Shown: positions 1 to 64,000 of the stretch, piece after piece | Layout of the letters: each line of letters opens with the position of its first letter | How positions within the stretch are numbered: the stretch's first letter is position 1 | NCBI GenBank assembly: GCA_900768045.1 | Contig: CAAGBL010000095.1 | Coordinates: 7,936-71,935, forward strand | Origin: an uncultured Alistipes sp. | GTDB taxonomy: Bacteria; Bacteroidota; Bacteroidia; Bacteroidales; Rikenellaceae | Length of the DNA: 64,000 nucleotides | Direction: 5' to 3' | Notes under the pieces: model-generated | Databases searched by the model: none | Seen by the model: the letters and a program-made list of their open reading frames with translations, nothing else | What the model was told of the DNA's origin: nothing | Program-made: the position numbers and the translations under genes

Positions 1-871
1 TTACTTTCAACGGGCTGCCATAAGTACCATTAGTGTACACATCTACTCTGGCTAAAACAATCCAGCCATAAAGTGTAGAGGGTGTTCCATAGCCAAGCAA
101 TACAAGGCACTCACGAGATACTATAATTTGGGTGCGAGCTTTGCCGTTTTCGTAAAAATACTTACCACTTGGGGCTTTCAAAATCACCTTACCCTCTGCG
201 ACTGTTGAATTCCACTTGTAGTTTACAAAGCGGATTATACGCCCACTATTGGAAGCTGACCAAGAAAAGTTATCTGATGTTATTACCCTTCCATCAGATT
301 CACTTGATGAGGTGATTGGCACAACAACATTATCGTTATTATCAAAAGTGGCAGCGGTTGAATCCCATAGCACGAATGGGGAGCGAAGTGTACCTTGAAC
401 ATTTACATCAGTCAATGAACTATTTTTTATTTCAGCCTCCTCGCATATCAGTTTACCTGTGCTATCAACCCTATAACGACCACTATTTGTTTCAATAGAG
501 CCATCAAGAGATAGTGATATTTCCCCGCTGGTATGCCTAATCTCGCCGTTATCAATTATCCAACCCTCTCCCCCGTTACCAACAAATGCGACCTTTGTGG
601 CAACAAGGTCAAAATTATTCTCTATATCCCATAGGCCATTATTATCGCTAACAGACGCATAAGGGTTGGTCATTGACGCACTTGTGTGCGTGGTAAGGCA
701 GCGATAGTATTGTCCTTCGTAATAGACAAAATCAATAAATGTTTCGCCCTCGCTACCTGCTAAATATCGGACCCTTACCTGCCACTGCCTAATGCGAGGT
801 ATTGCACCACGCTCACCCTTTTCGGGCTCTCGCTTATAGGCAATGCGAGTTATGTTTTTCAACTTTGTCAT
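1..871 (-). CDS. Phage tail tip/fibre-like protein, 3'-partial (not in ORF track)
   Basis: Manual translation from ATG at 871 (MTKLKNITRIAYKREPEKGERGAIPRIRQW...) stays open for 290 codons to the window edge. YYEGQYYRCLTTHTS...W motif; last visible gene of the tail operon. Confidence 0.75.
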   Translation of the reverse strand, partial: MTKLKNITRIAYKREPEKGERGAIPRIRQWQVRVRYLAGSEGETFIDFVYYEGQYYRCLTTHTSASMTNPYASVSDNNGLWDIENNFDLVATKVAFVGNGGEGWIIDNGEIRHTSGEISLSLDGSIETNSGRYRVDSTGKLICEEAEIKNSSLTDVNVQGTLRSPFVLWDSTAATFDNNDNVVVPITSSSESDGRVITSDNFSWSASNSGRIIRFVNYKWNSTVAEGKVILKAPSGKYFYENGKARTQIIVSRECLVLLGYGTPSTLYGWIVLARVDVYTNGTYGSPLKV

Positions 872-872
872 A

Positions 873-1916
873 CTACTCTGCGGTGATAATAAGTGTCAAA
901 TCTCCATTCGCCTGAATAGCGTGGGCAAGGGTTACAACAAACGAACTACCGCCGTCCTTCGAAGCAATCTCATCGCCTGAAGAGTTTGTGACAAGGTAGT
1001 TGAAGGTGTAGCCCGAAACCTCCTCCGAAGTACCACGCTTATATACTTTCGGAACATAGGTGATGCTCTGCTGTGCTGAGCCCAGCTCCTCTGGTACTGT
1101 ATTGCCCGCCCCGTCAGTAGGGTTCGGATAGATGATAAGCACATCGGTCTCATCTGCGACCTCAATAACAGCCTCGGCACTCTTGTCGCCGCTGGTTATC
1201 ACACATCGATACAATTCTTTGTTGTTGATAGCCGATGCTCCGATTGTTATTGACTGCCCTGTGTTGCCTGTGCTAACCCAGCCGTCAGTACCCGCCGACA
1301 CTTGCATCTTATACCACGCATATTTGACACCTGATGTCTTCTCGACACCGCCAACAAGCAGATGAGCCTTGGCGGTAAGCGAAGCCACATCGTCATCAAT
1401 GACACCGCCATTGTTAATAGCAATATAGGCAACATAAGCATCGCCCTCGGTCTGCTCGATAGCCACCTCAATCGAAGCCGACACAACCGTAGCAAAGCCC
1501 GTATTAACCACACCAGAGAACTCAATGCTGTCTGAGTCGATATTGTTAGCCGAAGCCAACTCTTTGCAGATGGTCAAGGTCGGGCAACCGAAGCCATCTA
1601 CACTCTTCCACTCCGAGTGGAATGTGCCCGCCGCAATACTACCCAGCGCAAGCGAATTGCCACTACCATCGAACTGAATCTCTACGGTGTTGTAGTACCA
1701 CTTGTAGCCAACCGTTTCAGGGGAGATACGCGATGCCGACAACGAGCTACGCACAACAGGATAGATGCACGGCTTATTAGTGGCAAAAGAGGGCGAAACA
1801 GCCCCGTTGCCGTTAGATATAAACTGTTTGAGGGGGAATGTACTACGGAGCCCGCAAGTTACCGTATCGCCCTGTTTTACATACTTAATAGTGGATATAC
1901 CTTTTACATTGCTCAT
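873..1916 (-). CDS. Phage tail-associated protein (Ig-like beta repeats)
   Basis: 347 aa in the tail operon; YKWYY / YAWYK...YRCVI Ig-like signatures. Confidence 0.7.
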   Translation of the reverse strand: MSNVKGISTIKYVKQGDTVTCGLRSTFPLKQFISNGNGAVSPSFATNKPCIYPVVRSSLSASRISPETVGYKWYYNTVEIQFDGSGNSLALGSIAAGTFHSEWKSVDGFGCPTLTICKELASANNIDSDSIEFSGVVNTGFATVVSASIEVAIEQTEGDAYVAYIAINNGGVIDDDVASLTAKAHLLVGGVEKTSGVKYAWYKMQVSAGTDGWVSTGNTGQSITIGASAINNKELYRCVITSGDKSAEAVIEVADETDVLIIYPNPTDGAGNTVPEELGSAQQSITYVPKVYKRGTSEEVSGYTFNYLVTNSSGDEIASKDGGSSFVVTLAHAIQANGDLTLIITAE

Positions 1917-1918
1917 AG

Positions 1919-2140
1919 CTATTCTGTTTTTTGAAGTTCTTGTTTTGCTTCGAGAGCCGTCAGCACCTTACCACTCAACGCCTCCACCTTCTGCTCAAAG
2001 GTATTACTCTCCGAGCCATAGGTCAGCAAGTCGCTCTCGTTGATTATAACATCGCCACTTGGCGTGTGGCGGCGTATCTTATCCAAGCCCAATGCTATTG
2101 CACTCACCAAAGGGATTTTTGCGTAGTTATATCTCTTCAT
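1919..2140 (-). CDS. Small phage tail-region protein
   Basis: 73 aa, tightly packed between tail genes. Confidence 0.65.
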   Translation of the reverse strand: MKRYNYAKIPLVSAIALGLDKIRRHTPSGDVIINESDLLTYGSESNTFEQKVEALSGKVLTALEAKQELQKTE

Positions 2141-2143
2141 TGC

Positions 2144-3304
2144 CTAAAATGTTATTACCGCATTGCTATCGCATAGAACCGTATCACCATCAGCCATCGC
2201 ACCGAGAGCTGCGAACTCTTCAACCTCCAAACCGACATCAGCACCATCAGCAAACTCATCGGCGGGGATATAGATACTTTCGCCAAATCCGAGGTGCTGC
2301 CACTCGGCACCATATACAGCTCGTTTTATCGACCAGCGAATTGTAAAGTGTTCCGCTGGGTGTTCCAAGACCTCACGACCAATGGTTACAACACACTCGT
2401 TCTTGACAACTTCGGCACCTGCTGCCACATCGACACCGCCATGCACAAAGTTCTCAAAGTCGTAGTTCGGGTACCTGCGAGCGATAACTGTCTCGGCAGT
2501 TAGGCACTCGGCTGTCGGGCTGTTCGGGAGCGACTCCGCTGCCAATACATACTCCGCCTTGCAGATGAGGTGCATTGCCCCGTCAATATATCGTGGGTCT
2601 ATGGTCAGGGTGTTGCTGTTCTGTCCCGACTCATAGAACAGATCCTCACCCTCATCGATGAGGCTCTCCACTCCGCCCTCAACCTTATACCACCAATAGC
2701 GGACTTTGTAGGCAGCATCAGGAACAACCCCACCTATACGGAGTGTAGCAACTACGCTACGGGTACCGCTATCTGATATCGGGTTAAAGCCCCACGATGC
2801 GGGCTTATCAAGCGAGAGCGTGGCGGGCAATACTACGGAGCTGGTCGATAGTGTTGCTGTTGCGTGGATACGCAGTATCTTGCCATCGCGAGGATCTGCG
2901 TAATTACCCGTAAACACCAACACGACAGGCGACAGATAGGGAACATTGGTCGATACGGTCAATGTTCCATCCTCGGCAACCGAATAGCCTTGTGTTCCTG
3001 CTGTGATAACATAGTGTGCGAGCTCTTTGCTCAAATAGGACTCATCGACAATCGTGTCTGCGATATCCTTTGGTAAAGCATACCAAAGCACACCTGACAG
3101 TCGGACATACCCGCTTGTCAATACTCCATTTGGATCTTGGATATAGACCTGTGGAACGATGACTAACGGGGTCAGTTCTCTATCAGGAACGAACTCCGAG
3201 CGCTCGGCGCAGTGAGTCTGTGAGAGACTGCCACCACGCACCAGAAGCGAAGCGGAGATATTAAGTGGGTCGTAAATGACACCTATGCGTTTTACCTTTT
3301 TCAT
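2144..3304 (-). CDS. Phage tail-associated protein
   Basis: 386 aa, beta-rich, YWWYK...LICKAEY Ig-like motif; position in the tail operon. Confidence 0.7.
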   Translation of the reverse strand: MKKVKRIGVIYDPLNISASLLVRGGSLSQTHCAERSEFVPDRELTPLVIVPQVYIQDPNGVLTSGYVRLSGVLWYALPKDIADTIVDESYLSKELAHYVITAGTQGYSVAEDGTLTVSTNVPYLSPVVLVFTGNYADPRDGKILRIHATATLSTSSVVLPATLSLDKPASWGFNPISDSGTRSVVATLRIGGVVPDAAYKVRYWWYKVEGGVESLIDEGEDLFYESGQNSNTLTIDPRYIDGAMHLICKAEYVLAAESLPNSPTAECLTAETVIARRYPNYDFENFVHGGVDVAAGAEVVKNECVVTIGREVLEHPAEHFTIRWSIKRAVYGAEWQHLGFGESIYIPADEFADGADVGLEVEEFAALGAMADGDTVLCDSNAVITF

Positions 3305-3338
3305 ATAGCGTTCAAATGTCTTTCAAATGGCGTTAAAA
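3300..3338. repeat. Phased TTTGAA array 1 (11-bp period)
   Basis: TTCATA 3300, TTCAAA 3311, TTCAAA 3322, TTAAAA 3333. Confidence 0.7.
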
Positions 3339-4904
3339 TGCTACTTGAGCGCTGACCGACTCCGCCCCATCACGCACATAAGCTGTGCAGATAAAGCGAC
3401 CAGAGAGCGCAGCCAAATCCTCGTTGGTCAAAGTAACCGAGTTACTACACCCAGCGTGGTCAGTGTTCCATATTGTATCCGAGGCGACATCACCCGTCTC
3501 GCGAGTCCACGACCAATCTCCAACAAGGATATCGGCTGTGATATCCGTAACGCCTCGTTTTACCTTTGCAGTAAGGGTGGTCGATAGTTGCCCCACAAGG
3601 AAGGTCTCCCCATCGGTACTCTCAATGTCAAGCGTGAGAGTTGTATCACCAGCGACAAGTAGCCAATCGGTAGAGTCGTAGCGAGGCTCGGCAGTGGTAC
3701 CCTCAACAATGCAGCGGTACTTGCACGAGTTGTGATATACTTCGTCTTGGTATTGAGCGTTGCACTGATAAGGGTTTGTAACAGCATCAATGGCGCTCCA
3801 CAAACCTCGGTCTCGAACTGTGCGAATAACCTCATTATCCTTGTCTATCTGGAAGAAGTTTTTGGCTATGACATTATCCAGATAAATCGAAGCTCGCCCC
3901 GATACAGGGTTGTTCTCTGGAAGCAGAGCTTCGGGAACACTACCAATAACGACCTTATAGTGTTTCGGCTCGATGATATATTGGTCCACACCCGAAAGCA
4001 ACGATATACGCTGCTCCGAAGATGAGAAGTATTGGCTCTGCTGTCTCTCCTCGTTGGTAAAGTTACCATAACGAGCGATGTTCATATAGGCAGTAGGCGC
4101 ACAGTTCACGCCTCCGGGCACAGCTTCATCATCACCCAGCACTACACGAATCGTCTTGGCTGTCTGATTGACCGACACGACACGAAAGTACGAGGTTATG
4201 AAGCCTCCGTTCTTGTTGTAGTGTCCCTTGCATATATCATCAACCTGCAACTCGATGTTGTCGCCGTCCTCGATATCCATCGTAAGCACAAACGCAGTAT
4301 CGCTACCAGCATCAGGTTCAACCTTGGCGATGGTACCGCCCTCGGTATTCCACATCTCGCCACCTGTAACCTGCACCTTGTTGTAAATAAGCGTTGGCAC
4401 CTTCAAGAACGAGCGCAGCGTCAGCGAGGTCATCTCTGCGTTACCCTCTTTGTCAATAGCTGCACCTGTTCCCGTTTCAATGCCCGATATAAAATTCGGG
4501 GTACGAAACTCCGAAGCAATAACCTTCAAGAACTGTACGATGTCGCCTGTGCGGAGTGCTTGGTCAAGGTAGTCAGCAAACTGCTGACCGTCCCATTTAT
4601 CAGCATTATCTGCTTCTTTGGCGTGGCTAGCCTCATCCGCAAATCCAGCCTTAACTTTCTCTTCCTTGGAGTCATCAGCGCCATCAGGTTTATACTTCAA
4701 ATAGAGATAACCTTCGGCATCCATAGATTGGGCATCGAGCGTGGTCTTGTTGGCGTGGGTATGACCATCGCCATCACCAATAACAGTGACTGCACTGCTA
4801 CCCCCTCCACTTTCGCTACCATTAACACCTCGCCCACGAAGGCGTTTGCTTCGTGGGAGTGCCTCATAGGTGCGTGTAACAACGCTAAATTGTTTCAGTG
4901 CCAT
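3333..4904 (-). CDS. Phage minor tail protein
   Basis: 523 aa downstream of the tape measure module; GHTHANK motif; C-terminal WSWTRETGD...FICTA Ig-like module. Confidence 0.7.
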   Translation of the reverse strand: MALKQFSVVTRTYEALPRSKRLRGRGVNGSESGGGSSAVTVIGDGDGHTHANKTTLDAQSMDAEGYLYLKYKPDGADDSKEEKVKAGFADEASHAKEADNADKWDGQQFADYLDQALRTGDIVQFLKVIASEFRTPNFISGIETGTGAAIDKEGNAEMTSLTLRSFLKVPTLIYNKVQVTGGEMWNTEGGTIAKVEPDAGSDTAFVLTMDIEDGDNIELQVDDICKGHYNKNGGFITSYFRVVSVNQTAKTIRVVLGDDEAVPGGVNCAPTAYMNIARYGNFTNEERQQSQYFSSSEQRISLLSGVDQYIIEPKHYKVVIGSVPEALLPENNPVSGRASIYLDNVIAKNFFQIDKDNEVIRTVRDRGLWSAIDAVTNPYQCNAQYQDEVYHNSCKYRCIVEGTTAEPRYDSTDWLLVAGDTTLTLDIESTDGETFLVGQLSTTLTAKVKRGVTDITADILVGDWSWTRETGDVASDTIWNTDHAGCSNSVTLTNEDLAALSGRFICTAYVRDGAESVSAQVAF

Positions 4905-4908
4905 ATCT

Positions 4909-7050
4909 CTATTTGTATTCTATTCCGTCATAACAGTCGGCAACAAACTCCGACATTAGTATCTCACTTGTATCCTGCATTAGGTCTTGTACCTCCGAGA
5001 GCATTATATACTTACCTGACGAGGAAGCATCGGTTAGAACTTTCATCTCGGGCAATATTCGCACACTACCAGATAATGTATTGTGGCGAGTAGCATATTG
5101 GCTATATACCGTACCAATTAGCAGGTGCTCAAGACGGCGAGTCTCACACCGGGTACCATCTGCCCTTTTCGCACGAGTAAACTTATCGCACGGGGAATAG
5201 CCTTGCAAAATAAGCCCACGAGCCGAAGGACAGTAACAGGATTCAAGAGTTCCGATTATTGTTTCAATCTCCAAATCCTCCTTGGCGGATACATTTACCC
5301 ACGCCGTATCTTCGACATCCTCGACATTAACAGTTGTACCATTTTTATTGACAAGGCGAACAATCGGGTTTTTATACATAAGCCAACGAGCTTGTGAGTA
5401 TATATCCTTTGTTTCACGCTTGTAGTCAAATTGATGCACACCACTACCAATCTGTAATTCCAAAAATCCGCTTGTTGGAGGCAAATCAATATACTCCCCG
5501 TCCTCCATTGTATTCCACTTTTTAGGCAGGTCACCACGATAGTATCCACACATCATTTTGTTCGTCTGCCAGCCACCAAAGCCTGATGCGTTTTTGCGAT
5601 TACTTTTATCGTAATAAGCAAGATACATATCGCCCCACTCGCCAGCACCTTCAACCCATCGGCTGTTACTACTATCGTGCTTATATCCGCTTGACAGCAT
5701 TATCTCATTATTCTTGTAGTGGTACAATATGTTGCCCTCTGCATCTTTGAGATAGAGCATAACAGGAATATAACCGTGATTACACCAATCTTGCATATTT
5801 TGGTGATGTCCAGACTCATTTGAGCCAGATGCCGATTCAAATGGGTTGTAACGGGTATCAAACAGCACATCAAGATTGATTCGTAGCTGATACGAAGTAC
5901 GCTTATATGACGAGTACCCGAGGAAAGCCTGTTTTGTGGTTATGATGGGTACCGATTGACATTTACCTGTCGAGGTGTTGAATACTCTCGGAAAGTAATT
6001 CTTGCCATATATCGTGTTGTAATAGGATTTGTTATTACCCTTACGAGCCCAAATAACACCTGCCTCATCATTACCACTGTATATCTCATCTATACGGAAA
6101 AATTGTACTCCATTAGATAGGGTTAATGGCAACCCGTCCTGCGTACCCATCGCTATTTTGAAGCCATCGGCTGCATTATTCCAATCGGCATCCATCAAGT
6201 ATAGTTCCCCCGTTTTATCGGGTAGCACATTCTCGTGTTTCAACTCCCCATTTATGAGTTCTGCATCAGCATACGGGGAGAAGGTAACCTTAACATTGTT
6301 ATACACCTCATCAACGCCGAGCTGGGCATCGGTACCATCCCAATATACCTCCTCGGTTGGCATATCAGAATGGATTGCGTTGAGGTCATAGAGATATATC
6401 TTACCTCCCTTCTGAACCATACGAAGGGCAAACGGGCGTAGTGTTTCATCTAAAACCTCTCGCATAGTCATTGCTTCCCCCTCCTCATCGTAGAAGTTAT
6501 CGCAAAGCACATTCAGTCTTGACAAGTCGATAACTGAATTCACATATTGGTATTCAGAAGTGCTGATATATTTTACCAACTCTGTGTAGTTGATACCACT
6601 ATTTTCAAGGCAAGTATCTATGACCTCTTGAATAGATATAACCCCCGTTTTATTCCACTTCTTACGGTCAAGGGGGGCAAAATCCGAGAATGAAAATGAG
6701 ACTTCGTAGTCCTTCTTCTCGGAATATGGCTCCTCGTACAATTCAGGGTCAAGAGTCCCTGACCAATACAAGTTTCCCTCTCGATAGACATCAACACGAA
6801 CTTTCCCCACCTCAATAGCATACAAATCTATAAATTGGCGGTCCTTTTCACTAATGAGCGATAGAGTCAAGCACGCACCTTGCACAGGTTCGAGCTTATC
6901 AACCTCATTCCATTCCATCTCCACAGGAGTGTCGTGGGGGAAGTATACTCTCTGAGCTGTATATGACATATCGTCAGAGAGTATCTCCACACGATATAAA
7001 GTCCCCGCCACACTGCGAAACTCGCCCCAATATATAATTCGTTTTGCCAT
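4909..7050 (-). CDS. Phage tail protein (baseplate hub/distal tail candidate)
   Basis: 713 aa directly after the tape measure gene; LYWSGTLDPELYEEPY...FSDF motif typical of Bacteroidetes phage tail proteins. Confidence 0.7.
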   Translation of the reverse strand: MAKRIIYWGEFRSVAGTLYRVEILSDDMSYTAQRVYFPHDTPVEMEWNEVDKLEPVQGACLTLSLISEKDRQFIDLYAIEVGKVRVDVYREGNLYWSGTLDPELYEEPYSEKKDYEVSFSFSDFAPLDRKKWNKTGVISIQEVIDTCLENSGINYTELVKYISTSEYQYVNSVIDLSRLNVLCDNFYDEEGEAMTMREVLDETLRPFALRMVQKGGKIYLYDLNAIHSDMPTEEVYWDGTDAQLGVDEVYNNVKVTFSPYADAELINGELKHENVLPDKTGELYLMDADWNNAADGFKIAMGTQDGLPLTLSNGVQFFRIDEIYSGNDEAGVIWARKGNNKSYYNTIYGKNYFPRVFNTSTGKCQSVPIITTKQAFLGYSSYKRTSYQLRINLDVLFDTRYNPFESASGSNESGHHQNMQDWCNHGYIPVMLYLKDAEGNILYHYKNNEIMLSSGYKHDSSNSRWVEGAGEWGDMYLAYYDKSNRKNASGFGGWQTNKMMCGYYRGDLPKKWNTMEDGEYIDLPPTSGFLELQIGSGVHQFDYKRETKDIYSQARWLMYKNPIVRLVNKNGTTVNVEDVEDTAWVNVSAKEDLEIETIIGTLESCYCPSARGLILQGYSPCDKFTRAKRADGTRCETRRLEHLLIGTVYSQYATRHNTLSGSVRILPEMKVLTDASSSGKYIMLSEVQDLMQDTSEILMSEFVADCYDGIEYK

Positions 7051-10000
7051 TATTTTGTTCTATTACGAGTCTTATTGGTTTTGTTCAAAAGGCCCACAAG
7101 AGTGCGTCCCTCAATACGGAATACCACATCATCATAGACTCCACCTGCGGGTTCTATCAACGAGCGCAGCTTATTCAATGGAGCTACGACCTCAGGGTTG
7201 TTCTGGGCTCCTGAATACTCACCGAATAAACCGAGAGTAGGACCGTAAGCTATACCACCATCAGCGAACTTCGGCAAGCCGAGCATAATGCCCACCATCG
7301 CCGCAATCATTCCTGCTCCGATAGCGATACCAGCCCAAGGAATACCAGCGTGGGCACTCATCGTCTTGGCAGCAGCTTCCGCAACATAAGCAGTGGTAGC
7401 AGTAGTAGCTGCTGCTGTTTCAGCCGCAGAGGTCGCCACCGCAGTAGTAGCACCAGCGACCTGTGCTGCAGTAGCGGTTACAGTTGCTGCCGTTTCCGCA
7501 CCTTTGGCTGCGGTTCTCGCCCCTGATGCTACGGCACTACCTGTAATTGCAGCAGTTTCTGCTGTATAGGCTGCAGTCTCTGTAACAACTGCTGCCGTAG
7601 TAGAGGCAGCGGTGGTCGCCTTTGCTGTACCATCGGCAATGGTCGCAGTAGTTGATGTTGCAGTAGATGCAGCTTCCGCAGCTTTGGCTGCTGACAACGC
7701 TTGTGATGCAGTTACAAGCGTTTCAATCATACCAACTACGGAGCTGATACCATCGTATATCTGGAACATTCCATCAATAACGGCAACGGTCTTCTCCCAA
7801 GCGGTACCATTACCCTGTAATGCTGAGGTTATGCCCTCAATACCATTACCGATACCCTTAACAGCACCCCACGCATCTCGAAGCGATAAGCTGCTTCTCT
7901 CCAATTGCCCCTCATAGCCTCGCCAAGTGGTTATCAAACCCTCCACCTGCTTGCGTTGCTCATCATTGAGGGGGTTGTTAGTATCATCAAGCATCGCCTG
8001 AAGGTTGCGTATCTGATCACGCACTCCCTCCAAACCGATAAGTTCTAATTCAAGTTTCAGCGTTCTGCGGTCTAACCCGCCCAAATTTGCTACATCCTGC
8101 TGCATCGCTGGAATATCCAGCTTGCGGGACATAGCTGCCTGTTTAGCCTCTATTGCCGCAATGGTCGCCTGTATCTGGGCACGCTCCGACTCATTAGCCG
8201 TCTGCAACTTTGCCTGATAATGATTGAGAGCAGCCTCCAACTTATCGAAGGTATCCAGCTTCTTCAAGTCGCTGAAATCGGCATCTGAAGACAATCCAAC
8301 AGAATAAGCACTTTGTAAAGTTCTTAAAGCATCAATAGTCTCTTGAAGTGCTTTGCGTTGCTTACCATCGGTTGCTTTATTAAGCATCTGCTCATATAGG
8401 GACAACGCCAATGATAAATCATCAAAACTATCATACTTCAAAGGCAACGATAACAAGGCAATACTATCCTCAACCTCAGCTTTTTTCGCTTTGTATTGAT
8501 TTATTGTAGATACTATTTGGGCACGCTCCGACTCATTGGCCGTCTTCAATCGTTGCTCGTAGTGATTAATAATCGCATCAAAATCTGCGAGAGAAGTAGG
8601 ATTTGATGGGAGCCCCAATGCCGCCAGCTCTTCATTGATTGTATCAAGTTTTTGCTGCCAGACATTGATGTCCTTCTGAATGTTGGTACGCTCTTCTGCA
8701 GAGGCTTCTTTCAATGCTACACGAAGATCCTGCAATTTCTTTTCTATTTCGGCTATGCTACCAGCCTTCGGAGGGATATCCTCCTGTGTACTTCCACCAC
8801 CAGACGAGGAAAGGCCCATACTCTCCCATATAGCAGCAAATTTGGCATCTTGCTCCTTAGCAATAGCAATATATTTATCACCCGCCTCAATTTCTTTTTG
8901 AGCAGCTTCCTCATATACATCTCCTCTTGCTTGCACTCTTGCCATTACGGCTCTTTCGCCAATAGCCTTTTGTTCTGCCCAATTCCCTTTTGCTGCTTCT
9001 AATTGTGCCATAGAGCCCGCCCCCTGAAGTTGAACTCGGCGAGCTTCCATTTGTGCAGGGAAGATAGCGTCACGATCTTCATCTGTAACCGTGCGAGCTT
9101 CACCCGCAAGCATCATATTTTCGATAGCGGCCTTATATCGTTGGGCTGCCAACTCCATTGCAGCAGCCGCCATTGCCTTATGCTTCAACGACTGAATGAA
9201 GGCACTTTCGTTGTTTACAAGGAGATTCTCTGCATCACGAGCATTGGTAATAGACACTCCCAAGTTCTCAAATGCAGTCTGATTATCCTTGATAAACTTC
9301 TGCTGTTTGCGGGCATCGTTACCAACCGCAGTCCAGCCATTCTGCAACTTGCGGAATTCAAGAAGTTGAGAAGCTACGCTATTGGCAACTGATGAGCGTA
9401 TAGAGTTCATATTGTCCTCCTGTGCCTTTGTTGCCGCTTCTTGTGCTTCCTTTTCTTCTCGTTTCTTGCTTACAAATCGGTCAATGGCGGATATCACCGT
9501 TCCAATGATAACAGATGCACCCAAAGTGGCTGCCGCCATAAACGCCTTGGCTGCGACAGTCGAAACGCCGAGCGATACAGTTAGCTTTGTTTGGGCTACT
9601 CTCCACAATTCCGTAACCTTACGCACTGTTACGATGCGGAATGCGGAGGTAGCGTGAAGAGTATTTGCTACCTGTTGCATACCCATCATAATAGCCATAA
9701 CAGATTGCATCTTCGCCTGTACCTCCATTAAACGCTCGTTATCCTTTGTAAATAACGATATAACGCCGGAGCCAGCCGAGTACAAGCCCATCAAGCCCTG
9801 CATACCAGATATGAGACCTCCCCATTGTGTGGCACCTGTGGAGAGGGCAAGTTGTTCCGTCTGGAGTTCTCGGTATGCAGTTCCGAGTTGCTCCATCTTG
9901 GCACGCATCTCGTCATATTCAGCAGTGTTGGATTTACCCTCCATACGCAAACGAGCCATCTCATTGCGTAAATTCATCAGCTGGGTACGAACAGATGTGA

Positions 10001-10505
10001 CACTGTTCTTATACTGCGATTGAGCTTGTTCCATCGCTGCCAAAGCCTGACGCTCACCATCTAACTCTGCACGCAGGGTGTCTGCCTTCCCCGCATATTG
10101 TTTTTTTGCATAAGTCGTGGGCGCACTATCACGCTTAGCAACCATCTCTCTATACTCCTTTTCAAGGTCTTTGACAACCTTACGCTGTATAGATAGCTGT
10201 TGCTGTAAATTGGCTGTGCCATTCTGTACTTCAGACGAAATAGTGTCGAATGCCTCCCTATACGCCGAAGCCGTGCCACTCATCGCTTTGGTCGCTCCGG
10301 ACTCAACAGTTTGGAACGCCTGTGCATTTTGCTTTGCGAGGGCGGATACAGCTGCCCCCTGTGCTGTAAATTCTTTGGTCGCAGCACCAACAGCACCCGA
10401 GGTTGCAGACTGCATAGCACGCACCTCCGAAACTATCTTGGACGCAATACCCGAAACGGAATCACGACCACGAAAGTCAATCTCGTATGTTACTTTCTTT
10501 GCCAT
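7050..10505 (-). CDS. Tail tape measure protein (start corrected to MAKKVTYEIDF, 1151 aa)
   Basis: Long helical Ala-rich protein with hydrophobic segments, internal TANESERAQI repeat and C-terminal FADGGI..GPT...GE...NPEVVAPL motif; follows the chaperone genes. Confidence 0.9.
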   Translation of the reverse strand: MAKKVTYEIDFRGRDSVSGIASKIVSEVRAMQSATSGAVGAATKEFTAQGAAVSALAKQNAQAFQTVESGATKAMSGTASAYREAFDTISSEVQNGTANLQQQLSIQRKVVKDLEKEYREMVAKRDSAPTTYAKKQYAGKADTLRAELDGERQALAAMEQAQSQYKNSVTSVRTQLMNLRNEMARLRMEGKSNTAEYDEMRAKMEQLGTAYRELQTEQLALSTGATQWGGLISGMQGLMGLYSAGSGVISLFTKDNERLMEVQAKMQSVMAIMMGMQQVANTLHATSAFRIVTVRKVTELWRVAQTKLTVSLGVSTVAAKAFMAAATLGASVIIGTVISAIDRFVSKKREEKEAQEAATKAQEDNMNSIRSSVANSVASQLLEFRKLQNGWTAVGNDARKQQKFIKDNQTAFENLGVSITNARDAENLLVNNESAFIQSLKHKAMAAAAMELAAQRYKAAIENMMLAGEARTVTDEDRDAIFPAQMEARRVQLQGAGSMAQLEAAKGNWAEQKAIGERAVMARVQARGDVYEEAAQKEIEAGDKYIAIAKEQDAKFAAIWESMGLSSSGGGSTQEDIPPKAGSIAEIEKKLQDLRVALKEASAEERTNIQKDINVWQQKLDTINEELAALGLPSNPTSLADFDAIINHYEQRLKTANESERAQIVSTINQYKAKKAEVEDSIALLSLPLKYDSFDDLSLALSLYEQMLNKATDGKQRKALQETIDALRTLQSAYSVGLSSDADFSDLKKLDTFDKLEAALNHYQAKLQTANESERAQIQATIAAIEAKQAAMSRKLDIPAMQQDVANLGGLDRRTLKLELELIGLEGVRDQIRNLQAMLDDTNNPLNDEQRKQVEGLITTWRGYEGQLERSSLSLRDAWGAVKGIGNGIEGITSALQGNGTAWEKTVAVIDGMFQIYDGISSVVGMIETLVTASQALSAAKAAEAASTATSTTATIADGTAKATTAASTTAAVVTETAAYTAETAAITGSAVASGARTAAKGAETAATVTATAAQVAGATTAVATSAAETAAATTATTAYVAEAAAKTMSAHAGIPWAGIAIGAGMIAAMVGIMLGLPKFADGGIAYGPTLGLFGEYSGAQNNPEVVAPLNKLRSLIEPAGGVYDDVVFRIEGRTLVGLLNKTNKTRNRTK

Positions 10506-10815
10506 TAGACCAAAGTTTATCGTAGTATTCAAGTTCACGAAGCGACTCCTCACGCTCCGCCTTTGTCATCTTCTTTTTAGGTTTGTTGGGCTTATCCCAA
10601 GGGAATGGTAGAATGTCGGTTGGTTTGAGGTTTTTCTTTTTGGAGTAAGGCTTCAACACCGCCCACATTATAGATCTCGTTTGCTCCCAACCAGCCTTAA
10701 CCTTGTTATCCTGCTCGGCTCGCCATTCTGCGTAGATGGCATCAAATTGCGCTGGGGTAAGGGCTGAAAAGTCGTCTATCGACAAGCCCATACACCCAAC
10801 AGCAATTCCCAACAA
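10477..10815 (-). CDS. Tail assembly chaperone GT-like C-terminal part, reached by -1 frameshift
   Basis: TTG-only start; frame is open from the slippery site at 10842-10848; PTDILPFPWD motif. Confidence 0.8.
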   Translation of the reverse strand: MLGIAVGCMGLSIDDFSALTPAQFDAIYAEWRAEQDNKVKAGWEQTRSIMWAVLKPYSKKKNLKPTDILPFPWDKPNKPKKKMTKAEREESLRELEYYDKLWSNGKESNIRD

Positions 10816-10835
10816 TTTATCAATCGAGACAGGAT

Positions 10836-11153
10836 TTAGTCGTTTTTTGAGTTCTCGCCATTATCCGCTGCGACCTTCTCCATCACAGCAGCACTGATAT
10901 CGCCAAGAAGCTGGATATAGTCGCCGAACTCCAATCGGTCAGCAAAGTCCTCAAATGAGTAGTTAAACTCCTCCTTGTTGCGGCGGCAGTGAGCCTTCAC
11001 CACATGGTAGATATATTTCAGGTTATTCTCGGTATCCTCGGGAGTAATCGCCGAAGCCTCCATACCCGTTTCGTTCTTGAAAGAGAGCATTGCTCCCATA
11101 GTTTCGATATAAGGGTACTTCTTACCCTCAAAGTTCAAAAATATAGCTTTCAT
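10836..11153 (-). CDS. Tail assembly chaperone (gpG-like)
   Basis: 105 aa between tail tube and tape measure; ends TCA AAA AAC GAC TAA. Confidence 0.8.
   Translation of the reverse strand: MKAIFLNFEGKKYPYIETMGAMLSFKNETGMEASAITPEDTENNLKYIYHVVKAHCRRNKEEFNYSFEDFADRLEFGDYIQLLGDISAAVMEKVAADNGENSKND
10842..10848 (-). other. -1 ribosomal frameshift slippery heptamer A_AAA_AAC
   Basis: X_XXY_YYZ in the gpG frame; the -1 frame reads RLNPVSIDKLLGIAVG into the downstream ORF. Confidence 0.85.
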
Positions 11154-11156
11154 TGT

Positions 11157-11184
11157 TTCGATTGTTATTCAAATGTTATTCGAT
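11157..11184. repeat. Phased TTTGAA/ATCGAA array 2 (11-bp period)
   Basis: TTCGAT 11157, TTCAAA 11168, TTCGAT 11179. Confidence 0.55.
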
Positions 11185-11195
11185 TGTTGGTTGAA

Positions 11196-11225
11196 TAACG
11201 GGCGAAGCATTTGCCCCGCCCGTTA
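11196..11225 (-). terminator. Hairpin after the tail tube gene (partial terminator or mRNA stabiliser)
   Basis: TAACGGGCGGGGCA-AA-TGCTTCGCCCGTTA on the minus strand; weak U tract. Confidence 0.55.
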
Positions 11226-11240
11226 AAGAGTGTTGGGCGA

Positions 11241-11681
11241 TTATGCGACCTCCACAGTCTTAACCTCCCCAGAGTTCTCGAGACTGATTGAGTAGGTTGA
11301 GTCGTCATCAGCTGGATCACTCTCCTCCAAGGAGGTGATGATAAACTGACCTGTGCGATACTTCTTCGCCTCCTCGCCTCGATACGCATACTTCAAGGTT
11401 ACAGGCTCACCCTTCTCCCAAAGGGCAAGCAGGGTGTCATAACCCATCTCGTCATCTGCGAATACGAAGCCTTCGGCTGATACAGACACAGACAGGCCCG
11501 ATACGCTCTTCTCCTTCCACTTACCCGTGTTAGAAGTCTCCTTTGTTGCTCGGTCCTTGGTTTCTGCCTGATTCTGGATAGAACAAGACTTGGAGTGACC
11601 GAGGGGCGTGTCATTTACGAGTAGAATCATATTACTACCGTGGATATAGCCCTCTTTTTCTGGTGCTACTACTTCTGCCAT
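11241..11681 (-). CDS. Major tail tube protein (siphovirus type)
   Basis: HSKSCSI...KDRATKET...W...SVSAEG...G.FIITSLEE..PADDDSTYSISLE.SG; no sheath gene seen. Confidence 0.85.
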   Translation of the reverse strand: MAEVVAPEKEGYIHGSNMILLVNDTPLGHSKSCSIQNQAETKDRATKETSNTGKWKEKSVSGLSVSVSAEGFVFADDEMGYDTLLALWEKGEPVTLKYAYRGEEAKKYRTGQFIITSLEESDPADDDSTYSISLENSGEVKTVEVA

Positions 11682-12370
11682 AGTTTCGTTACTTTATTGA
11701 TTAGTGTTTTGATAATAGACCCTAAACGGGTGCGGTTCCATAAAATACGGATGGCGATACATAATGCCACCCCGAGCACGACACCGCCAAGCAGCCACTT
11801 GTGCCAATTGGAAGGCTTCTTTACAGTCTGCTCGACCTGCTCAGTAGTTCCAGAGCGAGCCATCTCTAATGCCTCATACTCATCGATGAGCTTCTGTTGG
11901 TCGAGGATAACATTCCGCAAAGAGTCAATAGTGCTACATTGTCGGAATACCGTCTGCTCAAAGCGCCAACTTCGGCGGGCGACACTATCACAGTTACCGG
12001 TAATCACGATATTATCTCCTTGCCGCTTCGCCTCCACCGAAGAGCGTCCCTCGCTTGCGTTATATGAGGCACCCTCGGGTAAGTCAAGGAGGTTCTGAGT
12101 CGGCACCGTCAGAGAGCTCGTCTGTGCAGGTACCACCTCCGTGTCCTCCGACTTCGTTGTCGTCTGTTGAGTCTCCACCTGATGGAGTACGGAGTGCTGC
12201 TCTGCGTGTGCGGTTTCTGCCTGAATTACGGCACTTGCGACCTCCTGCACTACCTCGTCCATCGTCTCGGACTTCGAGCTCGTTGATTTGGTCGCGCTGC
12301 ACGATGCCAGACAAGTCATTGCGAGCAAGAGCAGAAGCATAAGGGGGAATCCCCTGATTGTTTTTCTCAT
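11669..12370 (-). CDS. Unimolecular spanin candidate
   Basis: N-terminal lipoprotein signal (LLLLLAMTCLAS-C) plus C-terminal TM helix (WLLGGVVLGVALCIAIRILW); located in the lysis cassette. Confidence 0.7.
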   Translation of the reverse strand: MRKTIRGFPLMLLLLLAMTCLASCSATKSTSSKSETMDEVVQEVASAVIQAETAHAEQHSVLHQVETQQTTTKSEDTEVVPAQTSSLTVPTQNLLDLPEGASYNASEGRSSVEAKRQGDNIVITGNCDSVARRSWRFEQTVFRQCSTIDSLRNVILDQQKLIDEYEALEMARSGTTEQVEQTVKKPSNWHKWLLGGVVLGVALCIAIRILWNRTRLGSIIKTLINKVTKLWQK

Positions 12371-12650
12371 AGTTTTTCAGTTGTTTGGTTAATGAATCAA
12401 TTTTGCGTGTTAGAGAGTCAATTTTACCCTCCATTACCTGTTGGTTGGCGAGCAGTTTAGCATTATCTGCTTTCAACTGCACATTCTCGTTTAGCGTCTC
12501 GGTGTACTTCTCCGTTAGCAGGTCGATGGACTTCTGTAACTCAGACAGAAAATCGTTCTTCTGCTTACGGTGTGCAAAGAACCACGCCACCATTGACGAT
12601 CCACAGCCACCAACGAACAGCAATATGTCTTTTACGGTTTCAAAGTCCAT
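12084..12650 (-). CDS. Holin-like membrane protein with coiled coil
   Basis: N-terminal TM (ILLFVGGCGSSMVAWFF) then heptad repeats; lies between endolysin and spanin, overlapping the latter by 287 nt. Confidence 0.6.
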   Translation of the reverse strand: MDFETVKDILLFVGGCGSSMVAWFFAHRKQKNDFLSELQKSIDLLTEKYTETLNENVQLKADNAKLLANQQVMEGKIDSLTRKIDSLTKQLKNYEKNNQGIPPYASALARNDLSGIVQRDQINELEVRDDGRGSAGGRKCRNSGRNRTRRAALRTPSGGDSTDDNEVGGHGGGTCTDELSDGADSEPP

Positions 12651-12665
12651 ACTTGAATCAGTTTA

Positions 12666-13127
12666 TTAGTTGATACCTATCTCTCGGAGCCACGCTGGGA
12701 CATCAAACGAAGGACACGCCTTTGCGGATAGAGCGTTATGCCCAACGATTTCGACATCAGGGTGTCGGCGGTGGAAGTCGAGTACATACTGCTTCATTGC
12801 CTCCTTCTGTGCCTCGGTGCGAGTATCCTTGGGAGTTTTGGAGGTCGCAGCACGACCTCCTACATACACAATGTGCCGGGATGTGGAATTGTACCCTTTT
12901 GCCCCATTTGTAATCTCCCACGGATCTACATTCGCATCTTCGTTGTTCGCAACCAAACGCTCGACTGTTCCGTCAAGGTGGAACATATCGGTGTAGCCGA
13001 CCTGTTGCCAACCTCTACCCCCCTTTGAGGCAGGGGAGGTATGCCAATGACGAATATCGTCAGAGGACACCTTACGCCCCTCGGGGGTATCAGTGCAGTG
13101 TATTACCAAGCGTTTCAGTTGTGCCAT
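12666..13127 (-). CDS. Endolysin, N-acetylmuramoyl-L-alanine amidase (Amidase_2/T7 lysozyme-like)
   Basis: LVIHCTDT, GW..VGY, GH....KACPSFDV motifs. Confidence 0.92.
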   Translation of the reverse strand: MAQLKRLVIHCTDTPEGRKVSSDDIRHWHTSPASKGGRGWQQVGYTDMFHLDGTVERLVANNEDANVDPWEITNGAKGYNSTSRHIVYVGGRAATSKTPKDTRTEAQKEAMKQYVLDFHRRHPDVEIVGHNALSAKACPSFDVPAWLREIGIN

Positions 13128-13129
13128 CG

Positions 13130-13486
13130 CTAATCCTCCTTGGGCTCTGCGCCCTCCGGCTCAACAACCTCCTCGGGGGCAGGGTTAGCATCGCCCTCCT
13201 CAGGCTGCTCCTTTACCTTCTTGTCAGCCTTCTTGGGCTTTTGCGATGAACGACCAGCCTTGGGCTTCTCGTCCTCCTTCTTCTCCTCAGGCTTCTCGTC
13301 TGCTACCGTTGCAGGTGCAGGGGTTTCGTTGTCGGCACCTGTGGACAGCTCGATGACCTCACCGAGACCTCGCTTCACGATATCGTTGATGCGAGCAACA
13401 TCGTCAATGTCGATGATTGCGCCAGCCTCAAAAATCTGCTTCTTGTTCTCCTTGTTGATAAAGGTCTTCAATACTTTCAGTTGCAT
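13130..13486 (-). CDS. Phage head-associated protein with acidic, Pro/Lys-rich disordered tail
   Basis: 118 aa directly downstream of the capsid gene. Confidence 0.6.
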   Translation of the reverse strand: MQLKVLKTFINKENKKQIFEAGAIIDIDDVARINDIVKRGLGEVIELSTGADNETPAPATVADEKPEEKKEDEKPKAGRSSQKPKKADKKVKEQPEEGDANPAPEEVVEPEGAEPKED

Positions 13487-13509
13487 ACTACTTCGTTTTA
13501 AGGTTAGAC

Positions 13510-14442
13510 TTATGCCTCAGGGAGTTCGTCTCTCCAATCAGCAAGAACGGTGTGCTCACCGAATGCGATGTTGGTATCTGCCTTCATCAACATCTTGAAG
13601 AAGTAACGCTCACCGGCATTGGTCAAGCGGTCAATCTTCACGCACTCGAAGTCGTCTGCGAGATTTACAGCTGCCCAGAGGTTCGAGTCGATATCCATCG
13701 TTGCGATGGTCGCTACGATAACGCCCTGAGGCCAATCTGCCAACGGCTCGATGTTGTACTTCTTGAAGCGAGCCACATTGCTCGAAGTAGGATCTGCACC
13801 CTTGTGATGGAGGTCGGTGAGCTCATCATCGTAGGCATCAAAGTCCTCAATAGACATCAAGAACTTCAAGCCGGGATGGTTGCGGAGAGCCTTAGGAATT
13901 GCACGGTGTACCTTGCGCAACTTCTGAATCATCGTATCCGCACCCGACACATCTGCCTTGACTACATCGCCATCGGCAAGGATACGAGTAAGAATACCAT
14001 TGAAGAACTGCTCCTCACCCTCACCAGCGGTACCGTTGATAAAGTGCCAGCCAAGCTCAAAGTCCACGACCTTGCCCAACTCCTCGAGGAATGCTGCCTG
14101 TGCCTCAGCAGGAAGCTCCGAGAATACGAGGTTGCCCGTAGGCTGCCACTGCTTCCAGAACTTCTCAAACGAGCGAGGATTGAAGGTGGTGAACGCCATA
14201 AAGTCCACAGGCTCCAACTTGCGCTCATCGATATTGAACGAGCCCTTCGAGTCGCCATCCTCAGGCTGCTCCTTGCGCTTCTGCAAGAACTTGCCAGCTT
14301 TCAAGCGAGGAATGTAAAATGCCTTCTGCACATTAGGCTCAATGTGGATAAGGCCACGCTTTACCAACTCATTGTTGGTCGTTGCTTTCACGAGAAGTTT
14401 TGCTAAAACTTCACCCTGATAAGCTGTCTGAATGTTTGCCAT
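13510..14442 (-). CDS. Major capsid protein
   Basis: 310 aa directly after the protease/scaffold gene; FFNGIL and YFFKMLMKADTNIAFGE motifs. Confidence 0.8.
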   Translation of the reverse strand: MANIQTAYQGEVLAKLLVKATTNNELVKRGLIHIEPNVQKAFYIPRLKAGKFLQKRKEQPEDGDSKGSFNIDERKLEPVDFMAFTTFNPRSFEKFWKQWQPTGNLVFSELPAEAQAAFLEELGKVVDFELGWHFINGTAGEGEEQFFNGILTRILADGDVVKADVSGADTMIQKLRKVHRAIPKALRNHPGLKFLMSIEDFDAYDDELTDLHHKGADPTSSNVARFKKYNIEPLADWPQGVIVATIATMDIDSNLWAAVNLADDFECVKIDRLTNAGERYFFKMLMKADTNIAFGEHTVLADWRDELPEA

Positions 14443-14471
14443 AGTTTGTACTGTTTTTTGTTGTTATTTTG

Positions 14472-15536
14472 TTACTTTTTGAGGTCCTCACGAATCTCAT
14501 TCATACGGGCCTCCCACGCATCAGTTACCTGTGCACCACCCTTGCCGATGATAGTTGCTGCACGGCGTTTAGGCTTCTGTGATGCAAGAATAGCACGGGC
14601 ATCGTCAGCCTTCTCCGTGTGGAGCATAGCGACATAGTGCTCACGCTGATCCTCCCCGATGCGACCCTCATCGATAGCGGTCTGCACCTCGGCATCGATA
14701 GCAGCTTCCGCCGCCTCCTTTGCCTTCTGCTCATACTCATCCGCCTTCTCCTTGTAAGCATCACGCTCTTTGGTTACGGCTTCCAACTGCTCCGCCTTCG
14801 CCTCCATCTCGGCGATGCGGTTCATAATAGCTACTTCGTCAGCGCAGTCGCTGAACGAAGGTCTTGATTTGATTTTGTCGATCATTTGTTCGTGTTTGTT
14901 AGATAAAACCTTGATTGAATTAAGATATTGAGCAGTGTATCGCTCACATAGTTGCTGTTCTGAAAGGGTATCTACAACCTCGACCTTGTTAGGGTCATCG
15001 TAGATTGCATCAACAAATCCCATAGCCAACGCCTCATCAGCAGTCAGCCAATGGTTCTCGCCGTCCATATACTTTGCACGCACCTCCTCCACGCTCATAC
15101 CTGTACGCTCGGAGTATATACTGCAAAGGATATCCTCAATATCCTCCAGCGTTTGGATATACTCCTTCAACTCATCAGCATTTGCGCTGACGATTACTGA
15201 CGGGCGATGTATCATTATACGAGCATAACGACTCATCTTTACAGGCTTACCACAGCCCGCAATGAACGAGGCGGTACTTGCTGCAATACAATCAATGTAG
15301 ATAGTGATATCCGCTTGCGACTGATGCAAGGCATTGAAGATGGCGATGCCTGTATGCACATCACCTCCGACAGAGTTGATACGCACATCAATCTTTCGAT
15401 ATGTACGCTCTGCCTCCATCAGCTGGGCAACTACATCTTGTGCCCTAACATCGGCATAGTTGCCAATCTCGCCATAAAGCAAGATGCAACAGGTGTCCTC
15501 CTGAGGACCGGGAATGATATTGAATATGTTTGCCAT
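14472..15536 (-). CDS. ClpP-like prohead protease with C-terminal scaffold domain (start MANIFNII)
   Basis: LYGEIG, RINSVGG, IAASTASFIA, IMIHRP, WLTADEALAMGFVD; coiled-coil C-terminus. Confidence 0.9.
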   Translation of the reverse strand: MANIFNIIPGPQEDTCCILLYGEIGNYADVRAQDVVAQLMEAERTYRKIDVRINSVGGDVHTGIAIFNALHQSQADITIYIDCIAASTASFIAGCGKPVKMSRYARIMIHRPSVIVSANADELKEYIQTLEDIEDILCSIYSERTGMSVEEVRAKYMDGENHWLTADEALAMGFVDAIYDDPNKVEVVDTLSEQQLCERYTAQYLNSIKVLSNKHEQMIDKIKSRPSFSDCADEVAIMNRIAEMEAKAEQLEAVTKERDAYKEKADEYEQKAKEAAEAAIDAEVQTAIDEGRIGEDQREHYVAMLHTEKADDARAILASQKPKRRAATIIGKGGAQVTDAWEARMNEIREDLKK

Positions 15537-15552
15537 TTTGCGTTTTGTTTTG

Positions 15553-15687
15553 TGCAAAATTGGGGCGTGTATCTGCACTTTGCAAATCGCAAAAACATCA
15601 TAACAAGTTACAATGTTATGATGACGCTATAAAGTGTTATGATGTTTTTCTGATTTGTCAATCACCTATTTAGAGGTCAATTTTGCA
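15553..15687. promoter_or_regulatory. Dyad-symmetric divergent late promoter pair
   Basis: Three nested inverted pairs centred on 15620: TGCAAAATTG/CAATTTTGCA, CAAATC/GATTTG and AAAAACATCATAACA/TGTTATGATGTTTTT. Each side reads TTTG-N20-CAATTTTG. Confidence 0.8.
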
Positions 15688-15706
15688 AAAGCAAAAGCAC
15701 AAAACT

Positions 15707-16150
15707 ATGAACAATATGACCTCACAACAGAAGCGCCAATGGGCGATGTCGATGTATATTCACGAGAACCGAACACAGGAGGAGATTGCCGATGTGGTTG
15801 GGGTATCTCGTCAGACTATTATACGCTGGGCAAAAGCCGACAAATGGCACGAACACAAAGCCTCGCTTACTATGACACGAGAGGGGCAAATTCAGGCACT
15901 ACAACAGCAGATTGTAGAGATTAACAACAACATTCTTCAGCGAGAGGACGGACAGCGTTATGCCTCGCCAAAAGAGGCTGACACCATCTCCAAACTAACC
16001 AATGCCATCAACAAATTGGAAACCGATGCAGGTATCCACGATGTTGTTAGCGTTGGGCAGCGATTTATTGCGTGGCTACGCCCTATCGACCTCGACCTGA
16101 CAAAGAGGTTCACACAGTTGTTCGACTCATTTATTAACTCCTTGATGTAG
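15707..16150 (+). CDS. Terminase small subunit-like HTH protein
   Basis: TQEEIADVVGVSRQTIIRW HTH directly upstream of the large terminase; ATG at 15707 after an A-rich leader. Confidence 0.8.
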   Translation: MNNMTSQQKRQWAMSMYIHENRTQEEIADVVGVSRQTIIRWAKADKWHEHKASLTMTREGQIQALQQQIVEINNNILQREDGQRYASPKEADTISKLTNAINKLETDAGIHDVVSVGQRFIAWLRPIDLDLTKRFTQLFDSFINSLM

Positions 16151-16154
16151 CCCT

Positions 16155-17702
16155 ATGAAGCAAATTGACCGTGATGCTCTACGCAAATGGGAGGAACTCA
16201 AACGCTCCATATACAACGATACGCCCATAGACACCTCGCTATCCCCAGCCGAGGTGGAGAAGCTGCGTATCAAGTTAGAGGCAAATCCTATCGAGTGGAT
16301 TAAATACCTATTCCCCAACTATGCCAAGGCAGAGTTCGCCCCGTTCCATATCAAAGCCATCAAGCGACTCATTAACAATCCCGAGTGGTTTGAGGTGTTG
16401 TCGTGGAGCCGAGAGTTGGCAAAGAGTACCATCGTGATGTTCGTTGTACTCTACTTGGTTCTGACCAAGCGCAAGAACACTGTTATGTTGGCTGCTGCCA
16501 CCCAGAAGGCTGCTGCCAAGCTACTTGCCCCATACCGAGCCAATCTTGAAAGTAACCGCCGACTCATTCAGCTGTATGGCGAGCAAATGAGCGTAGGCGA
16601 TTGGTCGGAGCTCCAATTCAAAACCAAGCAAGGAGCGTCATTTACAGGTCTTGGTGCCGGTGATGCGCCTCGTGGAGCCCGTAATGAGGCGAAGCGTCCA
16701 GATATTCTGATTGTCGATGACTTTGATACTGACGAGGATTGCTTAAATCCCGATGTGCTGAATAAAAAGTGGGAATGGTGGGAACATGCCCTGTACCCGA
16801 CACGCTCGGTATCAGAGCCAACACTAATTGTATTCTGCGGTAATATCATCGCAGAGGATTGTTGTATCAAAAGAGCTGGAGAAAAAGCCGACCATTGGGA
16901 TATAGTGAATATCCGAGATGCCGAAGGTAAAAGCACTTGGCCATCCAAGAACTCCGAGGAGATGATTGACCGCATACTCTCGAAGATAAGCACTAAGGCA
17001 GCACAGGGAGAGTATTTCAATAACCCTGTTGTCGAGGGTAAAATCTTCTCTACGGTCAAGTGGGGCAAGGTGCCACCACTACGCAAGTTCCCGTTCCTGT
17101 GCATCTATGCCGACCCAACATCATCGGAGGCGAAAGGCTCTGCCAAGAATAAAAAGGGTTCACTCAAAGCGATGTGGCTGCTTGGCAAGATGGATCGCAC
17201 TCTTTATGTTATCAAAGGCTTCCTCGGCAAGATGACCACTGATGAGTTCGTAACGCACTACTTCACGCTGTATCTACACGCACTTATGAAGGGGCAGCGT
17301 AACATCTATATGGTGCAGGAGAATAACTCTCTGCAGGATCCATTTTTTCAACAGGTATTCAAGAAGGTGTTAGCCGCCAAGTGTAAGGAGTTAGGTGTCA
17401 ATATATCGGTCATACCTGATGAGAAAAAGAAGACCGACAAAGCACTGCGTATCGAGGCGAATCTTGAACCTCTGAACCGAGAGGGATTGCTGGTACTCAA
17501 CGAAGCGGAACATAACGACCCGAATATGCAGGGGCTCGAAGAGGAGTTCAAATTCTTTTCAATGTCGCTCAAATTCCACGCTGACGGTGTGGACTGCGTA
17601 GAGGGTGGCAATCGCTTTATCGATGACAAAATCGGGCAGATGCACCCTATACACACAACATCGTACAAGACAATAGCAAAACGCAATAAATACAGACAAT
17701 AA
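16155..17702 (+). CDS. Terminase large subunit
   Basis: WSRELAKST Walker A variant, RPDILIVDD Walker B, C-terminal nuclease with YADP and HADGVD. Confidence 0.9.
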   Translation: MKQIDRDALRKWEELKRSIYNDTPIDTSLSPAEVEKLRIKLEANPIEWIKYLFPNYAKAEFAPFHIKAIKRLINNPEWFEVLSWSRELAKSTIVMFVVLYLVLTKRKNTVMLAAATQKAAAKLLAPYRANLESNRRLIQLYGEQMSVGDWSELQFKTKQGASFTGLGAGDAPRGARNEAKRPDILIVDDFDTDEDCLNPDVLNKKWEWWEHALYPTRSVSEPTLIVFCGNIIAEDCCIKRAGEKADHWDIVNIRDAEGKSTWPSKNSEEMIDRILSKISTKAAQGEYFNNPVVEGKIFSTVKWGKVPPLRKFPFLCIYADPTSSEAKGSAKNKKGSLKAMWLLGKMDRTLYVIKGFLGKMTTDEFVTHYFTLYLHALMKGQRNIYMVQENNSLQDPFFQQVFKKVLAAKCKELGVNISVIPDEKKKTDKALRIEANLEPLNREGLLVLNEAEHNDPNMQGLEEEFKFFSMSLKFHADGVDCVEGGNRFIDDKIGQMHPIHTTSYKTIAKRNKYRQ

Positions 17703-18127
17703 TGGCAAACTTCATTACTACGGAGGATTATAACGCCTCCATACATCAGGAGATATTAGACGCTGTTATACGCTCCGACAGCACAATCATCGAGGTTGTA
17801 GAGGATAGAGCCATAGCCGAGATGCGAGGCTATATGTCTCGCCGCTACGACTGCGACAAGGTATTCTCTGCCGAGGGCAAGGAGCGCAACGAATTGGTGC
17901 TAATGATGGCTATTGACATCGCCATATATCACCTGTTCTGCATACACAATCCTCGTATGATGTCGGAGATTCGTGTTGAACGATATGAGCGTGCTATCAA
18001 GTGGCTCGAAGGAATACGAAAAGGCGATATCACAGTCGATGGGCTTCCTGAAGTAGAAAGCGAGGTTATGGATACCGCCTCGCAGTTCCAGATACGCAGT
18101 AATAGAAAACGAAATAACAACATCTAA
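17702..18127 (+). CDS. Head-tail adaptor (Mu gp36/DUF1320-like)
   Basis: DIAIYHL...RYERAIKWLEGI motif. Confidence 0.85.
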   Translation: MANFITTEDYNASIHQEILDAVIRSDSTIIEVVEDRAIAEMRGYMSRRYDCDKVFSAEGKERNELVLMMAIDIAIYHLFCIHNPRMMSEIRVERYERAIKWLEGIRKGDITVDGLPEVESEVMDTASQFQIRSNRKRNNNI

Positions 18128-18129
18128 CT

Positions 18130-19503
18130 ATGGCAAAGAACAAGAAGCACAATAAGCGTATCACCTCTGGTGGTAGTGTTGGGCGTACCCCTACGCAAAC
18201 AATCGTACTTCAGCCCACCCGCCGAGGTGGACTCGATGTGTCCGAGTATATGACAGCAATACGCAAGGCGGAGTTAATCGACTACCCCCAGCGTAAGAAG
18301 CTCATCGACCTCTACAAAGATGTCAAAACAGACTCCCACCTATTTGCGGTACTTCGCAAGCAGAAGGCAGCTATACTTTCAACCCCGATTCAGTTCCTGC
18401 GTGATGGTGAGGTTGATGAGCAGATGCAGGAGCATATTACATCGCCTTGGTTCAACCACTTCATTGAGGACCTTATTGACCACGAGTGGGAAGGTGTCGG
18501 AGGCTCGCTGTTCCAATTCTACAAAGACGAGAAGGGCTGGGTTAAGTACGACCTTATTCCGAGGGAACATGTGGACCCAATCAACCGCACGATCCTCCGT
18601 AACCCGACAGACCTCCGAGGCGAGAGCTGGGAGGAGTTCTCCGACTTGTTGTATGTCGGCGACCCCAGACAAATCGGCGACCTTGCGGTCTGCGCCTTCT
18701 GGGTAATCCTCAAACGCAACAATGTGTCTGATTGGGCCGAGCTCGCCGAGATATTCGGGCGACCTATCCGAGAGGGTACATACGATGCGTGGGACGAGAA
18801 GGCTCGAGAAAAATTGATTGAGGATATCTACAATATGGGCGGTGCTGGTATCATTATCCACCCTGACGGAACGAAAATAAACCTACTCCAAACAGGCAAT
18901 GTGTCCGGAGCTGGGGATATGTATAGCGGACTTGCCACATATTGCAACAACGAGATGAGTAAGGCGGTAAATGGTAATACCTTGACCACCGAGGCGGGCG
19001 ACAAAGGCACGCAAGCCCTCGGCACTGTACAACAGGAGGGCGAGGTCGATATCACCTTCTTCATTAAGCGACAGATCCTCGACATTCTCAACTATGAGGT
19101 GTGCGACATCTTTGCTGCTCTCGGCATCAACACCAAGGGTGGTAAATTCGCCTTTGTGCCACCAAAGAAGAAGGACCCTGCACAACAGGTTACTATCGTT
19201 TGCCGACTGAAAAATGAGGCAGGATTACCCATTGCCGATGACTACCTCTATGAGGAGTTCGGTATTCCGAAGCCCGATGACTACGACCAAATCAAGGAGC
19301 AAGCACAGGCAACAGCAGCAGCCATCAAAGAGGGCAAAAAAGAGGATAAAACAGAGGACCCTGACGCTGATGGAGACGAGAGTACCGAGCCCAAGAGCAA
19401 AAAAACAACCTCTAAGAAAGACGAAGACCACAAATTCATAGATCGTCTTCGCAGTTTTTTTGGAGGAGCCCCCGACAGCGCGGGGGCGGATTTAGATTGG
19501 TAG
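18130..19503 (+). CDS. Portal protein (Mu gp29/DUF935-like)
   Basis: DSHLFAVLRKQK, W..LAEIFGRP, CNNEMSKAVNGNTLTT, YLYEEFGIP motifs. Confidence 0.9.
   Translation: MAKNKKHNKRITSGGSVGRTPTQTIVLQPTRRGGLDVSEYMTAIRKAELIDYPQRKKLIDLYKDVKTDSHLFAVLRKQKAAILSTPIQFLRDGEVDEQMQEHITSPWFNHFIEDLIDHEWEGVGGSLFQFYKDEKGWVKYDLIPREHVDPINRTILRNPTDLRGESWEEFSDLLYVGDPRQIGDLAVCAFWVILKRNNVSDWAELAEIFGRPIREGTYDAWDEKAREKLIEDIYNMGGAGIIIHPDGTKINLLQTGNVSGAGDMYSGLATYCNNEMSKAVNGNTLTTEAGDKGTQALGTVQQEGEVDITFFIKRQILDILNYEVCDIFAALGINTKGGKFAFVPPKKKDPAQQVTIVCRLKNEAGLPIADDYLYEEFGIPKPDDYDQIKEQAQATAAAIKEGKKEDKTEDPDADGDESTEPKSKKTTSKKDEDHKFIDRLRSFFGGAPDSAGADLDW
19455..19487 (+). other. Predicted -1 frameshift signal joining portal to MuF
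   Basis: T_TTT_TTT (19455-19461), 6-nt spacer, hairpin GCCCCCG-ACAGCG-CGGGGGC (19468-19487); the -1 frame is open into MuF. Confidence 0.7.
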
Positions 19504-20909
19504 TCGATGAGTTGTACCGGGATGCTGCCGACAACGAGGGGGCTCGAAGTAGTTTCACCTTCGACTCCTCAATCATAGAGAAGGCTTTACGCAACATTCA
19601 GTCGAAGCGTATCAACACACGCACGACTATCGATGCGGGGCTATTCTCGGAGGTGCAGCGCATTGTAAGCAACGCTATTGATATCGGCTATAATGCTCCA
19701 GCTGGCGGTAGCAGCTTCGCCCAAGAACTGAAAAACAATGCCGAGGTGTGGTCAGCGTTCAAGGTTCACCGTATGGGCAGGGATATCGCTGCTCGTATGT
19801 TAGACGAAGATGGCAACCTCAAATCGTTTGAACAGTTCAAAGCCGACACAAAGGACATCGTGGATCATCAGGTAGGGCGTTGGCTACGCACCGAATTTGA
19901 TACCGCTGTAAAGCGTGCCCATCGTGCCGCCGAGATGCGTCAATTTATGGATGAGGCTGATGTGTTCCCGAATATCGAGTGGCTGCCATCGACAGCAGTA
20001 AACCCTCGTGAGTCGCACATGCCATTCTACCACCGCATCTGGCCTATTGATGATCCATTTTGGGAGAAGCACAAACCGGGCGATGAGTGGGGCTGTCAGT
20101 GTGATTGGAGAGCAACAGACGAGGAGCCTACCGACAACACAGGCATCGGTGAGGAGAGTATCAAGCCATCAGCGGGATTGGGTGGCAACCCTGCCAGAAC
20201 AGGGCAGATATTCTCCAACGACCACCCATATTTCCCAAGCGATTGCGACCACTGTGCATTCAAGAGTGTGCAACTACGACTGTTTACCAACAAGCAGAAA
20301 AACTGCTATCAGTGCGCCAACATCATCAAGGCAATCAAGAGCGCAAAGTTGGCTCCCGTTATTGAGGAGTATGAGCGTCTGCGAGCTGATGAGAACTACA
20401 CCGATGTCAAGATTGACCGCAAGAGTGGTGGCTTGAAGGCAACTCATATCGGGCACAATATCCATAGTGAGCCAAATGAAGAGCGATTCTTCGGAGGAAA
20501 GTACTCTTCCACCGATTTGGAGTTTGAATGCCAAGAACGACTATTTAAGATGGGACATAAGGCTATACTGTGCGATGAATCCAAGGAGTATCAAGGCAAG
20601 AAATTGGCGGCTCTTGATATGGAGTTAGACGGTGTTATGATTGATATTAAGTCTATCACAGGTAACGGTTGGTACTCTCACGCATTGAGAGTTAAAAACA
20701 ATCAATTGCGCCGATACAACAATCGTCCAGATAATCCAGTCCCAGCAAGCCGAGTATGCTTATATTTCCACGAAGCAGAGTTGTTTGATGATATCAAGAT
20801 GCGAAAATCCATTTACTACTTCAAACAACATTTGGAGGGGACCTGTTACATCAAGCATATTATTTGTGTTATCAACGGAAGAGACGGCATATTGGAATAT
20901 GATGTATAA
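19497..20909 (+). CDS. MuF minor head protein with C-terminal PD-(D/E)xK (CdiA-C-like) nuclease domain
   Basis: WLRTEFDTA, PRESH, PIDDPFW..H.PGDEWGCQC (MuF); CxxC..CxxC linker; E...LDMELDGVMIDIKS toxin-like tail; only a TTG start. Confidence 0.8.
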   Translation: MVVDELYRDAADNEGARSSFTFDSSIIEKALRNIQSKRINTRTTIDAGLFSEVQRIVSNAIDIGYNAPAGGSSFAQELKNNAEVWSAFKVHRMGRDIAARMLDEDGNLKSFEQFKADTKDIVDHQVGRWLRTEFDTAVKRAHRAAEMRQFMDEADVFPNIEWLPSTAVNPRESHMPFYHRIWPIDDPFWEKHKPGDEWGCQCDWRATDEEPTDNTGIGEESIKPSAGLGGNPARTGQIFSNDHPYFPSDCDHCAFKSVQLRLFTNKQKNCYQCANIIKAIKSAKLAPVIEEYERLRADENYTDVKIDRKSGGLKATHIGHNIHSEPNEERFFGGKYSSTDLEFECQERLFKMGHKAILCDESKEYQGKKLAALDMELDGVMIDIKSITGNGWYSHALRVKNNQLRRYNNRPDNPVPASRVCLYFHEAELFDDIKMRKSIYYFKQHLEGTCYIKHIICVINGRDGILEYDV

Positions 20910-20985
20910 AGACAATCCTCCGCCCGAAAGCGGAGGATTTTGAAGCCAGTTTCCACCTATTTGCATAGAGTTAACCGGTTAAACC
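20908..20985 (-). ncRNA. Putative ~75-nt structured small RNA convergent on the MuF-toxin gene
   Basis: Promoter GTTG-N20-TATATTTG (21021-20990); stem CCGGTT/AACTGG enclosing a CTAT-GCAA-ATAG GNRA hairpin; terminator at 20914-20939. Confidence 0.5.
20914..20939. terminator. Intrinsic terminator, probably bidirectional
   Basis: AATCCTCCGC-CCGAAA-GCGGAGGATT perfect 10-bp stem with T-rich tails on both strands. Confidence 0.75.
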
Positions 20986-20989
20986 AATG

Positions 20990-21021
20990 CAAATATAGCA
21001 CAAAACATTCCAAAATACAAC
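20990..21021 (-). promoter_or_regulatory. Bacteroidetes sigma-A-type promoter pointing back at the MuF 3' end
   Basis: -7 TATATTTG (consensus TAnnTTTG) and -33 GTTG with a 20-nt spacer. Confidence 0.65.
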
Positions 21022-21051
21022 ACTTTGGAAAGAATAATTTTACAACCCTCG

Positions 21052-21079
21052 TTTGAACGCTGTTTGAACGGCATTTGAA
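21052..21079. repeat. Phased TTTGAA array 3 (11-bp period)
   Basis: TTTGAA at 21052, 21063, 21074. Confidence 0.8.
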
Positions 21080-21090
21080 TAACACTCAAA

Positions 21091-21702
21091 ATGGCAGATA
21101 GAATTGAAAAAGACATACAGCGGTTTGTGCAGGGAGTTGAACAGCTTATCAGCCGCAGACTCCCCATCTATGCGGGCAAGACTGCCACGCAGCACTTCAA
21201 GGATAACTTCACGAAAGGTGGATTTGTCAATGGGGGGCTACAACCTTGGCTTCCCTCCAAGCGTCTATCATCAGGTGGGCAAGGGGCAGACTCAAAGTAT
21301 GGAACATTGCTTTCCTCACGCAAACACTTGTATAGTTCTATCAACTACACCCCCAGCACAGCCAAAGTCACCATCTTCAACGATGTGGTCTATGCTCAAA
21401 TTCACAATGAGGGTGGCACGATTGGCATAACGCCCAAAATGAGGGGCTATGCGTGGCATCGCTATTACGAACTAACAGGCAAGGGTAAAAGTGGCTCAAA
21501 CAGCCCGAAAACAGGCAAAGAAGGCAAGAATGCCGAGCCTGTGGTGGAATCAGCGGAGGCGAAGATGTGGAAAGGGCTTGCTTTGACTAAAAAGCAGTTT
21601 GTAACAATCCCCAAACGCCAATTTATGGGACAGAGTGCCGAACTTGACGACAAGATAGCCGCATACATTGAACGAGAAGTTCTCAAAATCTTAAACTCAT
21701 AA
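21091..21702 (+). CDS. Phage virion morphogenesis protein (Mu gpG-like)
   Basis: W.PSKR, YAQIHNEGG, IPKRQFMG motifs. Confidence 0.88.
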   Translation: MADRIEKDIQRFVQGVEQLISRRLPIYAGKTATQHFKDNFTKGGFVNGGLQPWLPSKRLSSGGQGADSKYGTLLSSRKHLYSSINYTPSTAKVTIFNDVVYAQIHNEGGTIGITPKMRGYAWHRYYELTGKGKSGSNSPKTGKEGKNAEPVVESAEAKMWKGLALTKKQFVTIPKRQFMGQSAELDDKIAAYIEREVLKILNS

Positions 21703-21706
21703 AACT

Positions 21707-22159
21707 ATGGAAGAATTGTACCTGCGAATTGCAGACCGATTACAGAACAATGTCGAGGGGCTAACCCTCATCGATGAGGACACAGGGCAACTGATTGAGA
21801 GTGCCGATGGTTATCCCGTAACATTCCCTTGTGCGTTGGTTGATGTTTCAACGGTGGATTGGGCGAGTTGCCGAGGAACAGATCAGCGTGGTACCGCCTA
21901 CATCACCATCAAGCACGCCTTCGACTGCCACGAGGACACACACCTCTCCTCATATCCGTACAACCAATTTGAGCACCTAAAACGCCGAAGCGAGCAGCAC
22001 AGGCAACTATGCTCGGCATTACACGCCTACAAATTTGCGGTGGCGACCTCTGAACTCCAAAGAACACAGAGCCGACACTACACTCTATATGGGCGTATCA
22101 AGGTATATGAGGTTACTTTCAAGGTTCAGGTTGCAGACAACCTACTCGCCAGAGAATAG
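21707..22159 (+). CDS. Tail terminator/completion protein (Mu gp37-like)
   Basis: IDEDTGQL...YPVTFPCALVD motif; follows the morphogenesis gene. Confidence 0.7.
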   Translation: MEELYLRIADRLQNNVEGLTLIDEDTGQLIESADGYPVTFPCALVDVSTVDWASCRGTDQRGTAYITIKHAFDCHEDTHLSSYPYNQFEHLKRRSEQHRQLCSALHAYKFAVATSELQRTQSRHYTLYGRIKVYEVTFKVQVADNLLARE

Positions 22160-22411
22160 TCGGAGCTGGGCAGCGGTCAGTTTGGGGACCTTGACCTTTG
22201 GCATCGGTTTAATTCCTTCGTCTGGGTGTTCTCGGCAGAACTGCCTGATTATAGACATCACTCGCTCCTCGGAGATAAAGAACTCTTGTTCCGAGAGGAC
22301 TTTAATAGCATCATCAAAGCGCAGTCGTTGTACCTCCGTCCAATAATGCCAACGGCGGCACAACGCTTCATCACGCTTCTTGATTAGGTCTTTATTTCGT
22401 CCTCTCGGCAT
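22142..22411 (-). CDS. Small DNA-binding protein, candidate late activator (Mor/C-like position; start MPRGRNKDL)
   Basis: 89 aa; LSEQEFFISEERVMSII HTH-like C-terminus; last gene of the early strand. Confidence 0.55.
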   Translation of the reverse strand: MPRGRNKDLIKKRDEALCRRWHYWTEVQRLRFDDAIKVLSEQEFFISEERVMSIIRQFCREHPDEGIKPMPKVKVPKLTAAQLRLFSGE

Positions 22412-22437
22412 TTGAGTAATTTTAGGATATGAATATA

Positions 22438-22473
22438 CAAAAATAGTGGAAATCAATGCGATTCCCACTATTT
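22438..22473 (-). terminator. Early operon terminator overlapping a -7 promoter box
   Basis: AAATAGTGGGAATC-GCATT-GATTTCCACTATTT-TTG; the 3' arm contains TATTTTTG. Confidence 0.65.
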
Positions 22474-22492
22474 GCTTAACAGAATTAAGTAG

Positions 22493-23152
22493 TTACTCCT
22501 TTTTATCCATCGAGGCGAGCGACAAAGGCAAGGTTCTCTTGACTCCTTTTTCATCTTTGTAGGTTACGGAGATAAACTCCACCGACTCGACAGGCTTGTA
22601 TGCCTGTTTGATAATTTCCGCAGCGTCAATCAACTCAGAGAACCCCGACTTGCGAGCGACCTCTTGAAGTTGCAGTACTCGGCTCGCTTTCAAGTTGCCC
22701 TTCTTATCTCGGGCAAGCAACGCCATCACCATATCGGTCAAGGCTGCCAACTCCTCATTTTGCTCCATCTTCGACTTAAAGAAGTCTGTTACCTTCTGAA
22801 TGCCGACTTTGACCGTATCGTCCCACGCATCGTTAGTACGCTTGCCAAGGGTAATCGACACCATACCATCTGACGATGTAAAGGAGTTGCTATGGCGGTC
22901 TGTTTTGGTGTCGTACAACTCATCTTTGATTGAGATTAAAGTGTCGGCAGCCGTAAATACCGAGTCCTTCTCCCTACGCATCATCTCACTCACGCCCTTC
23001 ATTCGCTCGAAGGTATTGCGTACAAAATCATCAACACTCTGCTTGTAAGCATCAATGTCCTCTTGGCGTTTCTGTTTCTCGGCACGCTCAGCAGCCTCAA
23101 GCTGCGCTTTCAGTTCAGCGCGTTGTGCTGGGGTTAAATCATTTAGATTCAT
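22493..23152 (-). CDS. DUF3164-family Mu-like phage protein
   Basis: SFTSSDG, LLARDKKGNLKASRVLQL, AAEIIKQAYKP motifs. Confidence 0.8.
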   Translation of the reverse strand: MNLNDLTPAQRAELKAQLEAAERAEKQKRQEDIDAYKQSVDDFVRNTFERMKGVSEMMRREKDSVFTAADTLISIKDELYDTKTDRHSNSFTSSDGMVSITLGKRTNDAWDDTVKVGIQKVTDFFKSKMEQNEELAALTDMVMALLARDKKGNLKASRVLQLQEVARKSGFSELIDAAEIIKQAYKPVESVEFISVTYKDEKGVKRTLPLSLASMDKKE

Positions 23153-23155
23153 ATT

Positions 23156-23533
23156 CTATCTCCTTTTGGTTTTACTTTTGTTCTGTCTCTTCCTGCGTCT
23201 TTGTAGTCGGGTTAAGCGTTGCTTCTTGCGGGTTCTATTCGTTCTTTTCGGGTTAGAATGGTACCGTCTGCGATGCTGTGAGCATTTCCATAACCAAGTG
23301 GCAATTACCGCTGCCGCCATAAGTTTGTAAGCCATCTCTGCTTCTTGGGACATCTCTTTCAGCGCTGCCGCCGTACACTCATTAGGCTCAACCTCAAATG
23401 TCAGCTCTGTTGGTTCGGGGTGAATAATCTCGTTTTTCGGAGCATCATTATTAGTAAACTCAACCTCTTTAATAACCGTAAGTGGCTGCCCATTGACAAA
23501 CAACTGCCCGATGATGTTTTTCTCCTCTCCCAT
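23156..23533 (-). CDS. Hypothetical phage protein with Arg/Lys-rich C-terminus (start MGEEKN)
   Basis: ATG at 23533 follows the stop of the upstream gene. Confidence 0.55.
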   Translation of the reverse strand: MGEEKNIIGQLFVNGQPLTVIKEVEFTNNDAPKNEIIHPEPTELTFEVEPNECTAAALKEMSQEAEMAYKLMAAAVIATWLWKCSQHRRRYHSNPKRTNRTRKKQRLTRLQRRRKRQNKSKTKRR

Positions 23534-23537
23534 GGTG

Positions 23538-24182
23538 CTACTTTTTAAGCTCGCCCATAACACCTCGCTCGATGCGCTCCTGAACACGCTCTTTGCAAGC
23601 ATCAAGGAACATTTGCAAGCCCTCTACCATCTTGGCGTTCTGCTCCGATGGGAAGCGGTTGTTCAACTTCTGGTGTCGGTCAAGTAGTGCCAAAACCAAC
23701 TGCTCCGATTGAAGTCCGGGCACGACACTACCATCATCGTTCTTTTGTACGAACTGCACTACCTGTTGGGTGTCGGTGTACTGCGTCTTGCCATCAACAA
23801 AGCCGAGGCACTCTCTAATGAGGTAGCAGTGGGCACCGCCATATACCTCGTCATCGATAACCGATATCGTCTGTTCCTCGCTTGGGAATACAAGCGCATC
23901 GATAGGCTTGCCTTCGGGTTCGGGGAGGAGCTTGTAATCAGCCTTGACAAGAGCCATAATCTGCTCATCAAAATCACGATCCTTGGTAATAGTTCCGCCT
24001 ATCAGGTCAAAGAACAACCCATTCAGGATACCATGTGCTCGCCCGATGCTCGCCTTAACCTCGCCTTTGGCGTTAGGTAGCTGCTTCTTTAACTTTTCAA
24101 GTAATAGGTTGCAGAGGTAAATTCCTCTGATTCGCTCGTCCGCCAACAGACGGGCTACATCTTCTTGTGTGTACTGTATCAT
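23538..24182 (-). CDS. Tad1-like anti-defence nucleotide sponge with N-terminal extension
   Basis: C-terminal half GGAHCY...VQFVQK...GLQSEQL...LDR...RFPSEQN...ERVQERIERGVMG matches the Tad1 motif pattern as I recall it. Confidence 0.75.
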   Translation of the reverse strand: MIQYTQEDVARLLADERIRGIYLCNLLLEKLKKQLPNAKGEVKASIGRAHGILNGLFFDLIGGTITKDRDFDEQIMALVKADYKLLPEPEGKPIDALVFPSEEQTISVIDDEVYGGAHCYLIRECLGFVDGKTQYTDTQQVVQFVQKNDDGSVVPGLQSEQLVLALLDRHQKLNNRFPSEQNAKMVEGLQMFLDACKERVQERIERGVMGELKK

Positions 24183-24186
24183 ATCT

Positions 24187-24828
24187 CTATTGTATTAAAG
24201 TGAATTCATATACCCAAACCCAAGGGTTGCTTTCCCAAGTGCCTTTGCCCATAACCTTATCAATGAGGTCCGCAAATGCTTCTCTCGCAGTATTGTAATA
24301 TCCCGCAACGCTCTGCCCGTAGTCGCAGTAGAAGTAGAACATATCCGCAAATATAATGGAAGCACTATCTACCTGTTTGATGCCCTCCTTCATACAATCC
24401 TCTTCGGAAATATCTTGTAAGCGCTCACATCGTACTTTGTCAATACCTATATAGTGAGGCATAAGATTTGGAGCGACAAACATTTTGTTATCCCAGCCTT
24501 TTTGTGCGTCAGCTCTCTCTTCTCTGTATCCATCACCAACGCTCCGATACAGAATTTTGTCAGGAGCGAAAATATCACTATAACGCTGGGCAACTGCCAC
24601 CTTCTCACAAAAGTCGAATTGCGAGGTTGCAGTGGTATTATCAGAGAAATCCGCCCGTAGTGTCTTCTTTTTTATAGTTCTACCGCATACTTCCGCTACC
24701 CAATGCACCCCAGCATATTCTGCTTTTCGTGAAGGTTGGGGCTTAACCAAAGACCTTGTCATCGTCTTTTCCCCTTGTAGTACCGCAGTTGTTAAACAAT
24801 AGCGGTCATTAAACATTCGCTTCTTCAT
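24187..24828 (-). CDS. ASCH/PUA-like phage protein
   Basis: AVLQGEKTMTR, VRCERLQDISEEDC..EG, WESNPWVWVYEF motifs. Confidence 0.7.
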   Translation of the reverse strand: MKKRMFNDRYCLTTAVLQGEKTMTRSLVKPQPSRKAEYAGVHWVAEVCGRTIKKKTLRADFSDNTTATSQFDFCEKVAVAQRYSDIFAPDKILYRSVGDGYREERADAQKGWDNKMFVAPNLMPHYIGIDKVRCERLQDISEEDCMKEGIKQVDSASIIFADMFYFYCDYGQSVAGYYNTAREAFADLIDKVMGKGTWESNPWVWVYEFTLIQ

Positions 24829-25066
24829 ACTCCTCTATAAATTGATTGATTGTTGATATCTTCTCTTGTAGAGCCGTCCATTTGTCAAGTTGCTTTTCGG
24901 TGGCTTCACCGCTTTGCCTAATATCCTCCAAATGGTCATACTTCTTTTTGAGGGACTTGAATACAGGGCGTAACTCCTCGGAGATAATGCCCGCCTCCTC
25001 TGGTGTCAGGGCAAGCATTCTTTCGCTATATCCTGTACCCTTGATTGGTTCATTTATCCATTTCAT
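24809..25066 (-). CDS. Hypothetical phage protein
   Basis: 85 aa with overlapping start/stop coupling. Confidence 0.6.
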   Translation of the reverse strand: MKWINEPIKGTGYSERMLALTPEEAGIISEELRPVFKSLKKKYDHLEDIRQSGEATEKQLDKWTALQEKISTINQFIEEYEEANV

Positions 25067-25476
25067 AGAACGATATCCTTCCCGAGCCGTATCAGAGTAT
25101 GTTGTAGTTCGTGTATGGCTTGTATAGGGGCAAAATTTATCACACTTACACTCCCCGGGTCAAAACCAATGGTACATGGGAGTTTCAAACTGAGTCTTAC
25201 CGTTCCCGCATCATATAAAGAAACAAAAACTCGCGGCCCATTCAAATTTAGCATCCAACAGAGAGAATCCTTTCCAAGCGACACAAACCCGTTCTTTTCC
25301 AAGATTTCAGGCGTGATAGGTATTGGCTCGAAGTTGTCAATATGACAACATACGGAAAGCCTATTTGCCCCTGCATGGATTCTTCCATTCTCATCAATGG
25401 AGTTGATGCGCATATCCTCTTCATAGAAGCTATGGCGTACCCAATCACCGATATTAAGGGTTTTAATATCAATCAT
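25063..25476 (-). CDS. Hypothetical phage protein, paralog 2 (IGDWV...PIPIT.EILEKNGF family)
   Basis: 137 aa; similar to the neighbouring upstream gene. Confidence 0.7.
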   Translation of the reverse strand: MIDIKTLNIGDWVRHSFYEEDMRINSIDENGRIHAGANRLSVCCHIDNFEPIPITPEILEKNGFVSLGKDSLCWMLNLNGPRVFVSLYDAGTVRLSLKLPCTIGFDPGSVSVINFAPIQAIHELQHTLIRLGKDIVL

Positions 25477-25913
25477 AGCTTTATCTCTTTATGGATATTA
25501 CACATCGTTACAAATCGTTGTAGGTGATGTACGCTCTCACAGTCCATTTGGGCTACTATTGCCCATTCCTCGCAATCGGTCAATCGCTCGTAGTACAAGG
25601 TCATATAATCCTCCGAGAAGCCTCTTGTTTCAATGCGATGGGTGTCGTCAATCATTATCCGCCAATTCGCCAACGAGTCATTAGTAGTGCGCTCAAATCC
25701 GATAGCCGCCATTCTATCGGCGTTCAGTGGCAGGGGCTTTAATGATGACAAACGGGCAGAAAAGATATCACCAAATTGCGGATCTGTGAGTTCTACCATA
25801 TAAACAACCTCTTCATCAGATATGGCTGCTTTTCGGGTAATACTTCTAATCTTGCAGGGGCGAGTGTCGTACTGTACCCAATCCCCGATGGATAACTGTT
25901 TAATATCAATCAT
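25473..25913 (-). CDS. Hypothetical phage protein, paralog 1 (start MIDIKQLSIGDWV)
   Basis: Shares N-terminus, central PL/PI..GF and C-terminal H.LQ motifs with 25063-25476. Confidence 0.7.
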   Translation of the reverse strand: MIDIKQLSIGDWVQYDTRPCKIRSITRKAAISDEEVVYMVELTDPQFGDIFSARLSSLKPLPLNADRMAAIGFERTTNDSLANWRIMIDDTHRIETRGFSEDYMTLYYERLTDCEEWAIVAQMDCESVHHLQRFVTMCNIHKEIKL

Positions 25914-25935
25914 AATACTATAAAATTTGGTTAAG

Positions 25936-26018
25936 TTGTGGAGTAGAGGGGAGTCGAACCCCTCTCTGGGCAAGCTGCTTCTGCCACGCAGCCCCCGATT
26001 CCTTCGGGCGGTTACTCC
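25936..26018 (-). ncRNA. tRNA-like element B
   Basis: GGAGTA/TACTCC acceptor; CCCGA-AGGAA-TCGGG arm; GCTGC-9nt-GCAGC arm; AGGGG-TTCGACT-CCCCT T arm; 3' ACAA. Confidence 0.6.
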
Positions 26019-26020
26019 TT

Positions 26021-26104
26021 TGGGGGTGGCTGGGGAGTCGAACCCCTATCGCAATTCTTTATCTTGCAACCACATGGAAAAATGCTAATATGCCTTTACC
26101 ACCC
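26021..26104 (-). ncRNA. tRNA-like element A
   Basis: GGGTGGT/GCCACCC acceptor followed by CCA; GGGG-TTCGACT-CCCC T arm; TTGCAA-9nt-TTGCGA hairpin; no clear D arm. Confidence 0.55.
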
Positions 26105-26113
26105 ATGTCTCAC

Positions 26114-26362
26114 TTACTTCATTGGCAACCCTCCTTTCGGTTTAATTGTTACATACTCTTCTATGATGTTTAGAGCATCCTTGTAGCTTTTAGCCTTTGA
26201 TACCTTGTGCCGCATCTCTGCGTTGATAAGGGTGGCATTCCTCATAGACAATGAACCTCCCGCAAAGCCAAGCCTCTCAATAGCCTTGTTCGCCTCTAAT
26301 AGTACGCAGAAGATATTGCCTTGTGGTCCATTAAAATCAATTTCAATAGTTGGCTTACTCAT
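26114..26362 (-). CDS. Hypothetical phage protein
   Basis: 82 aa; IDFNGPQGNIF...SYKDALNIIEEYV motif. Confidence 0.65.
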   Translation of the reverse strand: MSKPTIEIDFNGPQGNIFCVLLEANKAIERLGFAGGSLSMRNATLINAEMRHKVSKAKSYKDALNIIEEYVTIKPKGGLPMK

Positions 26363-26363
26363 A

Positions 26364-26828
26364 CTAACTCGGTAACTGATGACGATTAGGGTTGAAAAAT
26401 ATGGGTATCGGACCTCGTACCTTGGGTTTGCGTAGTATCGCTTCGAGCTTCGGAATTAGAGCCTCCAACTCATCTATTGTCAAGAGACCAAATGGCTTTC
26501 CTGAAATGCGGGGGTTCATACAAAACTTATTGACCGCCGCAAAGGTCTTATCTGAGGTATCAACACCGAGACGCTGCATACGGTTCAGAACCGCCGAGCG
26601 AGCTTTGCGCAACCTTGCCTGATATGCTTCGCTGCTCTCACCCCTCTGCTTGCCTGATTGGAGACAGTCGCACATATCTTCGTACTCGGCAATGGTCATC
26701 TCCCGTAACGAGGAGGTACGCCCATCAGTGAACTGCGACACCAGAACCTCCTTGTGCTGTTCGAGGTCGATGTGCTTCTCCTTTGCCAAGGCGTAGAACC
26801 TTGAATAGTTGCGTTTTCTCTTACTCAT
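26364..26828 (-). CDS. GemA/Mu gp16-like protein
   Basis: GRTSSLREMT..EY and L..LT.DEL..LI.KLEAI motifs in a Mu-like early operon. Confidence 0.65.
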   Translation of the reverse strand: MSKRKRNYSRFYALAKEKHIDLEQHKEVLVSQFTDGRTSSLREMTIAEYEDMCDCLQSGKQRGESSEAYQARLRKARSAVLNRMQRLGVDTSDKTFAAVNKFCMNPRISGKPFGLLTIDELEALIPKLEAILRKPKVRGPIPIFFNPNRHQLPS

Positions 26829-27174
26829 AGCGCTCTAATTCTTGTGCCCCTGCTGGGCGGTTTTCGGGTGTTATCGTTGTATCAATGAATACAGGCATCT
26901 GACACTGTTTTGCCACAGCCAACTCTATCTTTGCCCCCTCACTTTCCAAATAATCAGGCAAGAGGTATATGGCATCACATCGAAGCAGTATCGAAATATC
27001 CTTGCCCATCTGGTCCTCCCACGCTGCATCCCAAGGCAAACCATTGTCAAGTGGGTTTTTCGGTTCTAACCCGAAGCGCTTTACTTTCGCGCACGCTCTT
27101 TGGAACTTTGATATTACTTCCGAAATCGGCAACCCTGATATCTTGCCGCTGATATAAATTGTTTTGATTTCCAT
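26821..27174 (-). CDS. DUF4406 / nucleoside 2-deoxyribosyltransferase-like protein
   Basis: IYISGKISGL, NP, CDAIYLLPDY..SEGAKIE motifs. Confidence 0.85.
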   Translation of the reverse strand: MEIKTIYISGKISGLPISEVISKFQRACAKVKRFGLEPKNPLDNGLPWDAAWEDQMGKDISILLRCDAIYLLPDYLESEGAKIELAVAKQCQMPVFIDTTITPENRPAGAQELERYE

Positions 27175-27177
27175 AGC

Positions 27178-27810
27178 TTATTGTTTTTGTGTTCTACCTT
27201 CCCAATATCTCTTTGCGCCATCTTCCCAGATGGTATATTCGCCTGTTGGCCCGATGAAGCGTCCTTTGCTAAATGCCTTGTACCCCTCTACCCATATTTT
27301 GAGCGATGCATCATACATCATACGACCAGCTGGGCGACCATCGGGCATTCGCCCTTTGGTTTGGCTAACAAGAATTATAAGTTTATTCTTGTGGCGTTGG
27401 GTGAACTCCAAGAACTGCTTATAGGACATCTGTGTACATTGTACCGAGTCGATGACACAGAAGTCGGCAGAACGAGGCTTGGCGAGGCGTTCCGACAACT
27501 CCTCGAGCGTCATCTTGCCGTCTATCTGAAACCTGCTGCCACAGTCAGTCATACCGAGTCGGCGCAGGGTATTCTGCATCGTTAGGTCTGTTCCCTCCTC
27601 TTTGGAGAGGTAGATGCCTCGGAGTCCGAGGTTACAAAGAGCTTTGCAGAACAACACCACTGCCGAGGTCTTACCATTACCAGAATTACCCCAAAAGAAC
27701 ACCACGCCTGAACGACCTATCGGACCGATGCAATTATCCCACGCACCCCCAAGTTCAAGCGTTTTGAACTTTTTGGCGAGGACTTGCTTTGCTGATAATG
27801 TGCGTGCCAT
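27178..27810 (-). CDS. RecA/Sms-like P-loop ATPase
   Basis: WGNSGNGKT, YLSKEEG, VIDSVQ motifs. Confidence 0.85.
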   Translation of the reverse strand: MARTLSAKQVLAKKFKTLELGGAWDNCIGPIGRSGVVFFWGNSGNGKTSAVVLFCKALCNLGLRGIYLSKEEGTDLTMQNTLRRLGMTDCGSRFQIDGKMTLEELSERLAKPRSADFCVIDSVQCTQMSYKQFLEFTQRHKNKLIILVSQTKGRMPDGRPAGRMMYDASLKIWVEGYKAFSKGRFIGPTGEYTIWEDGAKRYWEGRTQKQ

Positions 27811-27848
27811 TTGAATAGCGTTTGAATAGTGTTTGAATAGCGTTTTAG
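27810..27848. repeat. Phased TTTGAATAG array 4 (11-bp period)
   Basis: TTTGAATAG at 27810, 27821, 27832, plus TTTTAG at 27843. Confidence 0.85.
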
Positions 27849-28729
27849 AGTCGTGATGCTGCCAATATGCGGAGCTGCTTGTGAATCTCCTTTTTCACTC
27901 GGCGGATATCGAAGTCTGCCAACTTTGCATCGGCTACCACCTTGTTAATGTTCTCATCAGCGGTGAGCCCATTGGCAATGCAGATGGCTCTGACCTCAAA
28001 CTCGTTCACTTTGGTCAGCTGCACGAAACGGCGACAGATACGAGAGTACATCTCGGCGTAGCCCTTACGGTCTGCTGCCACGCCTCGGTTGATACGCTTC
28101 TCAATGTAAGGGGTTGAGAGGAACACCATACCACACTTATCCTCCAACGCATTGTAGAGCGAGATATAATAGTACATTACCGAGTCGGTCAGTTTATCAC
28201 CCTCGTCAAAGATGAGAAGCGGGTGGTCGAGCGTTACCAGCTCGGCGGTGATAGCAGCCAAGGTCTCACGCACGGTCAAGCCCTCGGTACGAATACCAAT
28301 CTTGCGGGCGAGCTCACGCACAAAGTCTGACTTATGCATATCCTCCGAGCAAGGCAGATAAAATACATTCTTGTGTCCTCGGGCGTAGATGGTGGCTGCG
28401 GTAGTCTTACCAATACCTGCAGCACCAACAATCCACGATACATTCTGGTACTGCTGGGCATCTTCAAGGAAGGTGCTAACATCTTTGAACGCTGCGGTAC
28501 CACACAACTGCCAACCATCGACTTTGTTCGACTCAATTTGCGAGCGTATATTGCAGAACATCTCGTCGCTGATGTTCTCAAACTTGCCCTTCAAGATGGC
28601 GTTTACGGTTCCTGCACTTGTGCCTTTGAGCGAGTTCGCTGCTTTGGCTTGACTTGGGTAACGGCTAACATACTCGGCCAACTTCTCCGATATAGCCTGT
28701 TTCTGCTCGAATGATAATTGTTGTGTCAT
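27845..28729 (-). CDS. MuB-like AAA+ transposition ATPase
   Basis: N-terminal HTH, GAAGIGKT, LLIFDEGDKL; directly after the transposase. Confidence 0.9.
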   Translation of the reverse strand: MTQQLSFEQKQAISEKLAEYVSRYPSQAKAANSLKGTSAGTVNAILKGKFENISDEMFCNIRSQIESNKVDGWQLCGTAAFKDVSTFLEDAQQYQNVSWIVGAAGIGKTTAATIYARGHKNVFYLPCSEDMHKSDFVRELARKIGIRTEGLTVRETLAAITAELVTLDHPLLIFDEGDKLTDSVMYYYISLYNALEDKCGMVFLSTPYIEKRINRGVAADRKGYAEMYSRICRRFVQLTKVNEFEVRAICIANGLTADENINKVVADAKLADFDIRRVKKEIHKQLRILAASRL

Positions 28730-28745
28730 ATCTCAAAATTTTTGA

Positions 28746-30776
28746 TTAAAGTCTGTTCAATGCTGCCATAGGGTCGTAGTCCATATTGCTGACCGCCTTG
28801 GTGAATTCTCCCAACGATATCGGCTCAATACTCTGCTCGGCTGGTACCACTACCAGAGAGTCAGCAAGGCGCTCGTATTCTCTCTCTGATATACCTTTGG
28901 CTGCAGGGGTACGAAGTCCTCGCTGTTCAGGAGCAACACCGTGCTCCATTTCGAGGGCGTGAGCCTCCACCTGTCGGCGTATGCGTTCACGCTTGTTAGC
29001 CTCATCATTCCAGCGGATAAAGTCCATTTCGCCCTCCTGCTGCTCTTGTATTGCCCTGTGTATTGTGAGGTATGGGTATGCCATTGTCTCAAAGCGTAAG
29101 CCCATAGGGTTTTCGGTGTAGAGCATTGCACGGTCAAGTTTCTGCGGGTCGAAGCGAACAAAGAACTCTCGCCCTGTGTTACGACTACGCCACTCCATAT
29201 CGGGCATACCATCCTCGGTAAGCACCTCAAAGGTGTACTCCTGCTTCTGATATTGAATTTTGATACCGCCATTTGTGAACACGCTTGGGCGGTCTGTGCG
29301 AATCCAGAACAGGTCCACCATATCGTGCTCGGATACTGCCACCGCCTCGGGGTTTACACTATCCCTATACATCTTCTCACGAGCGATACCTGTTGAGTGA
29401 TGAGCCGAGGCGTTCCACTCCTGACGAGCCGTAGCATAAGCCACCATCAACTCATCGTATGTGTATAACTGCTCCTTGTTCGCCTCGATGAACTCTCGGT
29501 TGATTTTCCACGCCTCCTTTGACGAGATATTACCGCCTGTAAATCGCCAATCCTTATGGAGTACCTGCTGCTGGAACCTACCAAATACAGACTCAATGCT
29601 CTTGCCCTGTGCATTATATGGGGCTGTTGGGCGAGCTACTCGACAGATTGATGAGAAGAACTGCTTTGCAATAGCCTTCTTCTGACCGCCCTGATTATCG
29701 GTTACAATCTCAAATGGTTTGTGTCCAGCGGTCTCAATAGCCATACGGAAAGCTCGATATTGAGCATCGAAGTTCTCGGTTTGGCTGATGTGATATCCAA
29801 GCAGCATCTCGCTATACGCATCAATGACCTCATAGACCTGTACCGAGCGCATTACCAACTTTCCGCCCTCGTATGCCTTATAGTAGAGGTTGAGCTTCGT
29901 ACCATCACCATACCACAAGGCATCGCGTACCATCGGCATCTCGGTCTTGTGCTGACGAGCAAAGAGTTTTTTAGCCTCGTACTCACCATACACTGCATCA
30001 TACCACAAAGGCTTAACCTCGGGGCGTTCCAGATATGACAACAGAGCGTTCTTTGAGCGTAGCGGTTTCCAGCCCTTACGCTCTGCTATACGGTTGAACT
30101 CTTCGAGGATCTGCTGTGTTGTATAGACAGGAATATGGCAACGGCGCAGGGCGATAATCTGACGACCTGCCTCCTTGGTTATCTTCAAGGTGTTGCCATT
30201 GCCGAACTTACCAGATACGAGGCAGATGTAACCCTCGCTGGTATATTGGCGCAACTTATCACGCAGACGAGCTTCGCTCTTTGGGAGGGTGTGATTGTAC
30301 ACCTCACGAAGTTGCTCCGCCTGTGCGAAGATATTAGCCCAAATAACCGGGGTGTTATTGTTGCACGCTCGGCGCATTGCCTTCTGTGTGTTGAGCGAGT
30401 CTCGGAGAGCATTAAGCACTCGTGCGTTGATGATGTACTCCTCTTGCTTATCCTCTGGGATACTCTCGCCATTGGCGAGCTTATGAGTGCGGAAAAACTC
30501 CTGCGCTGCCATATCTTGGGGCAGCGATATCTCCTCTCGTTTCATTATGGTTTCGGGGTCGCCATACTTCGCCTCGAAACGCTCACGGAAGCGCAATGGT
30601 AGCGAACTGTACTCTATCAAAGCATACGAGCCAAGACCCTTGCCCTGACGCAGCACATTGAAATTACCCTTGCTGGCATTCCACTTGTACACAGAGAGAC
30701 TCATCACAGCCTCGCCATCGTCAGCTCTTGTAAGGTCTTGGACCGTAACCGCTATTATCTTACCGTAAAACTCCAT
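28746..30776 (-). CDS. MuA-like DDE transposase (start MEFYGKII, 676 aa)
   Basis: WYGDGT, VIDAYS, VTDNQGG, KSIESVF catalytic motifs; Mu transposase C-terminal VRFDP motif. Confidence 0.92.
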   Translation of the reverse strand: MEFYGKIIAVTVQDLTRADDGEAVMSLSVYKWNASKGNFNVLRQGKGLGSYALIEYSSLPLRFRERFEAKYGDPETIMKREEISLPQDMAAQEFFRTHKLANGESIPEDKQEEYIINARVLNALRDSLNTQKAMRRACNNNTPVIWANIFAQAEQLREVYNHTLPKSEARLRDKLRQYTSEGYICLVSGKFGNGNTLKITKEAGRQIIALRRCHIPVYTTQQILEEFNRIAERKGWKPLRSKNALLSYLERPEVKPLWYDAVYGEYEAKKLFARQHKTEMPMVRDALWYGDGTKLNLYYKAYEGGKLVMRSVQVYEVIDAYSEMLLGYHISQTENFDAQYRAFRMAIETAGHKPFEIVTDNQGGQKKAIAKQFFSSICRVARPTAPYNAQGKSIESVFGRFQQQVLHKDWRFTGGNISSKEAWKINREFIEANKEQLYTYDELMVAYATARQEWNASAHHSTGIAREKMYRDSVNPEAVAVSEHDMVDLFWIRTDRPSVFTNGGIKIQYQKQEYTFEVLTEDGMPDMEWRSRNTGREFFVRFDPQKLDRAMLYTENPMGLRFETMAYPYLTIHRAIQEQQEGEMDFIRWNDEANKRERIRRQVEAHALEMEHGVAPEQRGLRTPAAKGISEREYERLADSLVVVPAEQSIEPISLGEFTKAVSNMDYDPMAALNRL

Positions 30777-30797
30777 TGTGGTTCTCTTTTTGTTTAG

Positions 30798-30885
30798 ATC
30801 CTGCATCGGGGCTCGAACCCGAACCTGCAACTCCTCGACTGTGCACCGCCGACTCATTGCCGCACTACCATTGTGCTATGCAGGA
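30798..30885 (-). ncRNA. tRNA-like element C with elongated anticodon arm
   Basis: TCCTGCA/TGCAGGA acceptor; U8A9; GCAC-AATGGTA-GTGC D arm; GCAAT/GTTGC stem enclosing 24 nt; TCGGG-TTCGAGC-CCCGA T arm. Confidence 0.75.
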
Positions 30886-30927
30886 GAAAATCGCTACATC
30901 TGTGCTGTCATCTACAAACTTGGCGAT

Positions 30928-31149
30928 TTATATACAGCCAACTGACAGACCGTGCTCGTCCATCTGGCAAGTGAAGCCATCGCTTATCAACTTAGTCACT
31001 ACACTTGGGCAACAGCGTGTGATGTGAATAGTCCATTTAGTGGTACCGAGGTCGCCCACAAAATGGTTCTTGGGCATATTGATTTTTATCTCTGTTGAGT
31101 GGTGCTGGGCTATGATAACCATCGCTTTGTTAAACTGTTCGTGTGTCAT
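30928..31149 (-). CDS. Hypothetical phage early protein
   Basis: 73 aa in the early operon. Confidence 0.6.
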   Translation of the reverse strand: MTHEQFNKAMVIIAQHHSTEIKINMPKNHFVGDLGTTKWTIHITRCCPSVVTKLISDGFTCQMDEHGLSVGCI

Positions 31150-31153
31150 ATTG

Positions 31154-31402
31154 CTAATCGTTAAAAGTTATATCGTTAATGTTTCGGAGACCGGCGATTG
31201 TATTAGTGAGCATATTCACATACTGCGTAAGCTCGTGATTGCGCCTCCATAGGTTGTCGTATCGCTCCATCTTCTCAGGGTCGGCGTCTGGGTATATTAC
31301 ACGATGTGATTTTACCAGCTCCGCCTGTTCTGCTCGGTTGCGGGCATACTCTCGGCGTGCCTTCGCAATCCTATTTTCGAGGTCCTTGATTATCTTCTCC
31401 AT
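31154..31402 (-). CDS. Hypothetical coiled-coil early protein
   Basis: 82 aa in the early operon. Confidence 0.6.
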   Translation of the reverse strand: MEKIIKDLENRIAKARREYARNRAEQAELVKSHRVIYPDADPEKMERYDNLWRRNHELTQYVNMLTNTIAGLRNINDITFND

Positions 31403-31616
31403 TGCTCTTCTTTGTTTTGATTTTACCGATAGTAGGCCACTTGGGGCAACCGTACGATACGCATAGGCTGTATATCATACCACTGACAAACTCCTGCGTT
31501 GCATTGAACTCAATGCCCCTATCCGGGATATACTGAAACTCCACCTTATAGGTCAGCAGGTAATAAGAAACCTTACCCAAATAGTTTGTCGCCAAGTATC
31601 TACTCTCTTTTGCCAT
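31371..31616 (-). CDS. Hypothetical early protein
   Basis: 81 aa in the early operon. Confidence 0.5.
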   Translation of the reverse strand: MAKESRYLATNYLGKVSYYLLTYKVEFQYIPDRGIEFNATQEFVSGMIYSLCVSYGCPKWPTIGKIKTKKSNGEDNQGPRK

Positions 31617-31618
31617 AC

Positions 31619-32029
31619 CTACTCCTCGTTTAGTGTATCAGACAACGACTGCGCTTCATATACGATGCGTGTCCAATCACGCAACAGCACCTTCTCAAAC
31701 ACCTTGATAACTTCGCCATCGCACGAGATGGTTGCAATCTCCTTCTTGTTTTCAAACTCCACTCGAACATTGTTCGGGAAGGTTTGAATAATACCGAGTA
31801 CCGTGCCCTCGCCGTGTATATACTTGGTCTCACAGTTCGGCATAAAGCCTTCGGGAGTCTGGAAGTTGTTTTTCACAACACCCCCCATGTTTAGAGCAGC
31901 CTTACGGATTTTCTTTGCCAAGTCGCTATCCGTAACATAATTCAGAGCTGCCCAAATCGTCTGTCTGCTCTTGCCAAAGAGGCGTGCCAACTGAGCCTTC
32001 TTTGCGTTTGGTAAATCGATGAACTTCAT
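31619..32029 (-). CDS. Cro/Ner-like HTH regulator
   Basis: LARLFGKSRQTIWAAL...SDLAKKIRKAAL..GG; first early gene, divergent from the repressor. Confidence 0.75.
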   Translation of the reverse strand: MKFIDLPNAKKAQLARLFGKSRQTIWAALNYVTDSDLAKKIRKAALNMGGVVKNNFQTPEGFMPNCETKYIHGEGTVLGIIQTFPNNVRVEFENKKEIATISCDGEVIKVFEKVLLRDWTRIVYEAQSLSDTLNEE

Positions 32030-32056
32030 ATCCTATTCTTTATTAGTAAATATCCT

Positions 32057-32145
32057 ATTGTTTAATCGATAAAAATCATTACCTTTGTTCCCGTCTTAAC
32101 TGTTAAGACGATGCAATATTAGTAGTTTATTTTCTAATATACAAA
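32057..32145. promoter_or_regulatory. Face-to-face lysis/lysogeny promoters with central palindrome
   Basis: Plus strand -7 TACCTTTG at 32080; minus strand TTTG-N20-TAATATTG (32145-32114); CGTCTTAAC-T-GTTAAGACG at 32092-32110. Confidence 0.7.
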
Positions 32146-32175
32146 TTATTTGCGAGATTTTTTTCTATTATTTTT

Positions 32176-32862
32176 ATGGGAGCGATAGAGAGATTACGCC
32201 AATTTGTTGAGTATAAAGGAATTAGCAAATATCAATTTTACAAGGCAACAGGTCTTGCAAATGGGTATCTTGACAGAGATGGCAGTATTGGTAGTGATAA
32301 ATGCGAGAAGATAATCTCGCAATATCCAGAAATAAGTTTAGAGTGGTTAGTTCTTGGCGTAGGGGATATGCTAAGGGAATGTAACATCTCAGCACCAACA
32401 ATACAAGAGCAGTTTCCCCTTCGCACGGATCGAACCATAGGGTTGCAGAGCATCCCGCTTTACGAACTTGATGCGACTGCGGGATTAGTGTCTTTATTCG
32501 ATACGGAAACACGCCATATACCAATCAACCATTTGCAGATACCTGACCTCCCTCCGTGCGATGGAGCTCTATATGTGCGAGGCGACTCAATGTATCCTCT
32601 GCTAAAAAGCGGCGACATCGTACTATATAAAGAGATACCCAACGGAGTGCAGAGCATCCTCTGGGGCGAGATGTATCTGCTGTCGTTCACCCTTGATGGC
32701 GAAGACTATATTACTATTAAGTATATACAGAAGGGGGATGATGAGCGCACTGTGCGCCTTGTTAGCCACAACCCACATCACTCGCCAAAGGATATACCGG
32801 CAGACTCTATTCGAGCGCTGGCACTTGTCAAGGCAAGTGTACGCTTCAACACAATGGGATAG
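32176..32862 (+). CDS. CI-like repressor (HTH plus S24 peptidase)
   Basis: N-terminal HTH with SLEWLVLGVGDM; ATAG cleavage region; VRGDSMYP; IKY. Confidence 0.92.
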   Translation: MGAIERLRQFVEYKGISKYQFYKATGLANGYLDRDGSIGSDKCEKIISQYPEISLEWLVLGVGDMLRECNISAPTIQEQFPLRTDRTIGLQSIPLYELDATAGLVSLFDTETRHIPINHLQIPDLPPCDGALYVRGDSMYPLLKSGDIVLYKEIPNGVQSILWGEMYLLSFTLDGEDYITIKYIQKGDDERTVRLVSHNPHHSPKDIPADSIRALALVKASVRFNTMG

Positions 32863-32919
32863 CGTTTGTTCAGGAAGTTATCTTAACGATGATACGCTTT
32901 TCACACACTTTTTATACAC

Positions 32920-32956
32920 AAAAACAGCGAGGTACGCAATGTATCTCGCTGTTTTT
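32920..32956 (+). terminator. Terminator after the repressor gene
   Basis: AAAACAGCGAGGTAC-GCAAT-GTATCTCGCTGTTTTT. Confidence 0.75.
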
Positions 32957-33098
32957 CATTACATTCCCACGATATTCAAGGGTAATTTTGCGTGCGTTTT
33001 TATGTAGTTAAGGGGTAGTTTGAGCGCAATTTTCTGCACAAATTCGGGGGCATTTTGTCATTAAGTAGCATTTTGAGCGTCAAAATTTACACAAAAAA

Positions 33099-33194
33099 CT
33101 ATCCCTAAACCTATCCCTAACGCATACATTTCGTTTTGAACTTGCAAAAATAGGCTATCCCTAAACTCAACCCTAAACCTATCCCTAAACTCAA
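33099..33194. repeat. Five 12-bp CTATCCCTAAAC-type repeats flanking an ACATTTCGTTTT box
   Basis: Units at 33099, 33111, 33155, 33167, 33179; box at 33126. Confidence 0.85.
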
Positions 33195-33229
33195 TTATTC
33201 GGGGAGGGGCAAGGGTGCAATCACCGCTA

Positions 33230-33270
33230 TTTGAAAGGTCTTTGAGTAGCGTTTGAACACCTGATTTGAA
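33230..33270. repeat. Phased TTTGAA array 5
   Basis: TTTGAA 33230, TTTGAG 33241, TTTGAA 33252, TTTGAA 33265. Confidence 0.75.
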
Positions 33271-33422
33271 CGCTTCGAAGGCACATCGGCAAGGTAGCGA
33301 GCGACAAAGGCACACAATAGCCCAAAATCGCCCATCTGGTGGCTTTTAGCGTGGGTTTAGCCATAACTATACAGATACAATAACGCCCCGAAATCAGGCG
33401 GTTTATTGCCGTTTTTCAGGGC

Positions 33423-33610
33423 GATGTAACATTATCGCTCGAACGCTGCGTTCAAAATGCAGTCGAATGTAACGCAAAAGTAGCGCCGATGTAACATTTC
33501 GTTTTGCGAGGCTTCGGGGCTATCAATCTCTCTAACTCTTTGATAACTAAATAGGTTATGTCTCTATACTCCTCTATACTGTTATACACATTTCGTTTTT
33601 ACCCCCGTAT
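33423..33610. promoter_or_regulatory. Prophage end: putative transposase boxes and IHF site
   Basis: ACATTTCGTTTT at 33494 and 33588; ATGTAAC at 33424, 33467, 33489; TATCAAAGAGTTA (WATCAANNNNTTR) on the minus strand at 33533-33545. Confidence 0.7.
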
Positions 33611-33874
33611 ATTTGTAGATGTTGTTGGTAGCAGCGATTGTATCTCATCTCCCGAGTAGCCCAATACAGCGATGTCGTAGTAGTTGCGCACCTCGCCATG
33701 GCGTGTGGCACGCTCCAAAAGCTCATCTATGAGGTAGTTGCACACAACGGCTACTGCCTCAATCTTGCTCATCGAGATATTATTAAGGAATGTATGTTCC
33801 TGCATCGACATAGAGCAGTCGACAGCAATGACAATAGCACCTCTATTGAGGTGGGTAATTGGCTTTGAGTACAT
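33599..33874 (-). pseudogene. 5' fragment of a host vWA (TerY-like) gene cut by the prophage
   Basis: VIAVDCSMSM MIDAS-like motif and YYDIAVLGYSG; stops after 91 codons, inside the phage end repeat. Confidence 0.8.
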
Positions 33875-33899
33875 TGTGTGTGGGACGATTTTACGTTTC

Positions 33900-34796
33900 T
33901 TATCTTAGTTTGTCGTATATGCGTGAGGCGTATAGAACGTCGTGAAGGCCGAGGCCTATGTTATATGACAATATGCGCTCGGAGTCATTGGCTCTGCCCG
34001 TAACATCGCCCTTTAGGACCTCCTCAAGCTGATGAAACTCCCTAAACTCAGAGAAGTATTTGAAGCCCTTTACGTGGTCTGTGTCGTCGGCAAATACTTT
34101 GTCAAAGGTGGTGTCGCAATTTTGAAAGCCTCGGGTGTGTACAGGTACCACCAATACTCCTGGTTTGAACAACGACTCATCTTCCACAAGCAGACCGCTT
34201 GCATCTGTTATGCACGACACAACGACGTCTGCACCCTTGACCAACTCGGTGGTGGTGTCGACGATTGTAAACGAGGCATTTTTATAGTGGCCATACTCCT
34301 CGATAATCCTCTCGGCTTGATCCTTATATCTAAATAGACGAATATTTAGATGCTCATCAGCGCAGCTATTTAGCAGACATGTGAGCGTAGCTCGGGCTGT
34401 GCTGCCAAGGCCGATAAAGGCATACTCTGAGGCTTGGGATTGGCGCAGTGTCTTAATGGCAAGTGTTGCCACAGCACCTGTGCGCATGGCTGTAATCCAG
34501 TCGCAGTCGACAATCGCCAGCAACTCGCCCGACCGAGAGTCGAAGAGCATCATGTCGCTCTTAAGGGCTGGAACTCGGCCAACAATTCTCGAGACTACCT
34601 TAGCACCGAATCGGCGATACTCGCTTGGAAGTAGACATGGCATGGTTGTAAAGAAGTCGTTGCCTGTGGGGTGTACCGACATCTTTGCGGGTAGCTGACA
34701 CTCGCTCTTTAGAATAAAAGCATCACGCACCCACTCCACACACTGCTCAGGAGAAAGGTTGAGGTTGACAATATCCTCGTTGGTTATATGCTTCAT
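33900..34796 (-). CDS. Ornithine cyclodeaminase/mu-crystallin family protein
   Basis: ITAMRTGA, IGLGSTA, GLGLHD motifs. Confidence 0.88.
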   Translation of the reverse strand: MKHITNEDIVNLNLSPEQCVEWVRDAFILKSECQLPAKMSVHPTGNDFFTTMPCLLPSEYRRFGAKVVSRIVGRVPALKSDMMLFDSRSGELLAIVDCDWITAMRTGAVATLAIKTLRQSQASEYAFIGLGSTARATLTCLLNSCADEHLNIRLFRYKDQAERIIEEYGHYKNASFTIVDTTTELVKGADVVVSCITDASGLLVEDESLFKPGVLVVPVHTRGFQNCDTTFDKVFADDTDHVKGFKYFSEFREFHQLEEVLKGDVTGRANDSERILSYNIGLGLHDVLYASRIYDKLR

Positions 34797-34801
34797 GCTA
34801 T

Positions 34802-36619
34802 TTATATGTATAGTTTTAGCGCCTCGACAAGTTTGTGGTTATCCTCTCTGTTGCGAACGGCAAGGCGTATATAGTTGCTATGGCTAAATGCCGACTTGCC
34901 CGAGCAATCCTTGATAAATATCTCGTGGTCGGCAAGTAGGCGTATGGCAAGCTCCTTTGAAGTAAACCTATCTGTTGTAAGCTCGCAGAGGAAGTAGTTA
35001 GCCTGCGAGGGTATTACTCGTAGATATGGCACCTGCTGCAACTCCTCGAAGAAGAGTTTGCGCTCCTCACGAAATAGCTCGCATGCTCTGAGATAGTCTT
35101 TGTGATACTTCTCATAAATTTGCATGTAGAACTCGCCAAAGGAGTTGATATTCCATATTGCAACCTCCCTCTTTAGGCGGGCAATAGTCTCGGTATCGCC
35201 ACTGGCCAAGACACCAAGGCGTAGGCCTGGCACTCCATACGACTTAGATATGCTCTTAACAACGTAGAGGTGCTCATTCTCTGTTAGAACATCGTTCTTG
35301 AGGAGAGATATTTCACCCTCTGTATCTACAAAGTCTACAAACGACTCGTCGACAATGAAGCGCATGCCATGCTGCTTTGTCCACTCGATAAGTCGCATAA
35401 GGTCGTTGTAGGGGATATAGTTGCCCGAAGGGTTGTCAGGGTTTATAAGTAGTAGGGTGTCAATATCCTTGCCCGCAAAGAATGCCATGATGTCGTTGGC
35501 ATCATACTGCATGCTTGCGTTTGTGGGTAGGTACGACACGATATTCTCCTTGGCGCTTCTATTGGGGTACTCCTCAAAGGTAGGGTAGATAACACCTATT
35601 TTGTTGGTATGCTTCTCGATAAATGCCTTGATGAGCTCCGCAGCACCATTGCCCACAACAATATACTCCTGCTTCACTGCAAAATATTTGCCCGCAAGAA
35701 GGCTGTTTATGCGCATGCCCGAGGGGTACTCTCTAAGCAGAGTGCTAAAGCTTGCCATCAGCTCGTCGACCATCTGCTGTGGAGGGAAGTAGGAGTTTAC
35801 CAAGTAGCAGAAGTCAATGAGATGGGGGTAGCGCCAGTAGCCGCCAAAGCGTGATGATATGAATTTGTAGCGCTCCTCATCGCTCGATGCAAAGATGCAT
35901 GATGCGATATCAAGATCCTGAATATCGTCTATCTCGTACCACTTCTCGCCATTGAGTGGCAGGGCTCTAAGTGGCGACTCATCGAGCAGAGTGATAACCT
36001 TAAGAACCTGCTCGTAGTACTCGTTGTTACCCAAGGCGTGACAGTAGGCCTCGAGGAATGGAACGTAGTGTGTTGCTGAGAAGTCTTTGCTAAATTTATA
36101 GATGTTTACCGTCTTGTAGTAGCGGTTTATGTCGGAGTATCTGAACTTATCCTTTGTCAAGAACTCCTCAATCTTGTTCTCCTCGTCGATGGTTACCACA
36201 GTGCCGTCCATCCAACTCTCGTACTTATCTACAAGTGCGATATTGGGGTATGTGTTCTCGACAATCTTTCTGAGTACGGAGCTCTCAAATATTAGATCCG
36301 ACTCAAGAAGTAGTGAGTCCTCCTCAAGAAGATACTCTCGAGCAAGAAAGAGTGAGTATATGTTGTTTGTCTTGTCGTATATCTTGTTTTCAACATAGAC
36401 TATATCAATATCCTTATACCTATCGCCAATCAGCCTCTTTACATTCTCGGCCTTATAGCCAACGACAAGGACCACTCTCTTAATGCCAACCTCTGCGAGG
36501 TTGTCTAATGTTCTATGTATTAGTCGAGTGCCATTTACTTCAAGCATGCATTTGGTGTTGTCGTCGGTCAGCTCTCCCAACCTACGTCCCATTCCTGCTG
36601 CCAAAATAATTGCTTGCAT
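34802..36619 (-). CDS. LicC-like cytidylyltransferase fused to a class I/II PLP enzyme (HisC/CobD-like)
   Basis: AIILAAGMGRRL..TKC, NNIYSL, WYEIDD; NPDNPSG, DESF, SISKSYGVPGLRLG. Confidence 0.88.
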   Translation of the reverse strand: MQAIILAAGMGRRLGELTDDNTKCMLEVNGTRLIHRTLDNLAEVGIKRVVLVVGYKAENVKRLIGDRYKDIDIVYVENKIYDKTNNIYSLFLAREYLLEEDSLLLESDLIFESSVLRKIVENTYPNIALVDKYESWMDGTVVTIDEENKIEEFLTKDKFRYSDINRYYKTVNIYKFSKDFSATHYVPFLEAYCHALGNNEYYEQVLKVITLLDESPLRALPLNGEKWYEIDDIQDLDIASCIFASSDEERYKFISSRFGGYWRYPHLIDFCYLVNSYFPPQQMVDELMASFSTLLREYPSGMRINSLLAGKYFAVKQEYIVVGNGAAELIKAFIEKHTNKIGVIYPTFEEYPNRSAKENIVSYLPTNASMQYDANDIMAFFAGKDIDTLLLINPDNPSGNYIPYNDLMRLIEWTKQHGMRFIVDESFVDFVDTEGEISLLKNDVLTENEHLYVVKSISKSYGVPGLRLGVLASGDTETIARLKREVAIWNINSFGEFYMQIYEKYHKDYLRACELFREERKLFFEELQQVPYLRVIPSQANYFLCELTTDRFTSKELAIRLLADHEIFIKDCSGKSAFSHSNYIRLAVRNREDNHKLVEALKLYI

Positions 36620-36741
36620 GGTGTAGTTTTTTTAGTATCTTCGTGTAACCTCATACTCTGTATGAGAGTATGAATATTTACACAAAATTAATCATTTTTT
36701 ATTAAGCTACAAAATAATAACTATTTTGCATTAGTGTCGTT

Positions 36742-37872
36742 CTATAATATCCGATGTGTTCGGCTTTGGGGCGTTAGCCTCATGTTGTGGAGGTCGACAT
36801 CCTCAACGAGCACCAGTCCTGGGCTCTTTCCCACCTCTATTGTGCCTATTTTTGAGCTAAGTCCCATCGCCTCTGCGCCATTTTTTGTTGCCCAAGTAAG
36901 CATCTCGGCAAGTGGAATATCGCCTAAAAGGCGCATGTTCTCAATCATAGATAGCTCTCGAGCCGATGCCAACGAGTCGGTGCCTATGGCAATGTGCGAA
37001 CCCATTGAGCGAAGCATCTCTACAGGAGGCTTAGCATCTGAGATATAGCGGTTTGACTCGGGACATAGTGCCCATGTAGCGGGCGCTGTGAAGTGCTTGT
37101 CGATACTCTGGATGTCGTCAGATGTTGCTTCGCAGCCATGCACCAAAACCACTCTTTTGTCGTGGGCTATGCTCTCGACAATGCGCTTTGCGGGCGAAGC
37201 GTAGCTTAGAAAGTCGCACTCCCAACCCATGCGCTCGTACCACTCCCATAGCGAGCCTTGACGCTGGTAAAGCTCTATCTCAGCTTTTGACTCTAAGAGG
37301 TGTATCGATACAACGCTATTATTTTCGTTTACGGCATTGCGAAACGTGGCATCTTGAAGCGAATATGTGGAGTGTGGTGTTATGCTCGACTGCGTCCATT
37401 TTGACGCCATATTCTTATGGTTGTCAATATGTTGTGTTGTTAGTCCAAAGACCTCGAATAGGGTTAGGTACTCGATGCGTGAGCGCTCCTTGATGGGCAT
37501 CACCAGGTCGTCATTTGCAATATCTATGACAGCCTCAATGCCCTGCTCCCACATCTGGGCATCAGCCACAGATGCTGCATGTAGGCGCTCCTCCGATGTA
37601 AAGATGTTGCGCACAGCTCCTATGGCACGTGCAAATCCCGCAAAGCCACTCTTCTCGGCTATGGCACCTCGCAAGTACGATAGCTCGAGGTGGCAATGAG
37701 CATTCACCATGCCCGGTATGAGTATTCCAGGATAGAACTCCACGCTGGCCATATTGTCGAGCGACGTAACCCTGTCAACGGCAACGACTCGTCTTTGGTC
37801 GTCGACGCTAACAACGATGTTGCGACATAACTCGCCACCAATAAGCGTGTAGTGTGCTGCAATCTTTCTCAT
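36742..37872 (-). CDS. Amidohydrolase family protein
   Basis: PGMVNAHCHLELS, PHSTYS, HLLES, GTDSLAS motifs. Confidence 0.9.
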   Translation of the reverse strand: MRKIAAHYTLIGGELCRNIVVSVDDQRRVVAVDRVTSLDNMASVEFYPGILIPGMVNAHCHLELSYLRGAIAEKSGFAGFARAIGAVRNIFTSEERLHAASVADAQMWEQGIEAVIDIANDDLVMPIKERSRIEYLTLFEVFGLTTQHIDNHKNMASKWTQSSITPHSTYSLQDATFRNAVNENNSVVSIHLLESKAEIELYQRQGSLWEWYERMGWECDFLSYASPAKRIVESIAHDKRVVLVHGCEATSDDIQSIDKHFTAPATWALCPESNRYISDAKPPVEMLRSMGSHIAIGTDSLASARELSMIENMRLLGDIPLAEMLTWATKNGAEAMGLSSKIGTIEVGKSPGLVLVEDVDLHNMRLTPQSRTHRIL

Positions 37873-37878
37873 TATTGC

Positions 37879-38775
37879 CTACTCCTTTGTTGCCTTATCG
37901 CTCTGTTGCTCTTTTGCAATACCCCTTTTTGCCATGTTGCCTGAAGTGGGGGTATTGGTTGTTGTCATTAAGGCGTGATTAAACAATATTGGGCCCATCT
38001 GCTCGTCGAAGAGGCTATCTACAGCCTGCTCTGTTGGCAGTACACGTGTTATTGTAAGGTTGCGGATTGTTATTCCTGGACGCTTCGACTCTTCGTTCTT
38101 GGGGTGGTAATACATATTTATATGTAACTCCTTATGTATTGAGTCGGCGGTAAACTTACGCTGATACTTGGCATCACGATAGCGGCTAAGCATCATCGTA
38201 TGTCGATTCACAGCGTTGCTATCTCTGAGGAGCATGTATGCCTCGACACGTGAGTTGCGATTTTGGTCTGTTGTGTCGATGTGATAGTCAAATGCAACAT
38301 TGTAGTCGCCAGGCACAAGGTCTCGTAGCACGATATGTAGCTTCGACGTATCCTTTAGTTTTGTAACCTTTATGAGGCTGTCGCTAAGCATTATACGTGT
38401 ATATTTGCGCTTAGCAATATTGTCCACGGTGTCGAGCACCACTAATTTGTAGTTGTGCCCCTTCGACTCCTCTTCGAGTATGCGGCTTGCCTCGCCCACA
38501 AGATCGCTTAGGCGGCTACTCTTGCGCTGCGATATTGTTTGCACAGTAAATTGCATATCCCCGACGCTGTACCCATGCTTCGCCAAAATAGGTTCATATA
38601 AAAGCAGTGAGTCCTCGCTGCCAAGACATTCGCTGTAGTAGGCATTGGCAAGGAAGGCATCATGAAAAATCTTCACGAGGTCGTTATCAGGTATCGCCTT
38701 TGGCCCTTTGCAGCCCACTGCGAGTAGAGCACATAGTAGTAGCGATGTCTGCAATATTTTATTGAGTCTATTCAT
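37879..38775 (-). CDS. DUF4296-like lipoprotein
   Basis: Lipobox LAVGC; IP..DLVKIFHDAFLANAY. Confidence 0.7.
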   Translation of the reverse strand: MNRLNKILQTSLLLCALLAVGCKGPKAIPDNDLVKIFHDAFLANAYYSECLGSEDSLLLYEPILAKHGYSVGDMQFTVQTISQRKSSRLSDLVGEASRILEEESKGHNYKLVVLDTVDNIAKRKYTRIMLSDSLIKVTKLKDTSKLHIVLRDLVPGDYNVAFDYHIDTTDQNRNSRVEAYMLLRDSNAVNRHTMMLSRYRDAKYQRKFTADSIHKELHINMYYHPKNEESKRPGITIRNLTITRVLPTEQAVDSLFDEQMGPILFNHALMTTTNTPTSGNMAKRGIAKEQQSDKATKE

Positions 38776-38794
38776 GTTTTGAAGTTAAGGTTCT

Positions 38795-40003
38795 CTATTT
38801 TCTTCGTAGTTTTGCTCCTACCGTCATGCGAGATATTAGCCAGCCAGCACTAATGACAACTAATGCCACCATTGCGACGTCCGAGGCATTAAGCTCTACG
38901 GGGTAGCTCTCAAATACCATGTTGCCAGGTATCTTTATCCAGCCGAAGGTCTGTTGACCGAGCGTGAATCCCACGCCTATAATAACTCCTACGATGCAGC
39001 CAAGTAGCGTTAGGAGCACACCTTCGCCTACAAATATGTTGCGTATGAGCCTCTGGTTGCCGCCCATCGAGCGTAGTGTTGCTATGTCACGTCTCTTGTC
39101 GGTTATGAGCATCACAACGGCTCCCACTATCGAGAATGCTGCCACGATAGCGATAAACGAGCCTATGAGTATTATCGCAAAGCGCTCAAGGCGAATGAGC
39201 GCATTTAGTGAGGCGCTCTTCTCGTCACGTGTTCTTACCGTAAACTCTTCTCCCGCAACACTCTCAATATCAGTTACAACCATCTTGATGTTCGCCCCCT
39301 CATCGAGCTTTACGGCTATGCCCGAAATACGCCCTGCGTAGTTTAGTAGGCTCTGCGTAAAGCCAAGCTCGGCAATGGCAATCGTCTCATCAATCTCGGC
39401 ATTTATGCTCACCACGCCCGCCACCTCAGCACGTTTGCGTGAGAATCCGCTTGTGGGTAGTAGCGTAGATAGCTGACGACGATTCAGGGCATATAGCTCT
39501 ATGCTGCTGTTTATGCTTCGTGCTCCCAGCGTCTGTGCTGCCGCCGTGCCAAGCACTATGCTACCCTCGGCAAGATTGAGCGCCGAGCCTCGCACCATGA
39601 AGTCGTTTATCGGCAGAACATGGTGATATAGGCTGTCTATGCCTCGTAGCTTGAGCGTTGTGCGGTGTTGCGCTGTGGCAGCCACAACACTCTGCTCGAG
39701 AAATGGAGCTGCGCACTCAACACCTTCGACTTGGAGTATCTCCTCAAAGTCGATTTGGGTGCTCTCAAAGGTCTGTCCTCGTGAGGCTATAATCTCGATG
39801 TCGGCATCAACCGACGAATATAGCCTCTCAATTGTTTGGCTTATGCCCCCAAACATCGCAAGAAGAATAATCATGGCCGCTGTGGGTATAGCCGCAGCGA
39901 TGACGCTCACCATGGCTATTATGTTAATCACCGAGTGCGACTTCGGCGAGAACATATAGCGACGTGAGAACTTAAGCCACAATAATCCTCTCTGTAAGTT
40001 CAT
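38795..40003 (-). CDS. LolC/E-family ABC permease
   Basis: RRYMFSPKSHSVINII, KRRDIATLRSMG, YPVEL; four TM helices. Confidence 0.88.
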   Translation of the reverse strand: MNLQRGLLWLKFSRRYMFSPKSHSVINIIAMVSVIAAAIPTAAMIILLAMFGGISQTIERLYSSVDADIEIIASRGQTFESTQIDFEEILQVEGVECAAPFLEQSVVAATAQHRTTLKLRGIDSLYHHVLPINDFMVRGSALNLAEGSIVLGTAAAQTLGARSINSSIELYALNRRQLSTLLPTSGFSRKRAEVAGVVSINAEIDETIAIAELGFTQSLLNYAGRISGIAVKLDEGANIKMVVTDIESVAGEEFTVRTRDEKSASLNALIRLERFAIILIGSFIAIVAAFSIVGAVVMLITDKRRDIATLRSMGGNQRLIRNIFVGEGVLLTLLGCIVGVIIGVGFTLGQQTFGWIKIPGNMVFESYPVELNASDVAMVALVVISAGWLISRMTVGAKLRRK

Positions 40004-40023
40004 GTTAGGGGCGATAATGGTGT

Positions 40024-40362
40024 TTACTTGCTCAGCAAGTTGTCAATGTTGTTGATATACTCCAACGAGTCGTCGATGAAGAACTCCAACTCGGGAACTA
40101 CCTTGAGCTGGTTGCGTATGCGGCTGCCAAGGAGCTTGCGCACCAGCCAACCCTGCTCTTTGATTGTGTTTAGCACCTGCTCGCTGCGCTCAAATGGGAA
40201 TATGCTGATGTAGATCTTTGCATAAGCTAAGTCGGGCGATACTCTTACTGTGGTTACCGTAACGAGTGAGCCACGTAGTGCATCGGCTAACTCCTTTTGT
40301 AGAATCTCGGCGATGTCACGCTGAATCTGTCGAGAGATCTTCTGTTGACGTGTTGAATCCAT
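40024..40362 (-). CDS. rbfA: Ribosome-binding factor A
   Basis: VTVTTVRVSPDL..AKIY, VPELEFFIDDSLEY. Confidence 0.95.
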   Translation of the reverse strand: MDSTRQQKISRQIQRDIAEILQKELADALRGSLVTVTTVRVSPDLAYAKIYISIFPFERSEQVLNTIKEQGWLVRKLLGSRIRNQLKVVPELEFFIDDSLEYINNIDNLLSK

Positions 40363-40386
40363 ATTGTTCTTCTTTTTTATGTTTTA

Positions 40387-41319
40387 TTATCTACGTGTTT
40401 GGCTTGTTCCACTTGGTCTACCTGATGCTCCTGGTCTGCCGCCTGCTGAGCTACCTCCAGGCTGGTTTGTGGCGCTGCTGAAGTTGAAGCTCTCAATGCG
40501 CTTTGTGCGCTCAGGACGCTTCACGAACCACTCATCGAAGCCTCGCTTATTAAATCTCCAACCCAATGTTATCGAGAATGTTAGGTTGTCCACAGGCGAG
40601 CGCAGTGGCGAGTAAGTGAATGGGTTTTCGGCAGGGACTTTTATTCCTTGTTCGTTTGTGACCAAATCCGTGGTATTCGAGTAGTACTTGTTGCGGTTCT
40701 TCATAAGGTCGGAGTATCCGAAGTTGTAGCGAGCCTTGAAGCCCACCTCAACCTGGCCTATGAGCACGGCAAAGCCAGCACCTCCAAGCAGACCATAGCC
40801 AAAGCGGTTGTCACGAGGAACCTTCCACTTGTATTCTCCTGGAGGATAGAAGTTGTTCTCGTAGCTATATTGCGACGATATGTTGAACGAGAGCACAAAT
40901 GCCGCCTCGACAAATAGTCGCAATCGGTTTTTAGCGAGGTAGAAGTGTGGCTGCCACACCATAGGCAGCATCAACGATTGCACATCACGGCGATAGAACT
41001 GGTAGTGGCGTATCTCCTTGTCATCGATAAACTCCGAGGTGTAGGCATATCCCATCAAGAAGCCTCGCTCCATATAGTCGAGGTCGACACCCACAGCCCC
41101 CACAAAGCGTGGCGAGTCGCTGTAGTATCGCCATGAGAGGCCGAAGCTCTCAGCACCCCATAGCCATTTTGTCTCCTGAGCGGGGTAGAAGCGTGCGTAT
41201 GTAGCACCCGTACCACCCACGAGGGTTAGTGTGTGTTGTGCTGAGGCATCTGCTCCTCCGCCAAATATGGTGAGCAGTGCGACGACTGCCCCTATGGTAA
41301 GTATCTTTATTCTCTTCAT
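40387..41319 (-). CDS. Outer membrane beta-barrel protein (PorT-like)
   Basis: Signal peptide, alternating beta strands, ARYNFGYSD. Confidence 0.75.
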   Translation of the reverse strand: MKRIKILTIGAVVALLTIFGGGADASAQHTLTLVGGTGATYARFYPAQETKWLWGAESFGLSWRYYSDSPRFVGAVGVDLDYMERGFLMGYAYTSEFIDDKEIRHYQFYRRDVQSLMLPMVWQPHFYLAKNRLRLFVEAAFVLSFNISSQYSYENNFYPPGEYKWKVPRDNRFGYGLLGGAGFAVLIGQVEVGFKARYNFGYSDLMKNRNKYYSNTTDLVTNEQGIKVPAENPFTYSPLRSPVDNLTFSITLGWRFNKRGFDEWFVKRPERTKRIESFNFSSATNQPGGSSAGGRPGASGRPSGTSQTRR

Positions 41320-41339
41320 AACCTATTCGCTCGTTGCTG

Positions 41340-43460
41340 TTAACGTCTGCCAGTTCCTGTTTGTAGGCCGCCCATGCCGCCGCCCATGCTACCACCGAGG
41401 CTACCACCGAGGCCTCCGCCCATGCCACCGCCGAGGCCACCTCCCATGCCGCCGAAGCCAAAGCCACTCTGACCCTGGTTGTTGTTCTTGTTCTGCTCCT
41501 TACGTTTCTTTTCCATCTCCTCAGCAAGCTTTTTGAGGCGCTCGTCCTCACGGTCGTTGAGCATCTGAATAACAGACTCCATGGTTATTGGCGTAAATAG
41601 CTTGCTCATGTCAATCTCAACGTCGAACTCCCAGTTCGCCTTGGTCGATATAAGCTCCACGCCCTCCTCGTTTTTGTATATCTCGGTGCGCTCGGGTTGG
41701 CGCATAATAACCATGTCGCCAGTGTCCCACTTGCCGTTGTTGTTCATATCCTCAACAACACGTATCATCACATCGCCAGGATTTACATATTCGAAGCGGT
41801 AGCTGCCATTTGTGGCGTTGAATATCTCCTTCTGTGTCTTACCCTGAGCATTAGTGAGCTGTAGTATGTAGCTTGCATTAGGCTTCGCACCCACAACCTT
41901 CACGTTTAGTAGGGCATACTTCTCAGGATCGGAGCCTGTGTACGAGCACTTTATAGTGTCGTTCTGCTCACGTGCAATGTTGTGGAATGCTCCCGCAGGG
42001 ATTATAAGCTCATACTTCGCCTTATCCTCCCACTCGGCCCTAAGCTGATACTTACGTTTGTTGATAGTATCCTGCACAAAGTGATATTTTATGCTCTGTG
42101 GCTCAGTAATCTGCTCCGTGGTCTTTGTGAGGGTTATTGTTGCCGAGTCAAACTTGGTTAGCGGATAGTCGAACTCAAGGTCTACGTGTCTGTGTTTGTT
42201 TACCTCGCCAGATGTGGGTATTGTCACCTTGAAGGGGTTCTCCTCTTCGGGCTCTGTGAAGCTCTCGCCATTCTTTTCGGCACGCTCTCTCTCCTTCTCA
42301 ATGCGCTCACGCTCCTTCTGCTCCTCCTTCGACTCTACGTACTTCCACGCCAAGCGTAGCTTGTCGCTCGACTCCACAAGGTTGTTCACCGAGTCATGCT
42401 TCATGTAGGTAATTGTACCCTTGATGGTGTCGGGAAGCTCCTCGGGGGCTATGTCGAACCATAGAGCTACGGTATCCTTACCAATGGTCTGAGGGTCATA
42501 AATAACCTTGTCGGAGGGTATTGAGTCAAACTCTATTTTGCGTACCTCGGGGTTGGCGCCACCAAAGTAGAGTAGGGCCTTGTGGCGTGATGTGCGCTCA
42601 TGGCCTGTAAGTGTTTGGCGGGCAAACTTTCTATCGGTAAACATTCTAAAGTATAGCTGTGGATCGGCCGATGGGTAGTGGCGCAACGAGTCGAACCAGA
42701 TGTTGAAGCCTGGCATGTAGCGTGGGTTGTACAGAGTATCTAAGAAGCCTATCTGGTCAACCGATGGCTCATACATCATGTTGTTGTTGGTGTCCTCAAA
42801 GGCATATATGCGGTAGTTCACAGGCTTTAGGTTCTGCGCAATGAAGATACCGTTCTTCTCGGCACGTGCTATGACGTGAGGCTTATACTTAAACATTGTC
42901 GAGTCGTACTCCGAGTTGTGCTCAATAGAGTCGGCAATGAAGAAGTAGATGAAGGACTTACTCACAGAGTCGGCCTTGTATGAGTCGGCAGTATAGCCCG
43001 ACATATACATCGAGTCGACAGTGTCGCCAGTTGAGAATACGTAGCGCATAGCGTGTAGGGGGTTGCCCTCGTTATTATCGGCGATAGCTGCTCCGAAGTT
43101 AATGGCGTAGGTAATGTCGGGGCGCAGAGTATCCTTGATTGTTATGACAATGCCCTTGCCACGACGCACCACCGATGGCTGCTTCTTCATTGCAGGCGAG
43201 GTGTATAGCTCCTTCTGCAAATCCTTAATCTGCACATACTCGTCAAACTCCACATATATCTTTGGAGGGTGCAACGTGTCAACATTTGTCGAGAAGTTGT
43301 TAGGCTCCATGAACACAATCACGGGCGGGATAGTATCTTTAGGGCCTCCCGTAGGTGTCATTGTCGATGCGCACTTAGTGAAGAGTGCAGCACCGAAGAG
43401 CACTATTATAACAGTCGAAATTGTCGATGTTATCTGTTGTGTTATATTTTTGCGTGTCAT
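41340..43460 (-). CDS. Ig-like (Big_5) domain lipoprotein (start MTRKNITQ)
   Basis: CAS..TPTGGPKDTIPP, FDEYV, IADNNEGN, DMNNNGKWDTG motifs. Confidence 0.8.
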   Translation of the reverse strand: MTRKNITQQITSTISTVIIVLFGAALFTKCASTMTPTGGPKDTIPPVIVFMEPNNFSTNVDTLHPPKIYVEFDEYVQIKDLQKELYTSPAMKKQPSVVRRGKGIVITIKDTLRPDITYAINFGAAIADNNEGNPLHAMRYVFSTGDTVDSMYMSGYTADSYKADSVSKSFIYFFIADSIEHNSEYDSTMFKYKPHVIARAEKNGIFIAQNLKPVNYRIYAFEDTNNNMMYEPSVDQIGFLDTLYNPRYMPGFNIWFDSLRHYPSADPQLYFRMFTDRKFARQTLTGHERTSRHKALLYFGGANPEVRKIEFDSIPSDKVIYDPQTIGKDTVALWFDIAPEELPDTIKGTITYMKHDSVNNLVESSDKLRLAWKYVESKEEQKERERIEKERERAEKNGESFTEPEEENPFKVTIPTSGEVNKHRHVDLEFDYPLTKFDSATITLTKTTEQITEPQSIKYHFVQDTINKRKYQLRAEWEDKAKYELIIPAGAFHNIAREQNDTIKCSYTGSDPEKYALLNVKVVGAKPNASYILQLTNAQGKTQKEIFNATNGSYRFEYVNPGDVMIRVVEDMNNNGKWDTGDMVIMRQPERTEIYKNEEGVELISTKANWEFDVEIDMSKLFTPITMESVIQMLNDREDERLKKLAEEMEKKRKEQNKNNNQGQSGFGFGGMGGGLGGGMGGGLGGSLGGSMGGGMGGLQTGTGRR
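41365..41465 (-). repeat. Coding 12-bp degenerate repeat (GGGM/GGGL tail)
   Basis: Encodes FGFGGMGGGLGGGMGGGLGGSLGGSMGGGMGGL. Confidence 0.8.
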
Positions 43461-43464
43461 CTCC

Positions 43465-44013
43465 TTACTCTTGTGTTTCGTTGTCATCATCGCTTGGTAC
43501 AAGTGGCTCTCTTGCCTCATCGGGGAATGGGTTTACTACGTTCCAGCCATTTGCTGTTCCCGACTTACGCCATGCGTACAGGTGTAGCTGGGCATACGTC
43601 ACAGGTAGGTTCATCGGTGTTTCGTAGAGGCGTGTGGCGTATAGCTTGTTTGTTGGGTCAACAACAACCATAAACACCGTGTGCGACCATAGGTCCATCT
43701 CTACTTGGTACTCGGCCTCGGCATCAAACGTGCCAATAACATCGGGGTTGCTGCGCTGCTCGCTCTTGCGCTCGGTGTTTGTTATGCGACGCTCGAGAGC
43801 ATCCTCCCACGACGATACCTCCCACTTGCTCTTCTCAGGAACGTAGAAGGCGTAGGATTCAATCTCCGTAGTGGTCTTTGTTGCTGGCTCGTCGCTTACG
43901 TTTTGCGAATATACCGCAATCTTGAGCAGTGTGCCCTGCTTCTCCTCCTTAAAACATGATGTTAGGCAGAGGATAAGTGCTGCAAGGGTAAATATCGTTG
44001 TTAAATGCTTCAT
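43465..44013 (-). CDS. Hypothetical lipoprotein
   Basis: Lipobox LTSC. Confidence 0.75.
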   Translation of the reverse strand: MKHLTTIFTLAALILCLTSCFKEEKQGTLLKIAVYSQNVSDEPATKTTTEIESYAFYVPEKSKWEVSSWEDALERRITNTERKSEQRSNPDVIGTFDAEAEYQVEMDLWSHTVFMVVVDPTNKLYATRLYETPMNLPVTYAQLHLYAWRKSGTANGWNVVNPFPDEAREPLVPSDDDNETQE

Positions 44014-44016
44014 AGT

Positions 44017-44514
44017 CTACTCTTTTGTTAGTCGCTCCAACATTGTGTATGGCGTATGCTCCAGCGCTGGGTGTTGGCGCTCGGGGGCAATCTCAGCAAC
44101 AGGACGTAGGGCATACTCACGCTCGTCGAGGAAGTGGTATGGCACTATTAGCCTGCTATCGTCAAACGTCTCGTCGCCATAAAAAATTATATCTATGTCT
44201 ATTGGTCGTGAGGCATACCTCTCGCCACGTAGCTCTTTTGTTCTCTGCTCCTGCTCTCTGTCACGACCAAGTAGTGCCTCAATGCAGTTTATTCGGCGCA
44301 ACACCTCGTAGGCATCGTACTCGCTATTAAGCTCCACGGCACGATTTATAAACTCACGCTCCGAGGTAAAGCCGTAAGCCTTCGAGCGATACTCACGAGA
44401 TAGCTTTACGACCTCTCCCACCGAACTGCCGAGCACCTTTACCGCATTCTCGATAATTGCTGATGCACTTTTGTAGTTCGAGCCGAGGAGTAGTATTATG
44501 CTTGTTGTCGCCAT
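44017..44514 (-). CDS. folK: 2-amino-4-hydroxy-6-hydroxymethyldihydropteridine diphosphokinase
   Basis: LLLGSN, FIN.AV, SRPIDIDIIFY motifs. Confidence 0.9.
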   Translation of the reverse strand: MATTSIILLLGSNYKSASAIIENAVKVLGSSVGEVVKLSREYRSKAYGFTSEREFINRAVELNSEYDAYEVLRRINCIEALLGRDREQEQRTKELRGERYASRPIDIDIIFYGDETFDDSRLIVPYHFLDEREYALRPVAEIAPERQHPALEHTPYTMLERLTKE

Positions 44515-45659
44515 TATTGTAGTCGGTTTATCTGCTTCGACACGGCGAGTGCGAAGTGCGTGAATACTATGCGTGGTGCGCCATTCTGCATTATCTGCAT
44601 CATCGCTCGCTCAATCTCCTCAACCAAAAACTCGATATTTTGGTTGCCGATGTATGGCGCAAACTTGCGGCAGAAGTCTGCCTCCTCGCCCCATAGGTAG
44701 CTTATCGAGCCGAGGCCTGCGTGTATCATGTAGCTCTCACGTAGTAGGCGCACACTATGCAGGAAGAACTGGCGCTGACTCTCACGTGTAAGTGCCGAGA
44801 GGTCGTCTGCCCACTCAAAAAGCTCGAGGTGGCGGTCGTTATAGCTTAGGCGCATAAGGCGTGTGAAGAGCTCGAAACACTGGTGGCGGCTCTCGTCGCT
44901 ACTACCCTCGAGTAGTGCCTTAAGCTCGAGGAGCGATCCACCCGCAAGGCGTGACATATTGTGTGCCTCCATCTCCGACTTACCCTCGGCCAATGCCACA
45001 CGCTCGAGCACCTGAGGCTCGATGCGAGGTACGCATACCTCCTGTGTTCGTGATGTTATAGTGGCGAGAAGCTGCTCGGGGTGCTCAGACACGAGGATAA
45101 AGAGAGTCTTCTCCCAGGGCTCCTCGAGGATTTTAAGTATCTTGTTGGCGGCCTCCTGGTTCATCGCCTCAGGGAGCCATATTATCATCGCCTTATACTC
45201 CGATGAGAAGCTCTTAAACTGTAGCTTTTTAATAATCTCCTCCGACTCTTTGGCTGTTATGAGTCCCTTCATCGTCTTTCCGAGGTCGAGGCGTGAGTAC
45301 CACTCCTCAGCGGTAAAAACGCCACTCCTTTCGCTCCATATCTCGCGCCACTTGTCGAGGAACATATCGCTAATTACCACCTCGCCCGACTTCTTCTCAC
45401 GCTTGTTTACGGGGAACACAAAGTGTAGGTCGGGGTGTGCCAATGCCGAGAGCTGCTGGCACGACGGACATATGCCACACGAGTCGCCATCGTGGCGGTT
45501 GGGGCAGAACAAATACTGCACGTATGCCAATGCAAGGGGGAGTGTGCCATAGCCCGCCAAGCCCGTGAAGAGCTGTGCATGACTTACACGCTCGGCATCA
45601 ATCTGATGCGCAAGACGACGCTTAAGCTCGTCGTGTCCTATTATATCCGAAAACCTCAT
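44514..45659 (-). CDS. holB: DNA polymerase III delta' subunit
   Basis: HAQLF.G, CG.CPSC, HPDLH, AANKILKILEEP, TITSRTQ. Confidence 0.9.
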   Translation of the reverse strand: MRFSDIIGHDELKRRLAHQIDAERVSHAQLFTGLAGYGTLPLALAYVQYLFCPNRHDGDSCGICPSCQQLSALAHPDLHFVFPVNKREKKSGEVVISDMFLDKWREIWSERSGVFTAEEWYSRLDLGKTMKGLITAKESEEIIKKLQFKSFSSEYKAMIIWLPEAMNQEAANKILKILEEPWEKTLFILVSEHPEQLLATITSRTQEVCVPRIEPQVLERVALAEGKSEMEAHNMSRLAGGSLLELKALLEGSSDESRHQCFELFTRLMRLSYNDRHLELFEWADDLSALTRESQRQFFLHSVRLLRESYMIHAGLGSISYLWGEEADFCRKFAPYIGNQNIEFLVEEIERAMMQIMQNGAPRIVFTHFALAVSKQINRLQ

Positions 45660-47137
45660 CGCTTAAATCTTCCTATTGCGGCCTTAACAAGACCTTTAAC
45701 ATCAATCTTCTCACGCCATGTGGCATAGATGAGCATAGCTCCAAAGAGCATAACGTTCAGACCAAGCCATAGCGCATGGCTTAGGTGTGGTGCTGCGATC
45801 TCCGAGAGGGCGTAAATCACAGCTGTAAGTGCAACATACTCGCCAATGCGCTTAAGATCGTAGGGCATGGGGTAGTATTTGCGACATAGCGTATAGCTCC
45901 ACGCTACCATTGCTGCCTCGGCCGCAAGGCGCACCCATGCAGCGCCCCTGAAGCCCATCTTAGGCACAAGCACAAAGCTAAGGCCGAGCGTTACGGCAAG
46001 GCCCAAGAAGGTGATGTATGCTGCAAACTTGGTCTTCTCCTCACGCTTATACCAGAACGAGAGGTTGAGCCATACGCCACCCAGCACGTTCGAGGCGAGT
46101 ACCACGGGGAGTATGTCGATGCCCTCTCTAAAGCGTGAGCCTACGATAAGGGCAAACATGTCACGGAAGAGCACGATGCCCAAGAATATGAGCATCGAGG
46201 CCAATATGAAGTACTTCATCGCCGCAGCATTTGCCTCTTTGAACTCCTCCTTCTTAAATCCCGAGAGGAAAAAGGGCTCGGCAGCAAGGCGATACATCTG
46301 CGTAAAGAGCGTCATCACCACGGCAATCTTAACTATCGCACCATAAACGCCCAACTCGGCCATCGCCTCGGCCTCGCTACCTGGCGTGAGGTACTTAATC
46401 ATCTGTCGGTCGATAAACTCATTGGCGGTGCCTGCAATGCCGCTGATAAGGAGTGGCAGCGAGTAGACAAATATCTTGCGTAGTAACGTCCAGTCGATGC
46501 GTGGTGCTATTCTGTCGGTTGAGGGGAGTATGGCGATGAGCGTTACGAGGCTGGCAATGAAGTTTGCCACAAGCACCCAGCCCACGCCAAACGATGTGGA
46601 GTAGAGGCCTACAGCGCCAAATGCTATGGCGAGTGTTACGTTTAGCAGCACGCTCAGCGCCTTGAGCATGACAAAGCGCATGGCACGCCCCTCCTCACGA
46701 AGTCGAGCAAAGGGAATAATAGCCCAGATGTCGAGCATGACGATTGCCGCTACTATTGTCACATACTCGGGGTGTGCAACGTATGCCTCGCCCATGACAC
46801 GAGATATCGGCATGTTGAGTGCCCAGATAACGACGAAGAAGAGTGTTGCTGCAAGCGATGTTATGCCCCATGTTGTGGCAAATACCTTGCGCTTGGCACT
46901 GCGAATGTCGCCACCCTCCTCCTCGGCACGTGTTGTGAAGCGGAAGTAGCTCGACTCCATGCCCATTGATAGGAGCACAAGGGCAAAGGGAATAAGGGCA
47001 TAGATGTCGGTCACTATGCCATACTCGCCCTGGTCGAATATGCGGGTGTAGTAGGGTGTCAGCAGGTAGTTCAAAAAGCGAACTATAATAGTGCTGATGC
47101 CATATATTGCGGTCTGTTTAGCTAACTTTTCTAACAT
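45656..47137 (-). CDS. Polysaccharide flippase (Wzx/MATE-like)
   Basis: LAKQTAIYGISTII.R; about 12-14 TM helices. Confidence 0.85.
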   Translation of the reverse strand: MLEKLAKQTAIYGISTIIVRFLNYLLTPYYTRIFDQGEYGIVTDIYALIPFALVLLSMGMESSYFRFTTRAEEEGGDIRSAKRKVFATTWGITSLAATLFFVVIWALNMPISRVMGEAYVAHPEYVTIVAAIVMLDIWAIIPFARLREEGRAMRFVMLKALSVLLNVTLAIAFGAVGLYSTSFGVGWVLVANFIASLVTLIAILPSTDRIAPRIDWTLLRKIFVYSLPLLISGIAGTANEFIDRQMIKYLTPGSEAEAMAELGVYGAIVKIAVVMTLFTQMYRLAAEPFFLSGFKKEEFKEANAAAMKYFILASMLIFLGIVLFRDMFALIVGSRFREGIDILPVVLASNVLGGVWLNLSFWYKREEKTKFAAYITFLGLAVTLGLSFVLVPKMGFRGAAWVRLAAEAAMVAWSYTLCRKYYPMPYDLKRIGEYVALTAVIYALSEIAAPHLSHALWLGLNVMLFGAMLIYATWREKIDVKGLVKAAIGRFKR

Positions 47138-47285
47138 TATCCTTGCTGCGCACCTCGTTTATATATGCGCATATCGCGACAAAGTTAGTATAAAATATAC
47201 TAATCCCCAAATAAAATGGCGTATTATTGGCTATTTTGTAGTTACTGCTACCCTTGTTATTAGCTTTGGACGAGTAGTGCTCTCT

Positions 47286-47362
47286 ATTTTGGATTATGAG
47301 TAGCCTAGACAAATTTATTTGCTGAGGCTACTCATAATCCAAAATGCCATCTTTAGATGGCA
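47286..47362. repeat. Perfect 21-bp inverted repeat plus 8-bp hairpin
   Basis: ATTTTGGATTATGAGTAGCCT (47286) / AGGCTACTCATAATCCAAAAT (47325); TGCCATCT-TT-AGATGGCA. Confidence 0.85.
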
Positions 47363-47473
47363 CCTAAAACTAATAATACCGTCAATAATTTGTAGAATAA
47401 AAAGAAGAATATATTTTGATATAACAAAGTTTAATATTATCTTTGTAATACTCAAATCTTAAATATTAACATT

Positions 47474-48502
47474 ATGTTTATTAACAAATTTTATAGTAGT
47501 TTAAGACATGATGCAAAGATGTCATTTTGGCCCTCGTTTACGAATGTTATTTTAGTGGTTTTTACTTTTTGGATGGGTTTAGCTGTTCAGGATATGATTG
47601 CTGGAAAGACAGCTAAATACAACGCGCAGAAAGTAAAAATCGATCACGTGTTACCAATGTACCGAGAATTATCAAATAGTGAACTTATAACTCGGTTTTT
47701 TAATTTAGAAGAAGTGAAAATCCTTTGGAGTAAAAAAAACATGTCGGACCAGGAGTCGAAATTAGCTATCAATAAGTTGATTGAATATATAAATTCTAAT
47801 TTGTTGTATTCAGAGGGGGTTAAGAAAGATATTGAGAAATCTGTAGAAATAATGTCTGTATTCAGATATTATGCAAGTAGTGATGACTTTGACAAAGTAA
47901 CGGATAATAATACAGTTCTATTATTTTGCTTGAGATTAATTGATAAGTTGGAGCAAAATCCCAATTTGTCAGATGCTCAATTAATGCAATTTACGGATGC
48001 GTATTTACATTCGGCTGAGTGTAGAAACTATGCTCATTTTGCATATGGAGATTCAACAGAATTAGGAAAAAAATTAGTAGAGATTGTGAAAGAAAGTGGA
48101 GCAACTCTTACAATATTGTCCTGTTGGGGTGCTATATTGAAATGTTATATGGAAAATTTCGAAATTATATCTCAATATATATCTCCAGAAAAAGATTCCT
48201 TTTGGGGAAGGCCAGTGGGGGTACTATGTATAGGAATATTAATATTGGTGGTTGTGGCGTATATTACAATGGCGATTATACATAAAAATTCTGGTGTCGT
48301 ATCGATTTTAGACTACAAGGAGAAGCAGCGTGCAGTTATAGAATCAGAAACAACAATATTAGTCTTGAAAAAACGTATTGAAGAATTAGAAAAAATGAAA
48401 AATAAAATGCAAGATACCATTGATATTAATGCCACAAAATTAGAAGAACTGCAATCTGAAAACACTATATTGCGAGAACGTATAAGTACACAAGAATTGT
48501 AA
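47474..48502 (+). CDS. AT-rich orphan membrane protein (2 TM, C-terminal coiled coil)
   Basis: 342 aa; opposite strand to its neighbours; visibly lower GC. Confidence 0.75.
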   Translation: MFINKFYSSLRHDAKMSFWPSFTNVILVVFTFWMGLAVQDMIAGKTAKYNAQKVKIDHVLPMYRELSNSELITRFFNLEEVKILWSKKNMSDQESKLAINKLIEYINSNLLYSEGVKKDIEKSVEIMSVFRYYASSDDFDKVTDNNTVLLFCLRLIDKLEQNPNLSDAQLMQFTDAYLHSAECRNYAHFAYGDSTELGKKLVEIVKESGATLTILSCWGAILKCYMENFEIISQYISPEKDSFWGRPVGVLCIGILILVVVAYITMAIIHKNSGVVSILDYKEKQRAVIESETTILVLKKRIEELEKMKNKMQDTIDINATKLEELQSENTILRERISTQEL

Positions 48503-48540
48503 TGTATTCTCAATAATTTTATTAGTACTTATAATGAGAT

Positions 48541-48581
48541 TGGTAATGATGCAAAAAGTAACGCTTTTTGCATCATTACCA
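48541..48581. terminator. Perfect 18-bp hairpin between convergent genes
   Basis: TGGTAATGATGCAAAAAG-TAACG-CTTTTTGCATCATTACCA. Confidence 0.7.
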
Positions 48582-48666
48582 TTAGATTTCTAAGGCAGGA
48601 ATATATTGCCATCATGCCAATTTATCAAGGTGCGACTCCTTTGATAACTTATGTCCGAGATTCTCG

Positions 48667-49860
48667 CTACAACCTATCTAACGAGCGCTCGATGATGGCG
48701 CAACACTCCTCGATTTCTGCCTCCGAGATGGTGAGCGGTGGAGAGATGCGGAAGGCGGTGTCGCAATACAGAAACCAGTCGCTCATAATGCCCACCTCTT
48801 TGAATATCTCCATGAGCTTATAGAGGTACTCTGACTTGCCTAACTCCACAGCGAGCAAAAGTCCTGAACGACGAATTTCTAAAACTTTGCTGTGCTTGGC
48901 TACTCGCTCCTCAAACATAGCACCCTTGCGCTCTACATGCTCAATGATGTTGTTGTTAATCATATAGTTAAGTGCGGCAAGTCCTGCGGCACAACATACG
49001 GGGTGGCCACCAAATGTGGTAATATGTCCAAGGCATGGGTTGAGCGTAAAATCGTCTAAGATTTGCTTTTTTGACGCTACGCCGCCGAGGGGCATTCCGC
49101 CACCAAAGGCCTTGGCCAAGCAGACGATGTCGGGCTCGATGCCATACTTCGATGATGCGAACATTGCGCCCGTGCGTCCCATGCCCGTCTGTATCTCGTC
49201 AAAAATGAGCATGGCGCCAGTGTCGGTACACTTTTTACGCAGCGCCTTGAGCCATTCTGGGTTGGGAAGGCGTACGCCCGCCTCGCCCTGCACTACCTCG
49301 CAGAGCACGCCCGCTGTGCGCTCGGTGATTTGCTCTAAATCCTCGAACGAGTTGAAATTAACAGATTTAACATCGGGGAGTAGTGGTCGAAACTCAGCCT
49401 TCCACTCCTCGCCCTCGGGGGCTCCCATCATCGACATAGCACCATGTGTCGAGCCATGATATGCACGGCGCATAGATATCAGCTCGGTGCGTCCTGTGTG
49501 GCGCTTTGCGAGCTTTAGAGCCACCTCTACAGCCTCAGCACCCGAGTTCACGAAGTAGATGCAGTCGAGCTCGCCTGGCAGCAACTCAGCAATGCGTCGA
49601 GCATACTCCACCTGTGGTCGCTCAACCATCTCGCCATATACCATAACGTGCATATAGTCAGCTGCTTGCTTCTGCACAGCCTCGACAACCGCCTTGTTGC
49701 CGTGTCCTACGTTGCTTACCGACACGCCCGCCACAAGGTCGAAATAGCGCTTGCCCTCGGGGGTGTAGAAGAATGAGCCCTCGGCACGTGCAACCTCCAC
49801 CATCATAGGTGCTGGCGAGGTCTGACCAACATGTTTCAAAAACTCCTTTCTAAGTATCAT
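48667..49860 (-). CDS. Class III PLP aminotransferase (ArgD-like)
   Basis: NSGAEA, AYHGST, FDEIQTGMGRTG, AKAFGGG, TTFGGHP. Confidence 0.9.
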   Translation of the reverse strand: MILRKEFLKHVGQTSPAPMMVEVARAEGSFFYTPEGKRYFDLVAGVSVSNVGHGNKAVVEAVQKQAADYMHVMVYGEMVERPQVEYARRIAELLPGELDCIYFVNSGAEAVEVALKLAKRHTGRTELISMRRAYHGSTHGAMSMMGAPEGEEWKAEFRPLLPDVKSVNFNSFEDLEQITERTAGVLCEVVQGEAGVRLPNPEWLKALRKKCTDTGAMLIFDEIQTGMGRTGAMFASSKYGIEPDIVCLAKAFGGGMPLGGVASKKQILDDFTLNPCLGHITTFGGHPVCCAAGLAALNYMINNNIIEHVERKGAMFEERVAKHSKVLEIRRSGLLLAVELGKSEYLYKLMEIFKEVGIMSDWFLYCDTAFRISPPLTISEAEIEECCAIIERSLDRL

Positions 49861-49874
49861 ATTTTGATGGCTAT

Positions 49875-50594
49875 CTATTTAACTTTCAGTGTTCCGTCCT
49901 CCTCGGCACGGCGCAAGATTCTTTCATAATCTCTTACCGACGACATTGTCCAGCGAGTGAGGAGCTTTAGCTTCTGCTCCTCGGTAAGCTGCCAGCCGTC
50001 AACGGTTTGGCGTATGCGCTCAGAGAGCATATAGATAAGTATGGCCGCCGATGCCGAGACGTTGAGGCTCTCGACCATGCCACACATGGGTATCATCAGG
50101 AAGTCGTCGGCAGCAGCGATAACCTCGTCCGAGATGCCGGCATGCTCTGTGCCAAAGACAAGAGCAAACTTACCCTTCGTCACATCGAATGTCTCAGGCG
50201 TTGCGCTACAGCGGTGGGGCGTGGTAGCCACAATGCGGTAGCCCTCAGCCTTGAGTGTAGTCAAAGCCTCTGCCGTGGTGTCGTGGTGCTCGACATCTAC
50301 CCATTTTTGGGTGCCTCGCACGATATTTACCGAGGGATCGAACTTACAACGATCCTCAACGGTGTGTATCTGCTGAATGCCGAAGGCCTCGCAGTGGCGC
50401 ATGATGGCACTGGCATTCTGCGGGTGGAACATATTCTCGGTAAGTATGCGCATATAGTGCGTACGGCTATCCACCGTGCGCTGCAACACCTCTCTGCGCT
50501 CGTCAGTGATAAACTTGGTTAGGTAGTCGAGCCTCTCACGTAGCCACTCCTCCGAGCGGAGCTCCGTGCGTAGCCTACTTGCGATATTTGTCAT
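49875..50594 (-). CDS. trmH: tRNA (guanosine-2'-O)-methyltransferase, SpoU family
   Basis: QNASAIMR, FGTEHAGIS, IPMCGMVESLNVSASAA. Confidence 0.85.
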   Translation of the reverse strand: MTNIASRLRTELRSEEWLRERLDYLTKFITDERREVLQRTVDSRTHYMRILTENMFHPQNASAIMRHCEAFGIQQIHTVEDRCKFDPSVNIVRGTQKWVDVEHHDTTAEALTTLKAEGYRIVATTPHRCSATPETFDVTKGKFALVFGTEHAGISDEVIAAADDFLMIPMCGMVESLNVSASAAILIYMLSERIRQTVDGWQLTEEQKLKLLTRWTMSSVRDYERILRRAEEDGTLKVK

Positions 50595-51501
50595 CTTCGT
50601 CTAATATTTTCAGGTAACTTTCGTAGCGTGACCATGCAACAATGCCCTGCTTCACACCCTCCTGCACGGCGCAGCCTGGCTCGTGGGTGTGTGTGCAGTT
50701 GTAAAAGCGGCAGTCGGGGGCAAGGCGCATCATCTCGGGGAAGTAGCGGCATAGCTCCTTGGAGTCGATGTCGATAAGTCCGAAGCCCTTGATGCCTGGA
50801 GTATCAATGATATAGCCATCGTCGATGCGATACATCGTCGAGAAGGTTGTTGTGTGCTTTCCCTTGTGGTGGCTCTCCGAAATCTCGCCCGTGCGGATGT
50901 CGAGCGCAGGATCGATAGTGCTTACAAGTGTTGACTTACCCACACCCGAGTTGCCAGCAATAAGCGTTGTGTGCCCCTTCAAGAGCTCACGTATCTCGTC
51001 GATGCCCTCGCCCGTGGTCGACGATAGGCGTACTATGTCGTAGCCAGCATCACGGTATATCGCTGTGAACTCCTCGGCCTCGGCCTCATGCTCGCCTACG
51101 AGGGTGTCGGCCTTGCCCAAGACTATTGTCACGGGCACGTTGTAGGCCTCGCACGTAACCAAGAAGCGGTCGACAAACTCAACGGGTGTTGAGGGTGAGT
51201 GGAGCGTTACGATGAGCAGTGCTCGGTCGATGTTTGCACCTATGATGTGCGACTCCTTCGAGAGGTTTGAGGCACGACGAATGATATAGTTGCGGCGTGG
51301 CAAAATCTCGACAATAGCCGAACTCTCGTCGTCGGGCTCAACCACCACTCTGTCGCCCACAACTACGGGGTTTGTCGAGCGTATGCCCTTGAGCCTTAGG
51401 CGGCCACGTATTCTACAGTCGATATCTCCATTTTCGGTAGACACACGATACCAGCTACCCGTAGAGCTGATTACCACACCTTCAATGCGCTGTTGTTCCA
51501 T
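50575..51501 (-). CDS. rsgA: Ribosome small subunit-dependent GTPase A
   Basis: GNSGVGKST, GKHTTT, DTPG, C.F.NC.H..EPGC. Confidence 0.95.
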   Translation of the reverse strand: MEQQRIEGVVISSTGSWYRVSTENGDIDCRIRGRLRLKGIRSTNPVVVGDRVVVEPDDESSAIVEILPRRNYIIRRASNLSKESHIIGANIDRALLIVTLHSPSTPVEFVDRFLVTCEAYNVPVTIVLGKADTLVGEHEAEAEEFTAIYRDAGYDIVRLSSTTGEGIDEIRELLKGHTTLIAGNSGVGKSTLVSTIDPALDIRTGEISESHHKGKHTTTFSTMYRIDDGYIIDTPGIKGFGLIDIDSKELCRYFPEMMRLAPDCRFYNCTHTHEPGCAVQEGVKQGIVAWSRYESYLKILDEDDKYRK

Positions 51502-51512
51502 GCTCCGTAGGG

Positions 51513-52160
51513 TTAGTTGTTAAAGAATATCTCTCTATCTATTGTCTGCTCTGCCTCTTGGCGAATCACGCTGTCAATCTGCTTGATTGAGGGTATTGCC
51601 TTAGCGCCAAACTTTGCAAGCGGGAAGAAGGTCTTGGAGTTTTCGAGAGTCTCGTAGCTGATGTACTTATGCTCGAAATATTGGCGCATTTCGCCGTCGA
51701 TGTCTGTCTGGCTTAGCGACAAAATCTTCTCTCTAATATCCCCCTCTTGGTTATTCTCAATCATCTCCATAAGCTTATCCTGCTTGACATTGGGGCTGAG
51801 GTTTATGCGGTCAAATATCGAGAATAGAGCAGCAATCACAATAACCGATGTTACGATGTTTAGCGCACCACCCAACACTGAGTCAACACCTCTTAGGGGC
51901 TTCCAGATGATTACGGCCTTAACAATAGGGGCGATAATCCATATTAAGATGAGCGATGCCGCAACAATCAGAATAAAGCCAGCAAGGTATGCCTTGCCAC
52001 TGTCGTCCATAACAAGCATGCCCACCTCAGTCGCAAAGCGTGGTGCAACGAGCATTGCCATATAGAGGCCAACGAGGTGGAAGAATTGGATTACAAGGCC
52101 ACGCTTAAGGCCTAAGATAAAGGCCCAGACAATACATATTATTACTACAATATCAATCAT
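51513..52160 (-). CDS. CvpA family membrane protein (start MIDIVVII)
   Basis: D....I....FI.G..RGL and D..LGG motifs. Confidence 0.8.
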   Translation of the reverse strand: MIDIVVIICIVWAFILGLKRGLVIQFFHLVGLYMAMLVAPRFATEVGMLVMDDSGKAYLAGFILIVAASLILIWIIAPIVKAVIIWKPLRGVDSVLGGALNIVTSVIVIAALFSIFDRINLSPNVKQDKLMEMIENNQEGDIREKILSLSQTDIDGEMRQYFEHKYISYETLENSKTFFPLAKFGAKAIPSIKQIDSVIRQEAEQTIDREIFFNN

Positions 52161-52255
52161 ATTCTGTCGTTTTTGCCTGCACAAAGTGCAGATATTTCGG
52201 ACGAAGTTAGCAATTTTTTTTCTTTATTCGTATATTTGCAAATAATTTCCATGCT

Positions 52256-54262
52256 ATGAAACGCTTTCTAACGATAATCCTACTCCTTATAACAACCCTT
52301 ACAAGTGGCGCAGAATCGCCTTTGCGAACAACAATGTCGCTTGACCACGACTGGCAGTTCTACTTTGCAAATGAGGGCATAGCCTCAGCCGAGTATGTCA
52401 CCTTGCCACACACTTGGAGCGACCATGAGTGCCACTACGCTACGGCTCATTACCTCCGCAACTTCACAATGCCCGCAACCATGCGTGGCAAGCGCCTCTT
52501 CTTGCGCTTTGGTGGCGTGCAGAGCGTTGCTGAGGTCTTCATAAATGGCCGATATGTGGGCGAGCATCGTGGCGCCTACACAGCATTTACGCTTGAGATT
52601 ACCGACAAGGTGCGCTATGGCGAGAGTAATACGCTTATGGTTGTGGTGTCGAACAACACTCGCTCCGACGTGCTTCCAATAAGCACCGACCAGAATCTGT
52701 ATGGAGGCATCTATCGCAATGTTGAGCTTATTGCCACCAACAAAAATATCATCTCACCAACGGTATATGGCACTGATGGCCTCTTTGTCGAGCAACACGA
52801 GGTTAGCGAGGAGCGTGCCTCGGGTGTTGTGAGTGTGCATCTCTCGGCTAAGGAGGAGGGTGCTCACATGGTAAACATGCGCATTATTGCCCCCGATGGT
52901 TATGAGGTGTGTCGCCACTCGTTAAAGAGCGGCAAGGCCGATAAGCCACTTGCTGTTGAGCTGCCTTTTACGATTGAGTACCCCGACCTATGGAGCCCCA
53001 CAGAACCTACGCTCTACCGTGTAGAGGCGAGTATCGGAAATATCGACAACCCTGTGGATAAGATTGTTGTAAATGTAGGCTTCCGCAAGGTTTCGGTTGA
53101 CGAGAATAATCATCTCTGTCTAAATGGCAAGGTTCAAAATGTACGAGGAGTAAACCTTGCACACGACCGCTATGGCGTAGGTGTTGCGCTACGTAGCGAG
53201 CATATCGACGCCGACCTTGATATGATTAAGGATATGGGTGCTAATGCCTTGCGCTCGCTCTCAGGCCCACATGATAGCTATCTCTACGATAGGTGTGATA
53301 GAGAGGGTGTTATGGTGTGGGTGGATATGCCATTGACCTGCTCTTCGGAAAACTTCAACGACATATACTACTATCCGACCGCTGCCTTTAAGGAAAATGC
53401 CTTAGAGCAACTTATGGAGATTGTCTACCAAAACTACAACCACCCTTCGGTAGTTATGTGGGGCCTTTACTCGTTGGTCTCAGGCCGTGGCGACGATGTT
53501 ATTCCATTTGTTCGAGAGCTCAATAGCTTGGTGCATAAGATTGACTCATCACGCCTAAGCGTTGCATGTAGCAATCGTGATGGAGAACTTAACTTTATTA
53601 CAGACCTTATCGTATTGCGCCAAAATGTCGGTTGGACAAAGGGCTCGTACGACGATGTTACGGTGTGGTGTGAGCAGCTTAGCCAAAATAAGAAGTTTAG
53701 CCAGTTGCGCTATGGCGTCTGCTATGGCGAGGAGGGTATTGCGGAGCATACTGTAGACGAGGTACGTCGCACGGAGCATGGCGCTAAGTATCTTCCCGAG
53801 CGCAATCAGACAATAATGCACGAAAGATACTCGGCGCTAATTGGCCAAAATCCTATATTCTGGGGTGTGTGGCTCGATAATATGTTCGACCATGCCTCTC
53901 ACTATTGCAACAATCGTATGCGTGAATCGGGTGTTGTTGCCTACGACCACCAATCACGCAAAGATGCCTACTACCTATATCGTACGCTATGGAATGCGAC
54001 AGAGCCTACGCTCTATATTGCAGAGCGTAAGTGGCAGCGACGCTCTGATAAGGTGCACTCTATCAAGGTGTATAGCTCTGTTGGTTGCCCAACGCTTATT
54101 GTCAATGGTGATAGTGTAGCAATGCATGAGTCGTCGCCAAGTGTGTGGCGTGCCGACTCTGTTTTGCTTGATGATGCTACGCTTCTAAGAGTGGTTGATG
54201 CCTCGGGCAAGCACCGTGATAGCGTAAGGCTTATAGTTGACAAGCTGCGAGTACGCCGTTAG
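52256..54262 (+). CDS. Glycoside hydrolase family 2 protein
   Basis: GEHRGAYTAF, YGGIYRNV, GFR, GVN, NHPSVVMWG; catalytic NE motif appears degenerate. Confidence 0.85.
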   Translation: MKRFLTIILLLITTLTSGAESPLRTTMSLDHDWQFYFANEGIASAEYVTLPHTWSDHECHYATAHYLRNFTMPATMRGKRLFLRFGGVQSVAEVFINGRYVGEHRGAYTAFTLEITDKVRYGESNTLMVVVSNNTRSDVLPISTDQNLYGGIYRNVELIATNKNIISPTVYGTDGLFVEQHEVSEERASGVVSVHLSAKEEGAHMVNMRIIAPDGYEVCRHSLKSGKADKPLAVELPFTIEYPDLWSPTEPTLYRVEASIGNIDNPVDKIVVNVGFRKVSVDENNHLCLNGKVQNVRGVNLAHDRYGVGVALRSEHIDADLDMIKDMGANALRSLSGPHDSYLYDRCDREGVMVWVDMPLTCSSENFNDIYYYPTAAFKENALEQLMEIVYQNYNHPSVVMWGLYSLVSGRGDDVIPFVRELNSLVHKIDSSRLSVACSNRDGELNFITDLIVLRQNVGWTKGSYDDVTVWCEQLSQNKKFSQLRYGVCYGEEGIAEHTVDEVRRTEHGAKYLPERNQTIMHERYSALIGQNPIFWGVWLDNMFDHASHYCNNRMRESGVVAYDHQSRKDAYYLYRTLWNATEPTLYIAERKWQRRSDKVHSIKVYSSVGCPTLIVNGDSVAMHESSPSVWRADSVLLDDATLLRVVDASGKHRDSVRLIVDKLRVRR

Positions 54263-54833
54263 CTTCAGGCCCCTCGCACATTATAAGGTCGAAAATCGAC
54301 ATGCGTGGCTCAAAAGGGAGTCTATCGCTAAATACCTGAACGTAAGGCTCGGCAACAAATGTCGAGCCTCGTTTTTTGTCACGAAGGTCCGTATCGTGCT
54401 CTGAGGCTACGATGTAACTCTCTGATATTCGTGGGATAGGCATCTTCAAAATTGAGCATACAGCCTCAAGCGTGGCATAGTTTAAATCCACAAGATATTT
54501 CCACTCTCTGTCGTATAGCTTTGCAAAGCGCTCGGCATAGTAGTCGTAGTAGGGCGATGAGCGGTATGCCGACTCCATTGCTACGAGGTGCTGATGCTGC
54601 CAGCGTTTCGAGTAGTCGATTTTCATTGAGCGCATAGGCTGGCGTGGCTTATTGGCGTGAGCGAGTTGCACCGAGAGCTGCATAACACCTCCCGAGGTCA
54701 TTATCTCTGTGCGGTTGCGCTCCGAGCGTTTCACGTAGTTCTCGCCAAGATCGATGACTAAGTCGTCGCCCCCCTTGCGAATAGCTGTCCAGTACTCCGT
54801 AGAGCCAAAATATGCCGATGGAAGAATTATCAT
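54231..54833 (-). CDS. WbqC family protein
   Basis: RNRTEI, AYRSSPYY, Y.QVF...F...SIFDL..EGP. Confidence 0.88.
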   Translation of the reverse strand: MIILPSAYFGSTEYWTAIRKGGDDLVIDLGENYVKRSERNRTEIMTSGGVMQLSVQLAHANKPRQPMRSMKIDYSKRWQHQHLVAMESAYRSSPYYDYYAERFAKLYDREWKYLVDLNYATLEAVCSILKMPIPRISESYIVASEHDTDLRDKKRGSTFVAEPYVQVFSDRLPFEPRMSIFDLIMCEGPEANGVLAACQL

Positions 54834-54843
54834 AATGATAGGT

Positions 54844-55683
54844 CTATTTCGTAAGTTTTAGAGCTACCCACTCCTCCTCTTGGAGCTTGGTTACAAGCTT
54901 GAGGTTTAGGGCGTTAGCGGCTGCAAGAATATCCTCTACGTCGCCCTCGAGAAATCCACTCAGGAGCAGTGTTCCTCCGCAGTTGAGGGCAGCCTCGTAG
55001 CGAGCTATATCCTCGAGGATAATGTTGCGGTTGATGTTTGCCATTACGAGGTCGTATGTGCGGCCTTCTATGTTCTCTACCGTGCCGAGGATAATCTCCA
55101 TCTTGTGGCTAATGCCGTTAAGCTCAGCCGCCTCACGGGCACTCTCGGTCGACCAAATGTCAATATCTATGGCATCTACCCACTCGGCACCACACTTTAG
55201 CGCTGCAATGGACAATACACCTGTGCCACAACCCACGTCGAGAGCACGTCCTGAAGCCTTGCAGTCGAGTATGTGGCGACACATCATGCGTGTTGTGTGG
55301 TGGTGTCCCGAGCCAAACGACATCTTGGGTGTTACAATAATATCCATGATTGAGGGGGCGGGTGCTGGGTGGTGTGGAGCACGAATTACGATGCTATTAT
55401 CAATCTCCACTGGCTGGAAGCTCTCCGCCTCCCATGTAGAGTTCCAGTTCTCGTCCTCTATTTCGCTCTCGCTTGTAATCTTGCCAAACTCCTCGATTGC
55501 CTCGATTGCCTCGTTGCGACACGACTCCCAGTCCTCGCTCTTGCGATAGGCATAAAGTGTTACGCCCTCAGCCTCAGCTATGGTGTCGAAGCTCTCGAAC
55601 TCGTAGTCGGCGAGATAGGCGGTGATAATCTCTGCTATCTCCTCGCTTGGGCAAGCAACTTGTAACTCTATGTATTGTTTCAT
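54844..55683 (-). CDS. prmA: Ribosomal protein L11 methyltransferase (start MKQYIEL)
   Basis: PKMSFGSGHHHTT, LDVGCGTGVL, ANINRN, LLSGF. Confidence 0.93.
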   Translation of the reverse strand: MKQYIELQVACPSEEIAEIITAYLADYEFESFDTIAEAEGVTLYAYRKSEDWESCRNEAIEAIEEFGKITSESEIEDENWNSTWEAESFQPVEIDNSIVIRAPHHPAPAPSIMDIIVTPKMSFGSGHHHTTRMMCRHILDCKASGRALDVGCGTGVLSIAALKCGAEWVDAIDIDIWSTESAREAAELNGISHKMEIILGTVENIEGRTYDLVMANINRNIILEDIARYEAALNCGGTLLLSGFLEGDVEDILAAANALNLKLVTKLQEEEWVALKLTK

Positions 55684-55758
55684 AGCAACTAAAAATTGAT
55701 AAACAATAACAATATTATGTAAAATTTTTGTATCTTTACCGACAAAGATACGAATATT

Positions 55759-56667
55759 ATGGCAGAGAGTGCTAAAAAGTGGGAGAAAATTAATGGTGAG
55801 TATCGTCGATACATAAAGTTCGAGAAGCGATTGTCGGATAATAGTGTCGATGCCTATATGCGCGATTTTGAGGAGTTTAGCCACTTTGTGATGCGCCATT
55901 GGGATATAAGAGCCGAGGAGGTTGCGTCGGAGCATATCGAGCGATATATGGCGTGGTTGTATGACGAGGGACTTAGTAGCGCTTCACAGGCTCGCCGCCT
56001 TAGTGGTGTTAAGAGCTTCTACAACTTCCTGCTCCTCAAAGATCGTGTCGAGCAGCTACCCACCGAGGGCGTTGTAGCACCCAAGGCCGCACGATTGCTT
56101 CCCGATACGCTGACTCTTGAGGAGATTGATGCCATGCTCGCCACGTTCGATATTCGTACTGCCAAAGGGTGTCGTGATAGTGCAATTGTCGAGGTGTTGT
56201 ATTCGTGTGGATTGCGTGTCTCGGAGCTTACCTCGCTACGCCTCCAAGACCTCTTCTTTGGCGAAGGCTATGTGCGTGTTATTGGTAAGGGCGATAAGCA
56301 GCGAATAGTGCCTGTGAGCTCCGCTGCCCGTGATAAGATTCAGCTATACATGGAGTTTCGTCAGCCTAAGCGTAGCTCCGAGCCAACACTCTTTCTTAAT
56401 AACCGAGGGTTGCCGCTAACACGTGTTATGGTCTTTAACATAATCAAGACGGCGGCACGCAGTGCGGGTATTACTAAGCAGATTAGTCCCCACACCCTGC
56501 GCCACTCCTACGCCACGCACCTCTTGGAGGGCGGTGCTAACATTCGTCAGGTGCAGGAGCTGCTCGGCCATGAGAGCATCGAGACCACAGAGATATATAC
56601 CCACCTCGATAGCCACCGACTACGCAGTGTTGTTGAGGATTCGTTTGCTGATATCGATTTAAGGTAG
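55759..56667 (+). CDS. xerD: Tyrosine recombinase XerD
   Basis: LYSCGLRVSEL, GKGDKQR, HTLRHSYATHLL, LLGH..I.TTEIYTH; housekeeping context. Confidence 0.88.
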   Translation: MAESAKKWEKINGEYRRYIKFEKRLSDNSVDAYMRDFEEFSHFVMRHWDIRAEEVASEHIERYMAWLYDEGLSSASQARRLSGVKSFYNFLLLKDRVEQLPTEGVVAPKAARLLPDTLTLEEIDAMLATFDIRTAKGCRDSAIVEVLYSCGLRVSELTSLRLQDLFFGEGYVRVIGKGDKQRIVPVSSAARDKIQLYMEFRQPKRSSEPTLFLNNRGLPLTRVMVFNIIKTAARSAGITKQISPHTLRHSYATHLLEGGANIRQVQELLGHESIETTEIYTHLDSHRLRSVVEDSFADIDLR

Positions 56668-56687
56668 AACATGTCTTAATGTAATTT

Positions 56688-57662
56688 ATGATAGCTATGA
56701 GAAGAGTTTTAGTGCTAATGGCGATGATTTTCTCTGCCTCGATGCTCTGGGCACAAGGCGTCGAGAGCGAGGTTCGTATAGAGTGCAACTGGGGTAAGCT
56801 CAGTGCTACGCTTGCCTCGCCTGTGGCTGGTAGTGACACCGCAGTTGTGATTGTTGCTGGCTCTGGACCAACAGATAGAAATGGTAATTCGGCGCTAAAC
56901 CTAAATACTTACTGCTATAAGCTACTCTCCGATGGCCTCGTTCGAGAGGGGTATGCCGTGTTGCGCTACGACAAGCGAGCTATTGGGCAGAGTGTAATTC
57001 CGATGGAGGATATCCCAAACCTTATTTTCGACGACTATGTCGATGATGTTGAAGAGGTTGTTCGCTATCTTCGTGCGGAGGGCTTCAAGCGTATATTCAT
57101 CGCAGGACATAGCGAGGGCGGCCTTATTGCCCTTGTTGCGGCAAATCGAGGTGTCGAGGTCGACGGCTTAGTCCTGCTTGCGGCGCCTGGATATCCTATG
57201 GACGAGATATTGCGCACACAGCTTCGAGCGCAGCTTATGCCTCAGTATATGGCACTTATGCTCCAGGCCGACATGATTCTTCGCTCGCTAAAGGCAGGTA
57301 ACACATATCCCGACGATAAGATTGCTAAGGAGCTCTTGTCGCTGTTCCACTCGTCGATACAGCCATTCCTCATCAACAGCATGCAGTACAACCCACAGCA
57401 GTTGGCTGCAAATATTACTAAGCCTATGTTGGTGGTGTGTGGCGGAAACGATATTCAGGTGAGCACGGATAATGGCGAGGTAATAGCTAAGTCGGCGCCT
57501 AATGCCGAGTTGAGGGTGTTCGAGAATATGACGCACGTACTCAAGGATTGGGCCTCGAACGACCGCATTGAGCAGCTTGTGAACGTCTATGTAAACTCGC
57601 AGATGCCTCTTACTGAGGGCCTTGTATCCAATATTTCGCAATTTATTAAAACCGCTAAATAA
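56688..57662 (+). CDS. Secreted alpha/beta hydrolase
   Basis: AGSGPTDRNGN, RYDKR, GHSEG, D.QV, M.HVLK. Confidence 0.88.
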   Translation: MIAMRRVLVLMAMIFSASMLWAQGVESEVRIECNWGKLSATLASPVAGSDTAVVIVAGSGPTDRNGNSALNLNTYCYKLLSDGLVREGYAVLRYDKRAIGQSVIPMEDIPNLIFDDYVDDVEEVVRYLRAEGFKRIFIAGHSEGGLIALVAANRGVEVDGLVLLAAPGYPMDEILRTQLRAQLMPQYMALMLQADMILRSLKAGNTYPDDKIAKELLSLFHSSIQPFLINSMQYNPQQLAANITKPMLVVCGGNDIQVSTDNGEVIAKSAPNAELRVFENMTHVLKDWASNDRIEQLVNVYVNSQMPLTEGLVSNISQFIKTAK

Positions 57663-57671
57663 TTTGTGCCT

Positions 57672-58394
57672 ATGTCACTTTTTTCACGTCTTTTTGGTGG
57701 CAAACCCGCCATGCCCGCCTATACGAGCGACGAGCTAACAATCAATGGTAAAACGCTAAAGCTAACCTTTTTTGCTCATGCTTCAGTGGCTCTCGAGTAC
57801 GAAGGTCGACACATCTATATTGATCCTGTTATGGGTAATGCCGAGTATGACAAGCTCCCTAAGGCCGACATGATTTTGGTTACGCACTCGCACTACGACC
57901 ACTTCGACATGGCAGCTATCGAGGCGTTGCAGACTCCCGATACTCGTATTCTCTTGGATAAGACCTCTGCCGAGGGCTTCCAAGGCGACTGCTACACGAT
58001 GCTGCCAGGCGCTAAGGCCGAGCCTTTTGCCGATATTAAGGTCGAGGCTGTTGCGGCCTACAACACATCGGAGGCGCAGCTACAGTTCCACCCTAAGGAG
58101 CGTGAAGATTGTGGCTATGTTGTTGTCTTAGACGATGCTGTGCGCATCTACTTCTCGGGCGACACAGAGCCTACGCCCGAGTTGCGAGCATTGCAGAGTA
58201 TTGATATAGCCTTTGTGTGTGTAAATCAGCCATATACCATGAAGCCTGAGCAGGCTGTTGAGGCTGTCAAGGCGCTTCGTCCGCAGATATACTATCCTTA
58301 CCACTATGGTCAGGTTGATGAGCCTACCGACGTTGAGGCGTTGGCTCGTATGCTTGAGGGAGTGTGCGATGTTAGAATCAGAGAGTTGGCATAG
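57672..58394 (+). CDS. MBL-fold metallo-hydrolase
   Basis: THSHYDH, SGDT, PYHY motifs. Confidence 0.88.
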   Translation: MSLFSRLFGGKPAMPAYTSDELTINGKTLKLTFFAHASVALEYEGRHIYIDPVMGNAEYDKLPKADMILVTHSHYDHFDMAAIEALQTPDTRILLDKTSAEGFQGDCYTMLPGAKAEPFADIKVEAVAAYNTSEAQLQFHPKEREDCGYVVVLDDAVRIYFSGDTEPTPELRALQSIDIAFVCVNQPYTMKPEQAVEAVKALRPQIYYPYHYGQVDEPTDVEALARMLEGVCDVRIRELA

Positions 58395-59862
58395 AGGATT
58401 CTCGCTTGAGAAGTTAGGGCGTCGATTGCAATCGGTGCCCCTCTTTTTATTACTTCTCCCCTACGTGCTCGGCATTCTCCTCGCCGATGCCGTTATTGTG
58501 CCCGACTGGGTGCTTGTTGTGGTCTTCGTCGCAGCTGTTTTTATCGTTGAGTTGTGGGGTAGGATTAGGCTACTCTCTATGATGGCAGTCTCGGTTGCTG
58601 TGCTCGGCTTCGGATATATGACAACCACACTACTGCGCCCCACGTGCGATATCGCCGATGGGGAGTATGTCAATGCCCGTGTGCGTGTCGATGATATTCC
58701 CACTGAGCGTGACGGTTATCGCCTCTCGCATGGCGTTATCGAGTCGTTGCAGAGGGACTCCGTTTCCGAGATTACAAATTATGCGGTGCTGTTGTGGATA
58801 CGCAACGACTCGATTCGTGAGGGCGATGTTGTGGAGCTACATACAAGGTTCCGTAGCCGCCTTTCACGCCATGAGGCCTACGACAGATTGCTGCGCAACC
58901 GTGGCTTTGTGGGTGGCGTAGGTGTTGACGATAAGAGCATAATTAGCATCGAGCATTCAATAAAACAGCGACTGCAAAATAGGGCTATACGCAAACTCGA
59001 ACGATACATGAGCGATAGCGTAACTCACTCTACCGTTGAGGCTATGGTTGTGGGCTCACGTCGCCTTGAACCGCACAATCTTCGTGAGGCATACTCTCGA
59101 ACAGGACTCTCGCATCTTATGGCGCTCTCGGGACTTCATCTTGGCATCGTGGTAATGGTTGTTGCGATATTGTTGATACCTATTGTCCTATTTAGACATG
59201 GGCATAGGTGGCATAATGTGGCTGTTGTCGTGGCGTTGTGGATATATGTCGTTATGTCGGGAGCCTCGGCATCGTTGGTGCGCTCGGCGCTTATGTTTAG
59301 CGTAATGCACCTTGCGATGATGTCGTCGATGCGCTATAACTCGCTAAATGCACTCGCCACAGCACTCTTTGCCATGCTTATCTATCGCCCGACATACCTT
59401 TACGACATAAGTTTCCAGCTCTCGGCCGTGGCAGTTATAGGTATCGTTGTGTGGGGCGTACCGCTTATGCGCAGGGTGGCGCAGACAAAATCAATAATAC
59501 GGCTCTTGCTCACAACCCTCATTATCGGCATTACTGCAACGTTGTGGACAATGCCTATTGTGTCGCATAGCTTTGGTAATATCCCATATATGGGTGTTGT
59601 GGTAACGCCCGTGGCTATGCTAACGGCCTATGCTATTGTTTGTTGCGGAATATTCGTGTTGCTCTTGCCACACCCCGTAGCCCTGCCCTTTGGCTGGGTT
59701 ATGGAGCATGCGGCAAGAGTGCAAAATGGGTTTGTTGAGTGGGTTGCCCAGTGGGAGTGGGTGGCACTAAATTACCAGCTCTCAGGGGTGGGTGTGGCAA
59801 TTATTTACACACTCTATGCGATAATTACCCTCGGAGTGTGGTCGTTATGCGAAAAAAAGTGA
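58369..59862 (+). CDS. comEC: ComEC/Rec2 competence family protein
   Basis: GLSHLMALSGLHLG, SLVRSALM, DISFQLS motifs. Confidence 0.88.
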   Translation: MLESESWHRGFSLEKLGRRLQSVPLFLLLLPYVLGILLADAVIVPDWVLVVVFVAAVFIVELWGRIRLLSMMAVSVAVLGFGYMTTTLLRPTCDIADGEYVNARVRVDDIPTERDGYRLSHGVIESLQRDSVSEITNYAVLLWIRNDSIREGDVVELHTRFRSRLSRHEAYDRLLRNRGFVGGVGVDDKSIISIEHSIKQRLQNRAIRKLERYMSDSVTHSTVEAMVVGSRRLEPHNLREAYSRTGLSHLMALSGLHLGIVVMVVAILLIPIVLFRHGHRWHNVAVVVALWIYVVMSGASASLVRSALMFSVMHLAMMSSMRYNSLNALATALFAMLIYRPTYLYDISFQLSAVAVIGIVVWGVPLMRRVAQTKSIIRLLLTTLIIGITATLWTMPIVSHSFGNIPYMGVVVTPVAMLTAYAIVCCGIFVLLLPHPVALPFGWVMEHAARVQNGFVEWVAQWEWVALNYQLSGVGVAIIYTLYAIITLGVWSLCEKK

Positions 59863-59877
59863 TAACTTTGTAAGTTG

Positions 59878-61038
59878 ATGAGCGATATTTATAACATAGC
59901 GATACTCTCGCAGTGCGATGTACGTGAGGCTGTTGAGCGAAATATCGAGCGTGATGCCTCAGCTATTGCGCTGGATAGACGTGTGCCCCATTCGTCGGTT
60001 GTAGCTACTCAGGTAAAGTATCTGCAACGTGCTCGCCGAAAGCTGCCACGCATGTATGAGACACGCTGCATTCTTCCGCCCCGAGCCTTTGAGCAGTCGT
60101 CGAGCGAGGAGTCGGCAGAGCGTAAACCCATATCGGGAGGCTCGGTGCTCGATCTTACGTGTGGCCTTGGTGTCGATACCATGGCTCTGGCTCGTAGGTT
60201 TGAACGTGTGGTGTCGCTCGAGCGTGACGAGGCTCTGGCCGAGGTTGTGCGCTATAACCTTGGGTTAATGGGCATTACGAATGTCGCTGTCGTAAGCTCT
60301 TCGGCCGAAGAGTATGTTGCCACATGTGACAAGAAGTTCGACTGGGTGTTTGTCGATCCCGACCGTCGCTCGGCCGAGGGTAATAAGATGGTCTGCATCG
60401 AAGATTGCTCACCCAACATATTGGCTCTTATGCCACAGCTACAACATATAGCGCCACGCATAGCCATAAAGCTCTCGCCAATGTTCGATTGCGCCGAGGC
60501 ATTTCGCCTACTGTCGCCCGCTGAGGTAGAGGTTGTTAGCCTTGGTGGCGAGTGCAAAGAGCTGAATATATATACAGGCGCTGAGTGTGATATGCTGCGT
60601 GTTGCTGTGGCTGGTGTTGGCGAGTGGTGTTTTAGCCCCGAGGCTATGCATGTAGCAGCTAACGGCGGTAGTGTCGAAGAGGGTGAGTGGAGGTATCTTC
60701 ATCTTCCAGATGTTGCTTTGCAGAAGGCTCGTGTTGCCATCGCACAACTTGCCCCCTATGCCTCAATTTGGAGCAATAACGGCTTTGCTTTGTCGTGCGA
60801 GCCGCTACCATGCGAGCTTGGCTGTAGAAGCTATGAGATAGAGTCTGTGGAGGAGTATCGCCCCAAGGAGCTTAAGCGTAGGTTTAAGGGTGTAGGTATC
60901 GACATTCTGAAGCGAGATACATCACTCTCGGTAGACGCTGTGCGTAAGGCTCTTGGTGCTCGAGCTGGCAGTGAGCAGCTATTAGCGATTACCACAATCC
61001 AAGGTCGTAACTATGTCATAATACTAAAGAGTAAGTAG
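59878..61038 (+). CDS. Class I SAM-dependent methyltransferase (THUMP-like family)
   Basis: EQSSSE, DLTCGLGVD, DPDRR, KLSPM motifs. Confidence 0.85.
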   Translation: MSDIYNIAILSQCDVREAVERNIERDASAIALDRRVPHSSVVATQVKYLQRARRKLPRMYETRCILPPRAFEQSSSEESAERKPISGGSVLDLTCGLGVDTMALARRFERVVSLERDEALAEVVRYNLGLMGITNVAVVSSSAEEYVATCDKKFDWVFVDPDRRSAEGNKMVCIEDCSPNILALMPQLQHIAPRIAIKLSPMFDCAEAFRLLSPAEVEVVSLGGECKELNIYTGAECDMLRVAVAGVGEWCFSPEAMHVAANGGSVEEGEWRYLHLPDVALQKARVAIAQLAPYASIWSNNGFALSCEPLPCELGCRSYEIESVEEYRPKELKRRFKGVGIDILKRDTSLSVDAVRKALGARAGSEQLLAITTIQGRNYVIILKSK

Positions 61039-61057
61039 CTAACCCAATAATATAGAA

Positions 61058-62767
61058 GTGAGACATCTTATTAGATATATCGAGCATACTATCCATAATA
61101 GGTTGCTCAGTTTTTCGCCCGATGCCAGTCGTGCCTACAATATCTTTGTGCATGGCTATCGTCAGCTATATTATACTATTCGTAGCCGTAAGCTGCATCG
61201 CACCTTTGTTGATAGTGCAGCCCTCACGCTCCACACTCTTTTTGCGGCTATACCGCTCCTGGCCTTTATCCTTATCATACTTGGTCGCTTGGGTGCTTGG
61301 CAGCCCGTTGAGGCGAGCCTCCGCAAGGGCTTTAGCGATTGGGGCGACCTTATCGACTCGCTGTTGATTGCAGCCAATAGCGCAGCCGAGAATCTTCCTA
61401 ATGGCATCTTTGCAATCATCGGTCTTGGCTCGATGATGTGGTTTGTATTTATCGTGTTTCGAGGTGTTGAAGGGGCCTTTAATCATATCTGGGGCGTGCG
61501 TGCCAAACGAGGTCTTATTAAGCGATATGTGTCATATACTCTGATAGTTATCTTTGTGCCTATCCTCTGGGGCTTCGCAACGACCTTTACCATGGAGGCC
61601 TTTCTCTGGTCGGGACTATCGAACGATATTAGCAGTGGTGTTTCACGCCTTATATCCATTGCCGTTACGGCATTCGGCACTGCCTTGCTCTATAAATATC
61701 TACCCCATGCTCAGGTGCGCTGGCGCTATGCCCTTATTATAGGTACGTTTGTCGGCGTGGTGCTCATGTTGTGGCAGTGGGGATATGTCTATATTCAGGG
61801 CTATATGACAGCCTATAACGCCATTTATGGTAGTTTTACTGCTATACCGTTGTTTATAATCTGGTTGCAGGTGTCGTGGAATATTATATTGTTTGGCTGT
61901 GAGCTCTGTTGCGTATGGCAAAATACAGACTACTACGAAACGATAGATGCTCGACGTTTGGGTATTAAGCAGCTAAGAAACAAGGCTATTGTACGTGTTG
62001 TTATCGTGGGCTCAGGAAATGTGGCTGAGGCCTTTGCTCGCACACTTACGGTTAATAGACACGTCTTGCTACAGCAGATTTTTGCTCGCAACGAGGAGCG
62101 AGGTCGCTCACTCGCCTCACAAACAAATACCGTATGGACAAATCGCCCCGAGGAGCTTGCCGATGCCGACATCTATATCATTTCGGTTAGCGACCGTGCC
62201 GTCGAAGAGGTGGCACATACTCTGCCCTTTAAGCGAGGCTCTATTGTTGTTCACACGGCGGGCAGCGTCGCTCTGTCGGTGCTTCCAAATGAGGGTGTTA
62301 GCCGAGGGATTCTCTATGCCTTTCAGAGCTTTAGTGCTGGTCGTCAAATATCGCTTAGCAAGGTACCTATATTCATTGAGGCTGAGGACGAGGCTACGAA
62401 GGAGCGCCTTGCAGAGTTTGCGCACTTCATCTCGGAGCGTGTTGCCGAGGCCGACAGCGAGCGTCGCAGGTCGATACACCTCGCAGGAGTCTTTGTAAAT
62501 AACTTCACAAACAACCTCTACGCCCTTGGTGCCGATATTATGGCCCAGGCTGAGCTCAACTACGATATGCTTAAGCCTCTTATCGAGGAGACTGCCGCCA
62601 AGGCTGTTGCTACGCACAACCCTCGTAAGGTGCAGACGGGCCCTGCCGTTCGTGGCGATAGGGCTGTGTGTGACAAGCACTTAGAGATGTTGGCTGGTGA
62701 CGATATAAAGCAGAAAATATATAAAGATATAACTGAGAGTATATGGGAAACTTCAAAGAAGATATAG
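61058..62767 (+). CDS. YihY/BrkB membrane domain fused to a Rossmann/DUF2520 oxidoreductase
   Basis: AALT..TLFA..P, FNHIWGV, YNAIYGSF (YihY); then VGSGNVA, HTAGS, H.AGVF.NNF.N, QTGPAVRGD. Confidence 0.85.
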   Translation: MRHLIRYIEHTIHNRLLSFSPDASRAYNIFVHGYRQLYYTIRSRKLHRTFVDSAALTLHTLFAAIPLLAFILIILGRLGAWQPVEASLRKGFSDWGDLIDSLLIAANSAAENLPNGIFAIIGLGSMMWFVFIVFRGVEGAFNHIWGVRAKRGLIKRYVSYTLIVIFVPILWGFATTFTMEAFLWSGLSNDISSGVSRLISIAVTAFGTALLYKYLPHAQVRWRYALIIGTFVGVVLMLWQWGYVYIQGYMTAYNAIYGSFTAIPLFIIWLQVSWNIILFGCELCCVWQNTDYYETIDARRLGIKQLRNKAIVRVVIVGSGNVAEAFARTLTVNRHVLLQQIFARNEERGRSLASQTNTVWTNRPEELADADIYIISVSDRAVEEVAHTLPFKRGSIVVHTAGSVALSVLPNEGVSRGILYAFQSFSAGRQISLSKVPIFIEAEDEATKERLAEFAHFISERVAEADSERRRSIHLAGVFVNNFTNNLYALGADIMAQAELNYDMLKPLIEETAAKAVATHNPRKVQTGPAVRGDRAVCDKHLEMLAGDDIKQKIYKDITESIWETSKKI

Positions 62768-63282
62768 CGCTTGTCGAGGCTATTGTTCTCGATGTTGATG
62801 GTGTGATGACCGATGGTGGCATTATTCCGACGCCCGATGGCGACTTTATACGTCGCTATAGCGCCAAAGATGGCTATGCTATCGCCTCAGCTCTGCGTGA
62901 GGGCATGAAGATATGTGTTATCTCGGGTGGCCGAGGTCGCATGCTCGAGAATCGACTCACTATGCTTGGCGTTACGAAGATCTATCTTAACTGCATGGAT
63001 AAGGTTGTTGCTATGCACGAATTTTTTGCCGAGCACAATATCAATCCTGAGAATGTGATATATATGGGCGACGACATTCCCGACTTGGAGTGTATGCGCT
63101 TGGTGGGCATCCCCGTTTGTCCTGCCGATGCATGTATGGAGGTTGTCGAGGCCTCACGCTACGTCTCGGAGTTTAATGGCGGCCATGGTGCTGTGCGAGA
63201 TATTATTGAGCAGGTTATGCGAGCGCAAGATAAGTGGGCTAAAAACCTTAAGGGAGTCTTAGGTTTGCCCGCCTCACATTAA
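62743..63282 (+). CDS. kdsC: KDO 8-phosphate phosphatase (HAD)
   Basis: DVDGVMTDG, KDG, YMGDDIPD, GG.GAVR. Confidence 0.9.
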   Translation: MGNFKEDIALVEAIVLDVDGVMTDGGIIPTPDGDFIRRYSAKDGYAIASALREGMKICVISGGRGRMLENRLTMLGVTKIYLNCMDKVVAMHEFFAEHNINPENVIYMGDDIPDLECMRLVGIPVCPADACMEVVEASRYVSEFNGGHGAVRDIIEQVMRAQDKWAKNLKGVLGLPASH

Positions 63283-63299
63283 GAACTATTTTGCCAAAT

Positions 63300-64000
63300 A
63301 TGAATAGCAAGAAATACGACATATTTATAAGCTACTCATCGCATGACACAGAGCATGTTATGAGTCTGTGTAACTATCTCGAGCAGCACAACCTACGCTG
63401 CTTTGTTGCACATCGTGACATCCCTCGTGGTGTGGTGTGGGCAAGGTCTATTGTCGAGGCCATAGAGTCTAGCCGCATGATGATTGTTGTATTCTCCAAG
63501 GCGTTCAACGAGTCGGAGCATGTGGATCGTGAGATTGAGCTTGCGTGCGAGGCAAAGATGCCGATATTGTCGGTGAGGCTTTCGGCAGATGTATATACTG
63601 GCGCTAAGCGCTACTATCTAAATAATATCAACTGGATAGATGCCTACCCCGAGCCAAGCCGTGTCTATGATGATGTGTTGCAGAGCATCACGTGTCTTAT
63701 TTGTGGCGAGTCTGAGAACAAGGTTGAAACGCCAAGCGTTGCTTCGAAGCAGGTTAAGGGGAGTAGACGAAGATGGTCTGTGCGCCACACCATATTTTTT
63801 GCTATGTTGTTGGCATTATGCGTAGGTGTAGCTCTCTATTGTGCGTTCAATGTGGGCGGTGAACCATGCTATAATGTGGGCGACTACTACAACCAAAACA
63901 ACAAGGAGGGCGTGGTATTCCAGGTGTGGGACGGAGGTCGTCATGGCAAGCTCGTGAGCATGGACGAGGCGGAGCTAAAGTGGTGTAGCGATGAGCAATA
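63300..64000 (+). CDS. TIR-domain membrane protein, 3'-partial (not in ORF track)
   Basis: Manual translation: YDIFISYSSHD...RCFVAHRDIP...IVEAIESS..MIVVFS....SEHVDREIELA, a TM helix, then CYNVGDYY...EGVVFQV..GGRHGKLVS. Confidence 0.85.
   Translation, partial: MNSKKYDIFISYSSHDTEHVMSLCNYLEQHNLRCFVAHRDIPRGVVWARSIVEAIESSRMMIVVFSKAFNESEHVDREIELACEAKMPILSVRLSADVYTGAKRYYLNNINWIDAYPEPSRVYDDVLQSITCLICGESENKVETPSVASKQVKGSRRRWSVRHTIFFAMLLALCVGVALYCAFNVGGEPCYNVGDYYNQNNKEGVVFQVWDGGRHGKLVSMDEAELKWCSDEQ

Follow-up and report, generated by a model that had tools for sequence, protein, structure and literature searches.

Structural proteins with a frameshifted C-terminal extension are built into the virion in T7 (gp10A/B) and similar systems. 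In those cases it is a major capsid or tail protein that is extended, whereas at the locus described here the predicted extension is a whole, separate gene family (MuF plus a polymorphic toxin) and is carried by the portal. In lambda, gpGT is a low-level, C-terminally extended form of gpG, made in a set proportion from a heptamer close to the end of this morphogenesis ORF (excerpts of PMC5009743); the arrangement proposed here is the same, but lies in the portal gene, and both predicted products are parts of the virion head. The dnaX tau/gamma signal likewise consists of a heptamer and a 3' stem-loop, occurs in both polarities, and can be reversed by a single nucleotide change in which product requires the shift (excerpts of PMC5009743). 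dnaX differs in that it encodes a polymerase subunit and uses an A_AAA_AAG site at ∼ 50% efficiency (same excerpts).

Portal and MuF domains also occur in one chain. In-frame fusions with the same domain order are found in Microbacterium clusters EA3, EA5, EA8 and EB (PMC7302621, in part), and further examples are the Porphyromonas gingivalis Alisviridae phages, where they are annotated as 853-aa portals, and phrog_35074. These fusions are described as constitutive, whereas in the two Porphyromonas phages examined, out of 10 records, slippery site and hairpin are intact at the domain boundary. SPP1 gp7, Apk2 and Bxa share with our locus a MuF gene directly past the portal and a variable, toxin-like C-terminus, but the consulted portions of these accounts treat MuF as an independently made protein (PMC5576092, PMC10083569, PMC11699363). 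SPP1 gp7 binds the portal and is present at 1–2 copies per capsid (PMC5576092, in part); by analogy, a covalent tether of MuF to the portal would give a similar placement.

The window analysed here is a stretch of 64,000 nucleotides from an uncultured Alistipes sp. (contig CAAGBL010000095.1), and it contains a Mu-like prophage with genes for a DDE transposase, an AAA ATPase, a Clp prohead protease, terminase, gp36, portal, MuF and neck proteins (Pfam). The portal is 44–45% identical to that of Bacteroides Hankyphage p00 and the gene order is the same. From this gene content (DDE transposase, AAA ATPase, Portal_Mu, gp36, Clp protease) and the p00-like head order, the locus is classed as a Hankyphage-like transposable, Mu-type prophage; the closest named locus lies within an Alistipes MAG. 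The MuF domain is encoded directly 3' of the portal gene. The features are as follows.

18130..19503, + strand: Mu-type portal gene (DUF935/Portal_Mu), 457-aa zero-frame product (PF06074, E 9e-72; phrog_113 portal)
19455..19461, + strand: slippery heptamer T_TTT_TTT (codons Phe443–Phe444), from the sequence and its X_XXY_YYZ register
19461..20909, + strand: −1 frame extension of 482 aa (linker, MuF domain, variable C-terminal domain), open from 19416
19462..19467, + strand: 6-nt spacer GGAGGA; offset-6 stem start in 36/39 lineages
19468..19487, + strand: 7-bp all-GC hairpin, predicted frameshift stimulator, from folds and compensatory pair changes across lineages
19497..19499, + strand: TTG, the only near start of the MuF ORF; start not conserved among lineages
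19830..20105, + strand: MuF core (Phage_Mu_F, gp7-like; PF04233, E 3e-6, 28.3 bits, just under the cut-off of 29.6; phrog_220, E 5e-22)
20352..20906, + strand: polymorphic C-terminal domain, probably a CdiA_C-like nuclease, from sequence profiles

The portal gene ends AGT TTT TTT GGA GGA GCC CCC GAC AGC GCG GGG GCG. The hairpin has a centroid energy of −16.3 kcal/mol (z = −1.9 against dinucleotide shuffles, 5 of 200 of which fold equally well). The −1 frame, which reads WRSPRQRGGGFRLVVDELY, has no stop between 19416 and the one at 20909; a shift at the heptamer would join 444 and 482 residues into a product of 926 aa (∼ 105 kDa), next to a zero-frame portal of 51 kDa. The MuF ORF lacks an in-frame ATG before codon 93 (19773), and its structured leader of 30 nt has 30% A+T, versus 63–77% for the leaders of six neighbouring genes. 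The original prediction had placed the heptamer, the 6-nt spacer, the GC hairpin and the ORF limits at these positions, and had also given the stop-free −1 frame, the product size, the TTG-only start with an ATG some 90 codons in and the unusual leader; all were confirmed when the sequence was re-checked, folded and translated.

As a control for chance, the host assembly holds 14 in-frame T_TTT_TTY heptamers within open frames of at least 200 codons, and only that of the portal gene is followed directly by a hairpin at or below −12 kcal/mol. A search of the signal against Rfam 15 gave no family above its gathering score and four chance-level matches (best E 0.68). An intrinsic terminator was considered and rejected: the T run precedes the hairpin on the + strand, and on the − strand it is A's that follow the hairpin. 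The site is also distinct from the G/GT-type frameshift of tail chaperones, lying in the portal gene, whereas those sites lie in the chaperone gene that precedes the tape measure gene; a separate A_AAA_AAC site sits in the tail chaperone gene of the same prophage.

The comparison set comprises 195 loci gathered on similarity to portal or MuF, with duplicates and the window itself among them. Relative to the portal, MuF lies in the −1 frame in 173, is fused in frame in 13 and lies in the +1 frame in two; the remaining seven had no MuF match in the stretch available for each. No split locus is in frame 0. When clustered at 70% portal identity these become 37 split −1, 12 fused and two +1 clusters. 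A T-type heptamer is present in 167 of the 173 split −1 loci (scripted detection of T_TTT_TTN found 165; L004 and L125 also have it but were overlooked since their portals are partial), another type in three (L160, L169 and L171), and none in three (L005, L050 and L195). L005 is a distant relative (26%) without the signal, and L050, with two indels near homopolymers (sequencing error or a broken gene), was set aside. The identical register in 173 loci led us to reject a sequencing artefact in the window. A second sample was chosen on MuF, by a PF04233 search of 151 genomes from the genus of G694 that gave 36 matches, 30 of them examined as loci: 22 are split −1, four fused, one +1 and three lack a portal. 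All 22 split −1 loci have a heptamer (18 T-type, four A_AAT_TTT) and a hairpin of −12 kcal/mol or better. Comparison of the junctions, a check that the original prediction had proposed, found the heptamer, hairpin and −1 register to be conserved; the variable offsets and conserved MuF start that would have spoken against it were not what the relatives showed, with 173 of 195 at −1 and no conserved start.

The portal tail motif FF-x-x-AP-GA-LDW is near-invariant among the 120 portal homologs listed, where it follows a highly variable linker, and the codons were therefore tested. We used 49 representative lineages with portals 25–70% identical, 39 with FF in the tail and 10 without. All 39 FF lineages have a T immediately before FF and TTT as the first Phe codon, where the codon use of the individual genes predicts 11.8 and 16.8; shared ancestry among the lineages makes these expected counts overstate independence. 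At 50% clustering both synonymous positions are T in 14 of 14, with 5.5 and 8.5 expected. The second Phe codon is TTC in 31 and TTT in eight of the 39. Stems of at least 6 bp, including at least 4 GC pairs, begin 6 nt past the heptamer in 36 of the 39 lineages, and in at most one at any of the offsets 0–3 and 8–13. Their pairs interchange among C-G, G-C, T-A and A-T, as expected of compensatory changes; the stem is flipped to GGGGGC..GCCCCC in L061/L072, and differing stems occur in L163, L171, L179, L180 and L186. The median folding z across the 39 lineages is −3.4, and the hairpins of L160 and L169 are weak.

In none of 32 lineages does the −1 frame meet a stop within the 50 codons that follow the heptamer; the zero and +1 frames do so in 32 of 32. 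The portal stop itself wanders between 1 and 15 codons past the heptamer, often within the spacer or hairpin, and the tail peptide is therefore dispensable. Within 30 codons, 13 of the 32 lineages have no ATG, GTG or TTG, nine have GTG or TTG only and 10 have ATG. The heptamer may be replaced: A_AAT_TTT occurs with strong hairpins in L171, L199, L216, L217 and L219, A_AAA_AAA in L160, and L169 has G_GGA_AAG, which we take to be the lambda heptamer. There are also natural negatives. L215, in the +1 register and with relatives of the A_AAT_TTT type, has an ATG of its own and encodes the retained NF residues with codons that are not slippery; in L161, L162 and L195 there is no junction heptamer, and an ATG lies right behind the portal stop. 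Judged by these junctions, the slippery signal and a separate MuF start are thus alternatives. A possible start lies near the portal stop in 19 of the 32 lineages, including the window (TTG) and Hankyphage (ATG), so some free MuF may be made.

Among the fused loci, 7 of 13 (6 of 12 clusters) carry the full signal of T_TTT_TTY, spacer and hairpin at the portal–MuF boundary (L013, L017, L164, L175, L176, L177 and L178; L017 and L164 are the P. gingivalis phages 007a and 011a), as does L204 of the second sample. The portals of the six 70% lineages are 26–63% identical to one another. In these lineages the −1 frame meets a stop after 17–28 codons, with 21–28 measured across six fused lineages, such that a slip would yield a short portal of normal length and the polarity would be reversed, as in dnaX; the nuclease-bearing (PBECR2) form is their zero-frame product. 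The fused portal P0121 reads FFAQAP and then RRGGYRLVVNDLY, which are the residues that split phages encode in the −1 frame; an indel in the loop that flipped the frame would have this result. Mapped onto a quickly built portal tree with 51 rows, the fused state requires 10 changes, at least nine of them forced by well-supported branches, and recombination may also account for changes. Five of the 13 fused loci (L015, L038, L165, L181 and L192) have neither a T-heptamer nor a strong hairpin, and L202, L205 and L212 likewise have no convincing signal; these loci may be constitutive fusions. In L010 the heptamer is followed by a hairpin that is weak. All-long portals may therefore be viable.

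The C-terminal ends of MuF are unrelated even between loci whose portals are > 90% identical; CdiA_C, PBECR2, LPD3 or Gln_amidase was matched in 52 of the 107 ends scanned. The domain in the window had been called a nuclease in the original prediction. Pfam and NCBIfam contain no direct match to it, and what upholds the label is a set of indirect links to CdiA_C: a home-made profile of 12 CdiA_C-like relatives matches it with E 7e-4, 12 of 28 aligned relatives match PF18451, the family profile matches PDB 4g6v (E 7e-5), which we take to be a CdiA toxin domain, and Atlas row 4 is a further such link. The domain is thus likely a nuclease. Its single-sequence model (pLDDT 42) was too poor for a fold search. 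No immunity-like gene was found directly downstream of MuF in the window, where the 181 nt up to the neck gene contain only a TTG ORF of 38 codons on the + strand and short overlapping ORFs on the − strand. Of 155 complete split loci, 14 have no C-terminal extension.

We conclude with high confidence, from the comparative evidence of register, synonymous sites, hairpin and open −1 frame, that T_TTT_TTT and its hairpin form a programmed −1 ribosomal frameshift signal, by which one mRNA would give the 457-aa portal and a predicted 926-aa portal–MuF–(nuclease) fusion; on this central point the original prediction is strongly supported. A separate MuF could instead be made by translational coupling at an overlapping TTG, CTG or ATG, with a hairpin that dampens the start and FF-x-x-AP-GA-LDW serving as a motif of the portal protein. 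Such coupling would suit the near-invariance of that motif in the homologs listed, the position of the window's TTG 10 nt past the hairpin, the ATG present in the zone in 10 of 32 lineages and the annotation of MuF as a separate protein in databases. A protein motif, however, does not reach the synonymous positions fixed in 39 of 39 lineages; the portal stop frequently comes one codon past FF, slipperiness persists where the residues vary (NF, GK, KK), 13 of 32 lineages offer no start, and the signal is retained inside in-frame fusions, where a MuF start is unnecessary. We regard coupling as very unlikely. Still less probable is slippage by RNA polymerase, with a base added at the T run and the fusion then arising from edited transcripts rather than from ribosome slippage. 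A homopolymer of T6–T7 would permit this and the two products would be the same, and Thermus thermophilus dnaX works by polymerase slippage (excerpts of PMC5009743). Yet most lineages have six T's followed by C (the second Phe being TTC in 31 of 39), whereas slippage runs of 9 are cited (same excerpts); the run is locked to codon phase, the 3' hairpin keeps a constant 6-nt distance, and A_AAT_TTT or G_GGA_AAG substitutes in some lineages.

A different matter is what a real frameshift would be for. The original prediction had proposed that recoding limits the dose of the C-terminal toxin, in keeping with the variable toxin-like ends of most MuF ORFs (CdiA_C, PBECR2, Gln_amidase, LPD3) and with the lack of an immunity-like gene behind MuF in the window. 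This proposal is not supported by the relatives and seems doubtful as the purpose: the T-heptamer is retained in 12 of the 14 loci that lack a C-terminal extension, and in fused lineages the PBECR2 nuclease form is made in the zero frame, without any shift. The signal is better read as setting the ratio of short to long portal.

For the programmed ribosomal frameshift we propose the following course. The hairpin would stall the ribosome with two tRNA-Phe on UUU-UUY, and a minority of ribosomes would re-pair one base back and continue into MuF. The resulting long subunits would co-assemble with short ones in one portal ring, and MuF, with any C-terminal domain, would thereby be loaded inside the head at few copies and need no start of its own. 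Where an indel past the heptamer has joined portal and MuF in frame, the signal would act in reverse and give the short portal. In Hankyphage particles the portal is represented by 20 peptides and MuF by three, and MuF is found alike in the 250–85, 85–30 and 30–10 kDa slices, into which small proteins also smear upward (PMC12135933, S6 Table). MuF of Hankyphage is thus made and is minor in particles; the slice sizes do not discriminate between free and fused forms. These existing MS data had been searched against the standard proteome.

No description of a −1 frameshift from portal into MuF was found in the literature searched, which lay mostly outside subscription journals, and 'portal-MuF' as a term retrieved no papers. 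The word 'frameshift' is absent from the main texts, as far as available, of PMC12135933, PMC5576092, PMC11699363, PMC10083569, PMC8776804 and PMC7761591. It occurs once in the accessible part of PMC10367356, concerning spanins, and the frameshift passage in that of PMC7302621 concerns tail chaperones; 'portal' was not found in the excerpts of the frameshift review PMC5009743. A search for longer portal homologs, a weak one, returned three proteins. From the sequence comparisons, the signal is real and its function very probable, and the portal is a class of frameshift site that did not turn up in the literature searched.

The programmed frameshifts known in tailed phages belong mainly to tail chaperones and to extensions of capsid and tail proteins, and a conserved one in the portal gene would add a class of site. 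It also offers an answer to how MuF proteins and their toxins enter virions at low copy. The MuF genes of Hankyphage and its relatives are probably mis-annotated as stand-alone proteins, and a hidden short portal is predicted in phages annotated as portal–MuF fusions. For the Bacteroidota Mu-like phages as a whole, including the abundant Hankyphage of the gut and the P. gingivalis Alisviridae, we lean slightly towards a model in which a reversible recoding switch gives a portal ring of mixed short and MuF-tailed subunits; a single indel would flip which form needs the frameshift, and would have done so many times over, and MuF with its polymorphic toxin would enter the head covalently attached to the portal as carrier.

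In the lineages that lack the junction heptamer and carry an ATG behind the portal stop (loci L161, L162 and L195), the LY-x-C/H segment that normally opens the MuF part instead ends the portal in frame 0, and the new ATG follows it. This arrangement suggests that a fused ancestor was split by fission. The annotated MuF start differs by 24 nt between two Hankyphage records, BK010646 and PV107405 (L016, position 4383, and L227, position 1625), which we regard as a sign of an ambiguous MuF start.

The Bacteroides finegoldii copy (L050, 3840-4000) has one indel inside the hairpin and a second near a C run further along, reflecting either sequencing error or a broken gene. The MuF protein of the distant locus L005 (5124-6479) bears a 452-aa extension, the beginning of which looks to us like a Hint/intein domain.

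Immediately 3' of the stop codon of MuF lies a hairpin (window 20914-20942). The stretch from there to the neck gene (starting at 21091) holds no immunity-like gene. The prophage is flanked at its repressor end by:

33900-36619, - strand: host genes, by eye resembling a cyclodeaminase-family protein and a nucleotidyltransferase-aminotransferase fusion

S6 Table of PMC12135933 (particle MS) gives the TerS row and the major capsid protein row one shared accession and identical counts; this is probably a mistake in the table.

A second site lies at the 3' end of the tail assembly chaperone gene:

11153-10836, - strand: tail assembly chaperone gene, 3' end TCA AAA AAC GAC TAA
10847-10841, - strand: A_AAA_AAC heptamer

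From this heptamer the -1 frame enters an ORF (10815-10477, - strand) located ahead of the tape measure gene, a predicted frameshift of canonical G/GT type (lambda gpG/gpGT). Given this site, the same prophage probably carries two programmed shifts, at portal and chaperone, both predicted.

Follow-up and report, generated by a model that had tools for sequence, protein, structure and literature searches.

A candidate RNA immunity factor convergent with a MuF toxin gene in Mu-like Bacteroidota prophages

The DNA analysed here, a 64-kb stretch of an uncultured Alistipes contig referred to as the window, is identified by Pfam and PHROG searches as a Mu-like transposable Bacteroidota prophage encoding a DDE transposase, an AAA gene, a terminase region, Mu gp36, a Mu portal, MuF and a neck gene. 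Near-identical prophages are present in two Alistipes MAG records (L229 and L230). The Mu-type portal gene (18130-19503, plus strand; Pfam Portal_Mu, E 9e-72) overlaps the start of the MuF gene (19497-20909, plus strand), and a run of seven T (19455-19461, plus strand) followed by a GC-rich hairpin is a candidate site of portal-MuF frameshifting; 187 of 213 loci have at least six T in a row close to the start of MuF, in a tally made without a control. The MuF gene encodes a minor-head protein of 470 residues with a putative toxin domain at its C-terminus. Its residues 112-203 match Pfam Phage_Mu_F (E 3e-6) with a score of 28.3, just below the cut-off of 29.6, the protein matches PHROG 220 (minor head/DNA pilot) with an E-value of 5e-22, and its N-terminus is 43% identical to the counterpart in hankyphage p00. 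The MuF stop (20909) is followed, after 181 nt, by a virion morphogenesis/neck gene (21091-21702, plus strand; Pfam Phage_tail_S, PHROG 26) rather than by an immunity gene. A MuF domain encoded after the portal gene in the head module of a Mu-like temperate phage is the layout of the MuF polymorphic toxins, and the variability of the C-terminal domain is confirmed both by a swap in a sister phage and by the many tail types found on the same MuF N-terminus.

The last 184 residues of the MuF protein have no Pfam match, and a PDB sequence search with this tail returned nothing significant. The tail has 174 relatives in a 50%-identity library, and PF18451 matches its homologues, mostly under the cut-off. 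An AF2 model of the toxin domain (pLDDT 96.9) has as its best fold match 4G6V, the CdiA-CT of Burkholderia pseudomallei 1026b (Z 12.6, rmsd 3.0, 130 residues aligned), with the second-best match reaching only Z 6.9, and 4G6V is also ranked first by Foldseek (E 1e-3). Predicted structure, fold match and residue conservation thus assign 20355-20906 (plus strand) to a PD-(D/E)xK domain resembling that of 1026b. The predicted catalytic residues, E342 (20520), D374 (20616), D383 (20643) and K400 (20694), all on the plus strand, are each at least 90% conserved in 45 homologues. As given in the available text of a review (PMC9086364), the active-site residues of 1026b are E187, D214, D223 and K242, and its cut site is the acceptor stem of tRNA-Ala; the E, D, D and K of the two proteins are similarly spaced and are paired here by order and spacing, not by superposition. 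Fold and residues lead us to predict that the MuF tail of the window is a tRNase. The window tail is 12% identical to the 1026b toxin, has no CdiA delivery part and is not accompanied by a gene for a CdiI-like protein.

Between the MuF and neck genes, the minus strand carries a compact element. A first-pass annotation of this DNA had described the 181-nt gap, a GTTG-N20-TATATTTG promoter, a 44-nt string (20985-20942) and a 10-bp terminator, and each lies where it was placed, except that the terminator measures 11 pairs by the scanner. The -33 element GTTG (21018-21021, minus strand) is found 20 nt upstream of the Bacteroidota -7 box TATATTTG (20990-20997, minus strand). This promoter pattern is the common one of the host, whose genome contains it 471 times, compared with 66 times for the reversed control. 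The intrinsic terminator (20914-20939, minus strand) ends in a short U-rich tail (20913-20908) that meets the toxin stop. Promoter and terminator together predict a small RNA of about 75-80 nt (20908-20986, minus strand) starting a few nucleotides past the -7 box, and as the annotation had it, this RNA barely overlaps the toxin coding sequence (by about 2 nt once terminated). Its putative functional body is a bulged stem-loop of 33 nt (20946-20978, minus strand), in which the predicted fold reproduces the proposed CCGGTT/AACTGG stem enclosing an inner helix capped by a GCAA loop (20964-20961). The stem-loop ends 36 nt before the toxin stop, a distance of 34-38 nt in related units with a separate terminator (27 nt in L015). 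The fold has a predicted energy of -11.1 kcal/mol (z -2.15) and was equalled by 6 of 200 shuffles; taken alone, the window hairpin is only modestly above chance, so the weight of the evidence lies with its homologues. The GCAA loop and the exact sequence of the RNA are not conserved in these homologues, and the only identical copy is that of L230, which gives no covariation signal. No Rfam family reached threshold anywhere in the 64-kb window, and an exact 21-nt piece of the RNA had no match in viral contigs. A cis-encoded structured RNA with its own promoter and terminator is thus predicted from the sequence and its homologues. The 12-bp palindrome (20971-20982) that had been remarked on next to the start site is present but due to chance: palindromes of this kind number 19 in the window, and among 166 homologous slots no more than 6 have one.

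The statement that the gap has no credible immunity ORF is borne out to the extent that none is conserved, but a 68-aa ATG frame on the minus strand (20966-20760) has to be added to the 38-aa plus-strand frame. The former begins in the hairpin, crosses the terminator, extends 150 nt antisense into the toxin gene, is open in L230 too and has no Pfam match. Of 165 homologous slots, just 26 contain a frame of at least 50 aa, and these frames, judged by eye, are antisense read-through, alike only among close kin. An adjacent gene for a small immunity protein is thus not found at the window locus.

Comparison with the sister prophage L229 delimits a swappable cassette. Over 19497-20428, the two prophages differ by 5 mismatches (99.5% identity), over 20429-20989 they carry different cassettes comprising the catalytic part of the toxin and the body of the RNA gene, and from 20990, where the -7 box ends, they are again near-identical, with 19 mismatches in 700 nt. 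The tail of L229 is a CdiA-like domain 41% identical to that of the window and is paired with a different hairpin RNA. In three more related phages, the same promoter is followed by a third tail type and a third RNA, so that the -7 box is both the cassette breakpoint and common to three toxin types. Since the swaps leave the promoter in place, the promoter belongs to the backbone, and toxin and RNA are cargo: a fixed backbone promoter faces the toxin gene, and all that lies between the -7 box and the beginning of the toxin domain moves as a single cassette. RNA and toxin domain are hence exchanged together in L229 and in related phages. Across 60 loci, RNA identity also tracks toxin identity, no pair with C-terminal domains at least 85% identical having RNAs less than 70% identical and no pair below 60% in the toxin exceeding 80% in the RNA, a relationship that adjacency alone could partly give. 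Co-transfer of toxin and RNA is likewise expected from adjacency alone, and the loci are kin.

The slot between the MuF stop and the next gene was surveyed in two sets of loci. Among homologues of the window tail, 135 of 154 ORF matches were kept (19 partial or broken ones were dropped), which gave 77 distinct intact loci after deduplication. In all 77, a relaxed -7 box follows the stop at a distance of 61-234 nt, with TTG most often 19-20 nt upstream of the box. The second set was sampled by the MuF N-terminus whatever the tail and comprises 285 loci, 218 of them distinct, each with a complete MuF N-terminus, a stop and 320 nt of flank. Because the scans returned the best 80 of 96, the best 80 of 577 and the best 80 of 275 matches, this sample leans to close relatives. 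Among the 218, an RNA-sized slot containing no ORF of at least 50 aa is found at 186 loci, a minus-strand ORF of 60-87 aa at 21, and no -7 box by the rule used at 11. The last group includes all five tailless or truncated MuFs, three of which are clearly tailless and two broken frames, besides six tailed loci (L069, L118, L226, L271, L275 and L338). The tail of L338 looks RelA/SpoT-like by eye and is accompanied by a convergent ORF of 94 aa.

Sorted by tail, RNA-sized slots follow 122 of 123 members of the main CdiA-like cluster, 41 of 42 and 6 of 6 LPD3-like tails and 4 of 4 PBECR3-like tails, and the tails of smaller RNA-slot clusters give weak PF18451 matches. For the LPD3-like domain, the closest folds to its model are mostly BECR RNases, with weak scores (Z at most 5.0). 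Minus-strand protein ORFs follow all 14 papain-fold deamidase tails, HEXXH-type tails (4 of 4 and 1 of 1) and two further tails without a Pfam match (1 of 2 and 1 of 1). We infer that these minus-strand ORFs encode immunity proteins. At 50% tail identity there are 63 RNA-slot clusters (2 of them mixed), 7 protein-slot clusters and 4 without a promoter. The slot content thus follows the tail type, with a small protein for deamidase, peptidase-like and other non-nuclease tails, a structured RNA for nuclease-type tails and no promoter when the tail is missing. A strict -7 box lies 40-145 nt after the stop in 184 of 191 tailed non-protein loci, compared with 4 of 134 positions after the stop of the next gene, and the full promoter is found at 167 of the 191 loci, compared with 13 of 1583 host ORFs, one of these 13 being the window MuF gene itself. 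A first hairpin filter (47 of 191) was too strict, and the counts rest on the promoter alone.

The slot RNAs are diverse and are mostly bulged or internally looped hairpins, with bodies that are structured on average (mean z -1.6; 56 of 106 below -1.5). In the clade nearest to the window tail, the conserved unit is a bulged hairpin adjoining the toxin, often doubling as the terminator. Under a structure derived from the same sequences, this hairpin shows 93% pairing, and 4 of its 9 pairs have changed in a compensatory way (score 0.349, reached by 1 of 500 shuffles). A covariance model (R1) of homologous downstream regions, of the kind the first-pass annotation had called for, was built from 18 units of this clade; it recovers three held-out members at 31-41 bits but does not detect the window hairpin in the 64-kb and 2.4-kb sequences searched. 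A likeness seen by eye between the 3' strand of the window hairpin and the motif of the neighbouring clade is unsupported, because the model misses it. The promoter-side part of the neighbour-clade RNAs is variable. For example, the 5' hairpin is nearly gone in L153 and L240 though the toxin looks intact, and in L249 the promoter-side part shares 41 of 45 nt with the RNA that accompanies the unrelated tail of L310 (score 70, against a maximum of 25 among 5217 shuffled pairs). We read this pattern as a toxin-proximal unit plus an orphan unit, and low specificity would fit as well. In L072-type loci, the second RNA unit matched six contigs, five of which are L072-type loci, and inspection of three such loci by eye made no second nuclease gene evident.

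Likeness to tRNA was found in part of the slots. Five of them contain tRNA-derived sequence, namely all four slots of one T-arm cluster and L319, which carries a tRNA-Tyr-like gene, and Rfam, run on 20 homologous loci, identified only tRNA, in one of them. In addition, anticodon-arm geometry is seen in 11 of 46 LPD3-like slots, where 1.7 would be expected. For the RNA of the window and its class, tRNA mimicry was rejected at the sequence level, as likeness did not rise above that of shuffles: the acceptor score is 12.85 against 12.69 for shuffled sequences, a 13-mer test gave no excess likeness to parts of host tRNAs, and anticodon-arm geometry occurs in 6 of 115 members of the class against 6.0 expected. 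Acceptor-stem matches noted by eye in this class were gone after the shuffling control.

On sequence and comparative grounds, the minus-strand element is probably a small RNA immunity factor that would bind and block the predicted tRNA-cutting domain. Small protein genes occupy the same slot behind non-nuclease tails, which makes the RNA a likely antidote of the toxin. In the available texts, adjacent small proteins are reported to be proven to neutralise the Bacteroides MuF toxins Bxa and Apk2 (PMC11699363, PMC10083569), and AlphaFold3 places an adjacent small protein on a MuF glutamine deamidase as a predicted immunity factor (PMC11699363). The earlier proposal that an RNA replaces the immunity gene has good comparative support, from the cassette swap, the protein in the same slot and the absence of the promoter when the tail is missing. 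A tRNA-decoy likeness is undetectable in the window RNA.

How such an RNA may act can be outlined. The MuF protein would carry the toxin in the virion head and deliver it upon infection, as predicted from published MuF biology, which describes MuF as a minor head protein proposed to go in alongside the DNA (PMC10083569, available text). With a promoter of the host's housekeeping type that runs counter to the late operon, the slot product would be made in the lysogen, where it may neutralise toxin that is leaky, newly made or incoming with a superinfecting phage. The likeliest chemistry would be that of type III antitoxins, with the bulged stem-loop sitting in the RNA-binding cleft as an analogue of the substrate that is hard to cleave; behind other nuclease tails this analogue would be visibly tRNA-derived, and for the window toxin the resemblance would be one of shape alone. 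More broadly, it could tentatively be speculated, at somewhat less than even odds, that one backbone promoter serves a programmable slot, which would hold a protein antidote for non-nuclease tails, RNA substrate decoys for RNase tails (partly derived from a T-arm, an anticodon arm or a whole tRNA, and diversified along with dozens of toxin types of at least two unrelated folds) and accumulated orphan units against the toxins of rival phages. A polymorphic toxin family would then possess both RNA-based immunity and poly-immunity.

Other explanations have to be weighed against RNA immunity. The promoter could be a leftover of a protein-immunity slot, with nuclease tails needing no antidote (being made late or inactive until processed) and the transcript acting as a promoter-terminator insulator. 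Adjacency would account for the co-transfer, the window hairpin is weak by itself, and some slots, that of L153 among them, are very short, the minimum being 43 nt. Yet we consider this unlikely, as the promoter is kept in the 184 of 191 tailed non-protein loci, across some 60 tail clusters, and is absent from 5 of 5 tailless or truncated ones; the bodies are also structured beyond the terminator, with compensatory changes in one clade, and five slots are tRNA-derived. An insulator role is further opposed by the fact that a transcript stopping at the toxin stop cannot disturb transcription of the toxin gene. Alternatively, the RNA could help the nuclease, as a cofactor, a guide or a packaged partner that sets its target, or could counter host anti-phage RNases. 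RNA slots are indeed restricted to tails of RNA-binding or nuclease type, which they track, and PBECR domains have been proposed to act on mRNA or crRNA, not tRNA (PMC5512222, available text). This is distinctly unlikely, however, given that the RNA slot is positionally equivalent to the small-protein slot, that the RNA body lacks a repeat-spacer layout and matches other parts of the prophage over short stretches only (10 and 12 nt at the longest), and that an opposite-strand housekeeping promoter suits expression in the lysogen. Protection without tight binding, with the RNA serving as a plentiful sacrificial substrate or, in slots that hold a whole tRNA, as a stand-in for the target tRNA that resists cleavage, is suggested by the tRNA-Tyr-like gene of L319 and by T-arm- and anticodon-arm-like slots at other loci, but for the window RNA, far too short for a tRNA and without tRNA likeness, it is very improbable. 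Finally, the 68-aa minus-strand frame as the source of immunity, or antisense pairing with the end of the toxin mRNA in the manner of type I systems, can be largely set aside: the frame exists, is shared with L230, and lies behind a promoter that drives proteins at other loci, but it runs through an 11-bp terminator and few slots have its like, and the terminated RNA reaches only about 2 nt into the toxin gene.

Set against known systems, the window pair with its predicted RNA immunity resembles the MuF polymorphic toxins (PMC5576092; Bxa, BAH and Bsi, PMC11699363; Apk2, Tis1 and Aph1, PMC10083569), in which, according to the available texts, MuF likewise follows the portal gene and carries a variable toxin tail. 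The tail is also swapped together with what follows. According to the same texts, the immunity factors described for MuF and other polymorphic toxins are all proteins, whereas the window slot holds a predicted RNA. The slot product is encoded on the opposite strand from its own promoter, and the strand of the published MuF immunity genes is not given in those texts. In the survey by Jamet et al., 89.4% of 191 muF toxin genes had a small ORF behind them (PMC5576092); the word Bacteroidetes is absent from the available text of that paper. In the open library searched, which holds few subscription journals, no entry describing RNA immunity for MuF toxins was found. Likewise, the available parts of PMC5512222, PMC12135933 (hankyphage RNA-seq) and PMC10367356 hold nothing on the slot, and those of a 2026 preprint on non-coding elements do not mention MuF or CdiA.

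According to the available texts, RNA antitoxins are known from a few intracellular type III families. These type III toxin-antitoxin families include ToxIN, CptIN and TenpIN, which combine a toxin of a known family with an upstream repeat array or a known RNA family. AbiF/AbiFr is also a type III system, in which AbiFr inhibits through a bulge (review PMC12737573, available text). The window pair resembles them in joining a predicted RNase toxin to a cis-encoded structured RNA that would bind it. It differs in that the toxin is a PD-(D/E)xK domain (BECR-like at other loci) rather than a ToxN or HEPN fold and forms the tail of a virion protein, in that the RNA is single, convergent and downstream, without tandem repeats, and in that neither the RNA has an Rfam match nor the toxin domain a Pfam match. 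The pair would work like a type III system but outside the described ToxIN, CptIN, TenpIN and AbiF families. A type I antisense arrangement was rejected, as the terminated RNA ends at the toxin stop codon. Phage-encoded tRNAs offset anticodon nucleases such as PARIS. There, too, a phage RNA counters a tRNase, and one slot is tRNA-like; however, phage tRNAs act against host defence, whereas the slot RNA, mostly a hairpin of 30-45 nt, has a toxin of the phage itself as its partner.

The element is real and widespread, and its most probable identity is that of an RNA immunity gene within a cassette for a polymorphic toxin. If so, RNA antitoxins would also exist for toxins of PD-(D/E)xK and BECR-like fold and for toxins delivered by virions, which would account for the many MuF nuclease tails seemingly without immunity genes, and dozens of natural toxin-RNA pairs would become available for studying how RNA inhibitors evolve specificity. 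Slot RNAs resembling tRNA arms could, in addition, hint at what LPD3 and other uncharacterised domains act on. The phages concerned are relatives of the widespread gut hankyphage; in hankyphage p00 the tail appears by eye to be of papain type, and a minus-strand ORF is annotated at the position of the slot.

In seven non-Mu phages among the homologous MuF loci (L072, L083, L091, L092, L093, L138 and L141), a single CdiA-like tail, the C-terminal toxin-like domain of MuF, is followed by two hairpin RNA modules in tandem. These units, of the kind predicted to act as RNA immunity factors of nuclease-type tails, lie 0-235 nt past the stop and are each contained within a long stem; relatives with a single unit are also found (L082). 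It is possible that the tandem units form an RNA array. Units are also shared between loci, as the slots of L249 and L310, i.e., the stretches 3' of the MuF-toxin stop carrying a convergent minus-strand promoter, have a promoter-side unit in common (41/45 nt), and so do those of L037 and L218 (19/19 nt). The toxins within each of these pairs are unrelated or distant, and the shared promoter-side units are candidate orphan immunity RNAs.

Several slots display likeness to tRNAs. In L319, the slot 3' of a CdiA_C tail holds a tRNA-Tyr(GTA)-like gene (2776-2850, minus strand) and then more hairpins. The slots following the MuF stop in L272, L280, L296 and L314, all with a PBECR3-like tail, encode RNAs of 90-96 nt that match the tRNA T-arm at 12-13 of 13 nt. 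Furthermore, LPD3-like tails are paired with 7-nt U-turn-type loops in the slot (L178, L222, L228, L281, L295, L298, L308 and L291), some of which match the host tRNA-Leu(UAG) loop or resemble the tRNA-His arm. This pairing may give a hint as to what LPD3 targets.

In the cultured hankyphage p00 (L341), whose MuF N-terminus is related to that of the window, the convergent slot 3' of a papain-fold-like MuF tail instead contains an annotated hypothetical ORF (3923-4222, minus strand), a candidate immunity gene.

The slot is unchanged while gene order differs in L186, L187, L191, L192, L217 and L268, where the MuF-toxin gene and RNA slot precede a gene whose start resembles that of the window's terminase-region gene. 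Stops or frameshifts interrupt the MuF-toxin genes of L118, L136, L149 and L169, and the first three retain the downstream promoter and hairpin despite the broken gene.

At the portal-MuF overlap of the window (19455-19500), a T7 run and a GC hairpin fit a programmed frameshift that would yield a portal-MuF-toxin fusion. A run of at least six T near the MuF start occurs in 187 of 213 homologous loci, as a plain tally with no control set. Finally, GTTTGAACG forms a direct repeat ahead of the neck gene (window 21020-21090) and is also present in related phages.
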